From positions 32,001 to 96,000 of the forward strand of contig MTLP01000031.1 of the NCBI GenBank assembly GCA_002009975.1: a DNA stretch of 64,000 nucleotides, given 5' to 3'. The position numbers and the translations under genes were made by a program. This DNA comes from Thermococcus sp. JdFR-02 (lineage in GTDB: Archaea; Methanobacteriota_B; Thermococci; Thermococcales; Thermococcaceae). The notes under the pieces were generated by a model. It worked only from the letters and a program-made list of their open reading frames with translations, was not told where the DNA came from and made no database searches. This document shows, in pieces, positions 1-64,000 of this stretch. How positions within the stretch are numbered: position 1 is the stretch's first letter; each line of letters opens with the position of its first letter.

Positions 1-31
1 TAAAATGGATTTTCTAGAATTAAGGCTGTAA

Positions 32-109
32 TGGTGGGCCCGGGGGGCTTTGAACCCCCGACCACGCGGTTATGAGCCGCGCGCTCTGACCAGGCTGAGC
101 TACGGGCCC
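32..109 (-). tRNA. tRNA-Ile2(CAT) (CAU anticodon; elongator Met not fully excluded)
   Basis: Reverse complement GGGCCCGTAGCTCAGCCTGGTCAGAGCGCGCGGCT-CAT-AACCGCG...GGGCCCACCA folds as a cloverleaf with encoded CCA; the GGGCCC acceptor stem and lack of intron fit archaeal tRNA-Ile2. Confidence 0.85.
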
Positions 110-118
110 ATGCAGTGT

Positions 119-194
119 TGGCGCCGCCGCCCCGGCTCGAACGGGGGACCACGCGGTTAACAGCCGCGCGCTCTACCGACTAAGCTACGGCGGC
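119..194 (-). tRNA. tRNA-Asn(GTT)
   Basis: Reverse complement GCCGCCGTAGCTTAGTCGGTAGAGCGCGCGGCT-GTT-AACCGCG...GGCGGCGCCA. Confidence 0.95.
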
Positions 195-305
195 ACAGCC
201 CAATGATAGCAAATAGAACTTGTGTTTATAAAGCTTGCGGTGTTTAAAGCCTGTTAAACCTTAGCGAAAACTTTATATATTAACCCAGACTTTTCTTCAA
301 TCGGT

Positions 306-382
306 GCCCCGGTGGCTCAGCCTGGTAGAGCGGCGGACTTGTAATCCGCAGGTCCCGGGTTCAAACCCCGGCCGGGGCTCCA
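306..382 (+). tRNA. tRNA-Thr(TGT)
   Basis: GCCCCGGTGGCTCAGCCTGGTAGAGCGGCGGACT-TGT-AATCCGC...GGGGCTCCA; TATA-like TTTATATA upstream at about 272-279. Confidence 0.95.
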
Positions 383-407
383 TTATCTGGGCTGTTCAGT
401 GGGACAT

Positions 408-485
408 GGGGCCGTGGGGTAGCTTGGTCTATCCTGCGGGCTTTGGGAGCCCGTGACCCGAGTTCAAATCTCGGCGGCCCCACCA
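408..485 (+). tRNA. tRNA-Pro(TGG)
   Basis: GGGGCCGTGGGGTAGCTTGGTCTATCCTGCGGGCTT-TGG-GAGCCCG...GGCCCCACCA. Confidence 0.95.
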
Positions 486-498
486 TAACGTTTTTCAT

Positions 499-575
499 GC
501 CCCGGTGGCTCAGCCTGGTAGAGCGCTCGCTTGGTAAGCGAGAGGTCGCGGGTTCAAACCCCGCCCGGGGCTCCA
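499..575 (+). tRNA. tRNA-Thr(GGT)
   Basis: GCCCCGGTGGCTCAGCCTGGTAGAGCGCTCGCTT-GGT-AAGCGAG...GGGGCTCCA. Confidence 0.95.
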
Positions 576-691
576 TTCTGTTTACTTAATCTGCATAATT
601 TTCCATTTAGATGACTTTTTATTACCCTTAAATAAGCATTTCTATAGGAATCAACAAAATTTGTGTCCTAATTTCTCCCTTTTGGACAATT

Positions 692-725
692 GAAACGATC
701 TGAAACATTCGTTCCATGATGTTCC
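692..725. promoter_or_regulatory. Putative operator: GAAAC-n5-GAAAC-n4-GTTCC-n5-GTTCC
   Basis: Two direct half-sites 10 bp apart facing two inverted half-sites 10 bp apart, about 60 bp upstream of the ABC ATPase start. Confidence 0.4.
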
Positions 726-783
726 TTATTTAGGTCTAAACGCTTAGATAGCAATCGAGAATATAGTAACGGAGGCATTTGTA

Positions 784-1728
784 ATGTACGTCATTGAAAC
801 TGATAAACTTACAAAGGTTTATGGAGATATTATTGCAGTCGATCATATTGATCTAAAAGTCAAGAAAAATAGAATATTTGGGTTTTTAGGACCTAACGGA
901 GCAGGAAAAACAACGACAGTATTGATGCTCTTAGGTTTGATACAGCCCACGGAAGGTAGAGCCTATGTAAATAACATAGATGTTCAAGAAAAACCTATTG
1001 AGGTTAAGAAAATAAGTGGCTATTTACCTTCAGAGAATGGGCTATATCCAAACATGAGCGCTTTAGACAATCTGCTCTTTTTTGCAAAATTCTATAAGAT
1101 CCCAAGGAATGAAGCAAAGAAGATAGCTTTAGATTTGCTTGATCTTGTAGGACTTAAAGAAGTCGCAAAAAAGAAAGTGGGAGAGTTTTCTACAGGAATG
1201 AAGCAACGGTTAGCTTTAGCTCAAGCCCTTATCAACGATCCAGAAATTCTTTTCTTAGATGAACCTACAAGCGGTTTAGACCCAAAAGGGGCAGTTGAAA
1301 TAAGACAACTCATAAAGGACCTTAGAAAAGAAGGCAAAACAATATTTTTAACCTCACATATATTGCCTGAGGTAGATGAAGTATGCGACTCAATAGGGAT
1401 AATAGTTAACGGTAAGCTGGTTGCTATGGGAAGTAAAGAGGAGTTAAAAAGGGCATTTTTGAACGAGAAAGTCAGGATTCTTGTTGAAATTGAGGAATCT
1501 CTACCAGACCTTTCAGAATTTGCAACTGATATTAAACTTTTTACAAAAAACAAGGCAATGATTTATGCTAAGGCTGATATAAGAAAGGAGCTTTTTGAGT
1601 ATCTTAACTCAAATGGATACACGGTTCTTGATCTCCATCTAATGGAACCTACCTTAGAGGAGATCTTTTTGAAAATGGCTTATGGAGAGGAACCTGTATT
1701 AGAAAAAATTACTGAAGGTGAAAGATAA
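784..1728 (+). CDS. ABC-2 type exporter ATP-binding protein
   Basis: Walker A GPNGAGKTT, signature FSTGMKQR, Walker B LFLDEP, H-loop SH. Confidence 0.93.
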   Translation: MYVIETDKLTKVYGDIIAVDHIDLKVKKNRIFGFLGPNGAGKTTTVLMLLGLIQPTEGRAYVNNIDVQEKPIEVKKISGYLPSENGLYPNMSALDNLLFFAKFYKIPRNEAKKIALDLLDLVGLKEVAKKKVGEFSTGMKQRLALAQALINDPEILFLDEPTSGLDPKGAVEIRQLIKDLRKEGKTIFLTSHILPEVDEVCDSIGIIVNGKLVAMGSKEELKRAFLNEKVRILVEIEESLPDLSEFATDIKLFTKNKAMIYAKADIRKELFEYLNSNGYTVLDLHLMEPTLEEIFLKMAYGEEPVLEKITEGER

Positions 1729-2750
1729 TGCTAATGATCATAGCTGAGAAGGAATTTAAGGATTACATAACAAGTAAACGCTTTCTATTAATTTTCGGCT
1801 TTCTTTTGCTAATAAGTATAGTCTCAATATGGCAGGGATATAATATATATCAAGCAAGACTCGAGAATTATGTTGCAGGCAAAACCAAATTCCAACCAAG
1901 CATATTTGACATATTCACACAAGTTAGAAATTACTTAGGGCTGATTGGAGCAATATTTGCCCTTTCCCTTGGATTTGATGCTATCACAAAAGAACGCGAG
2001 ATGGGAACACTCAAAGTTTTAATGAGCCATCCAGTTTATAAAGATCAAGTAATCTTAGGGAAGTTCCTTGGAGGAGCTTTGACCCTTGGTCTTTCAATTC
2101 TCATAATGACACTAACATCTCTCGGAGCACTCTTAATCTTAGGAGTCCAAATTGACGGCGAATCGCTTATGAGAATAATTCTTTTCATGCTTTTTGCTTA
2201 TCTATATCTCCTACTTTTCCTTGGTGTTGGAATGGCTTTCTCAGCACTTTCAAAAAACAGCAGCAATGCCTTGATGTATTCCCTTGTTTTGTTTCTTATT
2301 CTAATGATAATCTTCCCTACAATAGCTCCGATGATAGGAGAACACTATGCTGGAGATGCACCACAACAACCTCAAGTTTCAAGAAAAGAAGATCCTCATG
2401 CATGGGAACTCTACATAAAGAACTATATGAAATGGCAACAGAAGCGTTATGGAATTGAAAACAAGATAAATAGCTTTTCCCCTTATTACAACTTCCAGCA
2501 GCTCGGTAGTTATATCTTAAATCCTTACAAGTCCACACAATCTAATCTTCCAATAATACAAAGAGTGATAAGCAATCCTCAGCTTGCACAGGTTCTTAGA
2601 AAAAGCGGTATTGTAAAGATAGAACTTGAAAAATATTCACTAAGCCAAAGTCTTTCATTTGCAACATCGCATATAGTTCTCTTAATAGCTCCCCTAATAA
2701 TGAGCTTTATAGTGGCATATGTAGCGTTTATGAGAAGTGATATGAGGTGA
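1728..2750 (+). CDS. ABC-2 type exporter permease
   Basis: Multiple TM segments; GFDAITKEREMGTLKVLMSHP..VILGKF motif; TAATG coupling to the ATPase. Confidence 0.88.
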   Translation: MLMIIAEKEFKDYITSKRFLLIFGFLLLISIVSIWQGYNIYQARLENYVAGKTKFQPSIFDIFTQVRNYLGLIGAIFALSLGFDAITKEREMGTLKVLMSHPVYKDQVILGKFLGGALTLGLSILIMTLTSLGALLILGVQIDGESLMRIILFMLFAYLYLLLFLGVGMAFSALSKNSSNALMYSLVLFLILMIIFPTIAPMIGEHYAGDAPQQPQVSRKEDPHAWELYIKNYMKWQQKRYGIENKINSFSPYYNFQQLGSYILNPYKSTQSNLPIIQRVISNPQLAQVLRKSGIVKIELEKYSLSQSLSFATSHIVLLIAPLIMSFIVAYVAFMRSDMR

Positions 2751-2754
2751 GAAA

Positions 2755-4686
2755 ATGAAGAAGTTCGCCTTATTCTTATTTTTTCTCTTACCATTTGCTA
2801 CAGCGGGTCAAGCTGTTGATGTCTATCTCTATTTAGGACAGCTTATAGAAGTAAACGATGTTCCAATAGAGCTCTTGGATATTTCAAAAACTGGTGACAA
2901 AGCTGCTATAAAAGTAGGTAATGATACTTACGTCTTGAGTTTCGGAGAAAGTATTATCTACGAGAACTGGACAATTCACATGGGGAGCATAGAGCTTTCC
3001 AAGAAGAGAGTTCGTCTAATTCTTGAAGGAGTCGAGAGCATAAAAGGCTCAAGCAGACTGAACATAGAGATTCCCTATCCGAGTAAAGTAGCGTCTCTAA
3101 GAGACGAAGTAAGCTTTACTCTTCAAATTACAAACGAAGGAGATGATGCTCTGTTCCCCCTAAGCTACGCTCTTCCAAAGGACTTTGAGGCTTATTTCTA
3201 CGCTGAGAACAGCAAAGTGAATGAAGTTTACATAAAGCATGGAGAAACGAAAACCATAACCTTTGTTGTTAAAGTCTCAAATGTTGAAGGTGAGTTTGAC
3301 ATCTATGCCTTTGTTGGAAACTCTTCAGCAAAAATGCACTTAAGTGTAGAGAGCAAAGAGGAATATGAAGTTCACGCGGAGTATTTAGGAAAAGCTGTTG
3401 AAGCTGGTCAGGAAGTAACTTTTCCTATAACAATCAAAGCATATAGTGATACATTAGTTTCACTAAATGCATCTGCTCCAGAAGGATGGAAAGTTTACTT
3501 CAAATCTGGGAGTGAGAAGGTTACAAAGCTCTATTTATTTAAGGGAAGCAATATACCTCTAACTTTAGTCATCAGCATTCCAAGTGACACTCTAATTGGG
3601 ACATATAATGTAAGCGCAAATATTGGGAGTGAAGTGCTTGTCTTCGAGGTATATGTGGAAGAAACACACGCTGGCGAAAATGGTATAATAACTTTAAGGG
3701 TCACTGATTCCTCAAATGGCGCTTACATTTCTAGTGCTCTTGTGGAAGTTCTGAATGAAAATGAAACACTTGATCAAGTTTATACAACGCCTGATGGGAG
3801 AGCTCAACTTGAAGTGCCTGAGGGAAGCTATACATTGAGAGTAAGCAAAGAAGGATATGAAAGTTATGAGAAAGAATTTGAAGTTGAAGCAGGAAAAAAT
3901 ATCGATCTTGGAATAATAAGCCTCGATAAAATACCTTACTATTATACTCTTGAGTGCAACGAGCCCTCCAAAAGTGCTGTTCTGGGAGAAAGCCTGCAGT
4001 ATAAGATAATTATAGAGAATCTAGGTTTACAAGATGATTCATACAAGCTGACACTAAGAGACTTGCCTGATAACTGGGCTTACCGCATAGTAGAAAGCCT
4101 TAACTCAAAAGTAGGGATAAGCGAGACATTCGTAAAGGCTGATTCTCAAAAGACTATCTACCTAATAATTATTCCTCCCAATAATGCTGAGCTCAAAAAG
4201 TACAACTTCATTATTGAAGTGCAATCAAGAGGAAACAAAGAAGTGAAAGAGCTTGAATTAGAAGCAAACCTTATAGGGAGCTACGACATGAATATAAACC
4301 TCGAGCGTTATAGTTTCGAAATGAAAACAGGGGAAACAAAAGAGATAAGCGTTTGGATTTACAATAGTGGCTCAAGTCCACTAACGAATGTTCAGCTTAA
4401 TGTAGAAGTACCTGAAGGATGGCTCGTCACTATAGAGCCAGATGGTGTTGCTTCAATAGAAGCAAATAAATATGCCGAGTTTAAAGTTTCTATAACAAGT
4501 CCTCAAAATCTTGAAGCCGGTGATTATAAAATTACAATAAAAGCCAGCAGTGATCAACTTAGCAAAGAAGAAAATGTTAGAATAACAATAAAGAAAAGCA
4601 GTACACAGACCTATTTGGGCATTGGGATAATACTCATCTCCATGTTATTACTAGGTGCATTGCTTAAGAAATATGGAAGAAAGTGA
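2755..4686 (+). CDS. Surface protein with NEW3-like Ig domains and a carboxypeptidase-regulatory-like domain
   Basis: Signal peptide, repeated PEGW/PDNW beta-rich repeats, GSYTLRVSKEGY motif, C-terminal TM followed by basic tail KKYGRK. Confidence 0.75.
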   Translation: MKKFALFLFFLLPFATAGQAVDVYLYLGQLIEVNDVPIELLDISKTGDKAAIKVGNDTYVLSFGESIIYENWTIHMGSIELSKKRVRLILEGVESIKGSSRLNIEIPYPSKVASLRDEVSFTLQITNEGDDALFPLSYALPKDFEAYFYAENSKVNEVYIKHGETKTITFVVKVSNVEGEFDIYAFVGNSSAKMHLSVESKEEYEVHAEYLGKAVEAGQEVTFPITIKAYSDTLVSLNASAPEGWKVYFKSGSEKVTKLYLFKGSNIPLTLVISIPSDTLIGTYNVSANIGSEVLVFEVYVEETHAGENGIITLRVTDSSNGAYISSALVEVLNENETLDQVYTTPDGRAQLEVPEGSYTLRVSKEGYESYEKEFEVEAGKNIDLGIISLDKIPYYYTLECNEPSKSAVLGESLQYKIIIENLGLQDDSYKLTLRDLPDNWAYRIVESLNSKVGISETFVKADSQKTIYLIIIPPNNAELKKYNFIIEVQSRGNKEVKELELEANLIGSYDMNINLERYSFEMKTGETKEISVWIYNSGSSPLTNVQLNVEVPEGWLVTIEPDGVASIEANKYAEFKVSITSPQNLEAGDYKITIKASSDQLSKEENVRITIKKSSTQTYLGIGIILISMLLLGALLKKYGRK

Positions 4687-4747
4687 GCCTTTTCATCTTT
4701 TTTGAATATCTTTTTTCATTAAATAAAGTTTAGAAAAAAGAAAAAGC

Positions 4748-6253
4748 TCAAATATCAACCTCCCCCTTTTCCTTCAACTCCTTGTACATCTTCCAGGTTA
4801 TTATTGGTCTCTTTGCCGCTAAAACGTCGTCAACCCTTCTTACAGCCGTGTTATGTGGAGCGCTCTTTACCATTTCGGGATTATTGTATGCTTCTTCACT
4901 TATCTTCTTCAATGCATTGACGTAAGCATCAAGCTCTTCCTTTGTAACGGTTTCAGTTGGTTCAATCATTAAAGCTTCATGTACAATTAATGGGAAGTAG
5001 ATTGTTGGAGCGTGTAAACCAAAGTCAAGCAGTCTTTTAGCTACATCTAAGGTCTTAACTCCAGTTTCCTTCTTCATTGGCTCTGCACTAAAGACAACTT
5101 CATGTTTTCTAAGCTCTTTATGAGGTAATTCATAACCTTTTGTTCCTTTGAGCTTTTGCGTTAAGTAGTTTGCATTGAGAACAGCCATTTCTCCTGCTTC
5201 TTTTAATCCGCTCTTGCCCATTATCTTGAGATAAGTTAAAGCCCTAACTAAGACTGCAAAGTTTCCATAAAATTCTTTAACCTTCCCAATACTCTTTGGC
5301 AGGTTATAGTTAAGATAATACCTGCCCTCCTCTTCATCGTAATCCACTATTGGGACTGGAAGGTACTTAATGAGGTGCTTTTTAACTCCAACTGGACCAG
5401 CCCCAGGACCTCCACCACCGTGGGGTGTTGAGAAAGTCTTATGCAAATTAATGTGGACAACATCAAATCCCATATCCCCTGGTCTAACTTTGCCAAGAAT
5501 TCCATTTAAGTTTGCACCATCGTAATAAAGCAATCCACCAGCTTTGTGCACAATCTTGGCTATCTCCAAAATGTCTTCCTCAAAGATGCCCAGCGTGTTT
5601 GGATTGGTTAGCATCAATCCAGCTGTTTTCTCACTTACTGCATTTTCTAAAGCCTCTAAATCCACCATGCCTTGTTCATTTGAAGGAATTTCAATAACTT
5701 TAAAGCCTGCCACTGCAGCACTTGCTGGATTAGTACCATGTGCCGAATCTGGAACTATAATCTCATTTCTTTGCGTTTCACCCTTATCCAGATGGTAAGC
5801 CCTAATTATCATGACCCCAGTGAATTCACCATTTGCACCTGCTGCTGGTTGCAGAGTGAAGCGATCCATACCAGTTATTTCCTTTAACCATTGTTCGAGC
5901 TCATACATTATTTGCAAAGCACCTTGTACTGTTCTTTCATCTTGATAGGGATGAATAAATGTAACCTTTGGATGAAAAGCCATCTCTTCATTAATCTTTG
6001 GATTATATTTCATTGTACAAGAGCCGAGAGGATAAAATCCGCTATCTACACCAAAGTTCATCTCACTAAGCCTTGTGTAGTGCTTAACAATCTCAGGCTC
6101 GCTGACTTCTGGTAAGTCAACTTCCTTTCTCCTTAGTTTCTCAGGAATCTGGATCTCAATATCTTCAATTGGCTCTGGAAGTGAAAACCCAATCCTTCCA
6201 GGTTTGGAGAGTTCAAATATCAAAGGTTCATCCCATTTAGCCTGTCTGAACAT
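4748..6253 (-). CDS. gcvPB: Glycine dehydrogenase (aminomethyl-transferring) subunit 2
   Basis: [11 protein letters not shown] and [16 protein letters not shown] (PLP Lys); ATG at 6253 follows a GAGGTGG RBS. Confidence 0.97.
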
Positions 6254-6263
6254 TTTTACCACC

Positions 6264-7619
6264 TCACAGTCCAGCCTCCGCTATTATCTCCTTCAATGAT
6301 TCAACTAACGCATTAATCCATTCTTTTCTTGTTGTTTCAGTTACTGCAAATAAAGCACTCTCTCCAAGCTCTGGAAAGTGCTGTTTTAAGTAAAATCCAC
6401 CGTGAATGTTCCTCTCTAAAAGCCTTTCATGAATTGCATCGTATGGAACATCAAACCTCACCAAGACATCTTTGAAGTTTATCCCATCAAAAGGAATCTC
6501 AGCAACTTCGCTTATACGTTTCTTAAAGTAAGCGGTGTTTTTGAGAATTATTTCACCCAATTTTTGAAGCCCTTTTGGTCCAAGTGAAGCTATGTGAATT
6601 GCAGCAGCTACAGCTACTAAAGCCTCATTTGAACAAATATTTGAAGTTGCTTTAGCTCTCCTAATATGCTGCTCTCTCGTTTGCAAAGTCATTACAAAAG
6701 CTCTCTTTCCTTCAGCATCTTTTGTCATTCCAATTATCCTTCCAGGCATTTGTCTAATTAGTTTTTTATCATTTCTAACAGCAAAAATTCCCGCTCTCGG
6801 ACCACCAAAATTCATTGGATTTCCAAAGAAAGCCGCTTCACCTATTACAACATCTGCCCCATAATTCCCTGGTGCCTCAAAAATTCCTAAGCTGGTTGGA
6901 TCAACGCCGACTATAAATAGAGCATCGTTTTCATGAGCTATCTTTCCAATTTCTTCAACATTTTCTTCAATTAGCCCAAAGAAGTTCGGCATTTCAACAT
7001 AAACTCCAGCTGCACCTTTTACTTTCTTCTCTAGCTCTTCTAAGTTTATCTGTCCTTTTTCATCCCAATTAATGTACTCAATTTGCATGTTAGCCCCAGC
7101 AACATAAGTGTGAAGAACTTTTTTCTTTTCTGGGCTTAAGTGTTTTGGAACAATAAATTTAGCTCTCTTCTTAACTCTATAGCTCATTAAAGCTGCTTCG
7201 CCTAAAGCAGTTCCCCAATCATACATTGATGCATTTACAATCTCCAGTCCAACTAGTTCAGCAATTAGACTTTGGTATTCAAAGAGAGCTTGGAGCATTC
7301 CTTGACTAATCTCTGCTTGGTACGGAGTATAAGCTGTTAAAAATTCGCTTCTTGATATTAGATACTTCACGTGAGCTGGTACATAGTGATTGTAAGTTCC
7401 TGCACCTAAGAAAATGGGAATCTCCAGAGCTGTTTTGTTTTTGCTTAAAATCTCGTTCATTTCAAGGAATACTTCATATTCGCTTTTACCCTCTGGTAAG
7501 TTAAATTCATGCATCACTTCCTTTGGAACATCAGAAAAAAGCTCATCAATGGAAGTAAAGCCAATCTCTCTGAGCATCTCTTCTTTATGCGCTAAATTTG
7601 GTAAATATTGCTTCGCCAT
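6264..7619 (-). CDS. gcvPA: Glycine dehydrogenase subunit 1
   Basis: [36 protein letters not shown]. Confidence 0.97.
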
Positions 7620-7780
7620 AGGCATCACCTTAAAACAATCATCATAATATTTTGCACATCTAAAATATATGTCTTGTGATTGACTAAACATTAGGTGATG
7701 GATATATAACTTATGGTGTGAAACACATTTGACCAGAAATGCTTAAAAGTGATGAGTATCTACATTGACTCGGTGAAAAA

Positions 7781-8929
7781 ATGATCATCTATTTAGATAA
7801 TGCAAACACAACTAAACCTGACCCAGAGGTTATTAAGATCATGCTTGAGTACTTAGAAGAGAAATACGGAGCTCCAGGAGGGGAATTTGGGCACATATTT
7901 GATGAAGATGCAAGGGAAGCAGTGGAGATAGCAAGGGAAAAGATAGCGAGAGAGATAAATGCATCCCCAGAGGAGATTATTTTTGTCTCAGATGAGATAG
8001 AAGCGGATAATATAGCAATAAAGGGAGTAGCATTCCAAAAGGGCAAGGGGAAAGTGCTGACAAGTAAAATTGAAAGAAAAGCAATCATAAACACGGTGAA
8101 GCGATTGAAAGAATTTGACTTCGAAGCTCATGAAATCAGTGTTGATAGAGAAGGCTTCATTAAAATCGATGAACTGCAGAATAACTTAAATGATGCAATC
8201 CTCTTTGCGACTCATCATGGAAATTTTGAAATTGGTACTATCCAGAATGTAAGAGCTATAAGCGACTTAGTTCATGAGAAAGGTGCGTTGCTCTACTTGG
8301 ATGCAACTCAAAGCTTCGGAAAAGTTAAAATCGATGTCAAAAAACTTGATGTTGATTTAATGAGCATTACAGCCCATCTAATTCATGGACCTAAAGGGAT
8401 AGCCGCCCTCTATATAAGAGATGGAATCAAAATAAAGCCTATTTTAGATGGAGATGTAAGGGAAAGAGGTATTAGACCTGGAATGATAAACGTTCCAGCT
8501 ATTGCTGGTTTTGGAAAAGCTGTTGAGTTAATTAATTATGAAGATGCAAAGAGAATGGCAAAACTGAGGGATAAACTTATTGATTTATTGCTCACGATCC
8601 CAGATACAAAGTTAAATGGTCCAAAAGGGGATAAGAGGCTTCCACATAACGTTAATGTTTCATTTGCTTATGTTGAAGGTGAAAGTGTATTATTGCACTG
8701 CGACATGAGGGGATTAGTATTCTCAACTGGTTCAGCTTGTTATTCCCAAGAACTCCTGCCAAGCCATGTTATCAGAGGTATAGGGGGCTCATTTGAAGAC
8801 GCTCACGGCTCAGTAAGGCTTAGTCTAAGCAAGTGGACAACAGAAGAAGAGATAATTAAGGCTTATGAGATATTAAAAGATGTTGTAACTAAGCTGAGGG
8901 AAATAAGCATTTATGGTGGGAAGAAATGA
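7781..8929 (+). CDS. iscS: Cysteine desulfurase-like protein (IscS/NifS group I) with degenerate PLP site
   Basis: YLDNANTT, DATQSFGK, HGPKG and STGSAC are present, but AHL replaces AHK and ER replaces EH. Confidence 0.85.
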   Translation: MIIYLDNANTTKPDPEVIKIMLEYLEEKYGAPGGEFGHIFDEDAREAVEIAREKIAREINASPEEIIFVSDEIEADNIAIKGVAFQKGKGKVLTSKIERKAIINTVKRLKEFDFEAHEISVDREGFIKIDELQNNLNDAILFATHHGNFEIGTIQNVRAISDLVHEKGALLYLDATQSFGKVKIDVKKLDVDLMSITAHLIHGPKGIAALYIRDGIKIKPILDGDVRERGIRPGMINVPAIAGFGKAVELINYEDAKRMAKLRDKLIDLLLTIPDTKLNGPKGDKRLPHNVNVSFAYVEGESVLLHCDMRGLVFSTGSACYSQELLPSHVIRGIGGSFEDAHGSVRLSLSKWTTEEEIIKAYEILKDVVTKLREISIYGGKK

Positions 8930-9147
8930 TTAAAATCAATGTTGTTGGAAAACCTTGTCCAGTCCCACTCAATGAGTTTAGAAAAGCGATTAGAAGAGCC
9001 CCAGTTGGCGAAATTATTGAAATAATCGGAACGCATGAGCTTAGTAAAGGAGAAATAGCCCTAGCCGCTGAAGAAACTGGGCAGGAAATTCTGGAAATCG
9101 ATGAAAAAGATGGAGTATGGAGGATAGTTGTAAAAAAGGTGAGGTAA
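8926..9147 (+). CDS. TusA/SirA-family sulfur carrier
   Basis: 73 aa with GKPCPVP (CPxP) motif; ATGA overlap with iscS. Confidence 0.88.
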   Translation: MIKINVVGKPCPVPLNEFRKAIRRAPVGEIIEIIGTHELSKGEIALAAEETGQEILEIDEKDGVWRIVVKKVR

Positions 9148-9795
9148 ATGGAGAGATTCGATGCAAGAAAGTGGGATGAGAAGAAACGTATAGGCTACTC
9201 AAGAAAGGTCTTGCAGTTATTCTTAAATCCAAAAAACGTTGGAGAAATTGAAAATCCGTCAGTCACGGCAAAAGCAGGAAGTCCAGCCTGTGGTGACATG
9301 ATAAAGCTTTATTTAAAGATTGAGGATGATAGAATAGTTGATGCAAAGTTTAGGACATATGGGTGTGCCGCTAACATAGCCACAGCTTCTATGCTAACCG
9401 AGATGATAATTGGAAAACCTGTTGAAGAAGCTAAAAAGATTAAATTTAAAGACCTCGTAGAAGCTCTTGGTGGTTTGCCTCAAATCAAATATCACTGTGC
9501 TGTTTTAGCTGCTGAAGGTTTGAGACAAGCTTTAGCAAAGTGGGATGTCATTCAAGGAAAAAGAAAAATTGATGAGAGCTTTGTTAAACTGATATTGGCT
9601 GCTGTTATTGATCCTCTCACAGGTGAGAGCGTTCTTCACGGACATAAATATCTCGGCTGTGAAATAGAAGGTAAAAAAGTCAAGATAAAGCTCGCCATTC
9701 CCAAGGATAGTGAAGAGGCAATTGTGTTTGAAGAGCAAATTAGAGAATCTTTTGAAGGTTTAGATGTTGATTTAGAGATCGAGTTCTTGGGGTAA
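9148..9795 (+). CDS. iscU: IscU/NifU-N Fe-S scaffold with C-terminal DUF59-like extension
   Basis: NPKNVGEI, GSPACGD, FRTYGCAA, LGGLPQIKYHCA, plus about 75 extra C-terminal residues. Confidence 0.88.
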   Translation: MERFDARKWDEKKRIGYSRKVLQLFLNPKNVGEIENPSVTAKAGSPACGDMIKLYLKIEDDRIVDAKFRTYGCAANIATASMLTEMIIGKPVEEAKKIKFKDLVEALGGLPQIKYHCAVLAAEGLRQALAKWDVIQGKRKIDESFVKLILAAVIDPLTGESVLHGHKYLGCEIEGKKVKIKLAIPKDSEEAIVFEEQIRESFEGLDVDLEIEFLG

Positions 9796-9851
9796 ACTTT
9801 TTATTTTCATTCTTTTAAAAAAGAGCAACTTATTATGAGGAGGAGCAACTG

Positions 9852-10526
9852 ATGATAGTAGCCTTTGATTTTGATGGCACTTTAGTAGACAGCTATACAG
9901 TAATAGAGGAAGCTTTTAGAAGAGCTTTAGAAAAACACTTTCCTTGGCTCCCCCTCAAGGGTTTCTGGGCTAAGATACTAACTAAAATAGAGCTTTACTT
10001 TGAAAGACCTCGCTTTGGAAAGCATAGAGGAAAAGTAAAACAACCTTTTTTCTTCAGATGGAAGTTTTTTAAAAGCTGGTTTGAAGAGAGAGCAAAGTTA
10101 AGTAAGCCTATAGATGACTCTAAGGAAGTTTTAAAGAAGCTTAGGGAAGAAGGACACAAGGTTATTTCCTTCTCAGCTGAGGATTTTGTAAATGGCATGA
10201 AGGAGTATCGTCTAAAAATTAGCGGTTTTTATGAACTTTTTGATGATGTAATAGTATTTGGCACTGAAATAAGCCCATGCGAGGCTATTCAGATAGTTAG
10301 AGAGAGATACGGTGATGATGTTTTTATTTGGGTAGATGACAAGCCCTGGCGCTTTATTGGAAGAGGGGATGAGAATACAGAATATGTCTGGTATTATTTC
10401 CCGCCAACAGCAAAATTTGTAAATGAAAAAATTTTGGAACAAATTCATCATTTACATGTAATCCAAGACTTGTGGAGCATTTTTGATGTTATTGAAAGGA
10501 TAAAGAAGGAAAGAAAGTCAAAATAA
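9852..10526 (+). CDS. HAD-superfamily hydrolase
   Basis: FDFDGTLVDS motif I; VDD motif IV. Confidence 0.85.
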   Translation: MIVAFDFDGTLVDSYTVIEEAFRRALEKHFPWLPLKGFWAKILTKIELYFERPRFGKHRGKVKQPFFFRWKFFKSWFEERAKLSKPIDDSKEVLKKLREEGHKVISFSAEDFVNGMKEYRLKISGFYELFDDVIVFGTEISPCEAIQIVRERYGDDVFIWVDDKPWRFIGRGDENTEYVWYYFPPTAKFVNEKILEQIHHLHVIQDLWSIFDVIERIKKERKSK

Positions 10527-10577
10527 AGGATTAGCCTAACCAGAGAACTTTTAAAAACCAAAATTTTAATTTAATTT

Positions 10578-11258
10578 ATGAGCTTACAGCTGCTACCACA
10601 AAAAGCCATCAAGCTTGGAAATGTTCTTATCATTGCTGACCTTCACTTAGGTTTTGAGGAAAGCTTAGCAAGAGAAGGAGCCTATTTGCCCAAAGCATTT
10701 GATGAGATGGTTTCTTCACTAAAAGGACTTCTCATAAAAGAAAAACCCAAAACCCTAATCATAAACGGAGATTTAAAACACTCTTTTATTCCATTTAAGA
10801 GAGAACGGCTCGAACTTAGAGCCTTTCTTGAAGAGATTCTTCCTTTAGTAAGCGAAATAATCGTTGTTAAAGGAAATCATGATGTTGGGATTTCTTGGAT
10901 AAAAGAGTTTGGCGTTGAGATTGTTGAAAAGCTTGAAATTAAAGGCTACACAATAACTCATGGACATCAACTCATTGAAGGGGAGAAATTTATCATAGGG
11001 CATGAGCATCCAGCCATAAAACTTAGAGATGAAGTTGGAGCTTTAATAAAGGTTCCAATCTTTTTGATTAGTGAAGATTTAATTGTTCTACCTGCTTTCA
11101 CCCCTTGGGCTTATGGAAACGATATTTTAAGGGAAATAATTTCTCCATATCTAGAAAAATTTGATATTAAAACATCTAAAATCCTAGTTTCCCTCGAAGA
11201 TGAAATCTTAGATTTTGGAACACTTGAAAAATTGATAGAGGCTCTGAGGAAGATTTAA
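10578..11258 (+). CDS. Calcineurin-like metallophosphoesterase
   Basis: ADLHLG, NGDLKH, KGNHD, THGH, GHEHP. Confidence 0.9.
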   Translation: MSLQLLPQKAIKLGNVLIIADLHLGFEESLAREGAYLPKAFDEMVSSLKGLLIKEKPKTLIINGDLKHSFIPFKRERLELRAFLEEILPLVSEIIVVKGNHDVGISWIKEFGVEIVEKLEIKGYTITHGHQLIEGEKFIIGHEHPAIKLRDEVGALIKVPIFLISEDLIVLPAFTPWAYGNDILREIISPYLEKFDIKTSKILVSLEDEILDFGTLEKLIEALRKI

Positions 11259-11292
11259 ATTTCTTAAACTCCAAATTTAATTTGGTGATCAC

Positions 11293-11988
11293 ATGGATGT
11301 TTTAAGTGCTATTGTATTCTTTGCATATGCCCCTGCTCTGGCGTTACTTTGGTACTTCTATCACGAAGATAAGCTCGAACCAGAGCCCAAAAAATATGTT
11401 ATTGGGACGTTCTTTTTAGGAGCAACCCTGTCAGTTTTAATAGCAATGCTTGTTGAAAAAATTCTAGTTCCAAATATTCTGCCTCCAACGGTTTTCTTTT
11501 TAGCTCTAACAGCTGGAATTGTTGAAGAACCAGCGAAAGCATTGGCAATTAAACTACCTTATAGAGCCGGGCAAATGGACGGTATTATGGACGGGGTTGT
11601 ATATGGTGTAGCTGCAGGCTTAGGATTTGCCGCAACTGAGAATTTGCTCTATGGTTTGGGTTACGGAATTGGGGCTACCATAGTAAGAGGATTTTTAACG
11701 CCTTTTGCCCACGCTACATGGAGTTCAATCATTGGTATAGGGTATGGCTTAAAGGCTGAAGGAAAAATACATAGCTTAACAAACTATTTTGCATTAGCAA
11801 TTCTGTTGCACTTCATTTGGGATTACTACGCATTCTTAAGCGTCAACATTCCAGCATACTATGTGGTGATATTCTTGTTAATATTCGTTAACATGGCACT
11901 TACAAGATACTTTATAATGCTTGGACAGAGAGAAGATTTGGAAAAAATGTGGTGGTATTGGTTTGTGGGAGGTAGAAGATATGAGTAA
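11293..11988 (+). CDS. PrsW-family intramembrane metalloprotease
   Basis: DKLEPEP, AGIVEEPAK, GLGFAATEN, HATW, LHFIWD. Confidence 0.9.
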   Translation: MDVLSAIVFFAYAPALALLWYFYHEDKLEPEPKKYVIGTFFLGATLSVLIAMLVEKILVPNILPPTVFFLALTAGIVEEPAKALAIKLPYRAGQMDGIMDGVVYGVAAGLGFAATENLLYGLGYGIGATIVRGFLTPFAHATWSSIIGIGYGLKAEGKIHSLTNYFALAILLHFIWDYYAFLSVNIPAYYVVIFLLIFVNMALTRYFIMLGQREDLEKMWWYWFVGGRRYE

Positions 11989-12184
11989 AATTGAGGATGC
12001 ACTGTTTGAGGCTCGCCCTTATGTTGAGTATTTCGATGAGCTGAAAAAAACTGTTAAAAAGATAAATGAGATAGCTAAGAGTGAAGAAGAATTTAAAAGA
12101 CTCATTGAAGAGGAAATTCAAAAAGCTCAGGAACCATTTAAAACTGATTTACGGATTTTTCTCCAGAAATTTGAAGCTCTTTGA
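11981..12184 (+). CDS. Small hypothetical protein (MSKIEDALFEARPY...)
   Basis: GGAGGT RBS, overlap with the prsW stop, T-rich terminator after. Confidence 0.7.
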   Translation: MSKIEDALFEARPYVEYFDELKKTVKKINEIAKSEEEFKRLIEEEIQKAQEPFKTDLRIFLQKFEAL

Positions 12185-12242
12185 TTTTTTCTTTTATCGA
12201 AAAATTTATTAACTTTCAGATTAAGTAAATATTGGTGAAACT

Positions 12243-13067
12243 ATGGAAAAATTTGTAACTTTTGGTATTATTTTCTTAATCATAATTTCATTTTCTGCCT
12301 GCATTTCTCAAGAAAAAGAACTCACAAAAGAGAGCATCTTAAAAGCAATCGATGGGATTAATGCCTACACTTATGAGGTAAATAGAGTCGAGAGAAGAGC
12401 AGGCAGAGAATATGAAATATATCTCCATGAAGGGATAGATCGAGAAAGAAAAATATTTTTTGCATTTATAAACATTAGAGTGAAATTTGAAGAAACATCT
12501 GGAAGAACCAGGACATGGGAATATTTTGATGGCTCTAAGCTCTATGCAAGAATTGAGCAAAAAGAAAATGGAAGAATGAAGAATGTGACATTTTCCTATA
12601 CTATTGACGAACTTTACAATCTCACACATAAATATCTAAAAAATGTGAGCAGAGAAGAGTATCTTAAACGCGTGATGAATAGAAGAGACTTTTTAATCAG
12701 CAAACTGAAAGTCTTGCTGTCCAAGGCAGAAATCAAGTCTATAGAAAGGGATGGAAAACAGTACAAGGTAACATTTGAGGTTCATAACGAGTATGAGAGT
12801 GTCCCAAATATAACAATCTCCAATGCTAATCCAACCGTTATAGAAGACTACAAAGAAAGCATGAGAAGCTGGATCATTGAAGAGATGCAAGGCAAACTCT
12901 GGGTCGATAATAAAGGAAGACCTACAAAACTTGAAGTTGAAAACAGAAGACGTATAACATTTAAATTGGCGAACAAAACTTATGAGGAATTCATCCAATA
13001 TAACATTACTTTCACTTACATGTTTGAGCTTCCAAAATGGGTCAATGGAATAAAAGAAAAAAGCTGA
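12243..13067 (+). CDS. Hypothetical lipoprotein
   Basis: Hydrophobic N-terminus ending FSACIS (lipobox-like); beta-rich body; own TATA box and GGTGA RBS. Confidence 0.7.
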   Translation: MEKFVTFGIIFLIIISFSACISQEKELTKESILKAIDGINAYTYEVNRVERRAGREYEIYLHEGIDRERKIFFAFINIRVKFEETSGRTRTWEYFDGSKLYARIEQKENGRMKNVTFSYTIDELYNLTHKYLKNVSREEYLKRVMNRRDFLISKLKVLLSKAEIKSIERDGKQYKVTFEVHNEYESVPNITISNANPTVIEDYKESMRSWIIEEMQGKLWVDNKGRPTKLEVENRRRITFKLANKTYEEFIQYNITFTYMFELPKWVNGIKEKS

Positions 13068-13069
13068 AT

Positions 13070-14131
13070 CTAATCACTTGTCAAATTTAAGACCAGCTCT
13101 TGCAACACTTCTCTAGTGAAGGGTTTATTTCCCTTTAAAATCAGGTATAGCTCCCTAAGAAGTGGAACATCTTTAGCTATTTGAAGCTTACCTTCTCTCT
13201 CTAAGTTTAACACTAATTTATATGCAGATGGGAGTGTGCCGTATCCTTCAACAGTCCCCTTCCCTCTACGCCTCATCTCTTCAAGTGCCTCTTCAACAGT
13301 AAGCCCGCTTCCCAAAAGCTCACCAAACATAACGTTTCTTCCACCCCTCGCTGTTGTCTCCAAATCTCCTATTCCTGCTAGTCCATATGCACTCTCACTC
13401 TTTCCTCCAAGCGCTTCAGCTATTTTACCCATCTCTTTAACTGCTTGTGTAAAAAGCAACCCTCTCGTATTGTCTATTGTCTCCACATCTAATTGTCCCT
13501 TCATACCCTCACACATTCCTATGGAAATAGCATAAACATTTTTCAATGCTGAGCATATCTCAACTCCAATTACGTCATCACTAAGAATGGGTCTGTAATA
13601 ATCTGTTTCAAACGCTTCTTTACATTTCTTTGCAGCTTTCAGATCTTTTGAGGCAAATACAACACTTGTAGGAACTTTTTTAGCCAATTCTAAAGCCAAA
13701 GAAGGACCAGCTATTGCAAGTAATGAGATGCTATCCCTTTTCTCTTCAGGTAACTCAGATTTAACGACTTCCAACATAGTATATATTTTTCCTTCAAAAT
13801 CCTCAAGCCCCTTTGCGATAGTAATGACCACAGTCCCCTCCTCAAGATATGGCATAATCCTTCTCGCTATACTTCTAACGCCTGCTGATAAAACACCTAT
13901 AACGACGATTTCACTGCCTTTTACTGCCTCTCCTATCTCCTCAGGCGAAAATAGTTCAACTTCCTTTGGTATTTCAACTTTAAGCCTTGGATGTATCCCT
14001 GTTCTTGCTATCTCCTCCAAAATTCTCCTATCAAATTCTGTGCCCCAAAGCTTTACTCTATTCCCATTTTCTGCTAGAGGTATTGTCAAAGCACTTCCCA
14101 TCACACCCGCACCAAGAACTACCACCTCCAT
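13070..14131 (-). CDS. gpsA: NAD(P)H-dependent glycerol-3-phosphate dehydrogenase family protein
   Basis: GAGVMGSAL Rossmann motif, IAKGLE, GPSLALE, DVIGVEICSALKNVYAI, GIGDL..T..GGRN, VEG. Confidence 0.88.
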   Translation of the reverse strand: MEVVVLGAGVMGSALTIPLAENGNRVKLWGTEFDRRILEEIARTGIHPRLKVEIPKEVELFSPEEIGEAVKGSEIVVIGVLSAGVRSIARRIMPYLEEGTVVITIAKGLEDFEGKIYTMLEVVKSELPEEKRDSISLLAIAGPSLALELAKKVPTSVVFASKDLKAAKKCKEAFETDYYRPILSDDVIGVEICSALKNVYAISIGMCEGMKGQLDVETIDNTRGLLFTQAVKEMGKIAEALGGKSESAYGLAGIGDLETTARGGRNVMFGELLGSGLTVEEALEEMRRRGKGTVEGYGTLPSAYKLVLNLEREGKLQIAKDVPLLRELYLILKGNKPFTREVLQELVLNLTSD

Positions 14132-14182
14132 AAAACTACGCCTCCTAAAAATTTTAAAAATAGCTAACAAGGAGCATGATGT

Positions 14183-15394
14183 TCAATTCCTAACCTTCTC
14201 ATCCACAAGCTTATTGAGTTCTTCTATCAATCTCTCTTCTTTTCCTACATCGACTGTAGTTGCAGCGGCATAATCATGACATGCATCAATGTCTCCTCCA
14301 ACACGCTTTGCTGCCTCCGGAAGTAACCATGCCAAACCAGGCATCTCTTTTGATAATATCCTCTCCTCCAGAGAAGGTGGGACTCTCATTGAAAGCTTTG
14401 CAATATTCCAATCAAACTTACCAAGCTTTGGAACACGTGGGGGCATGTTCTGGAAACCTGCTATGTATTTGTTTGGGTCTATAAATTCCCTAGTGCGGAT
14501 TTCCATACAAAATTCACCAATCACTTTTACCCCCATTGGTTCAAAATCATCATGAACATGGAACCACTGAACATATTTAGTTTGGATTAATCCACCACTG
14601 CTAAGCTTTTCAAGAGCTTTTTCAAATTTCTCCCTCTTTATTCTGTTAAGCTCCTCAAGCTTTTTCTCTGATTTTTCATTTGGTCCTTTAAGGCACATCT
14701 CAATTCCTATTTCTGGTCCGTCTAGATAATAACCCACTGCTCCAAGAACAGTTAAATTCTTTGCAAACTTGGATATAGGTAGTCTTTCACCAAAAACTGT
14801 TAAAAAGTACTCCTCTTTTCCATCTTTCTTTAAGACTTCTACTTGTCCTGCCTTAACTGCTTCTTCTAAGACTTCTCTATTCACGCTCACAAGAGAACCA
14901 AATCTGTGGTGGCTATCTCCAATTGCACCAATAACTCCTAGGTATGCCAAGTCCCTATTGTCTCCTAAAAGGTTTGCAAAAAGATAGGCTGCTGAAGCTG
15001 CCGAAATATCTTTTTCTCCACTCACACCATAAAACTCTGTTGAAAAGTTGAACACTTTTGGATCATCAACCTTAGATGGTAAATGGTGATCTATTATCAC
15101 AACATAGTTCTTTCCGTTATTTATTCTTGCAATTTCTGGGGCTGCTCTACTACCAAGGTCACAAAACAGTATTAGATTGTCATAAAGCTCAAATATCCTT
15201 TTCACGATTAGTGGATGAACCCTTTCTATTGGCACGTTTTCAACTTCATGCCCAGCTCTTTCAAGAGCTGCTTTTAAAATTGCACCCGAAGAAAGACCAT
15301 CAGCATCGTTGTGGTGCACGAGGGTTATTTTTTCGCTTTTTTCTATTAAAGGAAGGACTTTCTTTAAGTCCTCCAAAAATTCTTCTTTTGACAT
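14183..15394 (-). CDS. DHH-family phosphoesterase
   Basis: HHNDADG, DLG, IIDHH, GAIGD; C-terminal GGDIDACHDYAA in place of the GGGH..AA motif. Confidence 0.85.
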   Translation of the reverse strand: MSKEEFLEDLKKVLPLIEKSEKITLVHHNDADGLSSGAILKAALERAGHEVENVPIERVHPLIVKRIFELYDNLILFCDLGSRAAPEIARINNGKNYVVIIDHHLPSKVDDPKVFNFSTEFYGVSGEKDISAASAAYLFANLLGDNRDLAYLGVIGAIGDSHHRFGSLVSVNREVLEEAVKAGQVEVLKKDGKEEYFLTVFGERLPISKFAKNLTVLGAVGYYLDGPEIGIEMCLKGPNEKSEKKLEELNRIKREKFEKALEKLSSGGLIQTKYVQWFHVHDDFEPMGVKVIGEFCMEIRTREFIDPNKYIAGFQNMPPRVPKLGKFDWNIAKLSMRVPPSLEERILSKEMPGLAWLLPEAAKRVGGDIDACHDYAAATTVDVGKEERLIEELNKLVDEKVRN

Positions 15395-15405
15395 AAAAAC
15401 GCCCC

Positions 15406-16215
15406 CTATATCAATTTCAAAACATCGTTTACGCTGTCAAAAACATAATCAACCAATTCTAATTTAGATTTGTCAACTTTTTCCAAATCCTCACGGCTTG
15501 TTACACCTGTAAGAACCAACACCGTTGTTAAACCGGCTGATTTTCCAGCCTTCATATCTGTATCTATTTGATCACCAACCATTACACACTCATCTGGCTT
15601 GAGTCCAAGTTTTTCAAGCGCCATTTGAACTATTACGGGAGAAGGTTTTCCTACTATAACAGGCTCTACCCCCGTCATAGCCTTAACTGCACCAATGAAT
15701 GCCCCGGTTCCTGGCAACAGTTTTCCATCCTTTCCCGGAAAAGTTGGATCTGGATTAACAGCTACAAACTTTGCTCCTGCTTTAATAGCCCTTAAAGCTC
15801 CCGTAAACTTCCATCTATTTTCCTCCGTTACATAGCCTTTTTCATCAAAAGGTGAACCTGCAACCACGAACTCAGCTTCTTCCGGTTCTTCAACCACTAT
15901 TAAACCTGCCTTTTCAAGTTCTTTCCTAAGACCTCTTGCACCAACCCAGTAGACTTTTTTGCTCTTGCAGTGTTTTGCAACATAATCTGCAATAGCACTT
16001 GTTGCAAGAACTAAATCTTCAGGCTCAGCTGGTATTCCAAGCCTATGCAGCTTTTCAACATACTCTTCACGGGATTTCGTGGAAAGATTTGACAAAAAAA
16101 CTATCTTAATTCCGGCTTCTCTTAACTTTGCTATAGTCTCCTTAGCTCCAGGAATTGGTTTATCTCCTCTACATAAAACCCCATCTATATCAAAGATGAA
16201 TCCCTTGTATCCCAT
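15406..16215 (-). CDS. HAD-IIA (NagD-like) phosphatase
   Basis: FDIDGVL, LSN, NPD, VGKPS, MVGDQIDTDM, VLTGV. Confidence 0.92.
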   Translation of the reverse strand: MGYKGFIFDIDGVLCRGDKPIPGAKETIAKLREAGIKIVFLSNLSTKSREEYVEKLHRLGIPAEPEDLVLATSAIADYVAKHCKSKKVYWVGARGLRKELEKAGLIVVEEPEEAEFVVAGSPFDEKGYVTEENRWKFTGALRAIKAGAKFVAVNPDPTFPGKDGKLLPGTGAFIGAVKAMTGVEPVIVGKPSPVIVQMALEKLGLKPDECVMVGDQIDTDMKAGKSAGLTTVLVLTGVTSREDLEKVDKSKLELVDYVFDSVNDVLKLI

Positions 16216-16220
16216 ATCAG

Positions 16221-17282
16221 CTACCTCCTCTCTTTAGGGAACACTATACATTCTTTCAGCTCAACTTTCACAATTTGTCCAACTTCAAGCTCCACTTCAG
16301 GTCCAGTCTTCATTCTAAGTTCTATATCTCCTAAAACAAGCCTATAATCATAGGAATCTCCAAGAAATGTCTTCTTCACAACCTTTGACTCAACAACATT
16401 TACTCCTTCTTTCTGAGCAAGCCTTATATTTTCTGGTCTTATGCTAATGATAGCTTTGGAACCTTTGTGGACATTTCTCGACAGAAATCCTTCTAAAGAA
16501 ATCCCCTCTTTGATTTCTACAGTTGCAATGCCCTTTTCATTATCCACCCCTACAACCCTTCCTTCCAAGAAATTTGAAATTCCTATGAAATCAGCCACAA
16601 AAGGTGTCTTTGGTCTTTTATATATCTCATATGGCGTTCCAATTTGCTCAATCCTTCCTCTATTCATAACCGCAATTCTATCACTGATAACTAACGCTTC
16701 TGCCTGATCGTGAGTGACATAAATTGCTGGTATTTTAAGCTTCTTTTGAAGTTCTACTAATTCAAAACGAACTCTTTCTCTAAGTTTTGCATCCAAGTTT
16801 GAGAGAGGTTCATCAAAGAGCAACATCTTAGGATGAACCGCTATTGCCCTTGCAATTGCAACTCTCTGCTGCTGTCCACCGCTAAGCTGTCTTGGATATC
16901 TATCTTCAAGTCCCTGCAAACCTACAAGCTCTAAAGCTTCTTTAACTCTCTTTCTAATTTCTTCTTCTGGAAGTTTCTTTAACTTTAATCCAAAAGCAAC
17001 ATTTTCAAAGACCGTCATGTGCGGGAAAAGGGCATAACTTTGAAAAACAAAGCCAACTTCTCTCTTCTCTACTGGAACGTCTGTTATATCCTCATTTCCA
17101 AAGTAAACTCTACCCTCATCAGGCTTTATCAATCCAGCGATTATTCTTAGCGTTGTTGTTTTTCCACAGCCACTTGGACCTAGGAGGGAAAAGAACTCAT
17201 CTTTCCTTTTTAGCTCAAAGGTTACCCCATCAACAGCGCGGGTTTTACCATAATACTTCTTTAAGTTAACAACTTTTAGCAT
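16221..17282 (-). CDS. ABC importer ATP-binding protein (PotA/AfuC-like)
   Basis: GPSGCGKTT, VFQSYALFPH, LSGGQQQR, DEPLSNLDAKLR, TOBE-like tail. Confidence 0.93.
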   Translation of the reverse strand: MLKVVNLKKYYGKTRAVDGVTFELKRKDEFFSLLGPSGCGKTTTLRIIAGLIKPDEGRVYFGNEDITDVPVEKREVGFVFQSYALFPHMTVFENVAFGLKLKKLPEEEIRKRVKEALELVGLQGLEDRYPRQLSGGQQQRVAIARAIAVHPKMLLFDEPLSNLDAKLRERVRFELVELQKKLKIPAIYVTHDQAEALVISDRIAVMNRGRIEQIGTPYEIYKRPKTPFVADFIGISNFLEGRVVGVDNEKGIATVEIKEGISLEGFLSRNVHKGSKAIISIRPENIRLAQKEGVNVVESKVVKKTFLGDSYDYRLVLGDIELRMKTGPEVELEVGQIVKVELKECIVFPKERR

Positions 17283-17292
17283 TTCACCCACC

Positions 17293-18096
17293 TCAGACTC
17301 TTTGGAGAGATATTCCCGTGTATTTCTCAAGCAGGAATATCAATATCAATGAAGGAACTACTAACAAAGTGCTCAAAGCACCAGCCAAGTGAGGTGCCCA
17401 GTAATAACCTCCAGCGTTTTGATAAACTTTAACAGCAATGGTGGCTATTGTTGGATATCCCAGTAGCATTGTCAGAACGAATTCATTTATTGACCACGCA
17501 AAAGCCAAAACACCTGCAGCTGCCAAATATGGCTTTAACAATGGAAGATAAACCTTCCTAATTATTGTTAATCCTTTTGCACCAAAGACTTTTGCCGCCT
17601 CCTCTAACTCAGGATCAATTGATGCAAAACCGTTAGTTAAGTTACGGAAAACATAAGGAACTGCACCAACTGAGTGTGCTAGCACTATACCATGGAAAGT
17701 ATAGAGCCATCCTAACCTTGAATAAACTGGAAGCATTCCAACTCCCAAAGCAACTGCTGGAACTGTTTGTGGTATGCTTCCAAAGGTCTCAAAAAAGTCT
17801 CTCCCAAATTTTATTTTACCTGTTCCAATAACGTAAGCTGGTAGGAGGTTTAAGAGAATAACAAATACTGCAACTGTTATTGCTATAACGAATGTCATCC
17901 ATATTGCTTTGAATATCTCTGGTGTTTGAAAGACTTGGACGTACCATTTAATCCCTACCTTCTCTGGAGCCCACCATTTTTGGATTCTGTACCATTGAGT
18001 TGCCAATGATTCAAGTATCATAACCCCAAGGGGAAAGAAGATGTAGAAGGCAAGTAATGAAGCCAAAATAATTCCGACTTTATCTCCTCTTTTCAT
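17293..18096 (-). CDS. ABC importer permease (PotC-like)
   Basis: EAA loop IDPELEEAAKVFGA; about 6 TM. Confidence 0.9.
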   Translation of the reverse strand: MKRGDKVGIILASLLAFYIFFPLGVMILESLATQWYRIQKWWAPEKVGIKWYVQVFQTPEIFKAIWMTFVIAITVAVFVILLNLLPAYVIGTGKIKFGRDFFETFGSIPQTVPAVALGVGMLPVYSRLGWLYTFHGIVLAHSVGAVPYVFRNLTNGFASIDPELEEAAKVFGAKGLTIIRKVYLPLLKPYLAAAGVLAFAWSINEFVLTMLLGYPTIATIAVKVYQNAGGYYWAPHLAGALSTLLVVPSLILIFLLEKYTGISLQRV

Positions 18097-18926
18097 TGAT
18101 ATCCACCTCTCCTAAGCCTAATTGAAAGCGTGAAGTATATATATCCTAGAAACATTGAAATTGCGACAAAAACCATTGACATTGCAGAGGCTTTTGCAAT
18201 ATCAAACTCCTGGTTTAGAATGTAATATATGTAGACTGGGAAGTAAGTTGGTTCACTACCTAAAATTAAGGGTATTGAAACTCCTACAAATGCTGCAAGA
18301 AACACTATTGATGTTCCTGTAATTAGTGCACGCCATGTTAAAGGAAGGTAAATTTTTTTGATTATCACCCATCCACTTGCTCCCAATGATCTTGCGGCTT
18401 CAATTATCTCTGGATTAATCTTGACCAATGCCGCATAGGAAATTATGAAAATCATTGGAATATAGAGCCATATGTGGGCAATATTTATTGAAATTCCTTT
18501 ACCCATGAAGTTTATTGGTTCAAAGCCAAGCTTTGTTAGCAGTATGTTAAGGATCATTGTAACGTATCCCTTCGGTGCAAGAAGAGCCCTCCAGATGAAA
18601 CCTATAACTATATAGGGGACAAAAAGAGGAACTCTAAGAACTTGGATTATAACATTTTCATAGGATTTCCTCATGACCAAAATTAGCGCGATTGAGTAGC
18701 CAAAAAACGCTGAGAGCAGTGTTGATACAAAGGCTACTCTTATTGTAAATATCAAGGATTTCCAAGCATATTTGTCTGGTTTAAACAGTGCTAATGCATT
18801 TGCAAGCCCAAATTCTTTGCTGCTAGTGTAAAACACATTAAACAAGGGCCAAAATAAAACCACTGCAAAAAATATTAAAAGAGGTGAAAAATAAAGAAAG
18901 TTCTTTAAGCGCTCATCCATAGACAT
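18093..18926 (-). CDS. ABC importer permease (PotB-like)
   Basis: EAA loop INPEIIEAARSLGAS; about 6 TM. Confidence 0.9.
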   Translation of the reverse strand: MSMDERLKNFLYFSPLLIFFAVVLFWPLFNVFYTSSKEFGLANALALFKPDKYAWKSLIFTIRVAFVSTLLSAFFGYSIALILVMRKSYENVIIQVLRVPLFVPYIVIGFIWRALLAPKGYVTMILNILLTKLGFEPINFMGKGISINIAHIWLYIPMIFIISYAALVKINPEIIEAARSLGASGWVIIKKIYLPLTWRALITGTSIVFLAAFVGVSIPLILGSEPTYFPVYIYYILNQEFDIAKASAMSMVFVAISMFLGYIYFTLSIRLRRGGYQ

Positions 18927-18933
18927 CACGCTT

Positions 18934-20223
18934 TCACCTTTCTTTAACTTCCTCTGTCCACTTCTTCATCATGTAGAACATGTACTCAGCATGTCTGTAC
19001 CTAAGCTCTGGTTTTCTTAATGGGTCTCTCCATGCTTTGAAGTCAATTCCTTCTGGTAACCAAACTCCTATTCCGTTAATTCCATTGAAGGTTGGTGTGT
19101 CTGGCATAGCGTCGGTTTTTATTGGGTAAGCACCAATTTCTTGTGGAATTCTTCTTTGAACTTCATCTGAAAGCATGAAGTTAATCCATACTAATGCAGC
19201 GTACTTGTGAGGTGCGTTGTAAGGAATAGCGTAACCATCAAATCCACCAGAGGCAATTGGTGGATCAATCATGTACATTCCAATCATGTTTGGATCTAAC
19301 CTTCCAGCTTGTATTTCTTGGAGAGTAATTGATGTCCACATTGGGATTAGACCAACTTCACCTTGCTCTAAAAGTTCAATCGTAGCTTTATTCCCTTCAG
19401 GATACGGATTGTTTTTGTACAAGTAAGGTTCAAGTTGGTTTAGATAATCAAATACACGCTTTGAAAGTTCTTCTGCTCTATTTTCATCAAAGGGCTTGAA
19501 AGCATAGGCATCGTAACCGTTAATGTAGTAAGCGACTGAAATTAACCAAGTGTGTCCAGAACCACCTTTATTTGGATCACAGTATGCGAACATTCCGGGG
19601 TTTCTCTTAACCCAGTCTAAAAGTTCATCCATTGTCTTTGGAGGAGCCTCCATCTTTCCTTCTTCAACCCACTTCTTATTGTAGAGCATTGCAACTTGCC
19701 ATTGGAGAATTGGAACGTGTCTTCCATAGGATGGATAGAAGTCGTGGAAGTACTTAGGAATGTATGGGATGTCTTTAGCATTTGGAACAAGATCAACTAT
19801 TGGAACGTCCCACCAAATGCCGGCTTTGTAACCTTCAGCAAATGGTGCTGACCATATCATAACAACGTCAATGTCTCCTACCTCTACCCCTCTCTTCTTT
19901 TCGTCTTTAAGTTTTTCAACCGCTTTAAACCATCCAACGTCTTGATATTCAAACTTTATACCATATTTCTGTTCAAATTCTTTTCCAAGCTTTCTGTAGA
20001 AGTCATGCTCTGCAACACTTCCAAAACCAACCACTACAACTTTTCCTTCTTGCTGTGCACGCTTTACTATTTCTTCCCACGGAACTTCATATGCAAGCTT
20101 GTACTCCACGGCACCAGTAACAGTCTCAGTTACGGTTGCTTGTTCTTTTGAAACACACCCTGCTGCACTTAGCACTATCACTCCAATAAACAAAGCAGCC
20201 AAAAAGCCAAATTTTCTATTCAT
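18934..20223 (-). CDS. ABC substrate-binding lipoprotein (PotD/AfuA/YnjB-like fold)
   Basis: Lipobox AAGC, AQQEGKV, DPNKGGSG, AIPYNAPHKYAALVWINFMLSDEVQ. Confidence 0.85.
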   Translation of the reverse strand: MNRKFGFLAALFIGVIVLSAAGCVSKEQATVTETVTGAVEYKLAYEVPWEEIVKRAQQEGKVVVVGFGSVAEHDFYRKLGKEFEQKYGIKFEYQDVGWFKAVEKLKDEKKRGVEVGDIDVVMIWSAPFAEGYKAGIWWDVPIVDLVPNAKDIPYIPKYFHDFYPSYGRHVPILQWQVAMLYNKKWVEEGKMEAPPKTMDELLDWVKRNPGMFAYCDPNKGGSGHTWLISVAYYINGYDAYAFKPFDENRAEELSKRVFDYLNQLEPYLYKNNPYPEGNKATIELLEQGEVGLIPMWTSITLQEIQAGRLDPNMIGMYMIDPPIASGGFDGYAIPYNAPHKYAALVWINFMLSDEVQRRIPQEIGAYPIKTDAMPDTPTFNGINGIGVWLPEGIDFKAWRDPLRKPELRYRHAEYMFYMMKKWTEEVKER

Positions 20224-20287
20224 AACTTCCCCACCTACTTCCGCTGTTCAACTATTACGCGGATTTAAAACAGCCCAAGATTTTAGC

Positions 20288-20310
20288 TATATTGACCATA
20301 TACCAATATA
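20288..20310. promoter_or_regulatory. Inverted repeat TATATTG-n9-CAATATA just downstream of the TATA-like element of the SBP operon
   Basis: Sequence tatattgaccatataccaatata; minus-strand TATATATA at about 20314-20321. Confidence 0.4.
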
Positions 20311-20469
20311 TAATATATATAGTTTACGCCGAAAATGTTGTCTAAAATTCGTTTATGTTTGTACCGAAATTGTAACAAATTCATTTTTCTCTTCAAACTC
20401 TTAGATAGCTGTAAGGGTTTTATGAATACATTAGCATCATCACATTAAAACGAAGCTTATAATTGAGAT

Positions 20470-21951
20470 TTAAAATGAGCTAACATTCCTTGTCCAGCCT
20501 AAAGCCCTCTTTACAGCCTCTTTCCATGCCCTATAGAGCTTTTCCCTCTCCTCTTCACTCATCTTTGGTTCAAATTCTCTATCAAGTTTCCAGAGATCTT
20601 TCACTTCCTTTAAACTCTCCCAGTAATTTATTGCCAATCCAGCCATATAAGCTACGCCTAAAGCTGTAGTTTCCTGAATTACTGGGCGAGCAAGCTTTTT
20701 ACCTAAAATATCTGCCTGAAACTGCATTAGAAAGTTATTCTTTGCTACTCCACCATCAACCCTAAGTTCTTTAATTGAGATTCCCTTCTCCATCTCTTCA
20801 ATAACATCCCTTGTTAAGTAAGCAATTGCCTCAAGCACCGCTCTAATTATATGTTCCCTCTTTGTCCCCCTCGTAATTCCGATGAACAAACCCCTTGCAA
20901 ATGAATCCCAATAGGGTGCACCAAGCCCTACAAAGGCTGGAACAAAATAAACACCATAATTTGATGCTAATTTTGAGGCAATCTCTTCTGTCTCAGCTGC
21001 ATTTTTTATTATCTTCAAATCTTCCTTAAGCCACTGTATTGCTGCACCAGCGACAAAAACACTTCCTTCTAATGCATAAACTGTCTTTCCTAACTTCCAA
21101 GCAATAGTTGTTGAAAGATTTTTTAAAGAGCGGAATTCTGTTCCTATATTCGCTAAGATATAATTACCAGTCCCATAGGTTGCCTTTGCCATCCCCTCTT
21201 CAAAACATGCTTGCCCAAACAAAGCTGCTTGCTGATCTCCTAAATCTCCACTAACAGGTATTTCCTTCCCAAACAGCGTTTTCTTTGTGTATCCATACAC
21301 TTCGCTTGATCCTCTTACTTCAGGGAGAATCTCCTCTGGAATTTCAAAGATTTCTAAAAGTTCATCATCCCATTTAAGCTTCCTAATGTCAAAAAGCATG
21401 GTTCTTGATGCATTTGAGTAATCTATAACATGCTTTCCCGTGAGTTTATATATTAAAAAGCTATCGACAGTTCCAAACATCACTTCTCCTTTATGTGCTT
21501 TCTTTTTTAACTCAGGAACATTATCCAAAAGCCACTTTATCTTGCTAGCCGAAAAGCATGCATCTGGGACTAGTCCAGTTTTTTCTTTAATGAGCTCTCC
21601 ATACTCCCTTTTAATCTCCTCCATCATTTCAGCCGTTCTTCTGCATTGCCAAACAATTGCATTGTAAACTGGTTCTCCTTTTTTATCCCAAATTATTACC
21701 GTTCCTCTTTGATTTGCAATCCCAATAGCGGCTATCTGCTCAAAAGAAATTTTAGCATTGTATAATGCATTCCTTATAGCTTTGAGCTGAGCATTCCAAA
21801 GTTCATATGGGTTTTGTTCAATCCAACCGGGCTTTGGATAATACTGGGGGAACTCGCATTGCTCCAAACCTAAAACTTCACTATTTCTATTAAAAACAAC
21901 AGCTTTTGCACTCGTGGTGCCCTCATCAAGTGAAAGTATAAATTTATCCAT
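20470..21951 (-). CDS. glpK: Glycerol kinase-family (FGGY) kinase with substituted glycerol-binding residues
   Basis: [57 protein letters not shown]. Confidence 0.9.
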
Positions 21952-22002
21952 AACCTTACCACCTTAAAAAAGAAAAAACCAAAGAGATATAAACCTTTTA
22001 CG

Positions 22003-22758
22003 TCATCTAAGACCCATTTCTCTCAAAAGGTTGAACATTTTCTCTATGTCATCGGTTATTACAACATCAAAAAGCCCTTTAAGTCTCTTTAAATGATCAT
22101 TTTGATAGTAAAGCTCATCAATTTCAGTCCAGAGGATCATTTTAAAGCCCAGTTTTTTAGCCCAAGCAACTGCTTGATAAAATCTCTCAAAACCTATAAT
22201 AGGGATGCCTTCCATTGGGGCATTGGCAGAGTAAAGTTTAAGCTCTTCTTTTAATTTAGGGAGCATTCCCACTATCTCCTCATTACCTATTAAAACACCA
22301 AGCTTAATTTTATTGTCAAGCTCTCTTGCTTTATGAAGGGCTTCTATGTTAAAGGAAGAAATCAAAGTTCTATTAACAGCATTATACTCTTTAATTATAT
22401 CATAAGTTGCTTCAACAGCATCAACATCCTTAATTTCAATGTTTATCAGCGAATCTTTCGGCAGAATTTCTAAAATTTCCCTGAGGGTTGGAATTTTCTC
22501 ACCCATCCCAACATCCGCTTTTTTAAGTTCTTTTAATGTCATATCTTTGATATTTGCCCTAATTTTTGCTGTCCTTTCTAAAGTTTCATCATGAAGTGCT
22601 ATAACATTTCCATCCTTAGTGAGCCAAACATCAACCTCAACACCATCTGCCCCAGCTTCAATGGCTTTTTTATAGGCTAAAAGGGTATTTTCAGGAAACT
22701 TTGCCATGTACCCTCTATGTCCCAGGACTAGTATTCTATCCTCCTCCCAGCTTGGCAT
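22003..22758 (-). CDS. glpQ: Glycerophosphodiester phosphodiesterase
   Basis: GHRG..PENT, GADGVEVDV, HD.TL.RT, NIEIK. Confidence 0.92.
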   Translation of the reverse strand: MPSWEEDRILVLGHRGYMAKFPENTLLAYKKAIEAGADGVEVDVWLTKDGNVIALHDETLERTAKIRANIKDMTLKELKKADVGMGEKIPTLREILEILPKDSLINIEIKDVDAVEATYDIIKEYNAVNRTLISSFNIEALHKARELDNKIKLGVLIGNEEIVGMLPKLKEELKLYSANAPMEGIPIIGFERFYQAVAWAKKLGFKMILWTEIDELYYQNDHLKRLKGLFDVVITDDIEKMFNLLREMGLR

Positions 22759-22990
22759 GGTTACCGCCTTCAGAAATGTTAAATTTTTAGGTAAAAAACT
22801 TTGCTGCATGTTTATGTTCATTTAACCTCAAGTTCGCTTTTAAGACTCTTAAAAAGTCAAGATAATTAATATTCTCCTTAGAATGCATGGATTTTTCACT
22901 CATCGCTTACGCTTAAAAATGAAGCTCAATGCTAAAAATTATAAGAGAGCATGACAAAAATCTAAGATTAGCTTTAAAACAGGGAAAGGG

Positions 22991-23863
22991 ATGATAAAGA
23001 TGATAGCTCAAGCTATTTTGATCTTGGTTGTGGTTTTTATAGCATTTGTTGCTTTTGTATCCTATAGATTAATAAAACCTCCAAGAGAAATCAGCACATG
23101 GACACCAAAGGATTTAGGTTTTGATTACAAAGAGTTTTGGCTCAAAACACGAGATAACTTAAAACTCCATGCTTGGTGGATTGATCAAGGAAATGAAAAA
23201 ACTATTATCCCTCTGCATGGTTACACTGCAAGTAAGTGGAATGAAACATATATGAAACCAATTATTGAGATTTTGCTCAAAGCGGGCTATAATCTTTTAG
23301 TCTTTGATTTTAGAACACATGGAAGAAGTGAAGGAAAATATACAACCATAGGAGACAAAGAGCTAATTGATTTAATTTCAGCAGTAGAGTGGCTTAAGGA
23401 AAATTATCCCAAGAAAGCCAAAAGAATTGGGTTAATTGGTTACTCAATGGGTGGAATTGTGACTATTAGGGCTTTGGCTGAAGATAAGAGAATCAATGTG
23501 GGAATTGCTGACAGTCCACCAGTATATATCGATAAAACTGGAGCTAGAGGGATAAAATATTTTGCAGGTCTTCCAACGTGGTTCTATCTCTTTATTAAGC
23601 CCCTTAGCAGGATTATAAGCAGAGGAAAAGAGATAGATATGATGGAATATGCAAACAAAATTAAAAAGCCCTTGCTTTTGATAGCTGGAGAAAAAGACCC
23701 CTTGGTATTGCAAGAGGAAATTAGGGAGTTTTACGAGCAGAACAAAAAGATAAACCCCAACATAGAGTTATGGATCACCAACGCGAATCATGTGAGGACT
23801 ATACAAATAGCAAAAGAAGAATATGAAAAGAGAATTTTAGAGTTCTTTGAGAGATGGCTTTGA
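22991..23863 (+). CDS. Membrane-anchored alpha/beta hydrolase
   Basis: N-terminal TM, HGY, FDFRTHGRSEG, nucleophile GYSMG, GEKD, His near C-terminus. Confidence 0.88.
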   Translation: MIKMIAQAILILVVVFIAFVAFVSYRLIKPPREISTWTPKDLGFDYKEFWLKTRDNLKLHAWWIDQGNEKTIIPLHGYTASKWNETYMKPIIEILLKAGYNLLVFDFRTHGRSEGKYTTIGDKELIDLISAVEWLKENYPKKAKRIGLIGYSMGGIVTIRALAEDKRINVGIADSPPVYIDKTGARGIKYFAGLPTWFYLFIKPLSRIISRGKEIDMMEYANKIKKPLLLIAGEKDPLVLQEEIREFYEQNKKINPNIELWITNANHVRTIQIAKEEYEKRILEFFERWL

Positions 23864-23872
23864 GTTCTCTTT

Positions 23873-25108
23873 TTACTCCAATCTCTTTACAACCCAATTA
23901 TAGAGCAATACAGCAATGGTCAAAGCCCCTAACGTTATTAAAGAAAGCCAAATTAGGTCTGGGATTATTTCACTCGCTGGTCTATTGTATAGCTCAAGCA
24001 GTCTTAAATCCTTTAAAGCTCTACCAAGAGGGAAATAATTAACGATCGGTTTTGCCCAAGAAGGGAGAACGCTCTCTGGTAAGACTATTCCAGCCAAAAA
24101 TAGAAGAGGCATTGATATAAAGTTCACTATAGCTGTAGTTGACTTTATGCTCCTTGTGAGCATTGCGATGCTCAATCCAAGACTCATTGAAAAGAGCGAT
24201 GCTATAAAGATTAAACTCCATCCCAAGAAACTTGGATAAATTGTTTCGCCAAAGACTAACCTTGAATAGAAAATACCTATCACTATGCTGATCATTATGA
24301 TAAAAAATGTGGAGAGCATTTTTCCAAGAAGAAAATCCCAAGCGGTTGCAGGAGATGCTGCAATTCTCCTCAAAGTCCCCTTTTCTATTTCCTCAAGTGT
24401 TCCATTTCCTATAGTGAGCATCGTCGCAAATAAGAATTGAATTCCAATGAAGCTTGTGACATAAAATTGTATTGGAGTTGCAGTTTCACCTTCTACTGTT
24501 TTCTCTTCAATCACAAGAGGCTCAGCACTTGCAAGCATATATTCCCTAATCTGCTCAACTGTGAGATTATGCCTCTCAATAATTTCCTTTGGAATGTAAG
24601 CTTCCATGTACTTAAACTGCATCTCCAAGCTTCTCTTTTTCATCTCCTTCTCAAACTCTGAGAAAAATCCTTTGACAATACCGCTTGTTATTTGATAATC
24701 CTGGGGATCTGTTTTATCAAAATACATGTAAATCTTTGCCTGTCTTCCGCCTGAGACATTTGCACCAAATCCCTTGGAAAAAACTACTACAGCATCTACT
24801 CGCCCACTTTTCAATGATTCAATTGCCCCGCTCTCGTTTTTAAACTCGCTAACTTTGAAAAGAGGCACTCCTTCAAGAGTTACATTTTTCATTATCCCAA
24901 CCACATCATAGGCTGTAAAAGGAGAACTCTCATTGTAATAAACAACTCCAACTTTGAGAGTTATGGGCGGACTCTCACCTCCCCATATGCTTCCAAAAAG
25001 TGTGATCCACATAATTGGAAATATGAAAATCCAGAATAAAGCCATTTTCTCTCTTCTAATCTCACGCAAGTCTTTAAGAATAATTCCTTTAATCACCCGA
25101 AGCTTCAT
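23873..25108 (-). CDS. ABC-2 permease
   Basis: EEIEKGTLRRI..SP..LGK; N-terminal TM, large loop, 5 C-terminal TM. Confidence 0.88.
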   Translation of the reverse strand: MKLRVIKGIILKDLREIRREKMALFWIFIFPIMWITLFGSIWGGESPPITLKVGVVYYNESSPFTAYDVVGIMKNVTLEGVPLFKVSEFKNESGAIESLKSGRVDAVVVFSKGFGANVSGGRQAKIYMYFDKTDPQDYQITSGIVKGFFSEFEKEMKKRSLEMQFKYMEAYIPKEIIERHNLTVEQIREYMLASAEPLVIEEKTVEGETATPIQFYVTSFIGIQFLFATMLTIGNGTLEEIEKGTLRRIAASPATAWDFLLGKMLSTFFIIMISIVIGIFYSRLVFGETIYPSFLGWSLIFIASLFSMSLGLSIAMLTRSIKSTTAIVNFISMPLLFLAGIVLPESVLPSWAKPIVNYFPLGRALKDLRLLELYNRPASEIIPDLIWLSLITLGALTIAVLLYNWVVKRLE

Positions 25109-25995
25109 TCCAATCCCCTCCCTGTAAGCTCTAAGAATACGTCTTCTAAAGTTGGCTCTTCAACTTTTACTGCTTTAATCTGCGAGCCTTCTTTAATGAG
25201 AATTTCAATTATCTTGGGCAAAGCTTGTCTCGGCTCTTTAACATGAATCCTTATGGAATTTTCTTTCTCTAAAACTCTTGGAAAGTTGTTTTTTAGCTTT
25301 TCAGCTCCTTTTAAAAGTCCTTCAACTTGAACTATACTCTCTTCCCCAAGCATTTCTTTAAGCTCTTTTGGAGTTCCGACTGCTATTATCTTTCCTTCAT
25401 TTATTATCGCAATCCTGTCAGCTAAAATCTCAGCCTCCTCCATGTAATGAGTGGCAAGTAAAATTGTCTTTCCTTCCTCTTTAAACTGCTTTATCTCCTC
25501 CCAAAGCTTCCTCCTTGATGGAACGTCTAATCCTGTCGAAGGTTCATCCAAAATCAGGATTTTTGGATCATACAAAAGTGAAATCGCCAAATTAAGTCTT
25601 CTTTTAAATCCTCCACTCAATTCTTTCGCCTTCTTCTTTGGAGGTAAATTAAAGCGTTTTATTAACTCACTAACCTTTTTCTTTGGAGCATCATATAAGT
25701 CAGCATAGAAGTTTAAATTCTCCTCAACCGTCAAGAGATTGTAAGCTATACTCTCTTGGGAAACATAACCAATCAATCTCCGCGTTCTCTTTGATATGGA
25801 CTCTCCAAAAATTCTTATCTCACCTTCGTCATATTTCAAACCTTCTGCAAGAATTCTCATTAAAGTGGTTTTTCCAGCACCATTAGGACCTAAAAGTCCA
25901 AATATTTCCCCTTCTTCAACTTCAAGATCAATTCCTTTCAAAGCTTGAAAATCACCATAGCTTTTCTTTAGATTTTTAATTTCAACCGCATACAT
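25105..25995 (-). CDS. ABC-2 ATP-binding protein
   Basis: GPNGAGKTT, LSGGFKRR, ILDEP, THYMEEAE. Confidence 0.93.
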   Translation of the reverse strand: MYAVEIKNLKKSYGDFQALKGIDLEVEEGEIFGLLGPNGAGKTTLMRILAEGLKYDEGEIRIFGESISKRTRRLIGYVSQESIAYNLLTVEENLNFYADLYDAPKKKVSELIKRFNLPPKKKAKELSGGFKRRLNLAISLLYDPKILILDEPSTGLDVPSRRKLWEEIKQFKEEGKTILLATHYMEEAEILADRIAIINEGKIIAVGTPKELKEMLGEESIVQVEGLLKGAEKLKNNFPRVLEKENSIRIHVKEPRQALPKIIEILIKEGSQIKAVKVEEPTLEDVFLELTGRGLE

Positions 25996-26061
25996 GTACT
26001 CACCAAAAGGATTTTAACACCTCAAATTATTAAAAGGATGTAGTCTTTCTGAAATTCAGAA

Positions 26062-26115
26062 GGGATGATGATCGTTAGCCACTCTGAGGGATGAAGAAAA
26101 GAGGGTTAACTGACC
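26062..26115 (+). ncRNA. C/D-box 2'-O-methylation guide sRNA
   Basis: C box ATGATGA 26065-71, 12-nt guide, D' CTGA 26084-87, C' ATGAAGA 26091-97, 12-nt guide, D CTGA 26110-13; the D guide is complementary to archaeal 23S H69 UAACCCUCUU. Confidence 0.88.
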
Positions 26116-26744
26116 TTCTCAGCTCTTCCTAAAAGCTCATGTTCTACCAAAGCAACTATGTCGTTATGGATATCCTCTACAGGTGCGAGAGCATTTACGA
26201 TCCTGATCTCTTTAAATTTCTCGGCTAATTTCAAATAATTCTGTCTGACTCTCTTTTGAAGCTCTGTTATTTTGTCAAACTCGCTCTTAATTTTCCTACC
26301 ATCTATTCTTTTCATACTCTCTTTTACAGGTAAATCCAACAATATAGTTAAATCGGGACGAATAGCGAAAGAATTAATGTTAATAAGCCATTCTAAATCG
26401 AGACCACGTGCCCATTGATAAGCCAGAGACGAATAGAAATACCTATCAGAAATGACAACTTTTCCTTGCTTTAGAGCTGGTTCAATCAATTTTTTAACAT
26501 GTTCAGCCCTATCTGCGGCAAAGAGCAAAGCTTCAGCCTCATGACTAATTTTCGCACCATCAATAATACCCTCTCTTCCACCAGTTAAGACTAATCTTCT
26601 AATTAACTTTCCAAAATCAGTATCTGTTGGCTCTTTTGTCAAGACAACTTCGTATCCAATGTTCTCAAACCATTTAGCCAATAATTTAGCTTGAGTTGAT
26701 TTTCCTGCACCATCAATGCCTTCTATGACTATGAACATGCCCAT
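26106..26744 (-). CDS. tmk: Thymidylate kinase
   Basis: [33 protein letters not shown]. Confidence 0.96.
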
Positions 26745-26842
26745 CCCCACACCTCCACAAATAAGAAGGACCGCTGTTAAATGATAGAGGATACAGTATT
26801 TAATTCTTTTTCGTCAAAATTTTGCTAAAACCGGGAAGAGGT

Positions 26843-27544
26843 TTAAAGGGAGCGCAGATAATCTAAGAGCTTCCACATACTCTTGAAACTCTTTTCCTCT
26901 TCCCCATAAAATTCCACTACCCCTTCTGGCTTGAAGCGTAAGCCAAATATGTAGTTCCCTTTCTTAAGTTTTTGAAGAAATACTTCTTTGGGCTTTGGTG
27001 GAACATAACTCGTCATCATATCGTTTATTAATTCTGCTTCAAAACCAAAGTGCTCGTTAAATCTTGGGAAGAGCAAAACGGCTGGAGTGTTCATACAATC
27101 AACAAGAACTTTTCCTTCAAGCTTGATGTTGTAGTGCTTAAAGACTTCATGGAGAAAGTCCTCAAGGGCATTTGGATAATAAACCGTTGCGCCTATGTCA
27201 TTTGGAGGAGCTTCGATAAAATTCTTGCTTTCTATTATAGCATCTATTTCATCCACATCAATTCCTCCAACTTCAACTCTAACCCCTTTGTGATAGTAGA
27301 TGTAAGCCAGGGGAAGTCCCTTTTTGTGGGCAAAATCTCTGAGAACTATAAGTGGAATTAATCGCACATCCATTATAGCAGAGCCAGTGCTAACAACACC
27401 AACAACTAGTGCTCTCTTACCATATCGTGAAATTGCCCTTCCATCTCTTCCAACAATTATTGTCCCTTGAGTCACTGTTCCAACTGCCCTTCCTAATAGA
27501 GCCAACTCTTCTGGATTAAACTTTTCGGAATGGTAAATTTCCAT
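26843..27544 (-). CDS. Truncated phosphohexomutase (PMM/PGM)-like protein
   Basis: IIVGRDGR and VLVDCMN N-terminal domain motifs; only 233 aa, no TASHNP or DGDGDR. Confidence 0.7.
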   Translation of the reverse strand: MEIYHSEKFNPEELALLGRAVGTVTQGTIIVGRDGRAISRYGKRALVVGVVSTGSAIMDVRLIPLIVLRDFAHKKGLPLAYIYYHKGVRVEVGGIDVDEIDAIIESKNFIEAPPNDIGATVYYPNALEDFLHEVFKHYNIKLEGKVLVDCMNTPAVLLFPRFNEHFGFEAELINDMMTSYVPPKPKEVFLQKLKKGNYIFGLRFKPEGVVEFYGEEEKSFKSMWKLLDYLRSL

Positions 27545-27555
27545 TTTTTATCACC

Positions 27556-28641
27556 TCAATCTGGCAATATTATGCTTTCTTTCCCAATTCTTGATTCAAC
27601 CCAAATCTTGATATTAGCGCCAATTTTCGTGAACTCTTCAATAACACTGTTATCCCCAATAACGCTACCTTCTTCAATTACAGCACCTTTACCTATATAG
27701 ACATTCTCTCCAATTATTGCTTCCCTTATTTCAGCCCCTTCTTCAATTACAGTATTTGAAAATATTACAGAGCGTTCTATTTTAACATTTCTCCCAATTT
27801 CAACATTATCACCTATCACAGCAAATCCTCTCACATTAAAGCGTCTAAGTCTACATCTCTTTCCTGTAAATATCGCTCCTCCATATTCAATGTTCCCTTT
27901 TAAGGTGTCTACTCTAATCTCTCTAAGCCTTAACTTTCCAAAGAAGGCATCTTCAGTTGCCTGCAAATAGCTCGAAGGTCTCCCAACATCATTCCAATAT
28001 TCTTTAAATGGAAACCCATATAATGGTAAATTTTCCTCGAGCATCTTTGGGAATAGGTTTAGAGAATAATCAAAATTTTCCCCCTTAGGAACTAAGTCAA
28101 AAACCTCTGGTTCAAAAACATAAATTCCAGCATTGACGAGATTGCTAAAGGCTTCTTCAGGTTTTGGCTTTTCTTTAAACCTCAATATTCTATTATCGCT
28201 ATCTACGATTGCAACACCGTATTGTGTAGGATCTTCAACTTGAGAAAGGGCAATTGTAGCTAAGGCTTTTTTCTTTTTATGGAACTCAAAAAGCTCTATT
28301 AAGGTAAGATTTGTCAAAACATCACTTGAAGCCACTATAAAAGTATCATCTATTTTATCCACAACCTTTTTAGTCGCACCAGCTGTTCCAAGATTTATAT
28401 TTTCTCCATTAGAATAATGTATCTCTATTCCATACTCACTACCATCCCCAAAATAATTCATAATCCTCTCTTTTAGATATCCAACTAAGACAAATACCTC
28501 ATCAACCCCAGCTTCAATTAGGTTCCTAAGAATATATTCCATCATAGGCTTATTAAAAAATGGTATCATGGGTTTAGGTCTGTAAACTGTTAAAGGAAGC
28601 AATCTTGTTCCTTTTCCACCTGCCATAAGGACTGCTTGCAT
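27556..28641 (-). CDS. NDP-sugar pyrophosphorylase (mannose-1-phosphate guanylyltransferase-like)
   Basis: MAGGKGTRLLPLT..RPKPM, LGTAGA, FKEKP, VNAGIY, WNDVG, hexapeptide repeats. Confidence 0.92.
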   Translation of the reverse strand: MQAVLMAGGKGTRLLPLTVYRPKPMIPFFNKPMMEYILRNLIEAGVDEVFVLVGYLKERIMNYFGDGSEYGIEIHYSNGENINLGTAGATKKVVDKIDDTFIVASSDVLTNLTLIELFEFHKKKKALATIALSQVEDPTQYGVAIVDSDNRILRFKEKPKPEEAFSNLVNAGIYVFEPEVFDLVPKGENFDYSLNLFPKMLEENLPLYGFPFKEYWNDVGRPSSYLQATEDAFFGKLRLREIRVDTLKGNIEYGGAIFTGKRCRLRRFNVRGFAVIGDNVEIGRNVKIERSVIFSNTVIEEGAEIREAIIGENVYIGKGAVIEEGSVIGDNSVIEEFTKIGANIKIWVESRIGKESIILPD

Positions 28642-28817
28642 AATTACACCACATAAAGTCTATCCTCTCGATAGGTTAAATATTTAGTGGTTTGATGGAT
28701 GATAAACGACTAAAAACAACAAAGATACCAATATAACTTTCTGAAAGAATGCCAATGTCAAATAGGAAAGACTAATAAATGGAAGGCATAATAAGATTTG
28801 AGTGGTGAATAGGAACA

Positions 28818-29435
28818 ATGGAGGATATAGAGGAGTTTGAGTATGAGCCGAGAAGTGTTAAAGAGTTATTTATTGAGATGAAAAACATCGTTGAGTTGAT
28901 GGTTGACCTTGCGTATTCATCAATTCTCTTTGGAGATAAGGAAATAGCTGAAGAAGTTCTTGATTTGGAAGAACGGATGGATTTGCTTAATTATCAAATG
29001 ATGGTTCATGCTGTTCTCGCTGCAAGGAATGTAAAAGAAGCAGAAAAAGTAACGTCTATACTCCAAATGGCAAACGCAATAGAAGACATTTCAAATGCAG
29101 CTGGAGATTTAGCTAAAATGGTTCTTGAGGGATTGGAACCTCATCCAGTTATAAAGGAGGCAATATTGGAGAGTGAAGAAATCATTGCAAAGATAACTGT
29201 GACTCCCAATTCAATTTTAGCCGGGAAAACCCTTGGTGAATTAAAATTAGCAAGCAATACTGGGGTTTGGATAATAGCTGTAAGGAGAGGCAAAAGGTGG
29301 ATATTTGCACCTGACAAAGACTTTAGGATAAAACCTTTGGATGTATTAATTGGAAGAGGCACCCACACATCAATAGAGCACTTAAAGGAGATAGCGAGAG
29401 GAGTTATAAGGGTGGTTGGTCATGAAAGAGCTTGA
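28818..29435 (+). CDS. PhoU + TrkA-C (RCK_C) domain protein
   Basis: EMKNIVELMVDLAYS helical domain plus S.LAGKTL..L.L...GV.IIAVRR. Confidence 0.85.
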   Translation: MEDIEEFEYEPRSVKELFIEMKNIVELMVDLAYSSILFGDKEIAEEVLDLEERMDLLNYQMMVHAVLAARNVKEAEKVTSILQMANAIEDISNAAGDLAKMVLEGLEPHPVIKEAILESEEIIAKITVTPNSILAGKTLGELKLASNTGVWIIAVRRGKRWIFAPDKDFRIKPLDVLIGRGTHTSIEHLKEIARGVIRVVGHERA

Positions 29436-30024
29436 AGAGATAAAGGATATTTTAATTGAGATGAAAAATCTCTCATCTCTAATGATAGATTTGGCTTTTT
29501 CATCTGTCATGTATAACAGTGAGGACATTGCTGATGAGGTTTATATTTTAGAGGATAAAGTAGATGATCTAACCTTAAAAGTTAAGAAACTTGCATTGAA
29601 TGCTGCAAAATATGAAGAAAATCCAGATAAGCTTCTAAGCATAATAGAAATGGCTACAATAAATGAGCAAATTTCGGATTCTGCCTACGAAATAGCAGAT
29701 TTGGTTTTAAGAGATGTTGAACCTCACCCAATAATAAGAAAGATCATGCACGATGTTGAAGAGGAGATTGGTAGAGTTAAGGTAAATGAAGGCTCCATCC
29801 TCATAGGACAAACACTAAAACAGCTCAAGTTACCAACAAAGATAGGAGTTAAGATTTTGGCGATAAAAAGAGGAACCCGCTACATATATAACCCAAGCAA
29901 AGATGAGGAGATAAAAGAGGGAGATATTTTAATCGCTGTAGGTTCTGGGATTGATAGACTTAGAGAGCTCTCAAATGAGGTAGAAGAAGAGGGAGAGATG
30001 TTTGAAGAGGAAGAAGAGGAGTGA
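29422..30024 (+). CDS. PhoU + TrkA-C domain protein (paralogue of the upstream gene)
   Basis: EMKNLSSLMIDLAFS, EPHPII, GQTLKQLKL..KIGVKILAIKR; acidic tail. Confidence 0.85.
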   Translation: MKELEEIKDILIEMKNLSSLMIDLAFSSVMYNSEDIADEVYILEDKVDDLTLKVKKLALNAAKYEENPDKLLSIIEMATINEQISDSAYEIADLVLRDVEPHPIIRKIMHDVEEEIGRVKVNEGSILIGQTLKQLKLPTKIGVKILAIKRGTRYIYNPSKDEEIKEGDILIAVGSGIDRLRELSNEVEEEGEMFEEEEEE

Positions 30025-30064
30025 TTTTAATTTGCAGCATAGTGCTCAACTCTAGAACACCTTA

Positions 30065-30619
30065 TCACCGATAGTCTAATGAGATTTCTACGCTATAATT
30101 GGCTTCACCCCAGATATTTACTACTAACGTCTTAATTTTAACCTTTGGATTAATTTCAAGAACAGGCTGTGCAAGGATATCGAAACATCCTGCTTCAGAC
30201 CTACATTCCTTATCGTCGCAAATCTTCCAACTTGGTCTTGGATCACATTTGTAAAAGTAAAACTTCAGGAAGAGGGTCTCATTTTCATAAGCACAAGTCG
30301 TTAGGTTGAAAAAGGGATTTCCAGCACCATAGAATCCAAAAATTATGGTAATTTTATTATCCTTAATTAGCACACTACTATTATTAACTCTTGTCCTATT
30401 TCCTTTGGGAATTTCTTCAAAGAAGGGCAATATCCTTCTGTATTCAACAAAATTAGAGCAGTTAGATTGCCAAATGGAGGGCTTTCTCACGACTTTAAAA
30501 TGTTCATTCATGCTTATGTTGTTTGGGGTGGTTTCATTAATACTTATTTCCCGATTGTGATAAAAGAAAACAGCAACAAGCAAAAGCAGAAAAAGGGATA
30601 TTAAAGCTTTCTTGAACAT
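30065..30619 (-). CDS. Membrane-anchored Cys-containing hypothetical protein (paralogue of 31394-31933)
   Basis: N-terminal TM, GAGGTG RBS, shared motif FNLTxCAYENETLFLKF. Confidence 0.8.
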   Translation of the reverse strand: MFKKALISLFLLLLVAVFFYHNREISINETTPNNISMNEHFKVVRKPSIWQSNCSNFVEYRRILPFFEEIPKGNRTRVNNSSVLIKDNKITIIFGFYGAGNPFFNLTTCAYENETLFLKFYFYKCDPRPSWKICDDKECRSEAGCFDILAQPVLEINPKVKIKTLVVNIWGEANYSVEISLDYR

Positions 30620-30731
30620 CTTGAGACACCTCAGGTATTACTTTCAAATCTTATCTAGTGTTAACCTTCATATTTTCATTTTTCGATAATTAAGTTATTG
30701 TTAAAATCTATGTAAACTTCTTTTTAAGACA

Positions 30732-31154
30732 TTAATCCTTAAAGACAAAAATTTCTGTTTTTGTAACCTTCTTCAAAAACTCAACTTTTAAGCCGCCATA
30801 ACCAACAAATTCACACCCCACCATTGTATCATTAGTTAAATTATATCTGTTCCTAGTTAAATTGAACACTTCCTCACATCTGTCATTAAGCCAAATTTTT
30901 ACCTCTACAGTTTCATTTCCCTTTTTGCATTCTATCGCAGTTATCTTATCAATCAAAAAATTCTCCTCAAATAAAACTGCCCCAACAATGGAGCCTACGG
31001 AAATTGTCCTATTGTCAACAATTTTTGTTTCACTCCAATTTGGAATTATCTCCACTAGGATATATTTCTCACAGGATAAGGGCGAATATTGAGGTTTATG
31101 CATTATCAACAAGAAAATAATGAGAAAAAGAAGGATTAACACTTTCCTAAACAT
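30732..31154 (-). CDS. Membrane-anchored Cys-containing hypothetical protein
   Basis: MFRKVLILLFLIIFLLIM anchor, four Cys, GGGGTG RBS. Confidence 0.72.
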   Translation of the reverse strand: MFRKVLILLFLIIFLLIMHKPQYSPLSCEKYILVEIIPNWSETKIVDNRTISVGSIVGAVLFEENFLIDKITAIECKKGNETVEVKIWLNDRCEEVFNLTRNRYNLTNDTMVGCEFVGYGGLKVEFLKKVTKTEIFVFKD

Positions 31155-31393
31155 TATGATACACCCCATGTTACATCACTCATTACTACTTCATTTAGTT
31201 CAGTCACACAGGAACTAGGAATCATTTACTATACTGTTATGACAAATTTTCCTTATATTTCTCTTTGTTATTTGTTCTAAGAGATTTCAATACTACAATT
31301 AGTATCATTATACATACAAACAGTCAACTTCTTAAGTTTGATTTTTAGTGTAATCTCAAGAATTGAGGATGCCAAGTCTCACAATTGTTGCGG

Positions 31394-31933
31394 TTATTTT
31401 TCACCTTCATGCCATTCCAGCGGATATCTCAGTGGAATTTCGAGTGTATAACGAAGCTTTCCCCAAGTTTGTATTACAAGCTTTTTGGCTTTTACTTTAG
31501 GAGTTATCTCAAGGATTGGAGGCTCTTTAATATCCAAGCATGTCCAAGTCACAGAAGAGACTTTGTTGTGATAGTAACAATCACCAAACTGAAACTTTAA
31601 AAAGAGTGTTTCATTCTCATAAGCACAAGAAGTCAAGTTAAAGTAATGGGGTATTGCTCCATAAAATCTCTCTTTTCTGAAAATTACTATAATTGTGCCA
31701 TTTTTGATTAATACCTCGCTATCCTCAACTTCTGTCCAATTTCCCTTAGGAACCCCTTCAACCGGTCTAAAAATCACCTTATAATCCACAAAGTCAGAGC
31801 AGTTAGGTTGCCAAGCAGGAAATTCTCTGGTTTTTGGGGAAATGTCAGTGTTGTGTTTTCCAACATTCCAAGTAACTATGATGATAACAAAAAGAAAAAG
31901 GAAAGTTAAAAATATTTGAACATTTCTTCGCAT
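31394..31933 (-). CDS. Membrane-anchored Cys-containing hypothetical protein directly downstream of the protease
   Basis: N-terminal TM; AGGTG RBS right after the protease stop; paralogue of 30065-30619. Confidence 0.8.
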   Translation of the reverse strand: MRRNVQIFLTFLFLFVIIIVTWNVGKHNTDISPKTREFPAWQPNCSDFVDYKVIFRPVEGVPKGNWTEVEDSEVLIKNGTIIVIFRKERFYGAIPHYFNLTSCAYENETLFLKFQFGDCYYHNKVSSVTWTCLDIKEPPILEITPKVKAKKLVIQTWGKLRYTLEIPLRYPLEWHEGEK

Positions 31934-31944
31934 TTTAAACACCT

Positions 31945-33263
31945 TCAACTAATATCAAGCACTATTCCCAAATCCTCTTCAATTCCATCAATAGGGCTAT
32001 AACCTGCTACAGTTTCAGTCCCTCCCCAATGTATACCATAAATCACTGCAGCTTCATTTCTGTAGTTGTGGTAGACTGGGGCCCCACTATCCCCACTAGC
32101 ATGCTCGTAGTAGCTTCCATTTGACAATAGAGAACCCCTCCTCCCTTTGGATATGAAGTTACACACTTGCCTGTAATTGCACCAGAGGTTTTTCCTGTTG
32201 TTATACCTACTTTATATACTATCTCCCCGATATATTGGTTTGAGGAGTACCTCTTTCCTATAACATTGCCATTGCTATAAATTCCTGTTGAAATGTCTGC
32301 ATTAGTAACTTCAATCAACAGTGAATCACTATACCTCGGAAGTGGTGGATTATAAACAATTACTCCAATGTAATTATCTGACCCCTCTGTAGGTTGATAC
32401 ACCGGTTGTCCAGAGGTTCCATAGTCTCCAAAATGGCCAGCTGTTACAGCATATTTCCTGCTTCCATAGTAACCTACATAACCTAATGTACCGGCACCTC
32501 CCTTTTCTCCATTGACTATTTGTATTCCCCCAACTAACGGTCTAATTCTGTCTGTGTTGCTCTCTAATTTCATGTATTCCCTTTTTTCTATTCTTACTGC
32601 TTCTTTTGGTATTCCAAGTTTTTCTAATTCATTTTCAAGGAGTTTCAGTTTCTCTGGTGTTACCTCTGCCAAACCTATGGTTAAAGTGTTGTGAGCTTCG
32701 TCAGCATCAATCATTGTAACACCAAGTTTTTTTACATCAAGCTTTTCCACAAGCTTCTTCCACTTTACTAACTGATAAAAGCTGTATTCACCTTTTAGGA
32801 ATACCACGTTTACTTTTCCCCTGTGTTTTCCTAATGTTTGCTTGATTTTCTCCTTATCCTTCTCATCCTTCACGTACACGAAAATTAATCCCTTCTCCTC
32901 ATTAATAAACATTCCTCCATACGAGGGCACGTTCCTAGAGAATTTGCCGTGAAGCTCATCAATTCCCAGCAAATCAGTTAAATCCTTTGCAGCTTGATGT
33001 AAAACACTAACATCAGGCTTCTTAAAAATTCCGTAAGGCATTTCTTTGAATGCAAACCCCATGAAACCCTTAACTTTTTCAGGCTCTTGGCAATACCACC
33101 AGACTCTGGGCTCGCTCTTCTCAACCCACCGCCCATTCTCAAAAACCCAATAATTTACCATTTGACAAGTCTTGCCCTTATCACTACTTCTAATCCCCGC
33201 GCTCCCAAAAGAACCCAAAACCAATAAACCAAGCAATAAAATACCCAGTAGTTTCCATCGCAT
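31945..33263 (-). pseudogene. Secreted S1 (chymotrypsin/alpha-lytic-type) serine protease, split by a 1-nt frameshift
   Basis: Signal peptide, pro-region, RIRPLVGG, TAGH (His) and YSD (Asp) in ORF 32043-33275; GDSGAP (Ser) and GIHWGG in overlapping ORF 31945-32166; span is 1319 nt, one short of a multiple of 3. Confidence 0.85.
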
Positions 33264-33525
33264 TGGTATCACCATATAAAGTTTTCATAATTTTATATAA
33301 TCTCAAGATATTTAAAATTTTTGACTTTAAGATATCAAATTTATTTTAAAAAAAGTAAATGTTGGAAAGCCTCATTTTCGAAATAGAAGGAATTTAAAGC
33401 AGAAAAATCCCAGAAAGTAACCAAAATGTTGATACTTTTTTGATTATCTAAATAAATTACTACTTTAATGTGTTAAACTGATAGAAGTTATCACTCTCCT
33501 AATTTTCTCCCAAAACACTTTTATG

Positions 33526-33542
33526 TATCACCGACAATGAGT
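33526..33542 (+). promoter_or_regulatory. Possible TGM (TrmBL1/Tgr) site upstream of malP
   Basis: TATCAC-cgaca-ATGAGT versus consensus TATCAC-N5-GTGATA, immediately after a TTTTATG TATA-like element. Confidence 0.45.
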
Positions 33543-33572
33543 ATAATAACAATTGCTTTATGAGGTGAGCTT

Positions 33573-36080
33573 ATGACTGAGGTAGAATCAAAGATTATGG
33601 AGAAGCTTCCCGAAAATATTAAAGGTTTGTTAGACCTTGCTTACAACTATTGGTGGACTTGGAATCACAAGGCTCAAAGACTGTGGATGTATATAGACGA
33701 GGAACATTGGAGAGAGTATAAGAATCCAGTGAAGCTTCTTCTTGAAGTTGATGAAAAGCGTTTAAAAGAACTCTCAAGAGATGAACAGTTCTTAAACCTC
33801 TATGAGCTCGTTATAGGGAATTTTGAAAAATACATGAACGAAAAAAACACATGGTTCTCAAGCAACTACCCGAAATGGGACAAACCCATAGTGTATCTTT
33901 GTATGGAATACGGGATTGGGAAGAGTTTGCCCATCTATTCTGGTGGATTGGGAATTTTAGCAGGGGATCACGTTAAAACTGCCAGCGATTTAGGATTACC
34001 CTTCATTGCGATTGGCTTGCTGTATAAACATGGATATTTTAAGCAGGAGATTGATACAACTGGAAATCAAATAGAAATTTTCCCAAGCTATGATCCAGAG
34101 GAAATGCCAATAAAACAAGTCCTTAAGGAAAATGGAGAGCCTTTATTGATTGAAGTTCCAATTGAGAACAAGATAGTCTATGCTAGGGTTTTTGAGGTAA
34201 ATGTTGGTAGGGTAAAGCTCTATCTCTTAGATACAGATGTCGAAGAAAATTCTTGGGAAGACAGAAAAATCTGTGATTACCTCTATAATGCAGAGCTTGA
34301 TAAGAGAATAAAGCAAGAAATTCTCCTAGGAATTGGTGGAATGAGATTATTAGAAAAATTGGAAATTGAACCAGGAGTAATACACTTAAATGAAGGTCAT
34401 CCAGCGTTTGCAAACTTCCAGAGAATCGCGTGGTACATGGAAAAAGGGCTAAGATTTGAGGAAGCTTTGGAAGTAGTTAGAGGAACAAGCGTTTTCACAA
34501 CTCACACACCCGTCCCAGCTGGGCATGATGTCTTTCCAGTATGGTTCGTTGAGGAAAAGTTGACAAAATTCTTTGAGAGCCTTCCAAAAGAGAAGTTCCT
34601 CAGCTTAGGAAAGGTTGAAGAAAAAGATCCTAACTTCAACATGAGCTTATTAGCTATAAGAACTTCTAACTTTGTCAATGGAGTTAGCAAATTACATGCC
34701 GACGTTACTAAGCTAATGTGGCAGAGCCTTTGGAAAGAGGTTCCATTAGACGAGATTCCGATTGAAGGCATAACAAACGGTGTGCACACTTCAACATGGG
34801 TTCATGAGGAGATGGCAAAGCTTTATGACAGATATATGGGCAAAGTTTGGAGAAATCATGTAAACTTAGAGGGTATTTGGTATGCGATAGAAAAGATACC
34901 AGATGAGGAACTGTGGGGCACTCATTTAAGGGCAAAGAGACAACTCATAGAGCTAATTAAAAGGAAGATAAAAGAGAGGAACGAGCGCTTAGGAATAGAT
35001 GAACCTATTCCAGAGATTGATGAAAATGCCTTGATAATAGGATTTGCAAGGAGATTCGCAACTTATAAAAGAGCAATTTTGCTACTGAGTGACCTTGAAA
35101 GGTTAAAGAAAATCGTAAATAACCCAGAGAAGCCCGTCTATATAATATATGCTGGAAAAGCCCACCCAAGAGATTTAGCAGGAAAAGAATTCTTAAGAAA
35201 AGTCTATGAAATTTCCCAGATGCCGGAGTTTAAGGGTAAAATAATCCTATTTGAAAACTATGATATGGGTTCTGCACGTTTAATGGTTGCTGGAGTTGAC
35301 GTTTGGCTAAACAATCCAAGAAGACCCATGGAAGCAAGTGGGACAAGTGGGATGAAAGCCGGTTTAAATGGAGTTCTAAACCTAAGCATATACGATGGAT
35401 GGTGGGTTGAAGGTTACAATGGTAGGAATGGATGGGTAATAGGCGAAGAGACAACAGAACCAGAAAGTGAAGCAGATGATCCTAAAGATGCTCAAAGCCT
35501 TTATGAACTTTTGGAGACCGAGATAATCCCATTGTACTATGAGAATCGCGAAAAATGGATACAAATAATGAAGGAGAGCATAAAGAGCATTGCTCCAAGA
35601 TTCAGCACTCACAGGATGGTAAAAGAATATATGGCAAAATTCTATACAAAGGCTATGGAGCATGGAATCTGGCTTGTAAGAGACAACTTCAGGTGGGCAA
35701 AGGAAATTGCAGAATGGAAAGAGAAAGTCTTTAAATCATGGGGCAACGTTAGGATAGAGAGCATTATAACGAAAGATGCAAGAGGAGTAGATGTTATAGT
35801 TAATCTTAATGGACTAAGTCCAGAAGATGTAAAAGTTGAGCTTTATTATGGAGTTAAGGCTTGGGAGTATATAATAGAAAAGCCGCATATAATCGAACTC
35901 AAAAATCCAGAAGATTTAGGTAATGGAAAATTTAGATACAGATACGAGGGCACTGCATTAAGAAATCTAAGAAACCCATGTTGGCACTATGCTGTTAGAA
36001 TTTACCCACACCATGCCAGATTGCCCTATAAATTCCTCTTTGGTGGATTAATAAAATGGAGAGGGCTCTTTGAAGAATAA
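33573..36080 (+). CDS. malP: Maltodextrin/alpha-glucan phosphorylase
   Basis: YSGGLGILAGDH, HLNEGH, FTTHTPVPAGHD, FARRFATYKRA, EASGTSGMKA (PLP Lys). Confidence 0.97.
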   Translation: MTEVESKIMEKLPENIKGLLDLAYNYWWTWNHKAQRLWMYIDEEHWREYKNPVKLLLEVDEKRLKELSRDEQFLNLYELVIGNFEKYMNEKNTWFSSNYPKWDKPIVYLCMEYGIGKSLPIYSGGLGILAGDHVKTASDLGLPFIAIGLLYKHGYFKQEIDTTGNQIEIFPSYDPEEMPIKQVLKENGEPLLIEVPIENKIVYARVFEVNVGRVKLYLLDTDVEENSWEDRKICDYLYNAELDKRIKQEILLGIGGMRLLEKLEIEPGVIHLNEGHPAFANFQRIAWYMEKGLRFEEALEVVRGTSVFTTHTPVPAGHDVFPVWFVEEKLTKFFESLPKEKFLSLGKVEEKDPNFNMSLLAIRTSNFVNGVSKLHADVTKLMWQSLWKEVPLDEIPIEGITNGVHTSTWVHEEMAKLYDRYMGKVWRNHVNLEGIWYAIEKIPDEELWGTHLRAKRQLIELIKRKIKERNERLGIDEPIPEIDENALIIGFARRFATYKRAILLLSDLERLKKIVNNPEKPVYIIYAGKAHPRDLAGKEFLRKVYEISQMPEFKGKIILFENYDMGSARLMVAGVDVWLNNPRRPMEASGTSGMKAGLNGVLNLSIYDGWWVEGYNGRNGWVIGEETTEPESEADDPKDAQSLYELLETEIIPLYYENREKWIQIMKESIKSIAPRFSTHRMVKEYMAKFYTKAMEHGIWLVRDNFRWAKEIAEWKEKVFKSWGNVRIESIITKDARGVDVIVNLNGLSPEDVKVELYYGVKAWEYIIEKPHIIELKNPEDLGNGKFRYRYEGTALRNLRNPCWHYAVRIYPHHARLPYKFLFGGLIKWRGLFEE

Positions 36081-36088
36081 AAGAAAAG

Positions 36089-36673
36089 TTAAGCCTTCTT
36101 TTCTTCTTTCTTTTGTTGTAGCTTTGGAGGTTTAAGACCGTATCCCAAGATTTTGAATTCCACTGTTTCTCCATCTCTTAGAACGTATCTAACTTTTCCA
36201 TCTTCAAGCTTCTCAATCTTTGCCAATGGATGCCTATAGTCTGTGAATTTCTTGACCTTTTCTTCTGGAAGCGGAACCCAATCAAAGAGTTCCAACTCCT
36301 CATCTTTCCAAACTGTGGTAAGCATATAATTGCTTACAAAGCCTAAGGCATTTGTTGGACACACATCAACACAGAATTGACAGAAGGTACACCTTCCATA
36401 ATCCACCTTTGGATGCGGTCTTTTCTCCCCTTCAATCCATGTCATTTCTATAGCTCTTGCTGGACATATCTGCCCGCACATGTTACACCCTATACAGGTT
36501 TTCCAGTTTAGAGTATGGAAACCTCTATAGTTTTCAGCAATTTGAGTTGGTTCATAGGGGATTTTAATTGTAACAGGTTTTTTGAAAAGATACTTTAAGC
36601 TCATCCAAGGTTTGATAAATGATGGTCTTTTCTTAACTTCTTCCTCAGGTGCGACTTTAATTTTCATACCCAT
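36089..36673 (-). CDS. mbxN: Membrane-bound sulfane reductase subunit N (NuoI-like, 2x[4Fe-4S])
   Basis: CIGCNMCGQICP and CTFCQFCVDVCP. Confidence 0.9.
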   Translation of the reverse strand: MGMKIKVAPEEEVKKRPSFIKPWMSLKYLFKKPVTIKIPYEPTQIAENYRGFHTLNWKTCIGCNMCGQICPARAIEMTWIEGEKRPHPKVDYGRCTFCQFCVDVCPTNALGFVSNYMLTTVWKDEELELFDWVPLPEEKVKKFTDYRHPLAKIEKLEDGKVRYVLRDGETVEFKILGYGLKPPKLQQKKEEKKA

Positions 36674-36678
36674 GATCA

Positions 36679-37854
36679 TCACCTATCTATATCTGGTGGA
36701 CAATTACCCAAGCTCATCAATATAACTGGGACATCAGCTATTCTTGCTCCAACTAAAAGCTGCTCCAAAACCCTAATCCCATGAGCTATGCTTGGTCCTC
36801 TAATTTGAACTCTGTAGGGTTTACTCCCTCCATCGCTTACTACATAAGCACCAAAGTCTCCCATCGTAGCTTCAACATGAGCATAAGCTTCACCTGCTGG
36901 AACTTTAAACCTTGGAAGAGCTTTTAATCGTGGATCTTGGACTTTATATGCTCCACTTGGAGGTCCCATCTCGAGGAGCTGCTCTAATATGTATAGGTCC
37001 TGCTCAAGCTCGAATCTTCTAACCAAAGCTCTCGCTAAAGCATCGCCTTCCTTTAATACTGGGATTTCAAAGTCAAGCTCTGGGTAAAATAGATATGGAT
37101 CAAGCTTTCTAACGTCTGCTGCAACTCCAGTAGCCCTTAAATTGGGTCCAGTTACTCCTTCATCCAAAGCAAACTTCTTGTCCATTACTCCAATTCCTTC
37201 CATTCTTCTATGAGTAATGTAGTTCTCAAAGAGCACATTATCAAAATCCTTTAGCTTGTCTTTTATGTACTCAACAGTATCTTTCAATTGTCTAAGCCAT
37301 TTATCGCTTGGAATGTCCCTTCTAACTCCCCCTGGAATTGTATAGATATGATAAACTCTTGCACCTGTTAATTCCTCAAAAAGTGCCATTAATCTTTCTC
37401 TATAAGCAGCAGCCCACTGACCAGCCGTATAGACACCAAGCTTAAATCCCAAACCCATTGTCCAAAATAAGTAAGAGCTGACCCTTGCCATCTCTAAAAC
37501 TACTGTCCTTATCCATTGAGCTCTCTCTGGAACCTCCCATCCCATTAGCTCGTCAACAGCCATTGAGTATATTGCCTCTGGAACATCTGGCTCTGGAACA
37601 CAGATTCTCAAAAGTAGAGCTATGTTAGTGTACCAAGGTCTAAACTCAGCTAACTTTTCAAAACCTCTATGCAAAAATCCTGGATTTGCAATGGCTTTAA
37701 CTACCCTATGTCCATCCATTTTAAGGATAATGCTAAAGTTCTCTGTAGCCATATGCTGTGGTCCAAAGAATAACTCGTAAGTGTCTTTATCTAAGGGTAA
37801 GAGCTCCATTCCGTTCTCCCTTGCTTCCTTAACTAACTCACTTTGTGAAACCAT
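36679..37854 (-). CDS. mbxL: MBS catalytic subunit L (NuoD-like)
   Basis: FGPQH, GFLHRGFEKL, RICVPE and GNCPPDIDR (only two of the four NiFe Cys, so not a hydrogenase). Confidence 0.92.
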   Translation of the reverse strand: MVSQSELVKEARENGMELLPLDKDTYELFFGPQHMATENFSIILKMDGHRVVKAIANPGFLHRGFEKLAEFRPWYTNIALLLRICVPEPDVPEAIYSMAVDELMGWEVPERAQWIRTVVLEMARVSSYLFWTMGLGFKLGVYTAGQWAAAYRERLMALFEELTGARVYHIYTIPGGVRRDIPSDKWLRQLKDTVEYIKDKLKDFDNVLFENYITHRRMEGIGVMDKKFALDEGVTGPNLRATGVAADVRKLDPYLFYPELDFEIPVLKEGDALARALVRRFELEQDLYILEQLLEMGPPSGAYKVQDPRLKALPRFKVPAGEAYAHVEATMGDFGAYVVSDGGSKPYRVQIRGPSIAHGIRVLEQLLVGARIADVPVILMSLGNCPPDIDR

Positions 37855-37864
37855 AATCCTCACC

Positions 37865-38383
37865 TCAGATTACATAATTATCCTTATCCTCATCAAATCT
37901 GTCCAAAATCTTGTACTTCCTCTTTGTATAACCGAGCCAATCAAAGTCCTTTCTGTGCGGAAATAACCCCTGTTCTGCATCATCTAAAATCCAAGGCATT
38001 TCCATCTTTTCATTTCCTTCAAAGTAAACCCCATAAAAGTCGTGTGCATCTCTCTCATAAGTCTCTGCAACTGGATAAATATCCTTTACAGTTGGCATTC
38101 TTGCTTTATCTAAGTCCCTTGGAATCCTTGTCTTAACGAAAGCATGAACTGCATAGGTGTAGCTCCAAAGCTGATACACAAGCTCAAATTCTCCATCCTT
38201 TAACCAATCAACAACCGTTATCTGCATCATTGATTCAAAGTTGTTTTCCTTCATGATCATGAGGAATTCTCTAATCCTATCTGCTGGGACTTTGAACTCT
38301 ATTCTTCTTTCCCTCTTAACTTTCCCTTCTGCATAAGGAGCTTTTTCAAGTACCTTTTGAACAATCACTTCTTCTTTAGCCAT
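37865..38383 (-). CDS. mbxK: MBS subunit K (NuoC-like)
   Basis: YERDAHDFYGVYFEGN, FPHRKDF. Confidence 0.9.
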   Translation of the reverse strand: MAKEEVIVQKVLEKAPYAEGKVKRERRIEFKVPADRIREFLMIMKENNFESMMQITVVDWLKDGEFELVYQLWSYTYAVHAFVKTRIPRDLDKARMPTVKDIYPVAETYERDAHDFYGVYFEGNEKMEMPWILDDAEQGLFPHRKDFDWLGYTKRKYKILDRFDEDKDNYVI

Positions 38384-38925
38384 GGAATCCACCTCCTTGC
38401 TTCCTTCTCTCTCCAACCCTCACCAAATAGTTCGTCTTGGTTTTTCTTATACCACTCATAGTTCTCCTTATAGCGTTTCCATCCATCAGCGGTTCCATTT
38501 TCAATCATTTCCATTATTTTCTTGATTCCGTCCATTACAGCTTCTGGTCTTGGCATGCATCCAGCTATTGCAACATCAACGGGTATATACCTATCCAAAT
38601 GCTTTATCGCGTTGTATGAATCCCAATATATTCCACCATTAAGGGGACATGAACCGTGAGCTAAAACATATTTTGGATCTGGTTGAAGTTCATAGGTTAT
38701 TATTATTCTCTTTAGCGTCTTTGGGGTTACATAGCCAGTGATTAGGAATAAATCTGCCATTCTTGGTGCTGGATTTGGCATCATACCAAACCTTTCCAAG
38801 TCATAACGTGATGTCATTAGAGGTGGCATTTCTATACCACCACATCCCGTACAAAATGCTACAATCCAAAGACTCTTCTTTCTCGCATAGTTAAATAAGG
38901 GTTCAAAGAGACGCCAATCAACCAT
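38365..38925 (-). CDS. mbxJ: MBS subunit J (NuoB-like)
   Basis: CTGCGGIE, RYDLERFG, HGSC, AGCMPRPE. Confidence 0.92.
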   Translation of the reverse strand: MVDWRLFEPLFNYARKKSLWIVAFCTGCGGIEMPPLMTSRYDLERFGMMPNPAPRMADLFLITGYVTPKTLKRIIITYELQPDPKYVLAHGSCPLNGGIYWDSYNAIKHLDRYIPVDVAIAGCMPRPEAVMDGIKKIMEMIENGTADGWKRYKENYEWYKKNQDELFGEGWREKEARRWIPWLKKK

Positions 38926-38935
38926 TTTTATCACC

Positions 38936-39823
38936 TCACAAACTTGCTAATATCGCGCCCAAAGCGGCTATTATAGTTGGCCACTTCCAGTAAAACTTAG
39001 CTGCTTGGTCAATTGTGAATCTTGGGAATATTGCCCCTATGAATATAGCTATCATAAGCACAGCTACTTGTTTAATAAGCAATACTAGAATGCTTCCTCC
39101 TCCAAGGAATATGTTTGCAAAGAATAATGTCTCAGCGAACAATGCTATTGCATGCTGTATTTGTAGCATTCCCATGTGTTTTCCTCCAAATTCCACCATT
39201 GGACCCAAAGAGATTTCTCCAGGAGCTATCATGATATCAAACGGCTCCTTTCCAAACATGGCTTGAAGAACTATGTCATAAGCTATCGCCGCCAAGAACA
39301 ATGGTAAGTGGAATATGCTCCATCCGCCCGCTTGCTGTGCCATAACTATCTCATAAGTGCTGAAAGTTCCATAAAACTGTGCTAAGGCAATTATTGCAAA
39401 ACCTAATGGAACTTGAATCGCCAAAAGTGTTAGTAAAGCCCTCTGAGCACCTAAACCCGCCCATGGATTCCCAGAACTCATTGCCGCAAACATTATTCCA
39501 AGCATTGGAATTTCGAGGAGGAAGGTAATTAAGATTAAGTCACCATAAGCCCTTAAGATGCTGATATTCCCAAGGGGAATAAACATTAAGGCTAAGATTG
39601 TTGCTCCTAATGCATAGATAATTCCAAAGTCGTAGATGAGTCCATGAGTAATGTTGCTTTTCTTTGAGAGTAACTTAATTGTATCAAGGATTGGCTGGTA
39701 AATTGGAGGTCCTACCCTCCTATGAATCCTTGCTGTTACTATTCTGATTATTCCCATGAACATGAAACCTACAAATGTTGCATAAATTAAAATTAGGAAA
39801 GCCCTTAAGGCAATTTCAAGCAT
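38936..39823 (-). CDS. mbxM: MBS subunit M (NuoH-like)
   Basis: ARIHRRVGPPIYQP..D..KL, PFD..APGEI..GPMVEF, PRF. Confidence 0.9.
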   Translation of the reverse strand: MLEIALRAFLILIYATFVGFMFMGIIRIVTARIHRRVGPPIYQPILDTIKLLSKKSNITHGLIYDFGIIYALGATILALMFIPLGNISILRAYGDLILITFLLEIPMLGIMFAAMSSGNPWAGLGAQRALLTLLAIQVPLGFAIIALAQFYGTFSTYEIVMAQQAGGWSIFHLPLFLAAIAYDIVLQAMFGKEPFDIMIAPGEISLGPMVEFGGKHMGMLQIQHAIALFAETLFFANIFLGGGSILVLLIKQVAVLMIAIFIGAIFPRFTIDQAAKFYWKWPTIIAALGAILASL

Positions 39824-39824
39824 T

Positions 39825-41651
39825 TTACCACCCCCACAATGCAAGCACTACCAATACTATTGCTAAATACCATGCATAACTTTGTACATTTCCGTTGTAG
39901 ACATAATATCTCAAGGTCTCAGCCAAATCTTCTACACTCTTTCCAACGTCTTGATAAAGCCTATCAAAGCTCATTCTAAGCCAGAAAGCCAATGTTTCTT
40001 TCAATGGAAGGAAGAAGTTTCTCCTTATAGTTAGATTGTACTCCATAGTTACGGGATTTCCTGATTGATATGTATCTGTAACGGGAACTCTTCTAACTTT
40101 AGCCCCCATGAAGTACACTATCCCAGCAATTACAATGCCAATTACAAGCCAAATCGTTAATAGCAAAGCGTTGTATTTTCCAAAGCCGAGGTCAAGTATG
40201 AACAAGTCCCCTTTAATAACCTCCTTTCCCAGTATGCTGTTTAACTCCTTGGCAACTAAGCCTGGCGCAATTCCAAATACTACGTTAAGCAAAGCCAAGA
40301 TTCCCATTGCTATTGCTAAAGGCAATGGCGCATCTTTTGTATCATCTAAGTCTGTCGGTCTCTGTCCAAACCACACTGCGTATGTGAATCTAATGAGGTA
40401 AACAAACCCTATTGCACTTCCAAAGAAGATAAAGCCACCTAAAATTGGCAAGTTTTGACTTATAACAGCTTCAAATAGAAGCCACTTGCTTGCAAATCCA
40501 ACTAGTGGTGGAATTCCTGCTAAACTCAATATTGCAACAAACGCCATTGCAAAGGTTATTGGCATCTTTTCTGCTAAGCCTCCCATGTCTTTGAACTCTG
40601 TTTTACCAGTTCTATATACAATTGTAGCAACTATTAGGAAAAACAACCCTTTGAAAAGTGCATGGCTTAAAGTGTGGAATAGTGCCGCTTGAATACTCAA
40701 AGCAGTGCCAACACCTATACCTATAAGCACATAGCCAAGCTGACTTATACTCGAGTAGGCAAAGAGCTTTCTTATGTCTTCTTGGAGGGCTGCCAATAAA
40801 CCGCCAACGACTATAGTTAAACCTCCAATGAACGCTATGATATATCCAAACTTTGTTGTACTCCTAAATGCTCCAAAGTCATAGGCTAATTTACTTCCAA
40901 TTAAGATGTAAATCAATATAAATCCATAGACTCCTGCCTTACTTAAAGCACCGCTGAACATTGCAGTGTAGCTTTGGTTTGTTTCACTATAAGCATCTGG
41001 CGCCCAAACATGAAGTGGAAAGGCTCCAGCTTTTACTCCAAAGGCTATTAGGAAGAGCAAATAGATTAGGGCTAACTTCCACTTTGTTAGCATCATTGAA
41101 GCTACGCTCATTCCAGCAAAGCTTAAGTCACCTACACTAGCATACAAAATCCCAATTGCTATTAACATTGAATACGCTCCAAATAAGCTAAGTAAGAAGT
41201 ACTTTAGTGAAGCTTTCTTGTTGTACTTTAAGACCATCATGAATGAGCCAAATGTCATTATTTCCCAGAAAATGAAAAAGCTAACCATATCAAATGCTAA
41301 GAAAACCCCAAGTACTCCTGTTAAGCTCATCAAAGCGAAAAGCCACTCATAGCCATCTTTTGAAGTTGATGTCATGCCAAGTATTGCCGCAAATCCCACT
41401 AAAGCCGCTATTGTAGCAAAGAACCACCCAAGCTTGTAGAGCAAGAAATTGAACTCAAAACCACTTAAACTTAAGGTAAAGTTTATCGTCTCTTTGCTGA
41501 GCTGTTGGTAAAGGTAAGCTAAATAACCCAATGGAATTGCAGCGCTAATTACCCCAATTATCTCTCTAATTCCTTTAATGTTAATGAGCCAAGCTAAAAA
41601 ACCACCTATGAGGGGAGCTAATATTATAATTGGAATTGGATTGATGCTCAT
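39825..41651 (-). CDS. MBS antiporter-like subunit H' (NuoL/M-like)
   Basis: FFIFWE, KAGAFPLHVWAPDAY, LFAYSSISQLGY, HALFKG. Confidence 0.9.
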   Translation of the reverse strand: MSINPIPIIILAPLIGGFLAWLINIKGIREIIGVISAAIPLGYLAYLYQQLSKETINFTLSLSGFEFNFLLYKLGWFFATIAALVGFAAILGMTSTSKDGYEWLFALMSLTGVLGVFLAFDMVSFFIFWEIMTFGSFMMVLKYNKKASLKYFLLSLFGAYSMLIAIGILYASVGDLSFAGMSVASMMLTKWKLALIYLLFLIAFGVKAGAFPLHVWAPDAYSETNQSYTAMFSGALSKAGVYGFILIYILIGSKLAYDFGAFRSTTKFGYIIAFIGGLTIVVGGLLAALQEDIRKLFAYSSISQLGYVLIGIGVGTALSIQAALFHTLSHALFKGLFFLIVATIVYRTGKTEFKDMGGLAEKMPITFAMAFVAILSLAGIPPLVGFASKWLLFEAVISQNLPILGGFIFFGSAIGFVYLIRFTYAVWFGQRPTDLDDTKDAPLPLAIAMGILALLNVVFGIAPGLVAKELNSILGKEVIKGDLFILDLGFGKYNALLLTIWLVIGIVIAGIVYFMGAKVRRVPVTDTYQSGNPVTMEYNLTIRRNFFLPLKETLAFWLRMSFDRLYQDVGKSVEDLAETLRYYVYNGNVQSYAWYLAIVLVVLALWGW

Positions 41652-43129
41652 TTTACCACCTCCAAAAGAGGAACGTTCTTAATGTAAGCAGCCTTGTCAA
41701 AGATATCCCTTCCAGCCTCTTGTATGAAGTGCCAAAGTGAGTCTGGATAAATTCCTATGAGTACTATTATTGCTATTAACAGAGTCATTATTATCCCCAA
41801 AACAATGTTTTCTTCTCCTTTTTCACTTTCAAAGAACCACATTACATGGATTAATTTAATGTAATAAACCGCTTCAACCAAGCTTGCCCCAAGTATTAGT
41901 GCAACTACAAACGTCTTTCCCGCAACCAACGCAGCCAACAGTAATTTTATTTTACTCCAAAAGACGTTGAATAGAGGAATTCCAATTACACTCACAGCTC
42001 CAACTGTGATTGCAAAAGCCGTTAATGGCATTCTTTTTCCTAATCCCCTGAACTTCTCAAACTCTGCACCACCAAGCTCTAAAGCAACATAGCCTACAGC
42101 CAAGAATAAGAGAGCTTTTACTATTGCATGATTTACCATGTGAAATACACTCGCATCTATACCTGCTTGAGTTCCAAGTCCAAAGCCTACTGCAATTAAA
42201 CCTACTTGGGCTATGCTTGAGTAAGCTATCATTCTTTTGACGTTTGCTTGTCTCAAGGCACTTAACTCACCAATAACGACGGTTAAAGTTCCCAAAATTA
42301 TAAGCAGATTTAGAATGTTTTGCCATGTCTCAACACTGCTCAATAAGTAGACTATTCTCGCTATCGCATAGAGTGAAGCTTTAACTACGAAGGCAGAGAA
42401 CAATGTGGTTATTGGATGAGGTGCGGCTTGGTATGCATCTGGTGCCCAAGCGTTTAGTGGGAATAGCTCACCTTCAACTGCTAATCCAAAAATGAGCAAA
42501 GCTAAAGCTACTTGAGCAACTGTTGGATCAATAAGCGAAGCTTTTTGAGCTATATCCGCTAAGTTTAAAGTTCCCAAGCTTCCATAAATCAATGCAACCC
42601 CGACGAGGAAAAAGCTTGAACCAATCCCACCTAGGATTATGTATTTCATGCTCGCCTCACTTGCGTGAGCATCTTTGTTGTAAGCTGTCAAAGCATAAGC
42701 ACTAATTGCTGTAATCTCCATGAAAACGAAGAGATTGAAAATGTCCCCCGTTGCAATCATTCCCGTTGCACCAAGCATTAAAAGTAAAAACAGCATTGCA
42801 TACTTGTCCTTTGGCTCAATATTAATTGCCCTCATGCTAAACACTGCCATCAGAAATGATACTAAGGCTATTATTAATGCAAATAGAGAAGCGAAGTGTC
42901 CAATGTAGAGGTTAATCCCAACGGGTGGTCTAAAGCCACCAGCCATGATTATTATTGGGTTTCCAGTTGTATAAACATCTCTAAACACTAAAGCAGCTAT
43001 GATCGTTTGAATTAAGGTGATTAAAGTTAAGTAAGGCATTATAGCTTTTTTGCTTATCTTTTTGAGGATTGGGACAAAAAATGCACTAATTAGAGGTAAA
43101 GCAATGAGTAATGAAGCGTATTGGGTCAT
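41648..43129 (-). CDS. mbxH: MBS antiporter-like subunit H (MrpD-like)
   Basis: DIFNLFVFME, FPLNAWAPDAY, KRMIAYSS, NHAIVKALLF. Confidence 0.9.
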   Translation of the reverse strand: MTQYASLLIALPLISAFFVPILKKISKKAIMPYLTLITLIQTIIAALVFRDVYTTGNPIIIMAGGFRPPVGINLYIGHFASLFALIIALVSFLMAVFSMRAINIEPKDKYAMLFLLLMLGATGMIATGDIFNLFVFMEITAISAYALTAYNKDAHASEASMKYIILGGIGSSFFLVGVALIYGSLGTLNLADIAQKASLIDPTVAQVALALLIFGLAVEGELFPLNAWAPDAYQAAPHPITTLFSAFVVKASLYAIARIVYLLSSVETWQNILNLLIILGTLTVVIGELSALRQANVKRMIAYSSIAQVGLIAVGFGLGTQAGIDASVFHMVNHAIVKALLFLAVGYVALELGGAEFEKFRGLGKRMPLTAFAITVGAVSVIGIPLFNVFWSKIKLLLAALVAGKTFVVALILGASLVEAVYYIKLIHVMWFFESEKGEENIVLGIIMTLLIAIIVLIGIYPDSLWHFIQEAGRDIFDKAAYIKNVPLLEVVK

Positions 43130-43476
43130 CCCCTCAACCCCCTTATCTTTTCTATATCCAAAGTATTATAGCGCTCATAAACGTTAATTGCAACGCTTAA
43201 GGCTAAAGCGGTTGTAGCAACACCAATAACGATTGCAGTAAGAACTAACGCCTGTGGAATGGGATCAACGACATTTGTAGGAGTTGCATAGTCACTTAAA
43301 ATTGGAGCAGTGGCATTTCTTACATAGCCAACTGAAATGAGCAGAAGGTTAACACCAGTTTCCATTATGCTTAATCCTACGAGGATTTTAAGCAAATTCC
43401 TCTTGGTTAAAATGGCATAGAGTCCAATGAGAATCAATGAAATTGCTCCAAAGTAGTAAACGCCTATGCTGGTCAT
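43126..43476 (-). CDS. mbxG: MBS subunit G (MrpC-like)
   Basis: DPIPQALVLTAIVIG. Confidence 0.92.
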   Translation of the reverse strand: MTSIGVYYFGAISLILIGLYAILTKRNLLKILVGLSIMETGVNLLLISVGYVRNATAPILSDYATPTNVVDPIPQALVLTAIVIGVATTALALSVAINVYERYNTLDIEKIRGLRG

Positions 43477-44180
43477 CCTTCCACCTCCTTGGATTCCTTA
43501 ATCATGCGATCAATTATTCCCGTTAGCTCTGTTCCAACCTTGATTCCGATTATTGTGTAGATTATGGGGATGAATCCAGCACTTAAGAGCCTTCCAATAT
43601 CTCCAACTTCCCAAATTTGCCATATCCAATCAAAGAGGAAGTAGCCACCGATAGCTAAGCCTATTAGACCAACTGCAACATAGCTTACTCCACTTAGTCC
43701 CTCTAAAGGCTCGAATAGATTGTGATCAATTTCATATTCCTTGTACGCTAAGTAGATCATTAGAAATGCTGTTGCTATTGTCGCTCCACCCGGAAATCCT
43801 CCTCCAGGTGTTAAATGACCATGGATGAATATGTAGGCACCAAAGAGCATTATGAATGGCAGTAAAACCCTTGAACCGGTTTTTAGGATTAAGCTACCAT
43901 CAACTTCTGCACTTCTCTCTTCCCTTCTCCTCCAAAGCAAAGCTGCAACTCCAGTTGAAGCGATAAACAAAACTGTAACTTCTCCCAACGTATCAAAGCC
44001 TCTATAATTAACGACCACTGCTGTAACTGCGTTAATCGCTCCAGTTTGCTCTTTAACATTCTCTAAATAGTACTTTCCAACGAGCATTTTGTCTTCTCCA
44101 AAGGGAACCTTAGCTAAAGCATTCGCAATCCAAAATCCAATTACCAAGATGAAGATTATTGCCAATATTCGCTTCACCAT
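43473..44180 (-). CDS. MBS MrpB-like subunit (MbxF/MbsE)
   Basis: NAVTAVVVNYRGFDTLGE and HGHLTPGGGFPGG. Confidence 0.9.
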   Translation of the reverse strand: MVKRILAIIFILVIGFWIANALAKVPFGEDKMLVGKYYLENVKEQTGAINAVTAVVVNYRGFDTLGEVTVLFIASTGVAALLWRRREERSAEVDGSLILKTGSRVLLPFIMLFGAYIFIHGHLTPGGGFPGGATIATAFLMIYLAYKEYEIDHNLFEPLEGLSGVSYVAVGLIGLAIGGYFLFDWIWQIWEVGDIGRLLSAGFIPIIYTIIGIKVGTELTGIIDRMIKESKEVEG

Positions 44181-44449
44181 CTTACCCACCATCCTGTTCC
44201 TTCTTCCTCGCTCTCATACCTTTGAGTTCTCTTAATTGCGAAGATGAAGATAGCTGCACTCATAGCTGCTCCAATAGCCGCTTCTGTCATTGCAACATCC
44301 GGAGCTTGAAGGAAGAAAAACGCTATTGAGGCGAATAAACTTACAGCCGCCATTCCGACTACTGCAGCTAATAAGTCTCTCCACTCAACAGCAAATATTG
44401 CAGAAAGCACCATTAAAGCGACTATAAATATTCCAACCCATTCGCTCAT
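44174..44449 (-). CDS. mbxD: MBS subunit D
   Basis: LQAPDVAMTEAAIG. Confidence 0.9.
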   Translation of the reverse strand: MSEWVGIFIVALMVLSAIFAVEWRDLLAAVVGMAAVSLFASIAFFFLQAPDVAMTEAAIGAAMSAAIFIFAIKRTQRYESEEEGTGWWVRW

Positions 44450-44787
44450 TGCTCTCCCTCCTCTTTCAGGGCTTCTTTGTACTTATCCACAATGCTTCCT
44501 TCCCAAAGCGGAATTCCACTCCTATAGGCTGCTCTAATCAACGCATGGGCACTTATTGGGTTTGTAAGCAATAGGAACAGCGCAATCACAAGTGCTTTTG
44601 GAAAACAGCAAGGGCTGTAAATTCCAACTCCAATCATAACACCTAATGAAGCCAAAGTTGCACTCTTCGTTGCTGTCTGCATCCTATTGTAAACATCTGG
44701 CATCCTAATTAGACCGAGGGATGAGAGAACGTAAAAAAGTGACCCTGTGAATATTAAAAATGCTCCAATAGCTTCATTTATTGTCAT
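44446..44787 (-). CDS. mbxC: MBS subunit C (MrpG-like)
   Basis: RMPDVYNRMQTATK, TNPISAHALIRAAY. Confidence 0.92.
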   Translation of the reverse strand: MTINEAIGAFLIFTGSLFYVLSSLGLIRMPDVYNRMQTATKSATLASLGVMIGVGIYSPCCFPKALVIALFLLLTNPISAHALIRAAYRSGIPLWEGSIVDKYKEALKEEGEQ

Positions 44788-45038
44788 AACCCTCCCTCCA
44801 AGTACCTTGCAAAAGCTATCACTCCTAAGAAAGCTAAAACCGCATAAACCAATGCAACGTCAAGGAAAATCGCCCTCTTGTAGTACAGTGCAAAGAGAAC
44901 CATTAATCCAGTTGTAATTGTGGTCATTATATCAATAGCTATAATTCTGTCAACAGTTGTTGGACCTCTAAACACTCTATACATGCTCAGAACTGTTGCT
45001 ATGGCTATTAAAACTAGGGAAACTTCAATTATCGTCAT
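44784..45038 (-). CDS. mbxB: MBS subunit B (MrpF-like)
   Basis: RGPTTVDRIIAID, LDVALVYA. Confidence 0.92.
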   Translation of the reverse strand: MTIIEVSLVLIAIATVLSMYRVFRGPTTVDRIIAIDIMTTITTGLMVLFALYYKRAIFLDVALVYAVLAFLGVIAFARYLEGGL

Positions 45039-45540
45039 GGAATATCACCCTTAGGAATTTTTCAAAAGGCTTTCCTATATGCTTAGATGCACCTTCAAGG
45101 GAAGGATCTTTGACATCAATCCAGTGAATGTAGAGTCGATCACCTTTAACATCAACACTCATTGTACCTGGTGTTAGTGTAATTGAGTTTGCTAAAACGA
45201 GCTTTGCAATATCATTTGTAAGATTTGTCTTTATTTCAACAATTCCTGGATTTATGGGTCTCTTTGGATGCAAAACTCTATAAGCAACGTCTAAGTTTGC
45301 CATTATCATTGCCCAGAGAAAATAAGGTATGTAGGCTACAGTGTAGAGAATTCGCTTTGGGTGCAAATTGCTTAGTCCATACTTGGTGAAAACCTGATAG
45401 GTTAATGCTGCTATTATTAAAGATAGCACAAATCCCATGGTAAGTTCTTGAGGATCTAAACTGTTTGTGAGAAATAACCAAATCACAAAAAGGATGATTA
45501 CCGTGTAGAGATAGCGACTTACTTTGCTTGCTTCGCCCAT
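45025..45540 (-). CDS. mbxA: MBS subunit A (MrpE-like)
   Basis: ANLDVAYRVL, INPGIV, LANSITLTPGT. Confidence 0.92.
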   Translation of the reverse strand: MGEASKVSRYLYTVIILFVIWLFLTNSLDPQELTMGFVLSLIIAALTYQVFTKYGLSNLHPKRILYTVAYIPYFLWAMIMANLDVAYRVLHPKRPINPGIVEIKTNLTNDIAKLVLANSITLTPGTMSVDVKGDRLYIHWIDVKDPSLEGASKHIGKPFEKFLRVIFHDDN

Positions 45541-45587
45541 TTATCAACCCTCCTAAATCTTAAATTTGAAACTGATTACATACATTT

Positions 45588-45660
45588 GTTCTAAACGTTT
45601 GTTTTAAAATTTGCATATATAAACTTTATCAAAGGAACCTTTGGTTCAAAACATTATGTT
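45588..45660 (-). promoter_or_regulatory. mbs/mbx promoter with SurR boxes
   Basis: GTTctaAAC at 45588-96; minus-strand TTTATATA at about 45616-23; AAC-n5-GTTcaaAAC-n5-GTT at 45636-60. Confidence 0.8.
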
Positions 45661-45734
45661 AAAAAACGCTCAAAAATGCTCTCTGTTGTAGAATAGAGTA
45701 CTATAAAATCCAAAGATCAGCATACAAAGTTTTA

Positions 45735-46328
45735 TCATTTCTTACATACCATAAGCCTAACAATTCCCAGATAGTACCTCTCTTCTCGTTCAATCTTAAA
45801 GAAATCTCTAACAAGGTTGTGAGTCTTTCTTAAAGTGTCATCTCCCAAGATAGGATAGAGAAAGAGCTTAAGGATTCTTAAAAAGAGCAGATTTAGAACT
45901 TTAGAATTGCTCAGAGTGTGCTCAAGAAAGATTATTTTTCCATTGGGCTTTAATACTCGCCTTAATTCACCCATCGCTCTAACAGGATTCGGTACTGTAC
46001 AGAAAACAAAGCTTACAATTATTGTATCAAAATATTCTGAGGGAAAGCTCAACTTTTCGGCATCCATCTTGAAGAACTTAACATCTAAACCAAGCTTTTT
46101 AGCCCTCTTTTGAGCTATTTTGAGCATCCCCTCACTTCCATCAATAGCGTAAAGCTCAACGTCCTTAGAATAATAGGGCAGATTCTTCCCTGTTCCAATA
46201 CCAACTTCTAGAGTCCTTCCTTTAGCATAGCTAACAGCTTTCTGCCTTAGAGGGAGGAAAAAAGAATCCAAAATCCTTTCAAACTTGTCGTAATTCTCAG
46301 CTATTGCATCATATTTATGGTGATACAT
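45735..46328 (-). CDS. Class I SAM-dependent methyltransferase
   Basis: LEVGIGTG, DAEKLSFP..FDTI, LRRVLKPNG. Confidence 0.9.
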   Translation of the reverse strand: MYHHKYDAIAENYDKFERILDSFFLPLRQKAVSYAKGRTLEVGIGTGKNLPYYSKDVELYAIDGSEGMLKIAQKRAKKLGLDVKFFKMDAEKLSFPSEYFDTIIVSFVFCTVPNPVRAMGELRRVLKPNGKIIFLEHTLSNSKVLNLLFLRILKLFLYPILGDDTLRKTHNLVRDFFKIEREERYYLGIVRLMVCKK

Positions 46329-46347
46329 GGAGTCACCAAACCTTTAT

Positions 46348-47181
46348 TTATCCTTTAAGGGTTTTAAACCTTGCAATTATCCATCCAACTGGTGGGTGTT
46401 CTTCTCCATATAGCCGAAGCTTTTTGTAAGCTTTTTCCCACCTCTCTAAAATATCCCTTTGCTTTTGCCTATCGCTAATTTTTTCAACATATTCTTTTGG
46501 AATGTAAGCTAAGAAATGAGGTAGATTAGGCTCAAAAACTCCAAAGTCTTCAACTTTCCCACCAGCTTTTCTTATGAACTCTAAGAGTCTTTCAAGAGGA
46601 AAATAATGCAAATCATCCTTTTCACCGTAAAGAGCTTCAAAGATCTCTTGTCTTAAATTGTACATCTCAAGATGAGCTTCTTGCGCTTTGTTCTTTGCTA
46701 TTGGCAAACTTTCAGCTATGAAAATTCTTTTCGAAACTCTCAACATTTCCTTTAGCACTTTGATTATTGTTCTTTCATTTCTTAAGCTCCTAATTCCATG
46801 AACTAGAACAGCTAAATCAAAACTTTTAAAGGGAAATGGCAACTCCTGAGCATCGCACTTTAAAGGGATAACTCTTCTCTTTAAACCAGCTTGTCCTACT
46901 ATCTCTTCAAAGTAAGCCCACCTTGCCTTATCAACCGCAACCACTCTCCCTTTTTCTCCAACCATGTAAGCTAAAGGAACAGTTGTTATAGCATGTGCTC
47001 CACAGCCAATCTCGAGAACATTCATTCCCTTTTGAATGCCAGCAAACTGTAAAAGCCTAAACCTTTCAAGCATTTCAATGTGAAGCCAGTTCTTTGGGAG
47101 AGGTTGCTCATTCCTTGGAGGGATTTTTGAAAGAATCTCATTCTTAAACCGTTCCTCAAAATTTTGCACAGTATTCACCAT
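46348..47181 (-). CDS. Class I SAM-dependent methyltransferase
   Basis: VLEIGCG, VVAVD, DAQELPFP..SFD, EMLRV. Confidence 0.85.
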   Translation of the reverse strand: MVNTVQNFEERFKNEILSKIPPRNEQPLPKNWLHIEMLERFRLLQFAGIQKGMNVLEIGCGAHAITTVPLAYMVGEKGRVVAVDKARWAYFEEIVGQAGLKRRVIPLKCDAQELPFPFKSFDLAVLVHGIRSLRNERTIIKVLKEMLRVSKRIFIAESLPIAKNKAQEAHLEMYNLRQEIFEALYGEKDDLHYFPLERLLEFIRKAGGKVEDFGVFEPNLPHFLAYIPKEYVEKISDRQKQRDILERWEKAYKKLRLYGEEHPPVGWIIARFKTLKG

Positions 47182-47301
47182 TAAAAACTTAAAAACCCCC
47201 GTTTAAAGCGTTTTTGGAGAAAAAATTTAAAAGCTGGCGTTGATATTTAACCCGGACAAAATTTCGACAAAGTTAAATAACTTGAAAAGAAAGAAAAAAT
47301 T

Positions 47302-49017
47302 TCACTTGTGCGCAAATATTGCCCTAACCTTCTCTTCTTCAACTGCATCAATTCTTACAAAGCCAAACCTCTCGAACTGTACTATCTCATCAACCTTCAC
47401 ATTTGCATCGCTTTCCAAAAGCCCTTCTCTCAGTACTAACTCATCTCCCTCTGGAATTAGCACTTCACATAGCTTACCCTCTGGAACCCAGTGAATCATG
47501 TGCCATCTGTGCTCTCTTGCTTTCTCATACTCAATGCTATCAAACTCTGCCGTAACTTTCTTTTCACTAACTTCAAGAATCTTGACATTAAAGAGGTCTT
47601 TTAATCTAATGTATTCGCTTTTCTTCAAGAGTTCTAAATCATCCTTTGAAATATAAACTGGCTTCTCTGGAATGAACTTAAGTTCCCTATACCCTCTTTC
47701 TGGATGATCCGGGTGAAGTGGGACTTTTGCCATAAATTCCTCATTAAAACCTTTGATCTCCATTGGAATCGGGTCAGCAACAAAGAAATATCTATTAGCT
47801 ATTGGGTCAATCAGCTTTCTATTTATTGCTGCTAAATTATCCCAGCTTATTGTTGCATCGCTCTTCTTAATGCCAACGCTTATGATAAGCTCTCTAATTG
47901 CCTCTGGAAGAATTCCTCTCCTTCTTAAAGCTCTAATAGTTCCTAACCTTGGATCATCCCAGCCGAGATATTTACCCTCTTGAATTCCCCTTCTCGTCTT
48001 TGATTTACTTAAAATAACGCCTTCAATTGAAAGCCTTCCATGCTGAATTGCCACTGGATATTCCCATCCAAAATATCTGTAGATATAGCGTTGTCTCGTC
48101 TCGTTTTCAGCATGCTCTTGTCCTCTAAAGATGTGGGTAACTCCCAATTCATGATCATCAATTGCTGAGGCAAAGTTGTAAAGGGGCCAAACCCTATATT
48201 TATCCCCAGCTCTTGGATGGTCTGGATTGTCAATTATTCTTAAAGCGGGCCATTCTCTAACAGCAGGATTTGGATGATTTAAGTCAGTTTTAATTCTTAC
48301 AACAGCTTCTCCCTCTTTGTAAGTTCCATCAAGCATTTTTCTCCACTCTTCCAACTGAACTTCTGGAGGTAAATCTCTATGAGGACAGGGTTTTCCTTCA
48401 TCCCTACGTTTTCTAAACTGCTCCGAGCTACAAGTACAAACATAAGCTTTACCCATCTTTAAAAGCTCTTCAGCGTATCTATAATAAATCTCAAGCCTAT
48501 CACTTGCGTGGTGAATTTCATCTGGTTTAAGCCCAAGCCACTCTAAATCCTCAATAATCCACTCATAAAATATCGGTTCTGGTCTCTTTACCTTGGGATC
48601 AGTGTCATCAAACCTCAAAATAAATTTTCCGCCATATCTCTTTGCGTATTCGTAGCTCAAGACTGCGGCTCTTGCATTGCCTAAATGAAAAGCTCCATCT
48701 GGATTCGGTGCAAAACGAGTGATAACTTTTCCTTTCTCAGCCTTTGGTAGTGGAGGTAATTCATGCTTTTTCTCCTCTTTCTTTTCTTTAACCTCAAAGA
48801 ATTCTGGATAAATTTCCCTAAGCTTTGTCTCTTGCTCTTCTTTACTCATGGAATTAACTTTTTCAACAATATCATTAACAAGAGGGACTAACTCTCTTGC
48901 TTTGGGTCTGAGCTCTGGATTCTCACCTAAAATTTTACCAATTACTGCTTTTGGGTTAGCTTTTCCTCCATGTTGAACGGCATTGATGAGAGCGTACTTC
49001 AAAACTACCTTTTCCAT
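47302..49017 (-). CDS. gltX: Glutamate--tRNA ligase (archaeal)
   Basis: TRFAPNPDGAFHLGN, LRFDDTDP, LSKS, WDDPRLGT, QFERFGF. Confidence 0.97.
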   Translation of the reverse strand: MEKVVLKYALINAVQHGGKANPKAVIGKILGENPELRPKARELVPLVNDIVEKVNSMSKEEQETKLREIYPEFFEVKEKKEEKKHELPPLPKAEKGKVITRFAPNPDGAFHLGNARAAVLSYEYAKRYGGKFILRFDDTDPKVKRPEPIFYEWIIEDLEWLGLKPDEIHHASDRLEIYYRYAEELLKMGKAYVCTCSSEQFRKRRDEGKPCPHRDLPPEVQLEEWRKMLDGTYKEGEAVVRIKTDLNHPNPAVREWPALRIIDNPDHPRAGDKYRVWPLYNFASAIDDHELGVTHIFRGQEHAENETRQRYIYRYFGWEYPVAIQHGRLSIEGVILSKSKTRRGIQEGKYLGWDDPRLGTIRALRRRGILPEAIRELIISVGIKKSDATISWDNLAAINRKLIDPIANRYFFVADPIPMEIKGFNEEFMAKVPLHPDHPERGYRELKFIPEKPVYISKDDLELLKKSEYIRLKDLFNVKILEVSEKKVTAEFDSIEYEKAREHRWHMIHWVPEGKLCEVLIPEGDELVLREGLLESDANVKVDEIVQFERFGFVRIDAVEEEKVRAIFAHK

Positions 49018-49098
49018 TCACACCACCTAAGTAAGGAAAAAGAGATGATGGTTATAAAAGTTATGTGGGGGAAGAAAACAGAAAAGGATAAAAGGGCG

Positions 49099-50478
49099 TT
49101 ATTCTGCAAAAGTCAAAATTCTTAAGTCAATTGGTCTTCTAACAACGTTGGCTTTCCTTGCTCCAATTAAGTATTTAACACCCTTTTCACTGACTATATC
49201 AATCAATCTTTGGGTTATTATTCCATTGAAAATTATTGCATGAACACCTTCCTTCTCATTTAATGTGTTTAGTAAATCTCTAACTGGGATTTCAGCCACA
49301 ATGTTCTTGTTTTCATCTAAAAGTATTGCTGTTGAGTCATTTTTTACCTTTTCAACGAATTCACTGAACTTTTCAAGTTCAGATACTTTTGGAACCTGTA
49401 TTGGCTTAACAAACTTCTCTTCCCTTTCTTTTGCTTCTTGCTTTGCAGTTGTAACAGAGGGCTGAGGTTTAGGCTTCTCTTCTTTAGAGGTTTCTTCAAT
49501 TTTCTCTACTTTCTCTTTTTCCTTCACTATCTCATAGAAATTCTTTCCTCTGTAAAATAGCTCATTAATAACCTGCTCAGCTGGAACTTTACTCCTTAAG
49601 GATTTGATAATCTCTTTCTTTGTTAATTCCTCAACTTCTTTTCCCTCTGGTGCCCTTGCAACATAGTCAACATCAGCAACTTGCAAAAGCTCCTTGAGTA
49701 TTAACTCCCCTCCTCTGTCACCATCTGTAAATGCTGTTACGATTCTTTCCTTACTTAATTTAATGATTGTCTCTGGTACTGAAGTTCCTTCAACAGCTAT
49801 GGCATTTTTAATACCATGCTTTAGTAGATTTAAAACATCAGCTCTGCCCTCTACTACGATAATTGAGTCTGAAAATGGAACGTGTGGACCAGCTGGTAAT
49901 TTCTCTGGACCATATTCAATCAACTCCTTAGCCCTAACAGCTTTTTTAACTTCCTCTGTAAGCTCTTGGCTTTCTGGAATTTCCTCCTCCATTAAGGTCT
50001 CCAATATTTCTTTTGCCCTTTCAACTATGTATCTCCTCTTTGTTGCCCTAACGTCTTCAATCTTCATTACCTTTATTCTTGCTTCACAAGGTCCTACCCT
50101 GTCAATAGTTTCCAACGCTGCTGCCAAAATTGCAGTTTCTACCCTATCCAAACTAGAAGGAACGGTGATTGTCCCATATGTTTTTCCAGCTCTTGTATGA
50201 ACATCAACCTTAATTCTTCCAATTCTCCCAGTTTTTTGGAGTTCTCTTAAATCTAAATCATCACCAAGCAAACCTTCAGTTTGTCCAAAAATAGCACCTA
50301 CAACGTCTGGTCTTTCAACAACACCATTAGCCTCAAATTCAGCATAGATGACGTATTTTGTTGTTCCAAAATCGTCCCTTACCGCCATATCTTCACCACC
50401 TTCTCCTTTCTTTCTCTCGTATTCACGTCTTTGTTTTTCGGTCAAAATATGATGCAATATTGTCTTCTTCCTTTTCAA
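49099..50478 (-). CDS. dnaG: DnaG-like (TOPRIM, exosome-associated) protein
   Basis: GVVERPDVVGAIFGQTEGLLG, VVEGRAD, DGDRGG. Confidence 0.95.
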   Translation of the reverse strand: MKRKKTILHHILTEKQRREYERKKGEGGEDMAVRDDFGTTKYVIYAEFEANGVVERPDVVGAIFGQTEGLLGDDLDLRELQKTGRIGRIKVDVHTRAGKTYGTITVPSSLDRVETAILAAALETIDRVGPCEARIKVMKIEDVRATKRRYIVERAKEILETLMEEEIPESQELTEEVKKAVRAKELIEYGPEKLPAGPHVPFSDSIIVVEGRADVLNLLKHGIKNAIAVEGTSVPETIIKLSKERIVTAFTDGDRGGELILKELLQVADVDYVARAPEGKEVEELTKKEIIKSLRSKVPAEQVINELFYRGKNFYEIVKEKEKVEKIEETSKEEKPKPQPSVTTAKQEAKEREEKFVKPIQVPKVSELEKFSEFVEKVKNDSTAILLDENKNIVAEIPVRDLLNTLNEKEGVHAIIFNGIITQRLIDIVSEKGVKYLIGARKANVVRRPIDLRILTFAE

Positions 50479-50489
50479 GCAAATCCCTC

Positions 50490-50882
50490 CTAAAGGGGGT
50501 CAGAAACGGAGCGTTTTACCCTTAAATATAAACCATAGATGTCCTCAATGCCTTTAATGTCCTTTTTTGCAATTCTTTTGAGCTCTTTCCTAGTTCCTGT
50601 ATCTACTCGGCACTTATACCCAACTAAATATTGAGCCAACCTCTTTGCAAGTTCTTCTCCTTTTTCATCTAAATCCGTGAGTATCATGATTTCATGATAC
50701 TGTGATGCAATTAAGGCAATTTCAGAGAGCGGTAAACGGGAGCTTACCCGAATTATCTCCGCTCTGACCCCCAATTTTCTTAGCGCCACCTCGTCTCGCA
50801 TACCTTCAACTAAGATTACACCTTCAAACTCTCGCAATTTTTCTATCAGCAGTTCGAATCTTTTATAGTTTTCGGCATACAT
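50490..50882 (-). CDS. Small TOPRIM-domain protein
   Basis: LVEGMRD, LTDLDEKGE. Confidence 0.85.
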   Translation of the reverse strand: MYAENYKRFELLIEKLREFEGVILVEGMRDEVALRKLGVRAEIIRVSSRLPLSEIALIASQYHEIMILTDLDEKGEELAKRLAQYLVGYKCRVDTGTRKELKRIAKKDIKGIEDIYGLYLRVKRSVSDPL

Positions 50883-51052
50883 TTTGCCGTCATGATGGTG
50901 AAAAGTTAACAAGGTTATAAATTTTTGGGAATCAGAATGGACATTAAGATGACAATCGAATTACTAACTTTATCCTAACCTTAAAACTGAAGTATGTGAG
51001 ATGGCTCTTCTTAAGCTTAAACACCTCCCCTTAGTTAACTTTGATATCTCAT

Positions 51053-52318
51053 TCAACAAACCTCCCTAATCTTCCCAACATAACTCATTGGTTCTTCATA
51101 GAATTCTTCAATCAACTTCTGAAGCTTTTTTGAAAGTCTGATCTGCTCGCCCCAAGAACCTTCTATTTTCCCTTCCCTTGCCATGTCTCCTAAAAATTTG
51201 CTCATCTCTTTGCTTAATGATGAAGGCTTGCACCTAGCAAAGGGCGTTCCTGGCAGAGGCATGAAGTAATGAGCCCTAACTTTTCCTCCCTTTCTCATGA
51301 TCCACTTCATGAGCTCAATGCTTTTTCTTTGCTTCTCTTCATCCTCATTTGGCAATCCAACTATAAAATCAACAACCGGCTCAATTCCATACTCAATCAT
51401 ATACTCAACAGCTTCCATAATGTGTGTAATGCTGTGCCCTCTATGCATAAAACGAAGCATTTCATCATCTCCACTTTGAGCTCCGATAGCCAGTCTTCTG
51501 TTGTCGGCATATTTAATTAAAAGCTCCAAAGTTTCTGGTTTAACAAATTCTGGTCTTACTTCACTTGGAAAAGTTCCATAGTAAAGCCTTCTCCCTTCTT
51601 TTCTAAGCGGTTGCAGTGCTTTCAACAATGCTTCAAGCTTTCTAATTTTCAAAGTTCCTCCAGGAGAACCGTAAGCAAAGGCATTTGGAGTTATATAGCG
51701 CATATCTTTCATTCTTTTTGAGTACTTCACTATCTGATCTATGGGTCTATGCCTCATAAGAAAGCCTTTCATATAAGGGGTTTGACAGTAACGGCAAGCA
51801 AAAGGACATCCTCTACTGATTTCAATTGGGGCAATAAGCTTGGATGTTTCTGCATATGGGGGAAACCTGGCAAAATCTTCAACCTTTGCAAAACCTGTAA
51901 AAGCAAATTGACCATTCAAATAGAAAGCTAATCCCTTGATATCTAAAAGTTCCTTTGTTATTTTAAATTTCCTTGATTTAAGAGCATTTAGAAGATAAAA
52001 GAGGGTTTCCTCTCCCTCACCAATCACAGCTATATCAAAAGTCCTTAAAGTGTGCTTTGGCATTGCTGTTGCATGATAGCCTCCAGCTATGAATAAGGCA
52101 TTGATTTTTTCTCTCAACAATTTAACCTCTTCTTCAACTTTCCATACCTCTTGAGTCATGAAAGAATAGAGAACAGCTTTTGGCTTAGCCCTTATTATAT
52201 CCTCAAGCTTTTTTGTTATCAAAATCTCATCGATATCAAAACCCTGAGCTTCTAAAGCTCCTAAAAGATGAACAAAGGTATTGTGGTTTCTATTGGTCAT
52301 TCTTATAGCTATCTGCAT
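51053..52318 (-). CDS. B12-binding-like domain / radical SAM protein
   Basis: AGGYHAT, IGEGEE, SRGCPFACRYC. Confidence 0.88.
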   Translation of the reverse strand: MQIAIRMTNRNHNTFVHLLGALEAQGFDIDEILITKKLEDIIRAKPKAVLYSFMTQEVWKVEEEVKLLREKINALFIAGGYHATAMPKHTLRTFDIAVIGEGEETLFYLLNALKSRKFKITKELLDIKGLAFYLNGQFAFTGFAKVEDFARFPPYAETSKLIAPIEISRGCPFACRYCQTPYMKGFLMRHRPIDQIVKYSKRMKDMRYITPNAFAYGSPGGTLKIRKLEALLKALQPLRKEGRRLYYGTFPSEVRPEFVKPETLELLIKYADNRRLAIGAQSGDDEMLRFMHRGHSITHIMEAVEYMIEYGIEPVVDFIVGLPNEDEEKQRKSIELMKWIMRKGGKVRAHYFMPLPGTPFARCKPSSLSKEMSKFLGDMAREGKIEGSWGEQIRLSKKLQKLIEEFYEEPMSYVGKIREVC

Positions 52319-52385
52319 GTGAACAACTTAAGAAGAGGGGTTTTAAAGATTTAGGTTGCAAAATTAAATAAAAATAGAACGGAAA

Positions 52386-52589
52386 TCAAGCCTTAATAGC
52401 GAGCTTAATGTCCTCGGCTTTGACTGTCTTTCTTCCAGCGTGTCTTGCATACTCAACAGACTTCTTAGCGAGCTCGACAGCGTAGTCCTCGAGGTATTCA
52501 GCCAATATTTTGGCTGCCTCCTCACTAACTCTCTCAGCACCAGCCTTCCTAATCAACCTGTCAATTGGGGCAATTGGCAACTCGGCCAT
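52386..52589 (-). CDS. Archaeal histone
   Basis: [22 protein letters not shown]...[15 protein letters not shown]; strongly biased codon usage. Confidence 0.97.
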
Positions 52590-52975
52590 TTATAACACCT
52601 CCACAAAGAGTTTTTCAATACTCTTTTTTGATTTGGAGATATATAAAGGTTTCGGTAAAAAGAGCGTTTTTACACCTTTTATAAGCCTATACTCTTATAG
52701 ACATAACTAAGCAAGCTATTGAAAATTTTTTGAAAGTATGTCAAAAATATAACCCCCATATTTAGGTGATCAACGAAATAGAAGGCACCACCCAGATATG
52801 GACTTGTATTTGTAAATAGACACATGCTAGAGATTTAGACAATTGTCTAATAGTACAGACAATAAGGTATCTACGAATCACAATAAAAATGAGAAAACTC
52901 CTCAAAATATAGCCTAAAATCGTATTATCAAATTCAAACAATACAAGTGCTTTTAAAGCTTAAACTTAAAGTATT

Positions 52976-53052
52976 TGGCGGGCCCGGCGGGATTTGAACC
53001 CGCGACTGCCGGCTCCGAAGGCCGGTGCCCTATCCTCCTAGGCCACGGGCCC
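52976..53052 (-). tRNA. tRNA-Arg(TCG)
   Basis: Reverse complement GGGCCCGTGGCCTAGGAGGATAGGGCACCGGCCT-TCG-GAGCCGG...GGGCCCGCCA. Confidence 0.95.
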
Positions 53053-53101
53053 GCAAAAGAGTTATAACCTTAAGCTTTACATAAACCTTGCGGTGGTAAA
53101 A

Positions 53102-53575
53102 ATGATTTTGCCAGATCATAAAATAGTGAAAGAAATTTTAATTGAGCCTTTTAATGAAAAGTCTTTACAACCAGCAGGTTACGATTTAAGGGTTGGAAAT
53201 GAAGCTATGATAAATGGAAAGTTTATCAACGTTAAAGAAGAGGGAAAAATAGTTATTCCCCCAAAAACCTATGCATTAGTTCTAACTTTGGAAAGAATTA
53301 AGTTACCAGACGATGTTCTTGGAGAAATGAGACTAAGAAGTTCGCTTTGCAGGGAAGGTCTTTTAGGTTCCTTTGCATGGGTAGATCCTGGATGGGATGG
53401 AAACTTAACCTTAGGCATCTTTAATAGCTCAAACGAGGAGATAATCCTTGAATATGGAGAAAGATTCGTTCAAATGGTTTTTCATCGCTTAGAAGAAGCA
53501 GCATCAAAGCCTTATAGGGGGAACTATCAAGGAAGTCAGCATTTAGCTTTGTCAAAGAGAAGAAAGAAGAACTAA
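53102..53575 (+). CDS. dcd: dCTP deaminase / dUTPase family protein
   Basis: LQPAGYDLR, RSSL.REG, VDPGWDGNLT, ERFVQ, YRGNYQ. Confidence 0.88.
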   Translation: MILPDHKIVKEILIEPFNEKSLQPAGYDLRVGNEAMINGKFINVKEEGKIVIPPKTYALVLTLERIKLPDDVLGEMRLRSSLCREGLLGSFAWVDPGWDGNLTLGIFNSSNEEIILEYGERFVQMVFHRLEEAASKPYRGNYQGSQHLALSKRRKKN

Positions 53576-54321
53576 CTTTTTCTTCTTTGTTCTTTATAGA
53601 CCAAAGCATAGACAACTGTAAACGCTGGTATCACAATTAAGTAGTTTAGAAGGGAACCAATTATTGGTATCAGTGAACTCACTGCAGAGGATACCAAAAC
53701 GTAAAGTATTCCCAAAATAAGGCTCTTTTTAAGATTAGCCCTGTAAACTTTCAAACTCTCAATTATGGCAAGCTTATGATCTAAGACAATTACTGGTAAA
53801 AATAAGAATAACGGTATTACTAAAAAGCTCAAGATAAAAACGTAGCCAAAAACTAAGAAAGGAGATTTAACGAGCATTATAGGTAAAAATGCAAGCACAA
53901 AAACAAGCAGCATTGCTATAAAGTTTCCAAATAAGAAAGGTGCTCTTGAAACCCCCACTTTAAAAGAATTCATATAATCTCGCTCCTTAATTGCAAAATA
54001 AGCAACTGATAATGATCCAATAAGGTAAGAGAAGACCGTGATAACTATTACAATGACAGTAACAAAAATAAAACTCTTTGATGCAAAAAATTCAATGGCT
54101 TCTGGATTAGTTGCAAATGAAAATATTCCATAAATAAAGAGTCTTTTGAATATATAAATGAGGTAAATCAAGTTAACGATAGCTGCTGGAAAGAACGGCA
54201 AAAGTATCTTTGGATGAGAGAGTATTAGATCAAAGCTATCAGAGAGATACTTGTCTATGCTTTTTTCATTTTTAACTTCTGGATGCTCTATCTTAACCTC
54301 AATTTCCCATTCCTTTTCCAT
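53572..54321 (-). CDS. Hypothetical membrane protein
   Basis: About 6 hydrophobic segments. Confidence 0.7.
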   Translation of the reverse strand: MEKEWEIEVKIEHPEVKNEKSIDKYLSDSFDLILSHPKILLPFFPAAIVNLIYLIYIFKRLFIYGIFSFATNPEAIEFFASKSFIFVTVIVIVITVFSYLIGSLSVAYFAIKERDYMNSFKVGVSRAPFLFGNFIAMLLVFVLAFLPIMLVKSPFLVFGYVFILSFLVIPLFLFLPVIVLDHKLAIIESLKVYRANLKKSLILGILYVLVSSAVSSLIPIIGSLLNYLIVIPAFTVVYALVYKEQRRKS

Positions 54322-54396
54322 AGTATCTCCCAAAAGAGCTTAGTGTTTAGATGTTTAAACTTTTTTGTAAACAATAAATAAATGGGAGAAAAGGTT

Positions 54397-54711
54397 TCAG
54401 CCGAAGAGAGCTCCAAGTCCAGCAAGGGCCTCCTCTTCGCTAGCCTCTTCCTCTTCTTCCTCTTCCTCAACTTTCTCCTCTTCTGCTGGAGCCTCAGCGG
54501 CAGCTGGAGCAGCTGGAGCAGCGACTGCAACTGGCATTGCAGCTTTTTCAATTACCTCCTCGATGTTAACTCCTTCTAATGCAGCAACTAAAGCCTTTAC
54601 TCTTGCATCATCCACATTAACACCTGCAGCTTGTAAAACTGTTTTTATGTTCTCTTCGTTTATCTCCTTACCAGCGGCGTGTAATAGCAAGGCAGCATAT
54701 ACATACTCCAT
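54397..54711 (-). CDS. rpl12: 50S ribosomal protein L12 (aP1)
   Basis: [11 protein letters not shown], Ala-rich hinge, acidic tail, GLGALFG. Confidence 0.97.
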
Positions 54712-54784
54712 TTCTTTACACCTCCAAATCAGCTTTATTTTTAATTATTAAATCATGGATGCGTGGGAAAGTAAATAAGGGGGA

Positions 54785-55804
54785 TCATCCAAATAAAGCC
54801 CCCAATCCAGCAAGGGCTTCTTCTTCCTCTTTTTCCTCCTCTTCTTCCTCTTCCTCAACTTTCTCCTCTTCTTCAACTACCTGTGGTTGAGTAGCAACAG
54901 CTAATTGAGCTTGTTGGTTTAAAAGTTCTTTGGTCTTTTCATCGAGCAACTCCTCTGGCAATTGTTGAGCTATGAACAATGCAACTCTAAAGGCTTTGCT
55001 CAAGATATCTCCTGCAGTGTCTTTTGTGATGTAGTTTGCTTCAACAGCAACAGACTTTGCATTGAGGAATGCCTTTTGCAATATAGCTTCAATTGTTTGC
55101 TTTGTTGGGTATGCTATATTCACGGATAAGTTAAATGCATACATGTAAGCTTGTTGAAGCATTTGGATGTATTCCTCTGGATCAACTGCCAGTACGTTTG
55201 GTGTATAAATTATCCCATCCTCATAAACTGCTAAGACATCAAGACCCACTTCAAGTGGCTCGAGCCCTAATTTGTTTAGAATATTGGCTAATTGAGGAGT
55301 AATTATCTCACCAGCTTTTAATACGACAGTCTCTTTTTGAATTGTAACCTTACCCTTTTCAATTCTCGCTGGAATTCCCAAGGCTTGCATTTCACCGACA
55401 ACTGGACCTGGTGCTAGTGCAGTTGGACCAGCAGGAACTACCACATCCTTTGGGACTGGAACTCCTGGTTTAGCTGGAGCAGGTGTTTTGTTCTCTTGAA
55501 GGAACCTATAAAGCTTAAATGGATTCATTTCAGTTGCTAATATTGCGGCTCCACCTTGAATGTAATCAATTAGCTTTACCAACTCTGGCTTTCCAAGTTC
55601 TTCCGCCGCTTTCTTTATAGCAAGTTCGATCAAAGTGTTCCTTGAAACTCTGAGGACAGCTTTATCTCTGAGATTTTCTCTCATTTTTGATAATGGATAA
55701 GCTGGAACATTTGCAACATCAACCAATGCAATAACTGGATGTTCTTTGATGATGTTAGCCAAAACTTCAACTTCCTTTTTCTTCCATTCAGCAACATGAG
55801 CCAT
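54785..55804 (-). CDS. rplP0: 50S ribosomal protein L10 (P0)
   Basis: VAEWKK, RVSRNTL, AGPT..PGP, acidic tail GLGALFG. Confidence 0.97.
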
Positions 55805-55809
55805 TTACC

Positions 55810-56460
55810 TCACCCCTCGATCTTTACAGCGGGGCCCATTGTTGTTTTAACGTATACTGACTTCACTTGGCTTTCTCCCCTCTCAAGCTTACCGATCACT
55901 GCATTCAATATTGCTTCTACATTTTCTGCAAGCTCTTCTTCATTCATAGTTTCTGTTCCTACTGGAGCATGAATACTTGGGTTATTCTTCAACTGTATTC
56001 TGACTGTTTTATTTAGCTTTTCAACTATTGGGGTTAAATCTTGGAGTGTTGGTGGAACTACAACTGGCATCTTGTTTCTTGGTCCCAAGAATCTACCCAA
56101 TATTCTACCTATCTTTGGCATTAATGGTGCAGCTGCTATGAAAAAGTCGTATTTTCTAGCTATCTTTCTCGCTTGTCTTGGATTATTTGCTAACTCCTCT
56201 AACTCCGCACCACTAATAACATCAAGCCCGAGCTTTTTAGCCGCTTCAGCTACAGCACCATCAGCAATGACCGCGATATTAATTTTTTTACCTCTCCCGT
56301 GTGGCAACACAACCTCAAGTTTAAACCTATTCTCAGGTTTCTTAAGATCAATATCCTTGAGGTTTATTGCCACTTCGACGGTCTGTGTGAAGTTACGCGG
56401 CTTAGCCCGGGCTTTAGCCTCCTTCACCGCTTCCACGATTTTTTGTCTGTCAAAGGCCAT
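55810..56460 (-). CDS. rpl1: 50S ribosomal protein L1
   Basis: [28 protein letters not shown]. Confidence 0.97.
56387..56427 (-). promoter_or_regulatory. L1-binding autoregulatory mRNA element inside rpl1
   Basis: GUGAAG-GAGGCU-AAAGCCCGGGCU-AAGCCGCGUAA-CUUCAC: closing helix GUGAAG/CUUCAC with an internal loop like the methanococcal L1 mRNA target. Confidence 0.75.
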
Positions 56461-56551
56461 CTTTCTGACCTCCCTAAACTTTTTTATTTAAACTCACCTT
56501 TAACTCAAAAATCAAAAATTTCGTGAAAAGAGAAGCTTTTAAACTTTTCTA

Positions 56552-57043
56552 TCACTCACCAGCTTTTTCAAAGACTTCGTCATAAACTCCTTCATCTATC
56601 TCCTTTTGAACTACCCTTGGGTCCTTGCCCTCAACGGTAACACCCATAGTTAGAGCTGTTCCAATAACTTCTTTAGCTGCAGCCTTTAAGTTAGAAGCCA
56701 GCATTTGAGCTTTCTTTGCTTTTGCTATCTTAATTACTTGCTCCATTGTTAGGTTTCCTACTATGTTTCTTCCAGCTTCATCTGAACCTTTTTCTAGACC
56801 AAGTTCTTTTTTGATTAATTGGCTAACTGGCGGGGTACCGACTTCAATCTCGAACTGCTTTGTTGCTGGATCAACGATAATTTTCACTGGAACTTGCATC
56901 CCTGCAAAGTCTTTTGTTGCCTCGTTAATTTTTTGAACGACTTGCATGACATTTAATCCTAATGGACCGATTGCAGGACCTAATGGAGGACCTGGAGTAG
57001 CTTTACCACCCTCTACTAATACCTCAACTACTTGCTTTGGCAT
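56552..57043 (-). CDS. rpl11: 50S ribosomal protein L11
   Basis: [18 protein letters not shown]. Confidence 0.97.
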
Positions 57044-57057
57044 TACTTTTCACCCCT

Positions 57058-57516
57058 CTACTCCTTTGAACGTTTGCTTATAAGTCTAACGTATTCTCCC
57101 CTAACTGTAACGGGGATTGGAACTATTGCGCCTATAAGCTCAACGACAATTTCATCTTTAGCTTCATCAACCCTAACAACCTTGGCTTTTTCACCCTTAA
57201 ATGGACCGGCAATAAGCTCAACAATATCTCCAGGCTCAAAGCCACTAACAGCTGGTCTTTCTTCTAAGAAGTGCTCAATCTCAGAGAATTTAACCTCTCC
57301 CGGCAAAGCTCCTTTTGCATGCCTTATTCCCCTTATTGCCTCATCCACAGCACTTTTGTTCTCAGCTTCAACAAAGATATAACCTTTAACCTTAGATGGG
57401 CTTAAGATAGCGTATATTGGGAGATTATAGGTTTTTGCTTTGCTATAAAGTAGGGTAGCGACATTTTCCTCTTGCCCAACTGTGACCCTCACTGCAAATA
57501 TTTTACTCTCGCTCAT
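57058..57516 (-). CDS. spt5: Transcription elongation factor Spt5
   Basis: NGN domain ([11 protein letters not shown]) plus KOW motif [13 protein letters not shown]. Confidence 0.96.
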
Positions 57517-57533
57517 CTTTATCACCTAAAGGA

Positions 57534-57725
57534 TTACTTGCCAGTTATTAGTATTCCTATAATACGAATGAGCATGCCAATTATGCCTATTAATACTATA
57601 CCCATCCCAGTGACCTTAGCAGCCATCTTATATTCCTTTCCACTGGGCTTTTTTGTAACTAACAAAACCCTCTTGGACTCTGATAGGAAGTTTTTAAGCT
57701 TTTCCATGTACCCCTCTGTTGGCAT
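57534..57725 (-). CDS. secE: Protein translocase SecE/Sec61-gamma
   Basis: RVLLVTKKPSGKEY followed by one TM; lies between ftsZ and spt5. Confidence 0.93.
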   Translation of the reverse strand: MPTEGYMEKLKNFLSESKRVLLVTKKPSGKEYKMAAKVTGMGIVLIGIIGMLIRIIGILITGK

Positions 57726-57771
57726 TTCTAACACCTCACATAATTATTAAAGAAAGAGAGAACTGAGTGGA

Positions 57772-58890
57772 TTAGAGCTCTTCCAAGTCTAAATGAATAA
57801 TTCTTCTTTCACCCTCCTCTGGAAGATGTACTTCTTCTTCAACAACCGCATATGGAGAGCTTACACCACTAACCACAATCATAACTCTAATTGTTTTTCC
57901 TAATTCTGGATCTAACTGTATTCCCCAAATAACTTGAGCCTCTGGATCAAGTTTACTTGTAACCAACTCAATTATCTGCTGGGCTTCCTCTAACTTTACA
58001 TCACTTCCACTTATGCTGATCAATGAACCCTTTGCACCGCTTATGTCAACATCTAAAAGTGGGCTGTTTAATGCTTGAGTAGCTGCTTCTAAGGCTCTCT
58101 TTTCACTATCGCTTTCACCAATACCAATCATTGCAACACCGCCATCTTTCATCACTGCTTTAACGTCAGCAAAGTCCAAATTAACTAATCCTGGCTTTGT
58201 AATTAGCTCTGTTATTCCTTTAACAGCTTGCACTAGAATCTCATCTGCAACTTTAAATGCCATGTGAATTGGCAAGTTTGGAGCAACTTCCATTAACTTG
58301 TCGTTTGGAATAACTATGACTGTATCACTGTTTCTTCTTAGTCTTTCCAAACCATATTCAGCATTTTTGATTCTTCTAATTCCCTCAACTGTAAATGGCA
58401 AAGTAACTACTGCAACTGTTAAAGCACCCATTTTCTTAGCTATCTCCGCAACAATTGGAGCAGCACCGGTTCCAGTTCCACCACCTAATCCACAAGTTAT
58501 AAAAACCATGTCTGCCCCTTCTAGTGCATCTCTAATGTCTCTTTCACTCTCTTTTGCAGCCTCCTCACCAATTTTGGGATTATTTCCGGCTCCCAAACCC
58601 CTTGTGAGTTCTTTACCAATTAAAATCTTCTTATGGGCTTTAACTTTAAGTAAATCTTGGGCATCAGTGTTTATCCCTATAATCTTAGCTCCTTCAACAC
58701 CAACTTCCATCATCCTATTGATGGTATTACAACCAGCTCCACCAACACCAACAACATAGATTTTTGCTTGTATTTGCTCCAATATTCTTCTAAGTTCTTC
58801 ATCTATGTCTGATTGAGGAACTTGAACCTCTTCAACCTTATTCATTTCGGCAGATGTCCTTTCGATTGCATTTTCTATTAGTTTCAACAT
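57772..58890 (-). CDS. ftsZ: Cell division protein FtsZ
   Basis: [29 protein letters not shown]. Confidence 0.97.
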
Positions 58891-58958
58891 GCCTTCACCC
58901 TCCGGGAAATCAATCTAAAATCTGGTAAAATTTGTGATAAAGCAATATATAAATTTAG

Positions 58959-59777
58959 CTAATCCTTAATAAATTCTAACCCTAATTCTTCCGCAAGTAA
59001 CTTAGCGAGTTGTTTTGTATCCCCTCTACTTCCCTTCCAATCAACATAAATTGCTTCAACTTCTGTATCAGTCCTTTTTATAGCCTTTAAAAGCATTTCC
59101 TTTGAAAGAGGATGAGCATATTTAGCCGCTATATGTCCAAATGCCAAATCACTGTCAAAGGCTATCTTAGTTTGCTTTGGTGCATAATGTCCACCACCAA
59201 TTCCAATAACTGATTTGTATCTCGCTTTCTCATAATTCTCTAAAACGTAAGTAATGGTTTCTGCCAATATCTCACCAGCTCTATCATTAACCCACTCTTC
59301 CTTACTACTTCCAATCTCTACGAACAGTGAGGGCACATCAATCTCACTGGGACCATGATGTGTCGCTTCATAACAAACAGTCCATCCTAGATCATTTAGT
59401 TCATTCAGCTTTAATAGGGCTAATTTCATTGCATTTGGTTGAGCTATTGCCAAACTTTGATCTTTACCACCATACATAGCATTTTTCCAATTGCCAGTTA
59501 TGTGAGTAGTTAATGCTGGCATTTTTGCTTGGCTTGAATGTCTCGAAGCAAAAATTATAATCTCAGGAATAATTCCAAGTTGCTTCTTGATTTCTTTATC
59601 AAGATAATCATAGTATATCATCTCATCGTTTGTAGTTAAAAGGAGAATGTCCCTTCTTCTATAGACTGGATTGCCATCAAAGGCTAAATCGCTCTCTTTA
59701 AATCCAAAGTTCTTCACAAGTTTCTCCTTAATGTTCATTGATGCTAAATCAATTTTCGTTGTCATTATAACCTTCAC
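58959..59777 (-). CDS. dtdA: D-aminoacyl-tRNA deacylase (archaeal DTD2)
   Basis: [34 protein letters not shown]. Confidence 0.92.
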
Positions 59778-60145
59778 TTTCACACCTCCAAGAGATAGCC
59801 AAGGTTCATCGTTAAAAGACTTTTGTATAACCTTGAGAATTTTGTAGTAAGTTCAATTTTAAAATATGCTTTACATATAGCAAGTTTTGATAAAGTTGTG
59901 AATCAACTGAATTCATAGGTGTTTAGCAAATTTTTAGAAAGAATAATCTAAATATGTAAAAATTTTTCATTATATTGAATTTCAAACTTGAATTTTGTCA
60001 TGTTTTACAACCGTGTAAACGCAAAATATATAATATCATGAATGTTCACTAATTCTGTGGCATACTCTACAATGAGCTTAAATATACAGCAGCGTCCTAA
60101 ATTGTTAGGGTGTTCAAAATAAGGCATTGGCGGAGGGGTTTAAAA

Positions 60146-62059
60146 ATGGAAAAACAAATGGAAAGTGCTGTTTCGACTTTCGATATAGAAGCCTCCCCAT
60201 GGGGGTTAAAACAAGGAATTAAACATGAAGAATTTTTAAGAATATTTGACCCGCTACCTCAGCTTAAAGAGATTTTAATAAAAAGTGAAAGTTTAGATGA
60301 AGCAAGAGAAAAGCTTGTTGAATTTTGTAAAGAATTAGAATGGAAAGTAAAGAGCGGAGAAATTGAGCTTGATGCTATGGATAGATGGCTCTCATTAGAG
60401 GCTATCAAAGTGTTTACAAACATGATATCACCCTATGGTGAAAAAGCTGCTGGCTTTAGCACACTCGAATATCTCTGGAAAGCTACAAAAGGAGATAAAA
60501 GAGTTCTCGGGATAATAACTGATGGGTTTATTGAAGAATTTAAGCATTTATTTTTAGCTATGTCAGGAAAAGCAGGATATTCAAAGGGATGGCTTGGACT
60601 AAGATTAGAAAAGGAAGGAGTCCAATTTGTCGATTTCAGCAAAATTAAAGGAAGAAAAGCAGCGTTAGCAAGATCGGAGTATCTTGACAAGGTTTGGCAA
60701 CACATAAAGAAATGGATAGAGAGATATCCAAGCGGTTTAGATAAACGGATCATTGAAAAGAGAAAGAAACAAAGAGAGCAGCTAATGGAATATTTCGGCA
60801 TAACAGAGGACGAGTGGTTTGACTATAGATGGCAGTTCTCTCATGTCTTGAAGAGAGAAAAAGGCGTTGAAATTCTTAAGGAGCTCAACGAACTTGGAAT
60901 AGTGAAGATACCCGAGGAGGATATAAAACAAGCAGAAATAGCTGTAAAATACGGCATACCTTGGGGAATAACTCCATACTACCTAAATCTCTTTGATTTC
61001 AAAAACCCATATAAAGAGGATCTACATGTAAGGAGACAAGTTATGCCACCAGTTTGGTATGTAAAAAACATGCTTCAGCACAAAGAGGATAGGGAATATT
61101 ACTTTGATTTCATGGGTGAACACGATACTTCACCAATTGATCTCGTCACGAGGAGATATGTCACGATAGCAATTCTCAAAGCTTATGACACATGCCCACA
61201 AATATGTGTCTACTGTCAAAGAAATTGGGAGGTTCTCGAGCCATTCATGGCTGGTTCATTCCCCGGATGGGAGACAATTGAAAAGGCATTAGAATGGTTT
61301 GCAGAACATGAATCAATGCTTGATGTGCTCATAACTGGTGGAGATCCACTAGCGTTAAGTGATAAGATAATTGACAAGATCATGAGCAGATTATCAGAGA
61401 TGGATCATGTTGTTAACATAAGATGGGGAAGTAGAATTTTCGTTACAGTGCCAATGAGAATTACAAACGAGCTTGCCGAAATTTTGGGAAGCTATATAGA
61501 GCCAGGAAAAAGAAATGTTTCGATTTCAACTCACGTTGAAACAGCTTATGAAGTAACTCCCGAAATGGCTGAAGCGGCGTATAAAGTAAGAAGACAAGGA
61601 ATTTACATCTATAATCAACTTGTTTACCAAAGGAATGTTAGCAGAAGGTTCGAAAACGTTGCACTGAGAATAGCGCTTAGAAAGGTTGGTATTGATCCAT
61701 ACTACACATTCTATCCAAAGGGCAAGATTGAGCAGAAAGACTACCTCGTGCCAATAGCGAGAGTTGTGCAGGAGAGAAAAGAGGAAGCTAGACTCTTACC
61801 TGGACAGTTTAGACCTGATGAACCAGTATTTAATGTGCCTAGAATGGGTAAGAACCACTTGAGAGCATGGCAAGATAGAGAATTAGTAGGCATCAGACCA
61901 GACGGAAGTAGGATATACTTAATGCATCCCTGGGAAAAGGGAATAAGCCAGACAAAGCTTTACACTTATCCCGATGTTCCAATTAAGGAGTATCTTGACT
62001 ACTTAGAAAGCATTGGTGAAAACAAAGAAGACTATGAAACTATCTGGTATTATTACTGA
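60146..62059 (+). CDS. KamA (lysine 2,3-aminomutase)-family radical SAM protein, long form
   Basis: DYRWQ, ITPYY, VTRRY, CPQICVYCQR, LITGGDPL. Confidence 0.88.
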   Translation: MEKQMESAVSTFDIEASPWGLKQGIKHEEFLRIFDPLPQLKEILIKSESLDEAREKLVEFCKELEWKVKSGEIELDAMDRWLSLEAIKVFTNMISPYGEKAAGFSTLEYLWKATKGDKRVLGIITDGFIEEFKHLFLAMSGKAGYSKGWLGLRLEKEGVQFVDFSKIKGRKAALARSEYLDKVWQHIKKWIERYPSGLDKRIIEKRKKQREQLMEYFGITEDEWFDYRWQFSHVLKREKGVEILKELNELGIVKIPEEDIKQAEIAVKYGIPWGITPYYLNLFDFKNPYKEDLHVRRQVMPPVWYVKNMLQHKEDREYYFDFMGEHDTSPIDLVTRRYVTIAILKAYDTCPQICVYCQRNWEVLEPFMAGSFPGWETIEKALEWFAEHESMLDVLITGGDPLALSDKIIDKIMSRLSEMDHVVNIRWGSRIFVTVPMRITNELAEILGSYIEPGKRNVSISTHVETAYEVTPEMAEAAYKVRRQGIYIYNQLVYQRNVSRRFENVALRIALRKVGIDPYYTFYPKGKIEQKDYLVPIARVVQERKEEARLLPGQFRPDEPVFNVPRMGKNHLRAWQDRELVGIRPDGSRIYLMHPWEKGISQTKLYTYPDVPIKEYLDYLESIGENKEDYETIWYYY

Positions 62060-62182
62060 TCTTTCTTTTATTTACTGGTATGTAAATCTTTCAAAGAAAC
62101 AAAAAGGTAATAATACCTAACTTACAAACATTTAAGGTATTGCGGGGCATTGCCCCACTTCCATATTTAGAGGTGGTAAGAA

Positions 62183-63208
62183 ATGAAGAAATGGAAAACT
62201 TTGGGTTTGGTTTTTGTTTTGGTATTGGGTTTAGTTGCGGCTGGATGTACCCAGAAAGAAACTGCTACACAAACAACTCAAAGCATACCAACAACCGAAG
62301 AAGGGAAATATGAGATTACAATCTATACCGGTTCAGGACCTGGAAGTGTTTATTTCGCAATTGGTTCAATGTTTGCCAAGGTTTTGAACAAAAAGAGTGA
62401 GAATATCGCTGCAAAGGGTGTTACAAGTGGTGCAAGTGTATCCAATGCAAAGGCTATTGGAAAGGGTGAAGCCCAAGTAGCCATTATACAAAACGACGTG
62501 ACTTATTATGCTTGGAATGGGCTGTATCAATTCGAAGGCAATCCAATTAAGGAGCTAAGAGGAATTGGGACTCTTTACCCTGAACCAGTTCAGATCGTCG
62601 TTAGAGCTGATAGTGGCATTAAGACTCTTGAAGACCTAAAAGGTAAGAAAGTTGTAGTTGGCGCTCCAGGAAGTGGTGTTGCAGCTACTGCTGAGAGAGT
62701 TTTAAAGGCAGCAGGACTATGGGACCAAGTTGAAAAGATCTATCAAACATTTGAAGAAGCTGCTCAAAGCTTAGTACTTGGACAAGTAGATGCAGAATTT
62801 ACTGTTATCGCATATCCAGCCCCAGCAATTGATCAAATAGCAGTTAAAACACCAGTTCGTTTGATTCCAATCCCAGACGAACTCATAAAGAAACTACATG
62901 ATGAGGGATATCCATTCTATGTTAAAGTTGTTATTCCAAAGGGTACCTACAACGGAATGGATGAAGATGTCCAAACAATTGCAGTTAAAGCAACATTAGT
63001 AGTTGACAAAGATGTGCCAGATGACGTTGTTTATGAATTAACAAAAATCTTCTTTGAAAACACTGACGAACTTGCAAAAGCACACCAAGTGGCTAAACAA
63101 ATAGATGTTAAAAAGGCATTTGAAGGATTAATGATCCCACTACATCCAGGGGCAATAAAATATTACGAAGAACAAGGAATAACAGTCCCTGATGAACTTA
63201 AGCCTTGA
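62183..63208 (+). CDS. TAXI-family TRAP transporter solute-binding lipoprotein
   Basis: Lipobox AAGC, TGS..SVY, TSGASVSN, LYPE.VQ, GAPGSG, IPLHPGA.KYY. Confidence 0.93.
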   Translation: MKKWKTLGLVFVLVLGLVAAGCTQKETATQTTQSIPTTEEGKYEITIYTGSGPGSVYFAIGSMFAKVLNKKSENIAAKGVTSGASVSNAKAIGKGEAQVAIIQNDVTYYAWNGLYQFEGNPIKELRGIGTLYPEPVQIVVRADSGIKTLEDLKGKKVVVGAPGSGVAATAERVLKAAGLWDQVEKIYQTFEEAAQSLVLGQVDAEFTVIAYPAPAIDQIAVKTPVRLIPIPDELIKKLHDEGYPFYVKVVIPKGTYNGMDEDVQTIAVKATLVVDKDVPDDVVYELTKIFFENTDELAKAHQVAKQIDVKKAFEGLMIPLHPGAIKYYEEQGITVPDELKP

Positions 63209-63221
63209 AGGGGTGGATTTT

Positions 63222-63674
63222 TTGAAAAAATATTTTCTTTTTTTCCCATTAGCTTTTTTGCTTCTTACACTTTTTCCCATAACTGCTTTAGAGATAGAAT
63301 TTAATAAAAATGTGTGTTACTTTCCTCTAAGCTCAAATCCTACTCTTATAATCTCTTATACTCATAGTGTTTCTCTCACTAAAGTTGTAGACATATATCG
63401 AATTAACGGAACTGGTATATATGCAATACAAGAAAAATGGCAAGAGTTTATGGCCGGACAACCATTAGATGTTCAATACACCGAAGGACAATTTTACGTT
63501 AAGGACATGAACATGTACCTAGGAAAATCCTGGGAGTACTGGTTTATTCCATTAAATAACGTTACGGTAAAGATCAGCGATAAGATTGTTTTCACCCAGC
63601 TAAAAGAGGAGGGAATTATGAAATTTAAAGTCAAAAAAGTACCTTTTGTATTTTCCATAATTAGGAGGTGTTGA
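63222..63674 (+). CDS. DUF1850-like protein of TAXI-TRAP operons
   Basis: YTHSV motif; position between SBP and permease; start (TTG) uncertain. Confidence 0.7.
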   Translation: MKKYFLFFPLAFLLLTLFPITALEIEFNKNVCYFPLSSNPTLIISYTHSVSLTKVVDIYRINGTGIYAIQEKWQEFMAGQPLDVQYTEGQFYVKDMNMYLGKSWEYWFIPLNNVTVKISDKIVFTQLKEEGIMKFKVKKVPFVFSIIRRC

Positions 63675-63676
63675 AA

Positions 63677-64000
63677 ATGAGCGAAAAGATTGAAAAGAAG
63701 ATAATTCTAGAGAAAACGAGAACCTTATCTCCAAAGCTTGAAACCATAGTTAAGATAGCAGCAGTTTTAATTGGAATTTATGAAATCTTATTTATATTCA
63801 ACTTTACTTATTCAATCTACGATCTCTTTGAAAAAGTTGGATTAAAATGGACATTCTTACGACTTGATTTCCAAGATAAGCAAGGAGAAGCATTTGTCTT
63901 AGCAATGATTCTGTTAATAGCATATCTCCGATATCCTATACTGAAAAAAAAGAAATATCTCAAAAAAGTACCTTTCTATGATTATATCCTAATTGTTTTA
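63677..64000 (+). CDS. TRAP transporter fused permease (5' part, runs off the window)
   Basis: GGAGGTG RBS; MSEKIEKKIILEKTRTL..., LRYP..K..VPFYDYIL typical of 4TM/12TM fusion N-termini. Confidence 0.8.
   Translation, partial: MSEKIEKKIILEKTRTLSPKLETIVKIAAVLIGIYEILFIFNFTYSIYDLFEKVGLKWTFLRLDFQDKQGEAFVLAMILLIAYLRYPILKKKKYLKKVPFYDYILIVL

Follow-up and report, generated by a model that had tools for sequence, protein, structure and literature searches.

Protease domain types and matched families of predicted surface-anchored proteins in Thermococcales: a candidate self-protection module

Introduction

Why would an archaeal genome keep intact genes for small, N-terminally anchored proteins beside a secreted protease gene that no longer reads in one frame? 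The question is raised by a stretch of 64,000 nucleotides from Thermococcus sp. JdFR-02 (here called the window, meaning the whole stretch analyzed), in which a block of genes encodes a frameshifted serine protease followed by three small open reading frames (ORFs), which we call sA, sB, and sC. A first-pass annotation, made from the letters of the sequence, had read the block as a candidate protease effector with its immunity proteins, and the comparative analysis described below partly supports that reading. To our knowledge, very little is known about competition among archaea. The protease passages of PMC8416519, PMC9425974, and PMC6393860 make no mention of the module described here; a 2019 mBio survey of archaeal polymorphic toxins could contain it.

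Results

Anatomy and genomic setting of the block

The ORFs lie where the first-pass annotation had placed them, all on the minus strand. The protease region (31945..33275) is divided between an ORF of 410 aa (32043-33275) and a second ORF of 73 aa (31945-32166). Downstream lie sA (31394..31948; 184 aa), sB (30732..31169; 145 aa), and sC (30065..30619; 184 aa). The start of sA overlaps or abuts the protease stop, and its likely ATG is at 31931-31933. In each of the three small ORFs a hydrophobic anchor comes after a basic N-terminus, and the N-X-S/T sequons number 5 (sA), 6 (sB), and 9 (sC). From these sequence features, an extracellular location of sA, sB, and sC is plausible.

The earlier description of the block as AT-rich accessory DNA between core genes was borne out. 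The GC content of sA-sB-sC is 0.335, compared to a window mean of 0.381, and falls below that of every sampled 1,884-nt window. Three of the 11 loci inspected in relatives carry orthologues of both flanking genes with about 120 nt between them; in those three genomes the two genes are neighbors, and the block is an insertion between them. No convincing repeats or mobile-element ends were seen on either side of the block.

A secreted S1 protease disabled by a frameshift

A putative signal peptide spans protease residues 1 to 27, ending in SFGSAG (33195..33275, minus strand), and all orthologues have a hydrophobic N-terminus. The pro-region, recognized by its conservation across catalytic types (60 to 82% identity in every protease pair), covers about residues 28 to 243 (32547..33194). 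The catalytic domain starts at IRPLVGG (31948..32546), as judged from motif positions and identity to type-A orthologues, and contains the His motif TAGH (32427-32444), the Asp motif SDS (32316-32333), and, in the second frame, the Ser motif GDSGAP (32077-32094). Intact orthologues are 443 to 466 aa long, and the pieces in the window are colinear with them.

Sequence models gave marginal results for this protein. Pfam Trypsin (PF00089) scored one orthologue at E 0.0035 and 17.6 bits, under the cut-off of 20.6, and did not match another; NCBIfam returned nothing relevant for the window protease pieces, and PDB phmmer with the protease was marginal (E 0.17). A structure model of an intact orthologue (pLDDT 85.5) matched Streptomyces griseus protease B (SGPB, 3sgb_E) with E 2e-12, a TM by target of 0.84, and an rmsd of 2.7, and also matched alpha-lytic protease, Lysobacter L1/L5, TFPA, and NAPase; over structures of the alpha-lytic/streptogrisin group, E ranged from 2e-12 to 1e-9 and TM by target from 0.71 to 0.84. 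The catalytic residues H284, D328, and D419-S420-G421 are invariant across 42 aligned homologues, and sources label relatives of the protease “S1 family peptidase.” By its modeled fold and its triad, the protease is a secreted S1 enzyme (alpha-lytic/streptogrisin, S1E-like) that scores below the curated sequence models. In the orthologue model the pro-region is a confidently modeled alpha/beta domain of about 215 aa, followed by a low-confidence linker at residues 244 to 251. We infer, by analogy with the alpha-lytic protease family, that this N-terminal domain serves as a foldase or pro-region.

The two frames meet at 32110..32112 (minus strand), where the window has one base fewer than its relatives. 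This frameshift is identical in the contigs of three runs from three studies, among which the origin of the window itself may be counted, and the contig of a relative of about 93% identity has an additional T behind 32110. In a single-protein scan, one true relative (L087) is open through the frameshift site; a 16-residue match in the same scan (L088) was chance-like and was set aside. Because the frameshift splits the catalytic motifs over two frames, the window protease cannot make an active enzyme as written, in agreement with the first-pass view of a broken S1 protease with a signal peptide. In the 93%-identical relative, the protease is broken at other places and the sA orthologue is intact. 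The contig of that relative departs from the window at 31372, and the downstream part, with sB and sC, is absent there.

Three catalytic types, each matched to a partner family

We surveyed 99 Thermococcales genomes for related proteases and small genes. The N-terminal 246 aa of the proteases are 59 to 82% identical in any pair, regardless of catalytic type, while the catalytic domains are 29 to 41% identical between types and 53 to 96% within types. The window catalytic domain is of type A, with 78% and 75% identity to two type-A orthologues and 33 to 40% to types B and C. In one A/B pair, dS was 0.54 for the N-terminal part versus 2.47 for the catalytic domain; in one A/A pair, the values were 1.27 and 0.85. 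On these sequence comparisons, the protease gene is a mosaic: its signal/pro-region is conserved, and the catalytic domain attached to it comes in three types (A, B, and C).

The family of sA and sC (the A family) has 13 genes in 10 of the 99 genomes. Eight of the 13 lie directly downstream of a protease, starting within about 20 nt of its stop or overlapping it, and the expected linkage of the small proteins to S1 proteases in other genomes is therefore upheld. The type of the catalytic domain predicts the family of the downstream gene: an A-family gene comes after every type-A or A-like protease or remnant (8/8), a B-family gene after every B-type protease or 3′ fragment (9/9), and a C-family protein of about 460 aa after both C-type proteases with readable downstream DNA (2/2). 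Type and family thus match in all 19 readable cases, with stop and start overlapping or abutting. The A and B families proved unrelated in an hhalign comparison (probability, 1.5%), and the B partner had no usable match in the ESM Atlas.

Alleles correspond much more loosely. Two catalytic domains that are 96% identical (dS 0.53) are accompanied by partners that are 44% identical (dS 2.8), and in a second pair the values are 89.5% for the catalytic domains versus 58.5% for the partners. One orthologue shares 78% identity with the window protease, and the partner of that orthologue shares about 32% with sA. Given that near-identical proteases carry divergent partner alleles, tight one-to-one cognate pairs are disfavored; the matching, as read from these alignments, holds at the level of the family, not of the allele.

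The small proteins

The first-pass annotation had described the first and third small proteins as paralogues sharing a series of motifs, and a comparison of the pair agrees (49% identity over 142 aa; E 1e-40; the motifs named in the annotation occur in both). All family-invariant residues are present in both sA and sC, and both ORFs are intact. The annotation had further proposed a hypervariable loop bounded by cysteines. The variability was confirmed, with 33% identity between sA and sC in the stretch from LFLKF to PKVK versus 57% elsewhere. The variable region of sA, with its Cys pair GDC...WTC (31538..31585, minus strand), appears in the model as a low-confidence loop of about 20 residues between strands 73-82 and 104-109, and sC has a variable region with four cysteines (30185-30250). 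The cysteine boundary proved to be a subgroup trait: of 12 aligned family members, only 5 have the pair at the edges of the loop, and the two invariant cysteines of the A family lie outside the loop, in the NCS and GCAY motifs. The loop varies between A-family subtypes, not within them. We rejected the idea that partners of one protease subtype keep their loop as their scaffold diverges, since among partners of near-identical proteases the loop is 34% identical and the scaffold 48%.

The middle protein, sB, had been thought to share the layout of its neighbors. No relation to sA or sC was detectable (BLASTP E 18; local HMM E 4.1; hhalign probability, 0.3%), and the by-eye pattern C-x3-NET ... 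C-loop-C ... K-V that suggested a diverged A-family member found no support in any of these comparisons. We found no homologue of sB in the 99 genomes, and a search of 5.8 billion proteins matched only sB itself; it is an N-anchored ORFan.

We predict that sA is an all-beta, sequon-rich surface protein. Foldseek searches of its fold against the PDB gave nothing at E ≤ 0.001, and the best structural matches reached only Z 3.9 (VIA wide) and 3.8 (VIA second look). NigD-like proteins, GspB, and adaptin ears were considered as fold relatives and rejected, as these top rows were tied with unrelated folds. The nearest clusters to the ESM Atlas model of sA include two of PrcB_C (PF14343), at TM 0.50 to 0.55 over 96 to 99 aligned residues, which is below the tool's own bar; a search of the PDB by sequence found no solved PrcB_C structure. 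Profile searches of the A family in Pfam, NCBIfam, and the PDB found no known inhibitor or immunity family. The proposed likeness to canonical inhibitors found no support in Pfam, NCBIfam, PDB, Foldseek, or VIA searches, by family or by fold; the PrcB_C resemblance is a weak hint. None of the databases searched placed the A family in a known fold or family. A search of 1.84 billion representatives recovered only 10 proteins of the A family, which otherwise occurs in the protease context alone; the match to P0010 (4,224 aa; E 5e-9 from six weak stretches), a T9SS-type repeat protein, was taken as repeat driven or compositional.

Orphan partners, arrays, and decay

Partner genes were also found apart from intact proteases. 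In five genomes, an intact B partner shares an overlap with a 3′ fragment of a B-type protease (44 to 139 aa; 78 to 81% identity to an intact protease), and one of these five modules lies downstream of an intact A pair. Elsewhere, an A partner and a B partner, both orphans, overlap each other, and no protease lies in their vicinity. The window's own genome has a B partner and a truncated copy on another contig, with no protease there, and the sA-sB-sC array includes the orphan sC. Single genomes carry A, B, and C partners yet only one intact protease. The layout of an effector with a cognate gene and orphan paralogues, first suggested for the window, thus extends to three types with their own families, mixed arrays, and 3′-fragment modules.

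The two kinds of gene differ in their state of preservation. Ten proteases are intact versus at least seven that are broken at full length and five that are 3′ fragments. All 13 A-family matches are free of internal stops, as are 23 of 25 B-family matches; some C partners are themselves split or decayed. Intact small genes beside a broken protease are a recurring pattern, seen in other genomes including the 93% relative. The B family occurs in 21 of the 99 genomes, more than have a B-type protease; its distant members occupy a conserved protease-free locus in three genomes, and in one case the companion of a B partner is a secreted protein outside the S1 group.

Partner dN/dS values range from 0.12 to 0.30 (0.18 for orphan versus orphan), which suggests that the partner genes are under purifying selection. 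For the orphans these values are a hint at most, since they depend on when the protease was lost and since, in the pair formed by the window and its relative, the protease pieces look equally constrained. Between the window and its 93% relative, dN/dS is about 0.22 for the protease pieces and 0.25 for sA; as the protease evidently died recently, the retention of sA in this pair proves little.

Discussion

The layout supports a protease plus self-protection (inhibitor or immunity) module, a candidate function to which we assign a probability of about 0.45. We postulate that the block is one, now-disabled copy of a modular locus specific to the Thermococcales. Such a locus encodes a secreted serine protease of the alpha-lytic type, in which the conserved signal/pro-region has recombined with a catalytic domain drawn from at least three types; every type would be cotranscribed with a family of surface-anchored partner of its own. 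The partner (sA here, with sC as an extra orphan copy) would sit on the outer face of the membrane, where it could bind or block the matching protease type and so spare the cell's own surface. Extra or orphan partner genes may protect the cell from the proteases of its neighbors. In the window's genome, the protease is dead and only the putatively protective genes are intact. The anatomy, the linkage, the matching of types, the mosaic structure, the orphan modules, and the extracellular sequence features are observed; binding, inhibition, and protection are inferred. A bolder version, which we regard as possible but somewhat doubtful, is a polymorphic system of weapons and shields: proteases with swappable domains would attack the surfaces of neighbors, the mutually unrelated families A, B, and C would be new inhibitor families acting as immunity proteins, and orphans would be kept after protease loss.

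The main rival reading is that the partner is an accessory subunit like PrcB, a membrane-anchored protein that would bind and stabilize the anchorless mature protease at the surface and be needed for its activity. PMC8167434 describes PrcB as a lipoprotein of the dentilisin operon that interacts with PrtP, the protease, and is necessary for PrtP to be expressed; a role in anchoring the dentilisin complex has been proposed for it. Operon coupling and type-level matching would fit such a subunit equally well, and the loose matching of alleles is easier to explain for an anchor than for a specific inhibitor. The proximity of sA to PrcB_C clusters points the same way, as does a true PrcB_C gene, lipoprotein-like, directly upstream of a subtilisin-like gene in the window's genome. 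The PF14343 HMM, however, run over that whole genome at E ≤ 10, matched only this gene, on another contig, and neither sA nor sC; it matched none of 16 A-family members, and hhalign of the A family against the genome's own PrcB_C protein gave a probability of 0.4%. The position also differs, with the partner downstream of its protease and prcB upstream, and an obligate subunit should not survive intact in many genomes as an orphan, in protease-free A+B arrays, or behind 3′ stumps. We consider this reading unlikely on balance.

The small proteins might instead be surface glycoproteins that evolve quickly, have a separate function (in the envelope, in adhesion, or as a protease substrate or receptor), and merely share variable islands and operons with secreted hydrolases. 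The protease-free B-family locus, the B partner behind a non-S1 secreted protein, the excess of B-family genomes over B-type protease carriers, and the divergence of partner alleles independently of the protease domain would all suit this explanation, as would sB, an ORFan of the same general build. Matching of type and family in every readable case is hard to obtain without a functional tie to the catalytic domain, and the small A family is confined to the protease context; we hold independent glycoproteins to be quite improbable. Still less probable, in our estimate, is that the block is a decaying remnant without present function, in which sA and sC are not yet disabled and sB is an ORF that arose by chance from the AT-rich sequence. 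All three runs with this DNA show the frameshift in the protease, its inactivation is recent, small genes are short mutational targets, sB lacks homologues in both searches, and the part with sB and sC is missing from the relative's contig. Against decay stand the constraint on sA relative to its 93% orthologue, the persistence of sA and sC as intact genes with every invariant residue at only 49% identity, and the fact that, in the order as a whole, an open reading frame is retained much more often by orphan partners than by proteases.

If the protective reading is true, the module would be an archaeal effector-immunity system with an extracellular protease as its effector, and it would add up to three new families of hyperthermostable protease inhibitors. 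If the partner is an anchor, the locus would show how archaea that lack an outer membrane retain a diffusible protease on the cell surface. Under either reading, the strict matching of domain type and partner family offers a clean, testable pairing in the genetically tractable Thermococcales.

Comparison with known systems

Alpha-lytic protease and the L1/L5 enzymes are lytic enzymes used against other microbes. The Thermococcales protease has in common with the alpha-lytic/streptogrisin group its catalytic fold, the His/Asp/Ser triad, secretion, and a long N-terminal pro-region; it differs in being archaeal, with marginal sequence similarity, and in having a pro-region that is far better conserved than its catalytic domain and is recombined with three types.

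Several bacterial proteases are encoded in one operon with their inhibitors, as in staphopain-staphostatin, AprA-AprI, serralysin-Inh, and SpeB-Spi. The resemblance lies in a small, beta-rich, specific protein encoded beside a secreted protease, in a compartment that needs shielding. No similarity of sequence or fold between these inhibitors and the A family was found, and the Thermococcales partner would be anchored outside a cell without a periplasm, at a locus that is polymorphic and has orphans. Canonical serine-protease inhibitors present, on a conserved scaffold, an exposed and constrained reactive-site loop that is usually braced by disulfides. In the A family, the low-confidence loop lies between two strands of the model, and cysteines bound it in a minority of members. 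PrcB of the Treponema denticola dentilisin complex, as presented in PMC8167434, is likewise a small membrane-anchored protein in a protease operon, with a weak structural resemblance to sA and no HMM or profile match; it partners a subtilisin, lies upstream, and is required for its protease rather than protecting against it.

The closest parallel in layout is with the polymorphic toxin-immunity systems. In both, a conserved N-terminus is joined to a variable C-terminal effector, a matched small gene follows immediately downstream, and displaced modules of a 3′ fragment with its partner occur together with orphan partner arrays. Orphan modules of CDI, Rhs, and similar systems were reportedly described by Zhang and colleagues in 2012. 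The Thermococcales locus departs from these systems in that its variable domains are S1 catalytic domains homologous to one another instead of toxins without common ancestry, its conserved part is a signal peptide and pro-region rather than a delivery stalk, its partner alleles track effector alleles only loosely, and its putative effector would act outside the target cell.

Gene layout of the protease locus

The window's gene for a secreted S1 protease lies on the minus strand in two frames, a 410-residue open reading frame (ORF) at 32043-33275 and a 73-residue ORF at 31945-32166 that carries the GDSGAP motif. Alignment with intact orthologues of 443 to 466 residues shows that these are one colinear gene, interrupted where one base has been lost, at about 32110-32112; a 13-residue insertion of some orthologues is also missing from this copy. 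Three runs, each belonging to a different study, gave contigs that carry the frameshift with zero differences over the covered stretch (one of the runs being a possible source of the window DNA); it therefore is not an assembly slip of a single data set. In a relative of about 93% identity, from a fourth run, there is an extra T exactly behind 32110.

Three small minus-strand ORFs follow. The first, sA (31394-31948), starts at or just past the protease stop; sB (30732-31169) comes 224 nt after sA, and sC (30065-30619) 112 nt after sB. Each has a basic N terminus and a hydrophobic stretch, and their N-X-S/T sequons (5 in sA, 6 in sB, and 9 in sC) are as expected for predicted glycosylated surface proteins. 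The first-pass annotation described an AT-rich accessory block between core genes, and both parts of that description held. The GC content of sA-sB-sC is 0.335 versus 0.381 for the window, below that of every sampled window of equal length, and in 3 of 11 relatives' loci examined a gap of about 120 nt separates the orthologues of the flanking genes, from which we infer that the block, 3.5 kb long, was inserted. A search of its surroundings for terminal repeats revealed none. We also detected an 18-nt motif (TTTAGTGTAATCTCAAGA-like), with copies 78 to 83% alike, upstream of the protease start (33291-33308), just downstream of sA (31344-31361), and within sC (30144-30161); the copy upstream of the protease includes TATA-like sequence on the coding strand.

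Identity of the protease

The Pfam Trypsin model matched the protease under the cut-off (E = 0.0035), and its best PDB sequence match was alpha-lytic protease (E = 0.17). When an intact orthologue was modelled with AlphaFold from a 42-sequence alignment (pLDDT 85.5, pTM 0.85), the result matched Streptomyces griseus protease B, alpha-lytic protease, Lysobacter L1/L5, TFPA, and NAPase, with E values of 2e-12 to 1e-9 and TM scores by target of 0.71 to 0.84. The catalytic His, Asp, and GDSG Ser are invariant in the 42 aligned sequences, distant bacterial homologues included. Thermococcus and Pyrococcus relatives are named “S1 family peptidase” or “protease” in public sources; the family is annotated yet uncharacterised.

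Signal peptides similar to that of the S1 protease also lead other ORFs of about 300 to 430 residues in several genomes. One, nearly identical to it, belongs to a 405-residue secreted protein on contig 4 of the window's own genome (L076:5852-7069, plus strand), in which a Peptidase_C39_2 domain (E = 2e-9) is combined with a pro-part weakly similar to the Spi inhibitor (E = 0.0011). This gene occupies the FEN1/acetyl-CoA-synthetase locus, where a type-B S1 protease is found in other genomes.

The small proteins

The claim that sA and sC are paralogues was borne out (49% identity, E = 1e-40), and they are the sole copies of their family, A, in their genome (2.36 Mb, 44 contigs). The middle protein, sB, had been likened to them in layout; no kinship with them was detected (BLASTP E = 18; local HMM E = 4.1; hhalign probability 0.3%). 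No sB homologue was found in 99 genomes of the order, and a search of 5.8 billion proteins returned sB alone.

Family A is very small and confined to this lineage. When 1.84 billion representatives were searched with a profile, 10 proteins matched, one of which, a bacterial repeat protein, was discounted; within the order, 13 matches, all free of internal stops, are spread over 10 of 99 genomes. Nine residues are invariant in the 12 aligned ectodomains (W5, C9, V13, L64, C67, L74, L76, K110, and G122), and the two cysteines among them belong to motifs NCS and GCAY. The Cys pair bounding the variable loop, which had been taken as a mark of these proteins, is present in five of the 12 and missing from the other seven. 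The ectodomain model is all-beta (pLDDT 81, pTM 0.78), with a low-confidence loop of about 20 residues at the variable region. Comparison with solved structures gave no convincing resemblance, and family models had 0 matches among 16 A-family members; the partner families as a whole are unannotated and without a known fold. One A-family partner in another genome (L044:4964-5896, plus strand) is 310 residues long; its extra C-terminal half looks, by eye, like separate secreted proteins of about 177 to 179 residues that two other genomes encode close to the protease, and a match to fn3_6 is weak (E = 0.016).

Each protease type has its own partner family

The proposed linkage of the small proteins to proteases extends to other genomes, 8 of 13 A-family genes lying directly behind a protease. 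In four cases the protease is intact. The other four bear out the earlier picture of intact small genes beside a broken protease, the copies being that of the window, one frameshifted, one internally deleted, and one in at least two fragments. Four more genes are without an adjacent protease (sC, two orphans, and an orphan overlapping a gene of another partner family), and one is at a contig end.

The first 246 or so residues of the proteases (signal and pro-region) are 59 to 82% identical between any two, and three types of catalytic domain can be told apart, with 29 to 41% identity between types and 53 to 96% within them. In one A/B pair, dS is 0.54 for the N-terminal part and 2.47 for the catalytic part; in one A/A pair, the values are 1.27 and 0.85. 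Because these synonymous distances are discordant, we conclude that the gene is a recombinant mosaic. The downstream gene follows the catalytic type: an sA-family gene behind 8/8 A-type or A-like copies, an unrelated anchored protein of about 210 residues behind 9/9 B-type copies or 3' fragments, and a secreted protein of about 460 residues behind 2/2 C-type copies with readable flanks (a third, on a contig too short to read the partner, is outside this count). At L055:7102-9107 (plus strand) in another genome, a type-B protease is frameshifted near its N terminus and has lost its stop, so that catalytic domain and B partner form one 581-residue ORF.

Orphan partners and protease decay

We counted 10 intact proteases and at least seven broken full-length copies; five more survive as stumps. 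Partner genes are more durable: B-family genes were found in 21 of 99 genomes, and of the 25 matches, 23 are free of internal stops and the majority are without a full protease nearby. A B-type protease is reduced to a 3' stump (44 to 139 residues, 78 to 81% identical to an intact protease) that overlaps an intact B partner in five genomes, and one of these modules is located downstream of an intact A pair (protease and partner). Single genomes can hold A, B, and C partners with just one intact protease. On contig 2 of the window's own genome (L075:7227-8387, minus strand), an orphan B partner of 210 residues, 88% identical to one beside an intact protease elsewhere, is followed by an N-terminally truncated copy of 138 residues and by a 72-residue ORF that looks like the protease signal peptide; there is no protease. 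These genes lie between methyltransferase paralogues, in a locus syntenic with one protease locus of another genome. On a metagenome contig of a 93% relative (L087), the protease reads through the window's frameshift site and is broken at at least three other places, and the sA orthologue is intact.

Type-C partner homologues without a type-C protease occur in three settings, all on the plus strand (L048:8728-10177, L057:7440-8462, and L061:7190-8575): split into two ORFs behind a B pair in one genome, broken into three or more pieces next to fragments of a protease in another, and intact beside a stop-ridden protease remnant in a third. At L081:5173-6857 (plus strand), translational coupling links a type-B partner to a 347-residue secreted protein that is not an S1 protease and gave no Pfam match; it may be a further effector type.

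Partner genes have dN/dS of 0.12 to 0.30, and two orphans compared with each other give 0.18 at dS 0.86, values that show constraint and do not date it. For the window and its 93% relative, dN/dS is 0.25 for sA and about 0.22 for the protease pieces (summed counts, with site numbers scaled from sA); as the latter is near sA's, inactivation of the protease in this pair is recent.

Discussion

We postulate, with a probability of roughly 0.45, that the partner is a surface-anchored protein that would block the matching type of protease. We tentatively favor this reading because of the tight operon coupling, the strict matching of domain type and partner family, the mosaic effector gene, the displaced stump-plus-partner modules, the mixed orphan arrays, and the intact partners that outlive proteases. 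Several findings run counter to it: catalytic domains 96% identical (dS 0.53) occur with partners only 44% identical (dS 2.8), the variable loop shows no special conservation when the partners of similar proteases are compared, genes of the B family are also found at a conserved locus that lacks a protease and downstream of a gene for a secreted non-S1 protein, and some C partners have decayed. No likeness of the partner to known inhibitors was found.

The main alternative, which we consider unlikely, is that the partner is a protease subunit resembling PrcB. According to PMC8167434, this lipoprotein interacts with the dentilisin protease, which depends on it, and is the protease's proposed anchor. 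An ESM Atlas structure search put sA near two clusters with the PrcB_C domain, at TM scores of 0.50 to 0.55, under the tool's bar; no sequence or profile link joins sA to PrcB_C, and an obligate subunit would leave the orphan partners unexplained. The window's genome does contain a bona fide PrcB_C gene, paired with a subtilisin-like one: on contig 44 (L086, plus strand), a lipoprotein-like gene at 556-1089 (PF14343, 56.5 bits) is directly followed by a subtilisin-like serine protease gene at 1098-2486, a pair that, judged by sequence, is the predicted archaeal counterpart of the prcB-prtP arrangement.

In the literature searched, we found no description of the module. The “protease” passages in PMC8416519 hold none on it, and PMC6393860 and PMC9425974 have zero occurrences of “serine protease” or “trypsin” and of “protease,” respectively.

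Returning to the partner as a matched blocker, the locus would be classed, as a putative function, as an effector with its cognate protective gene in a polymorphic layout. The layout of polymorphic toxin-immunity loci, suggested at first sight of the window, is what we observed: like those loci, the Thermococcales locus has operon coupling, type matching at the level of partner families, a mosaic effector, displaced stump modules, orphan arrays, and lasting partners.
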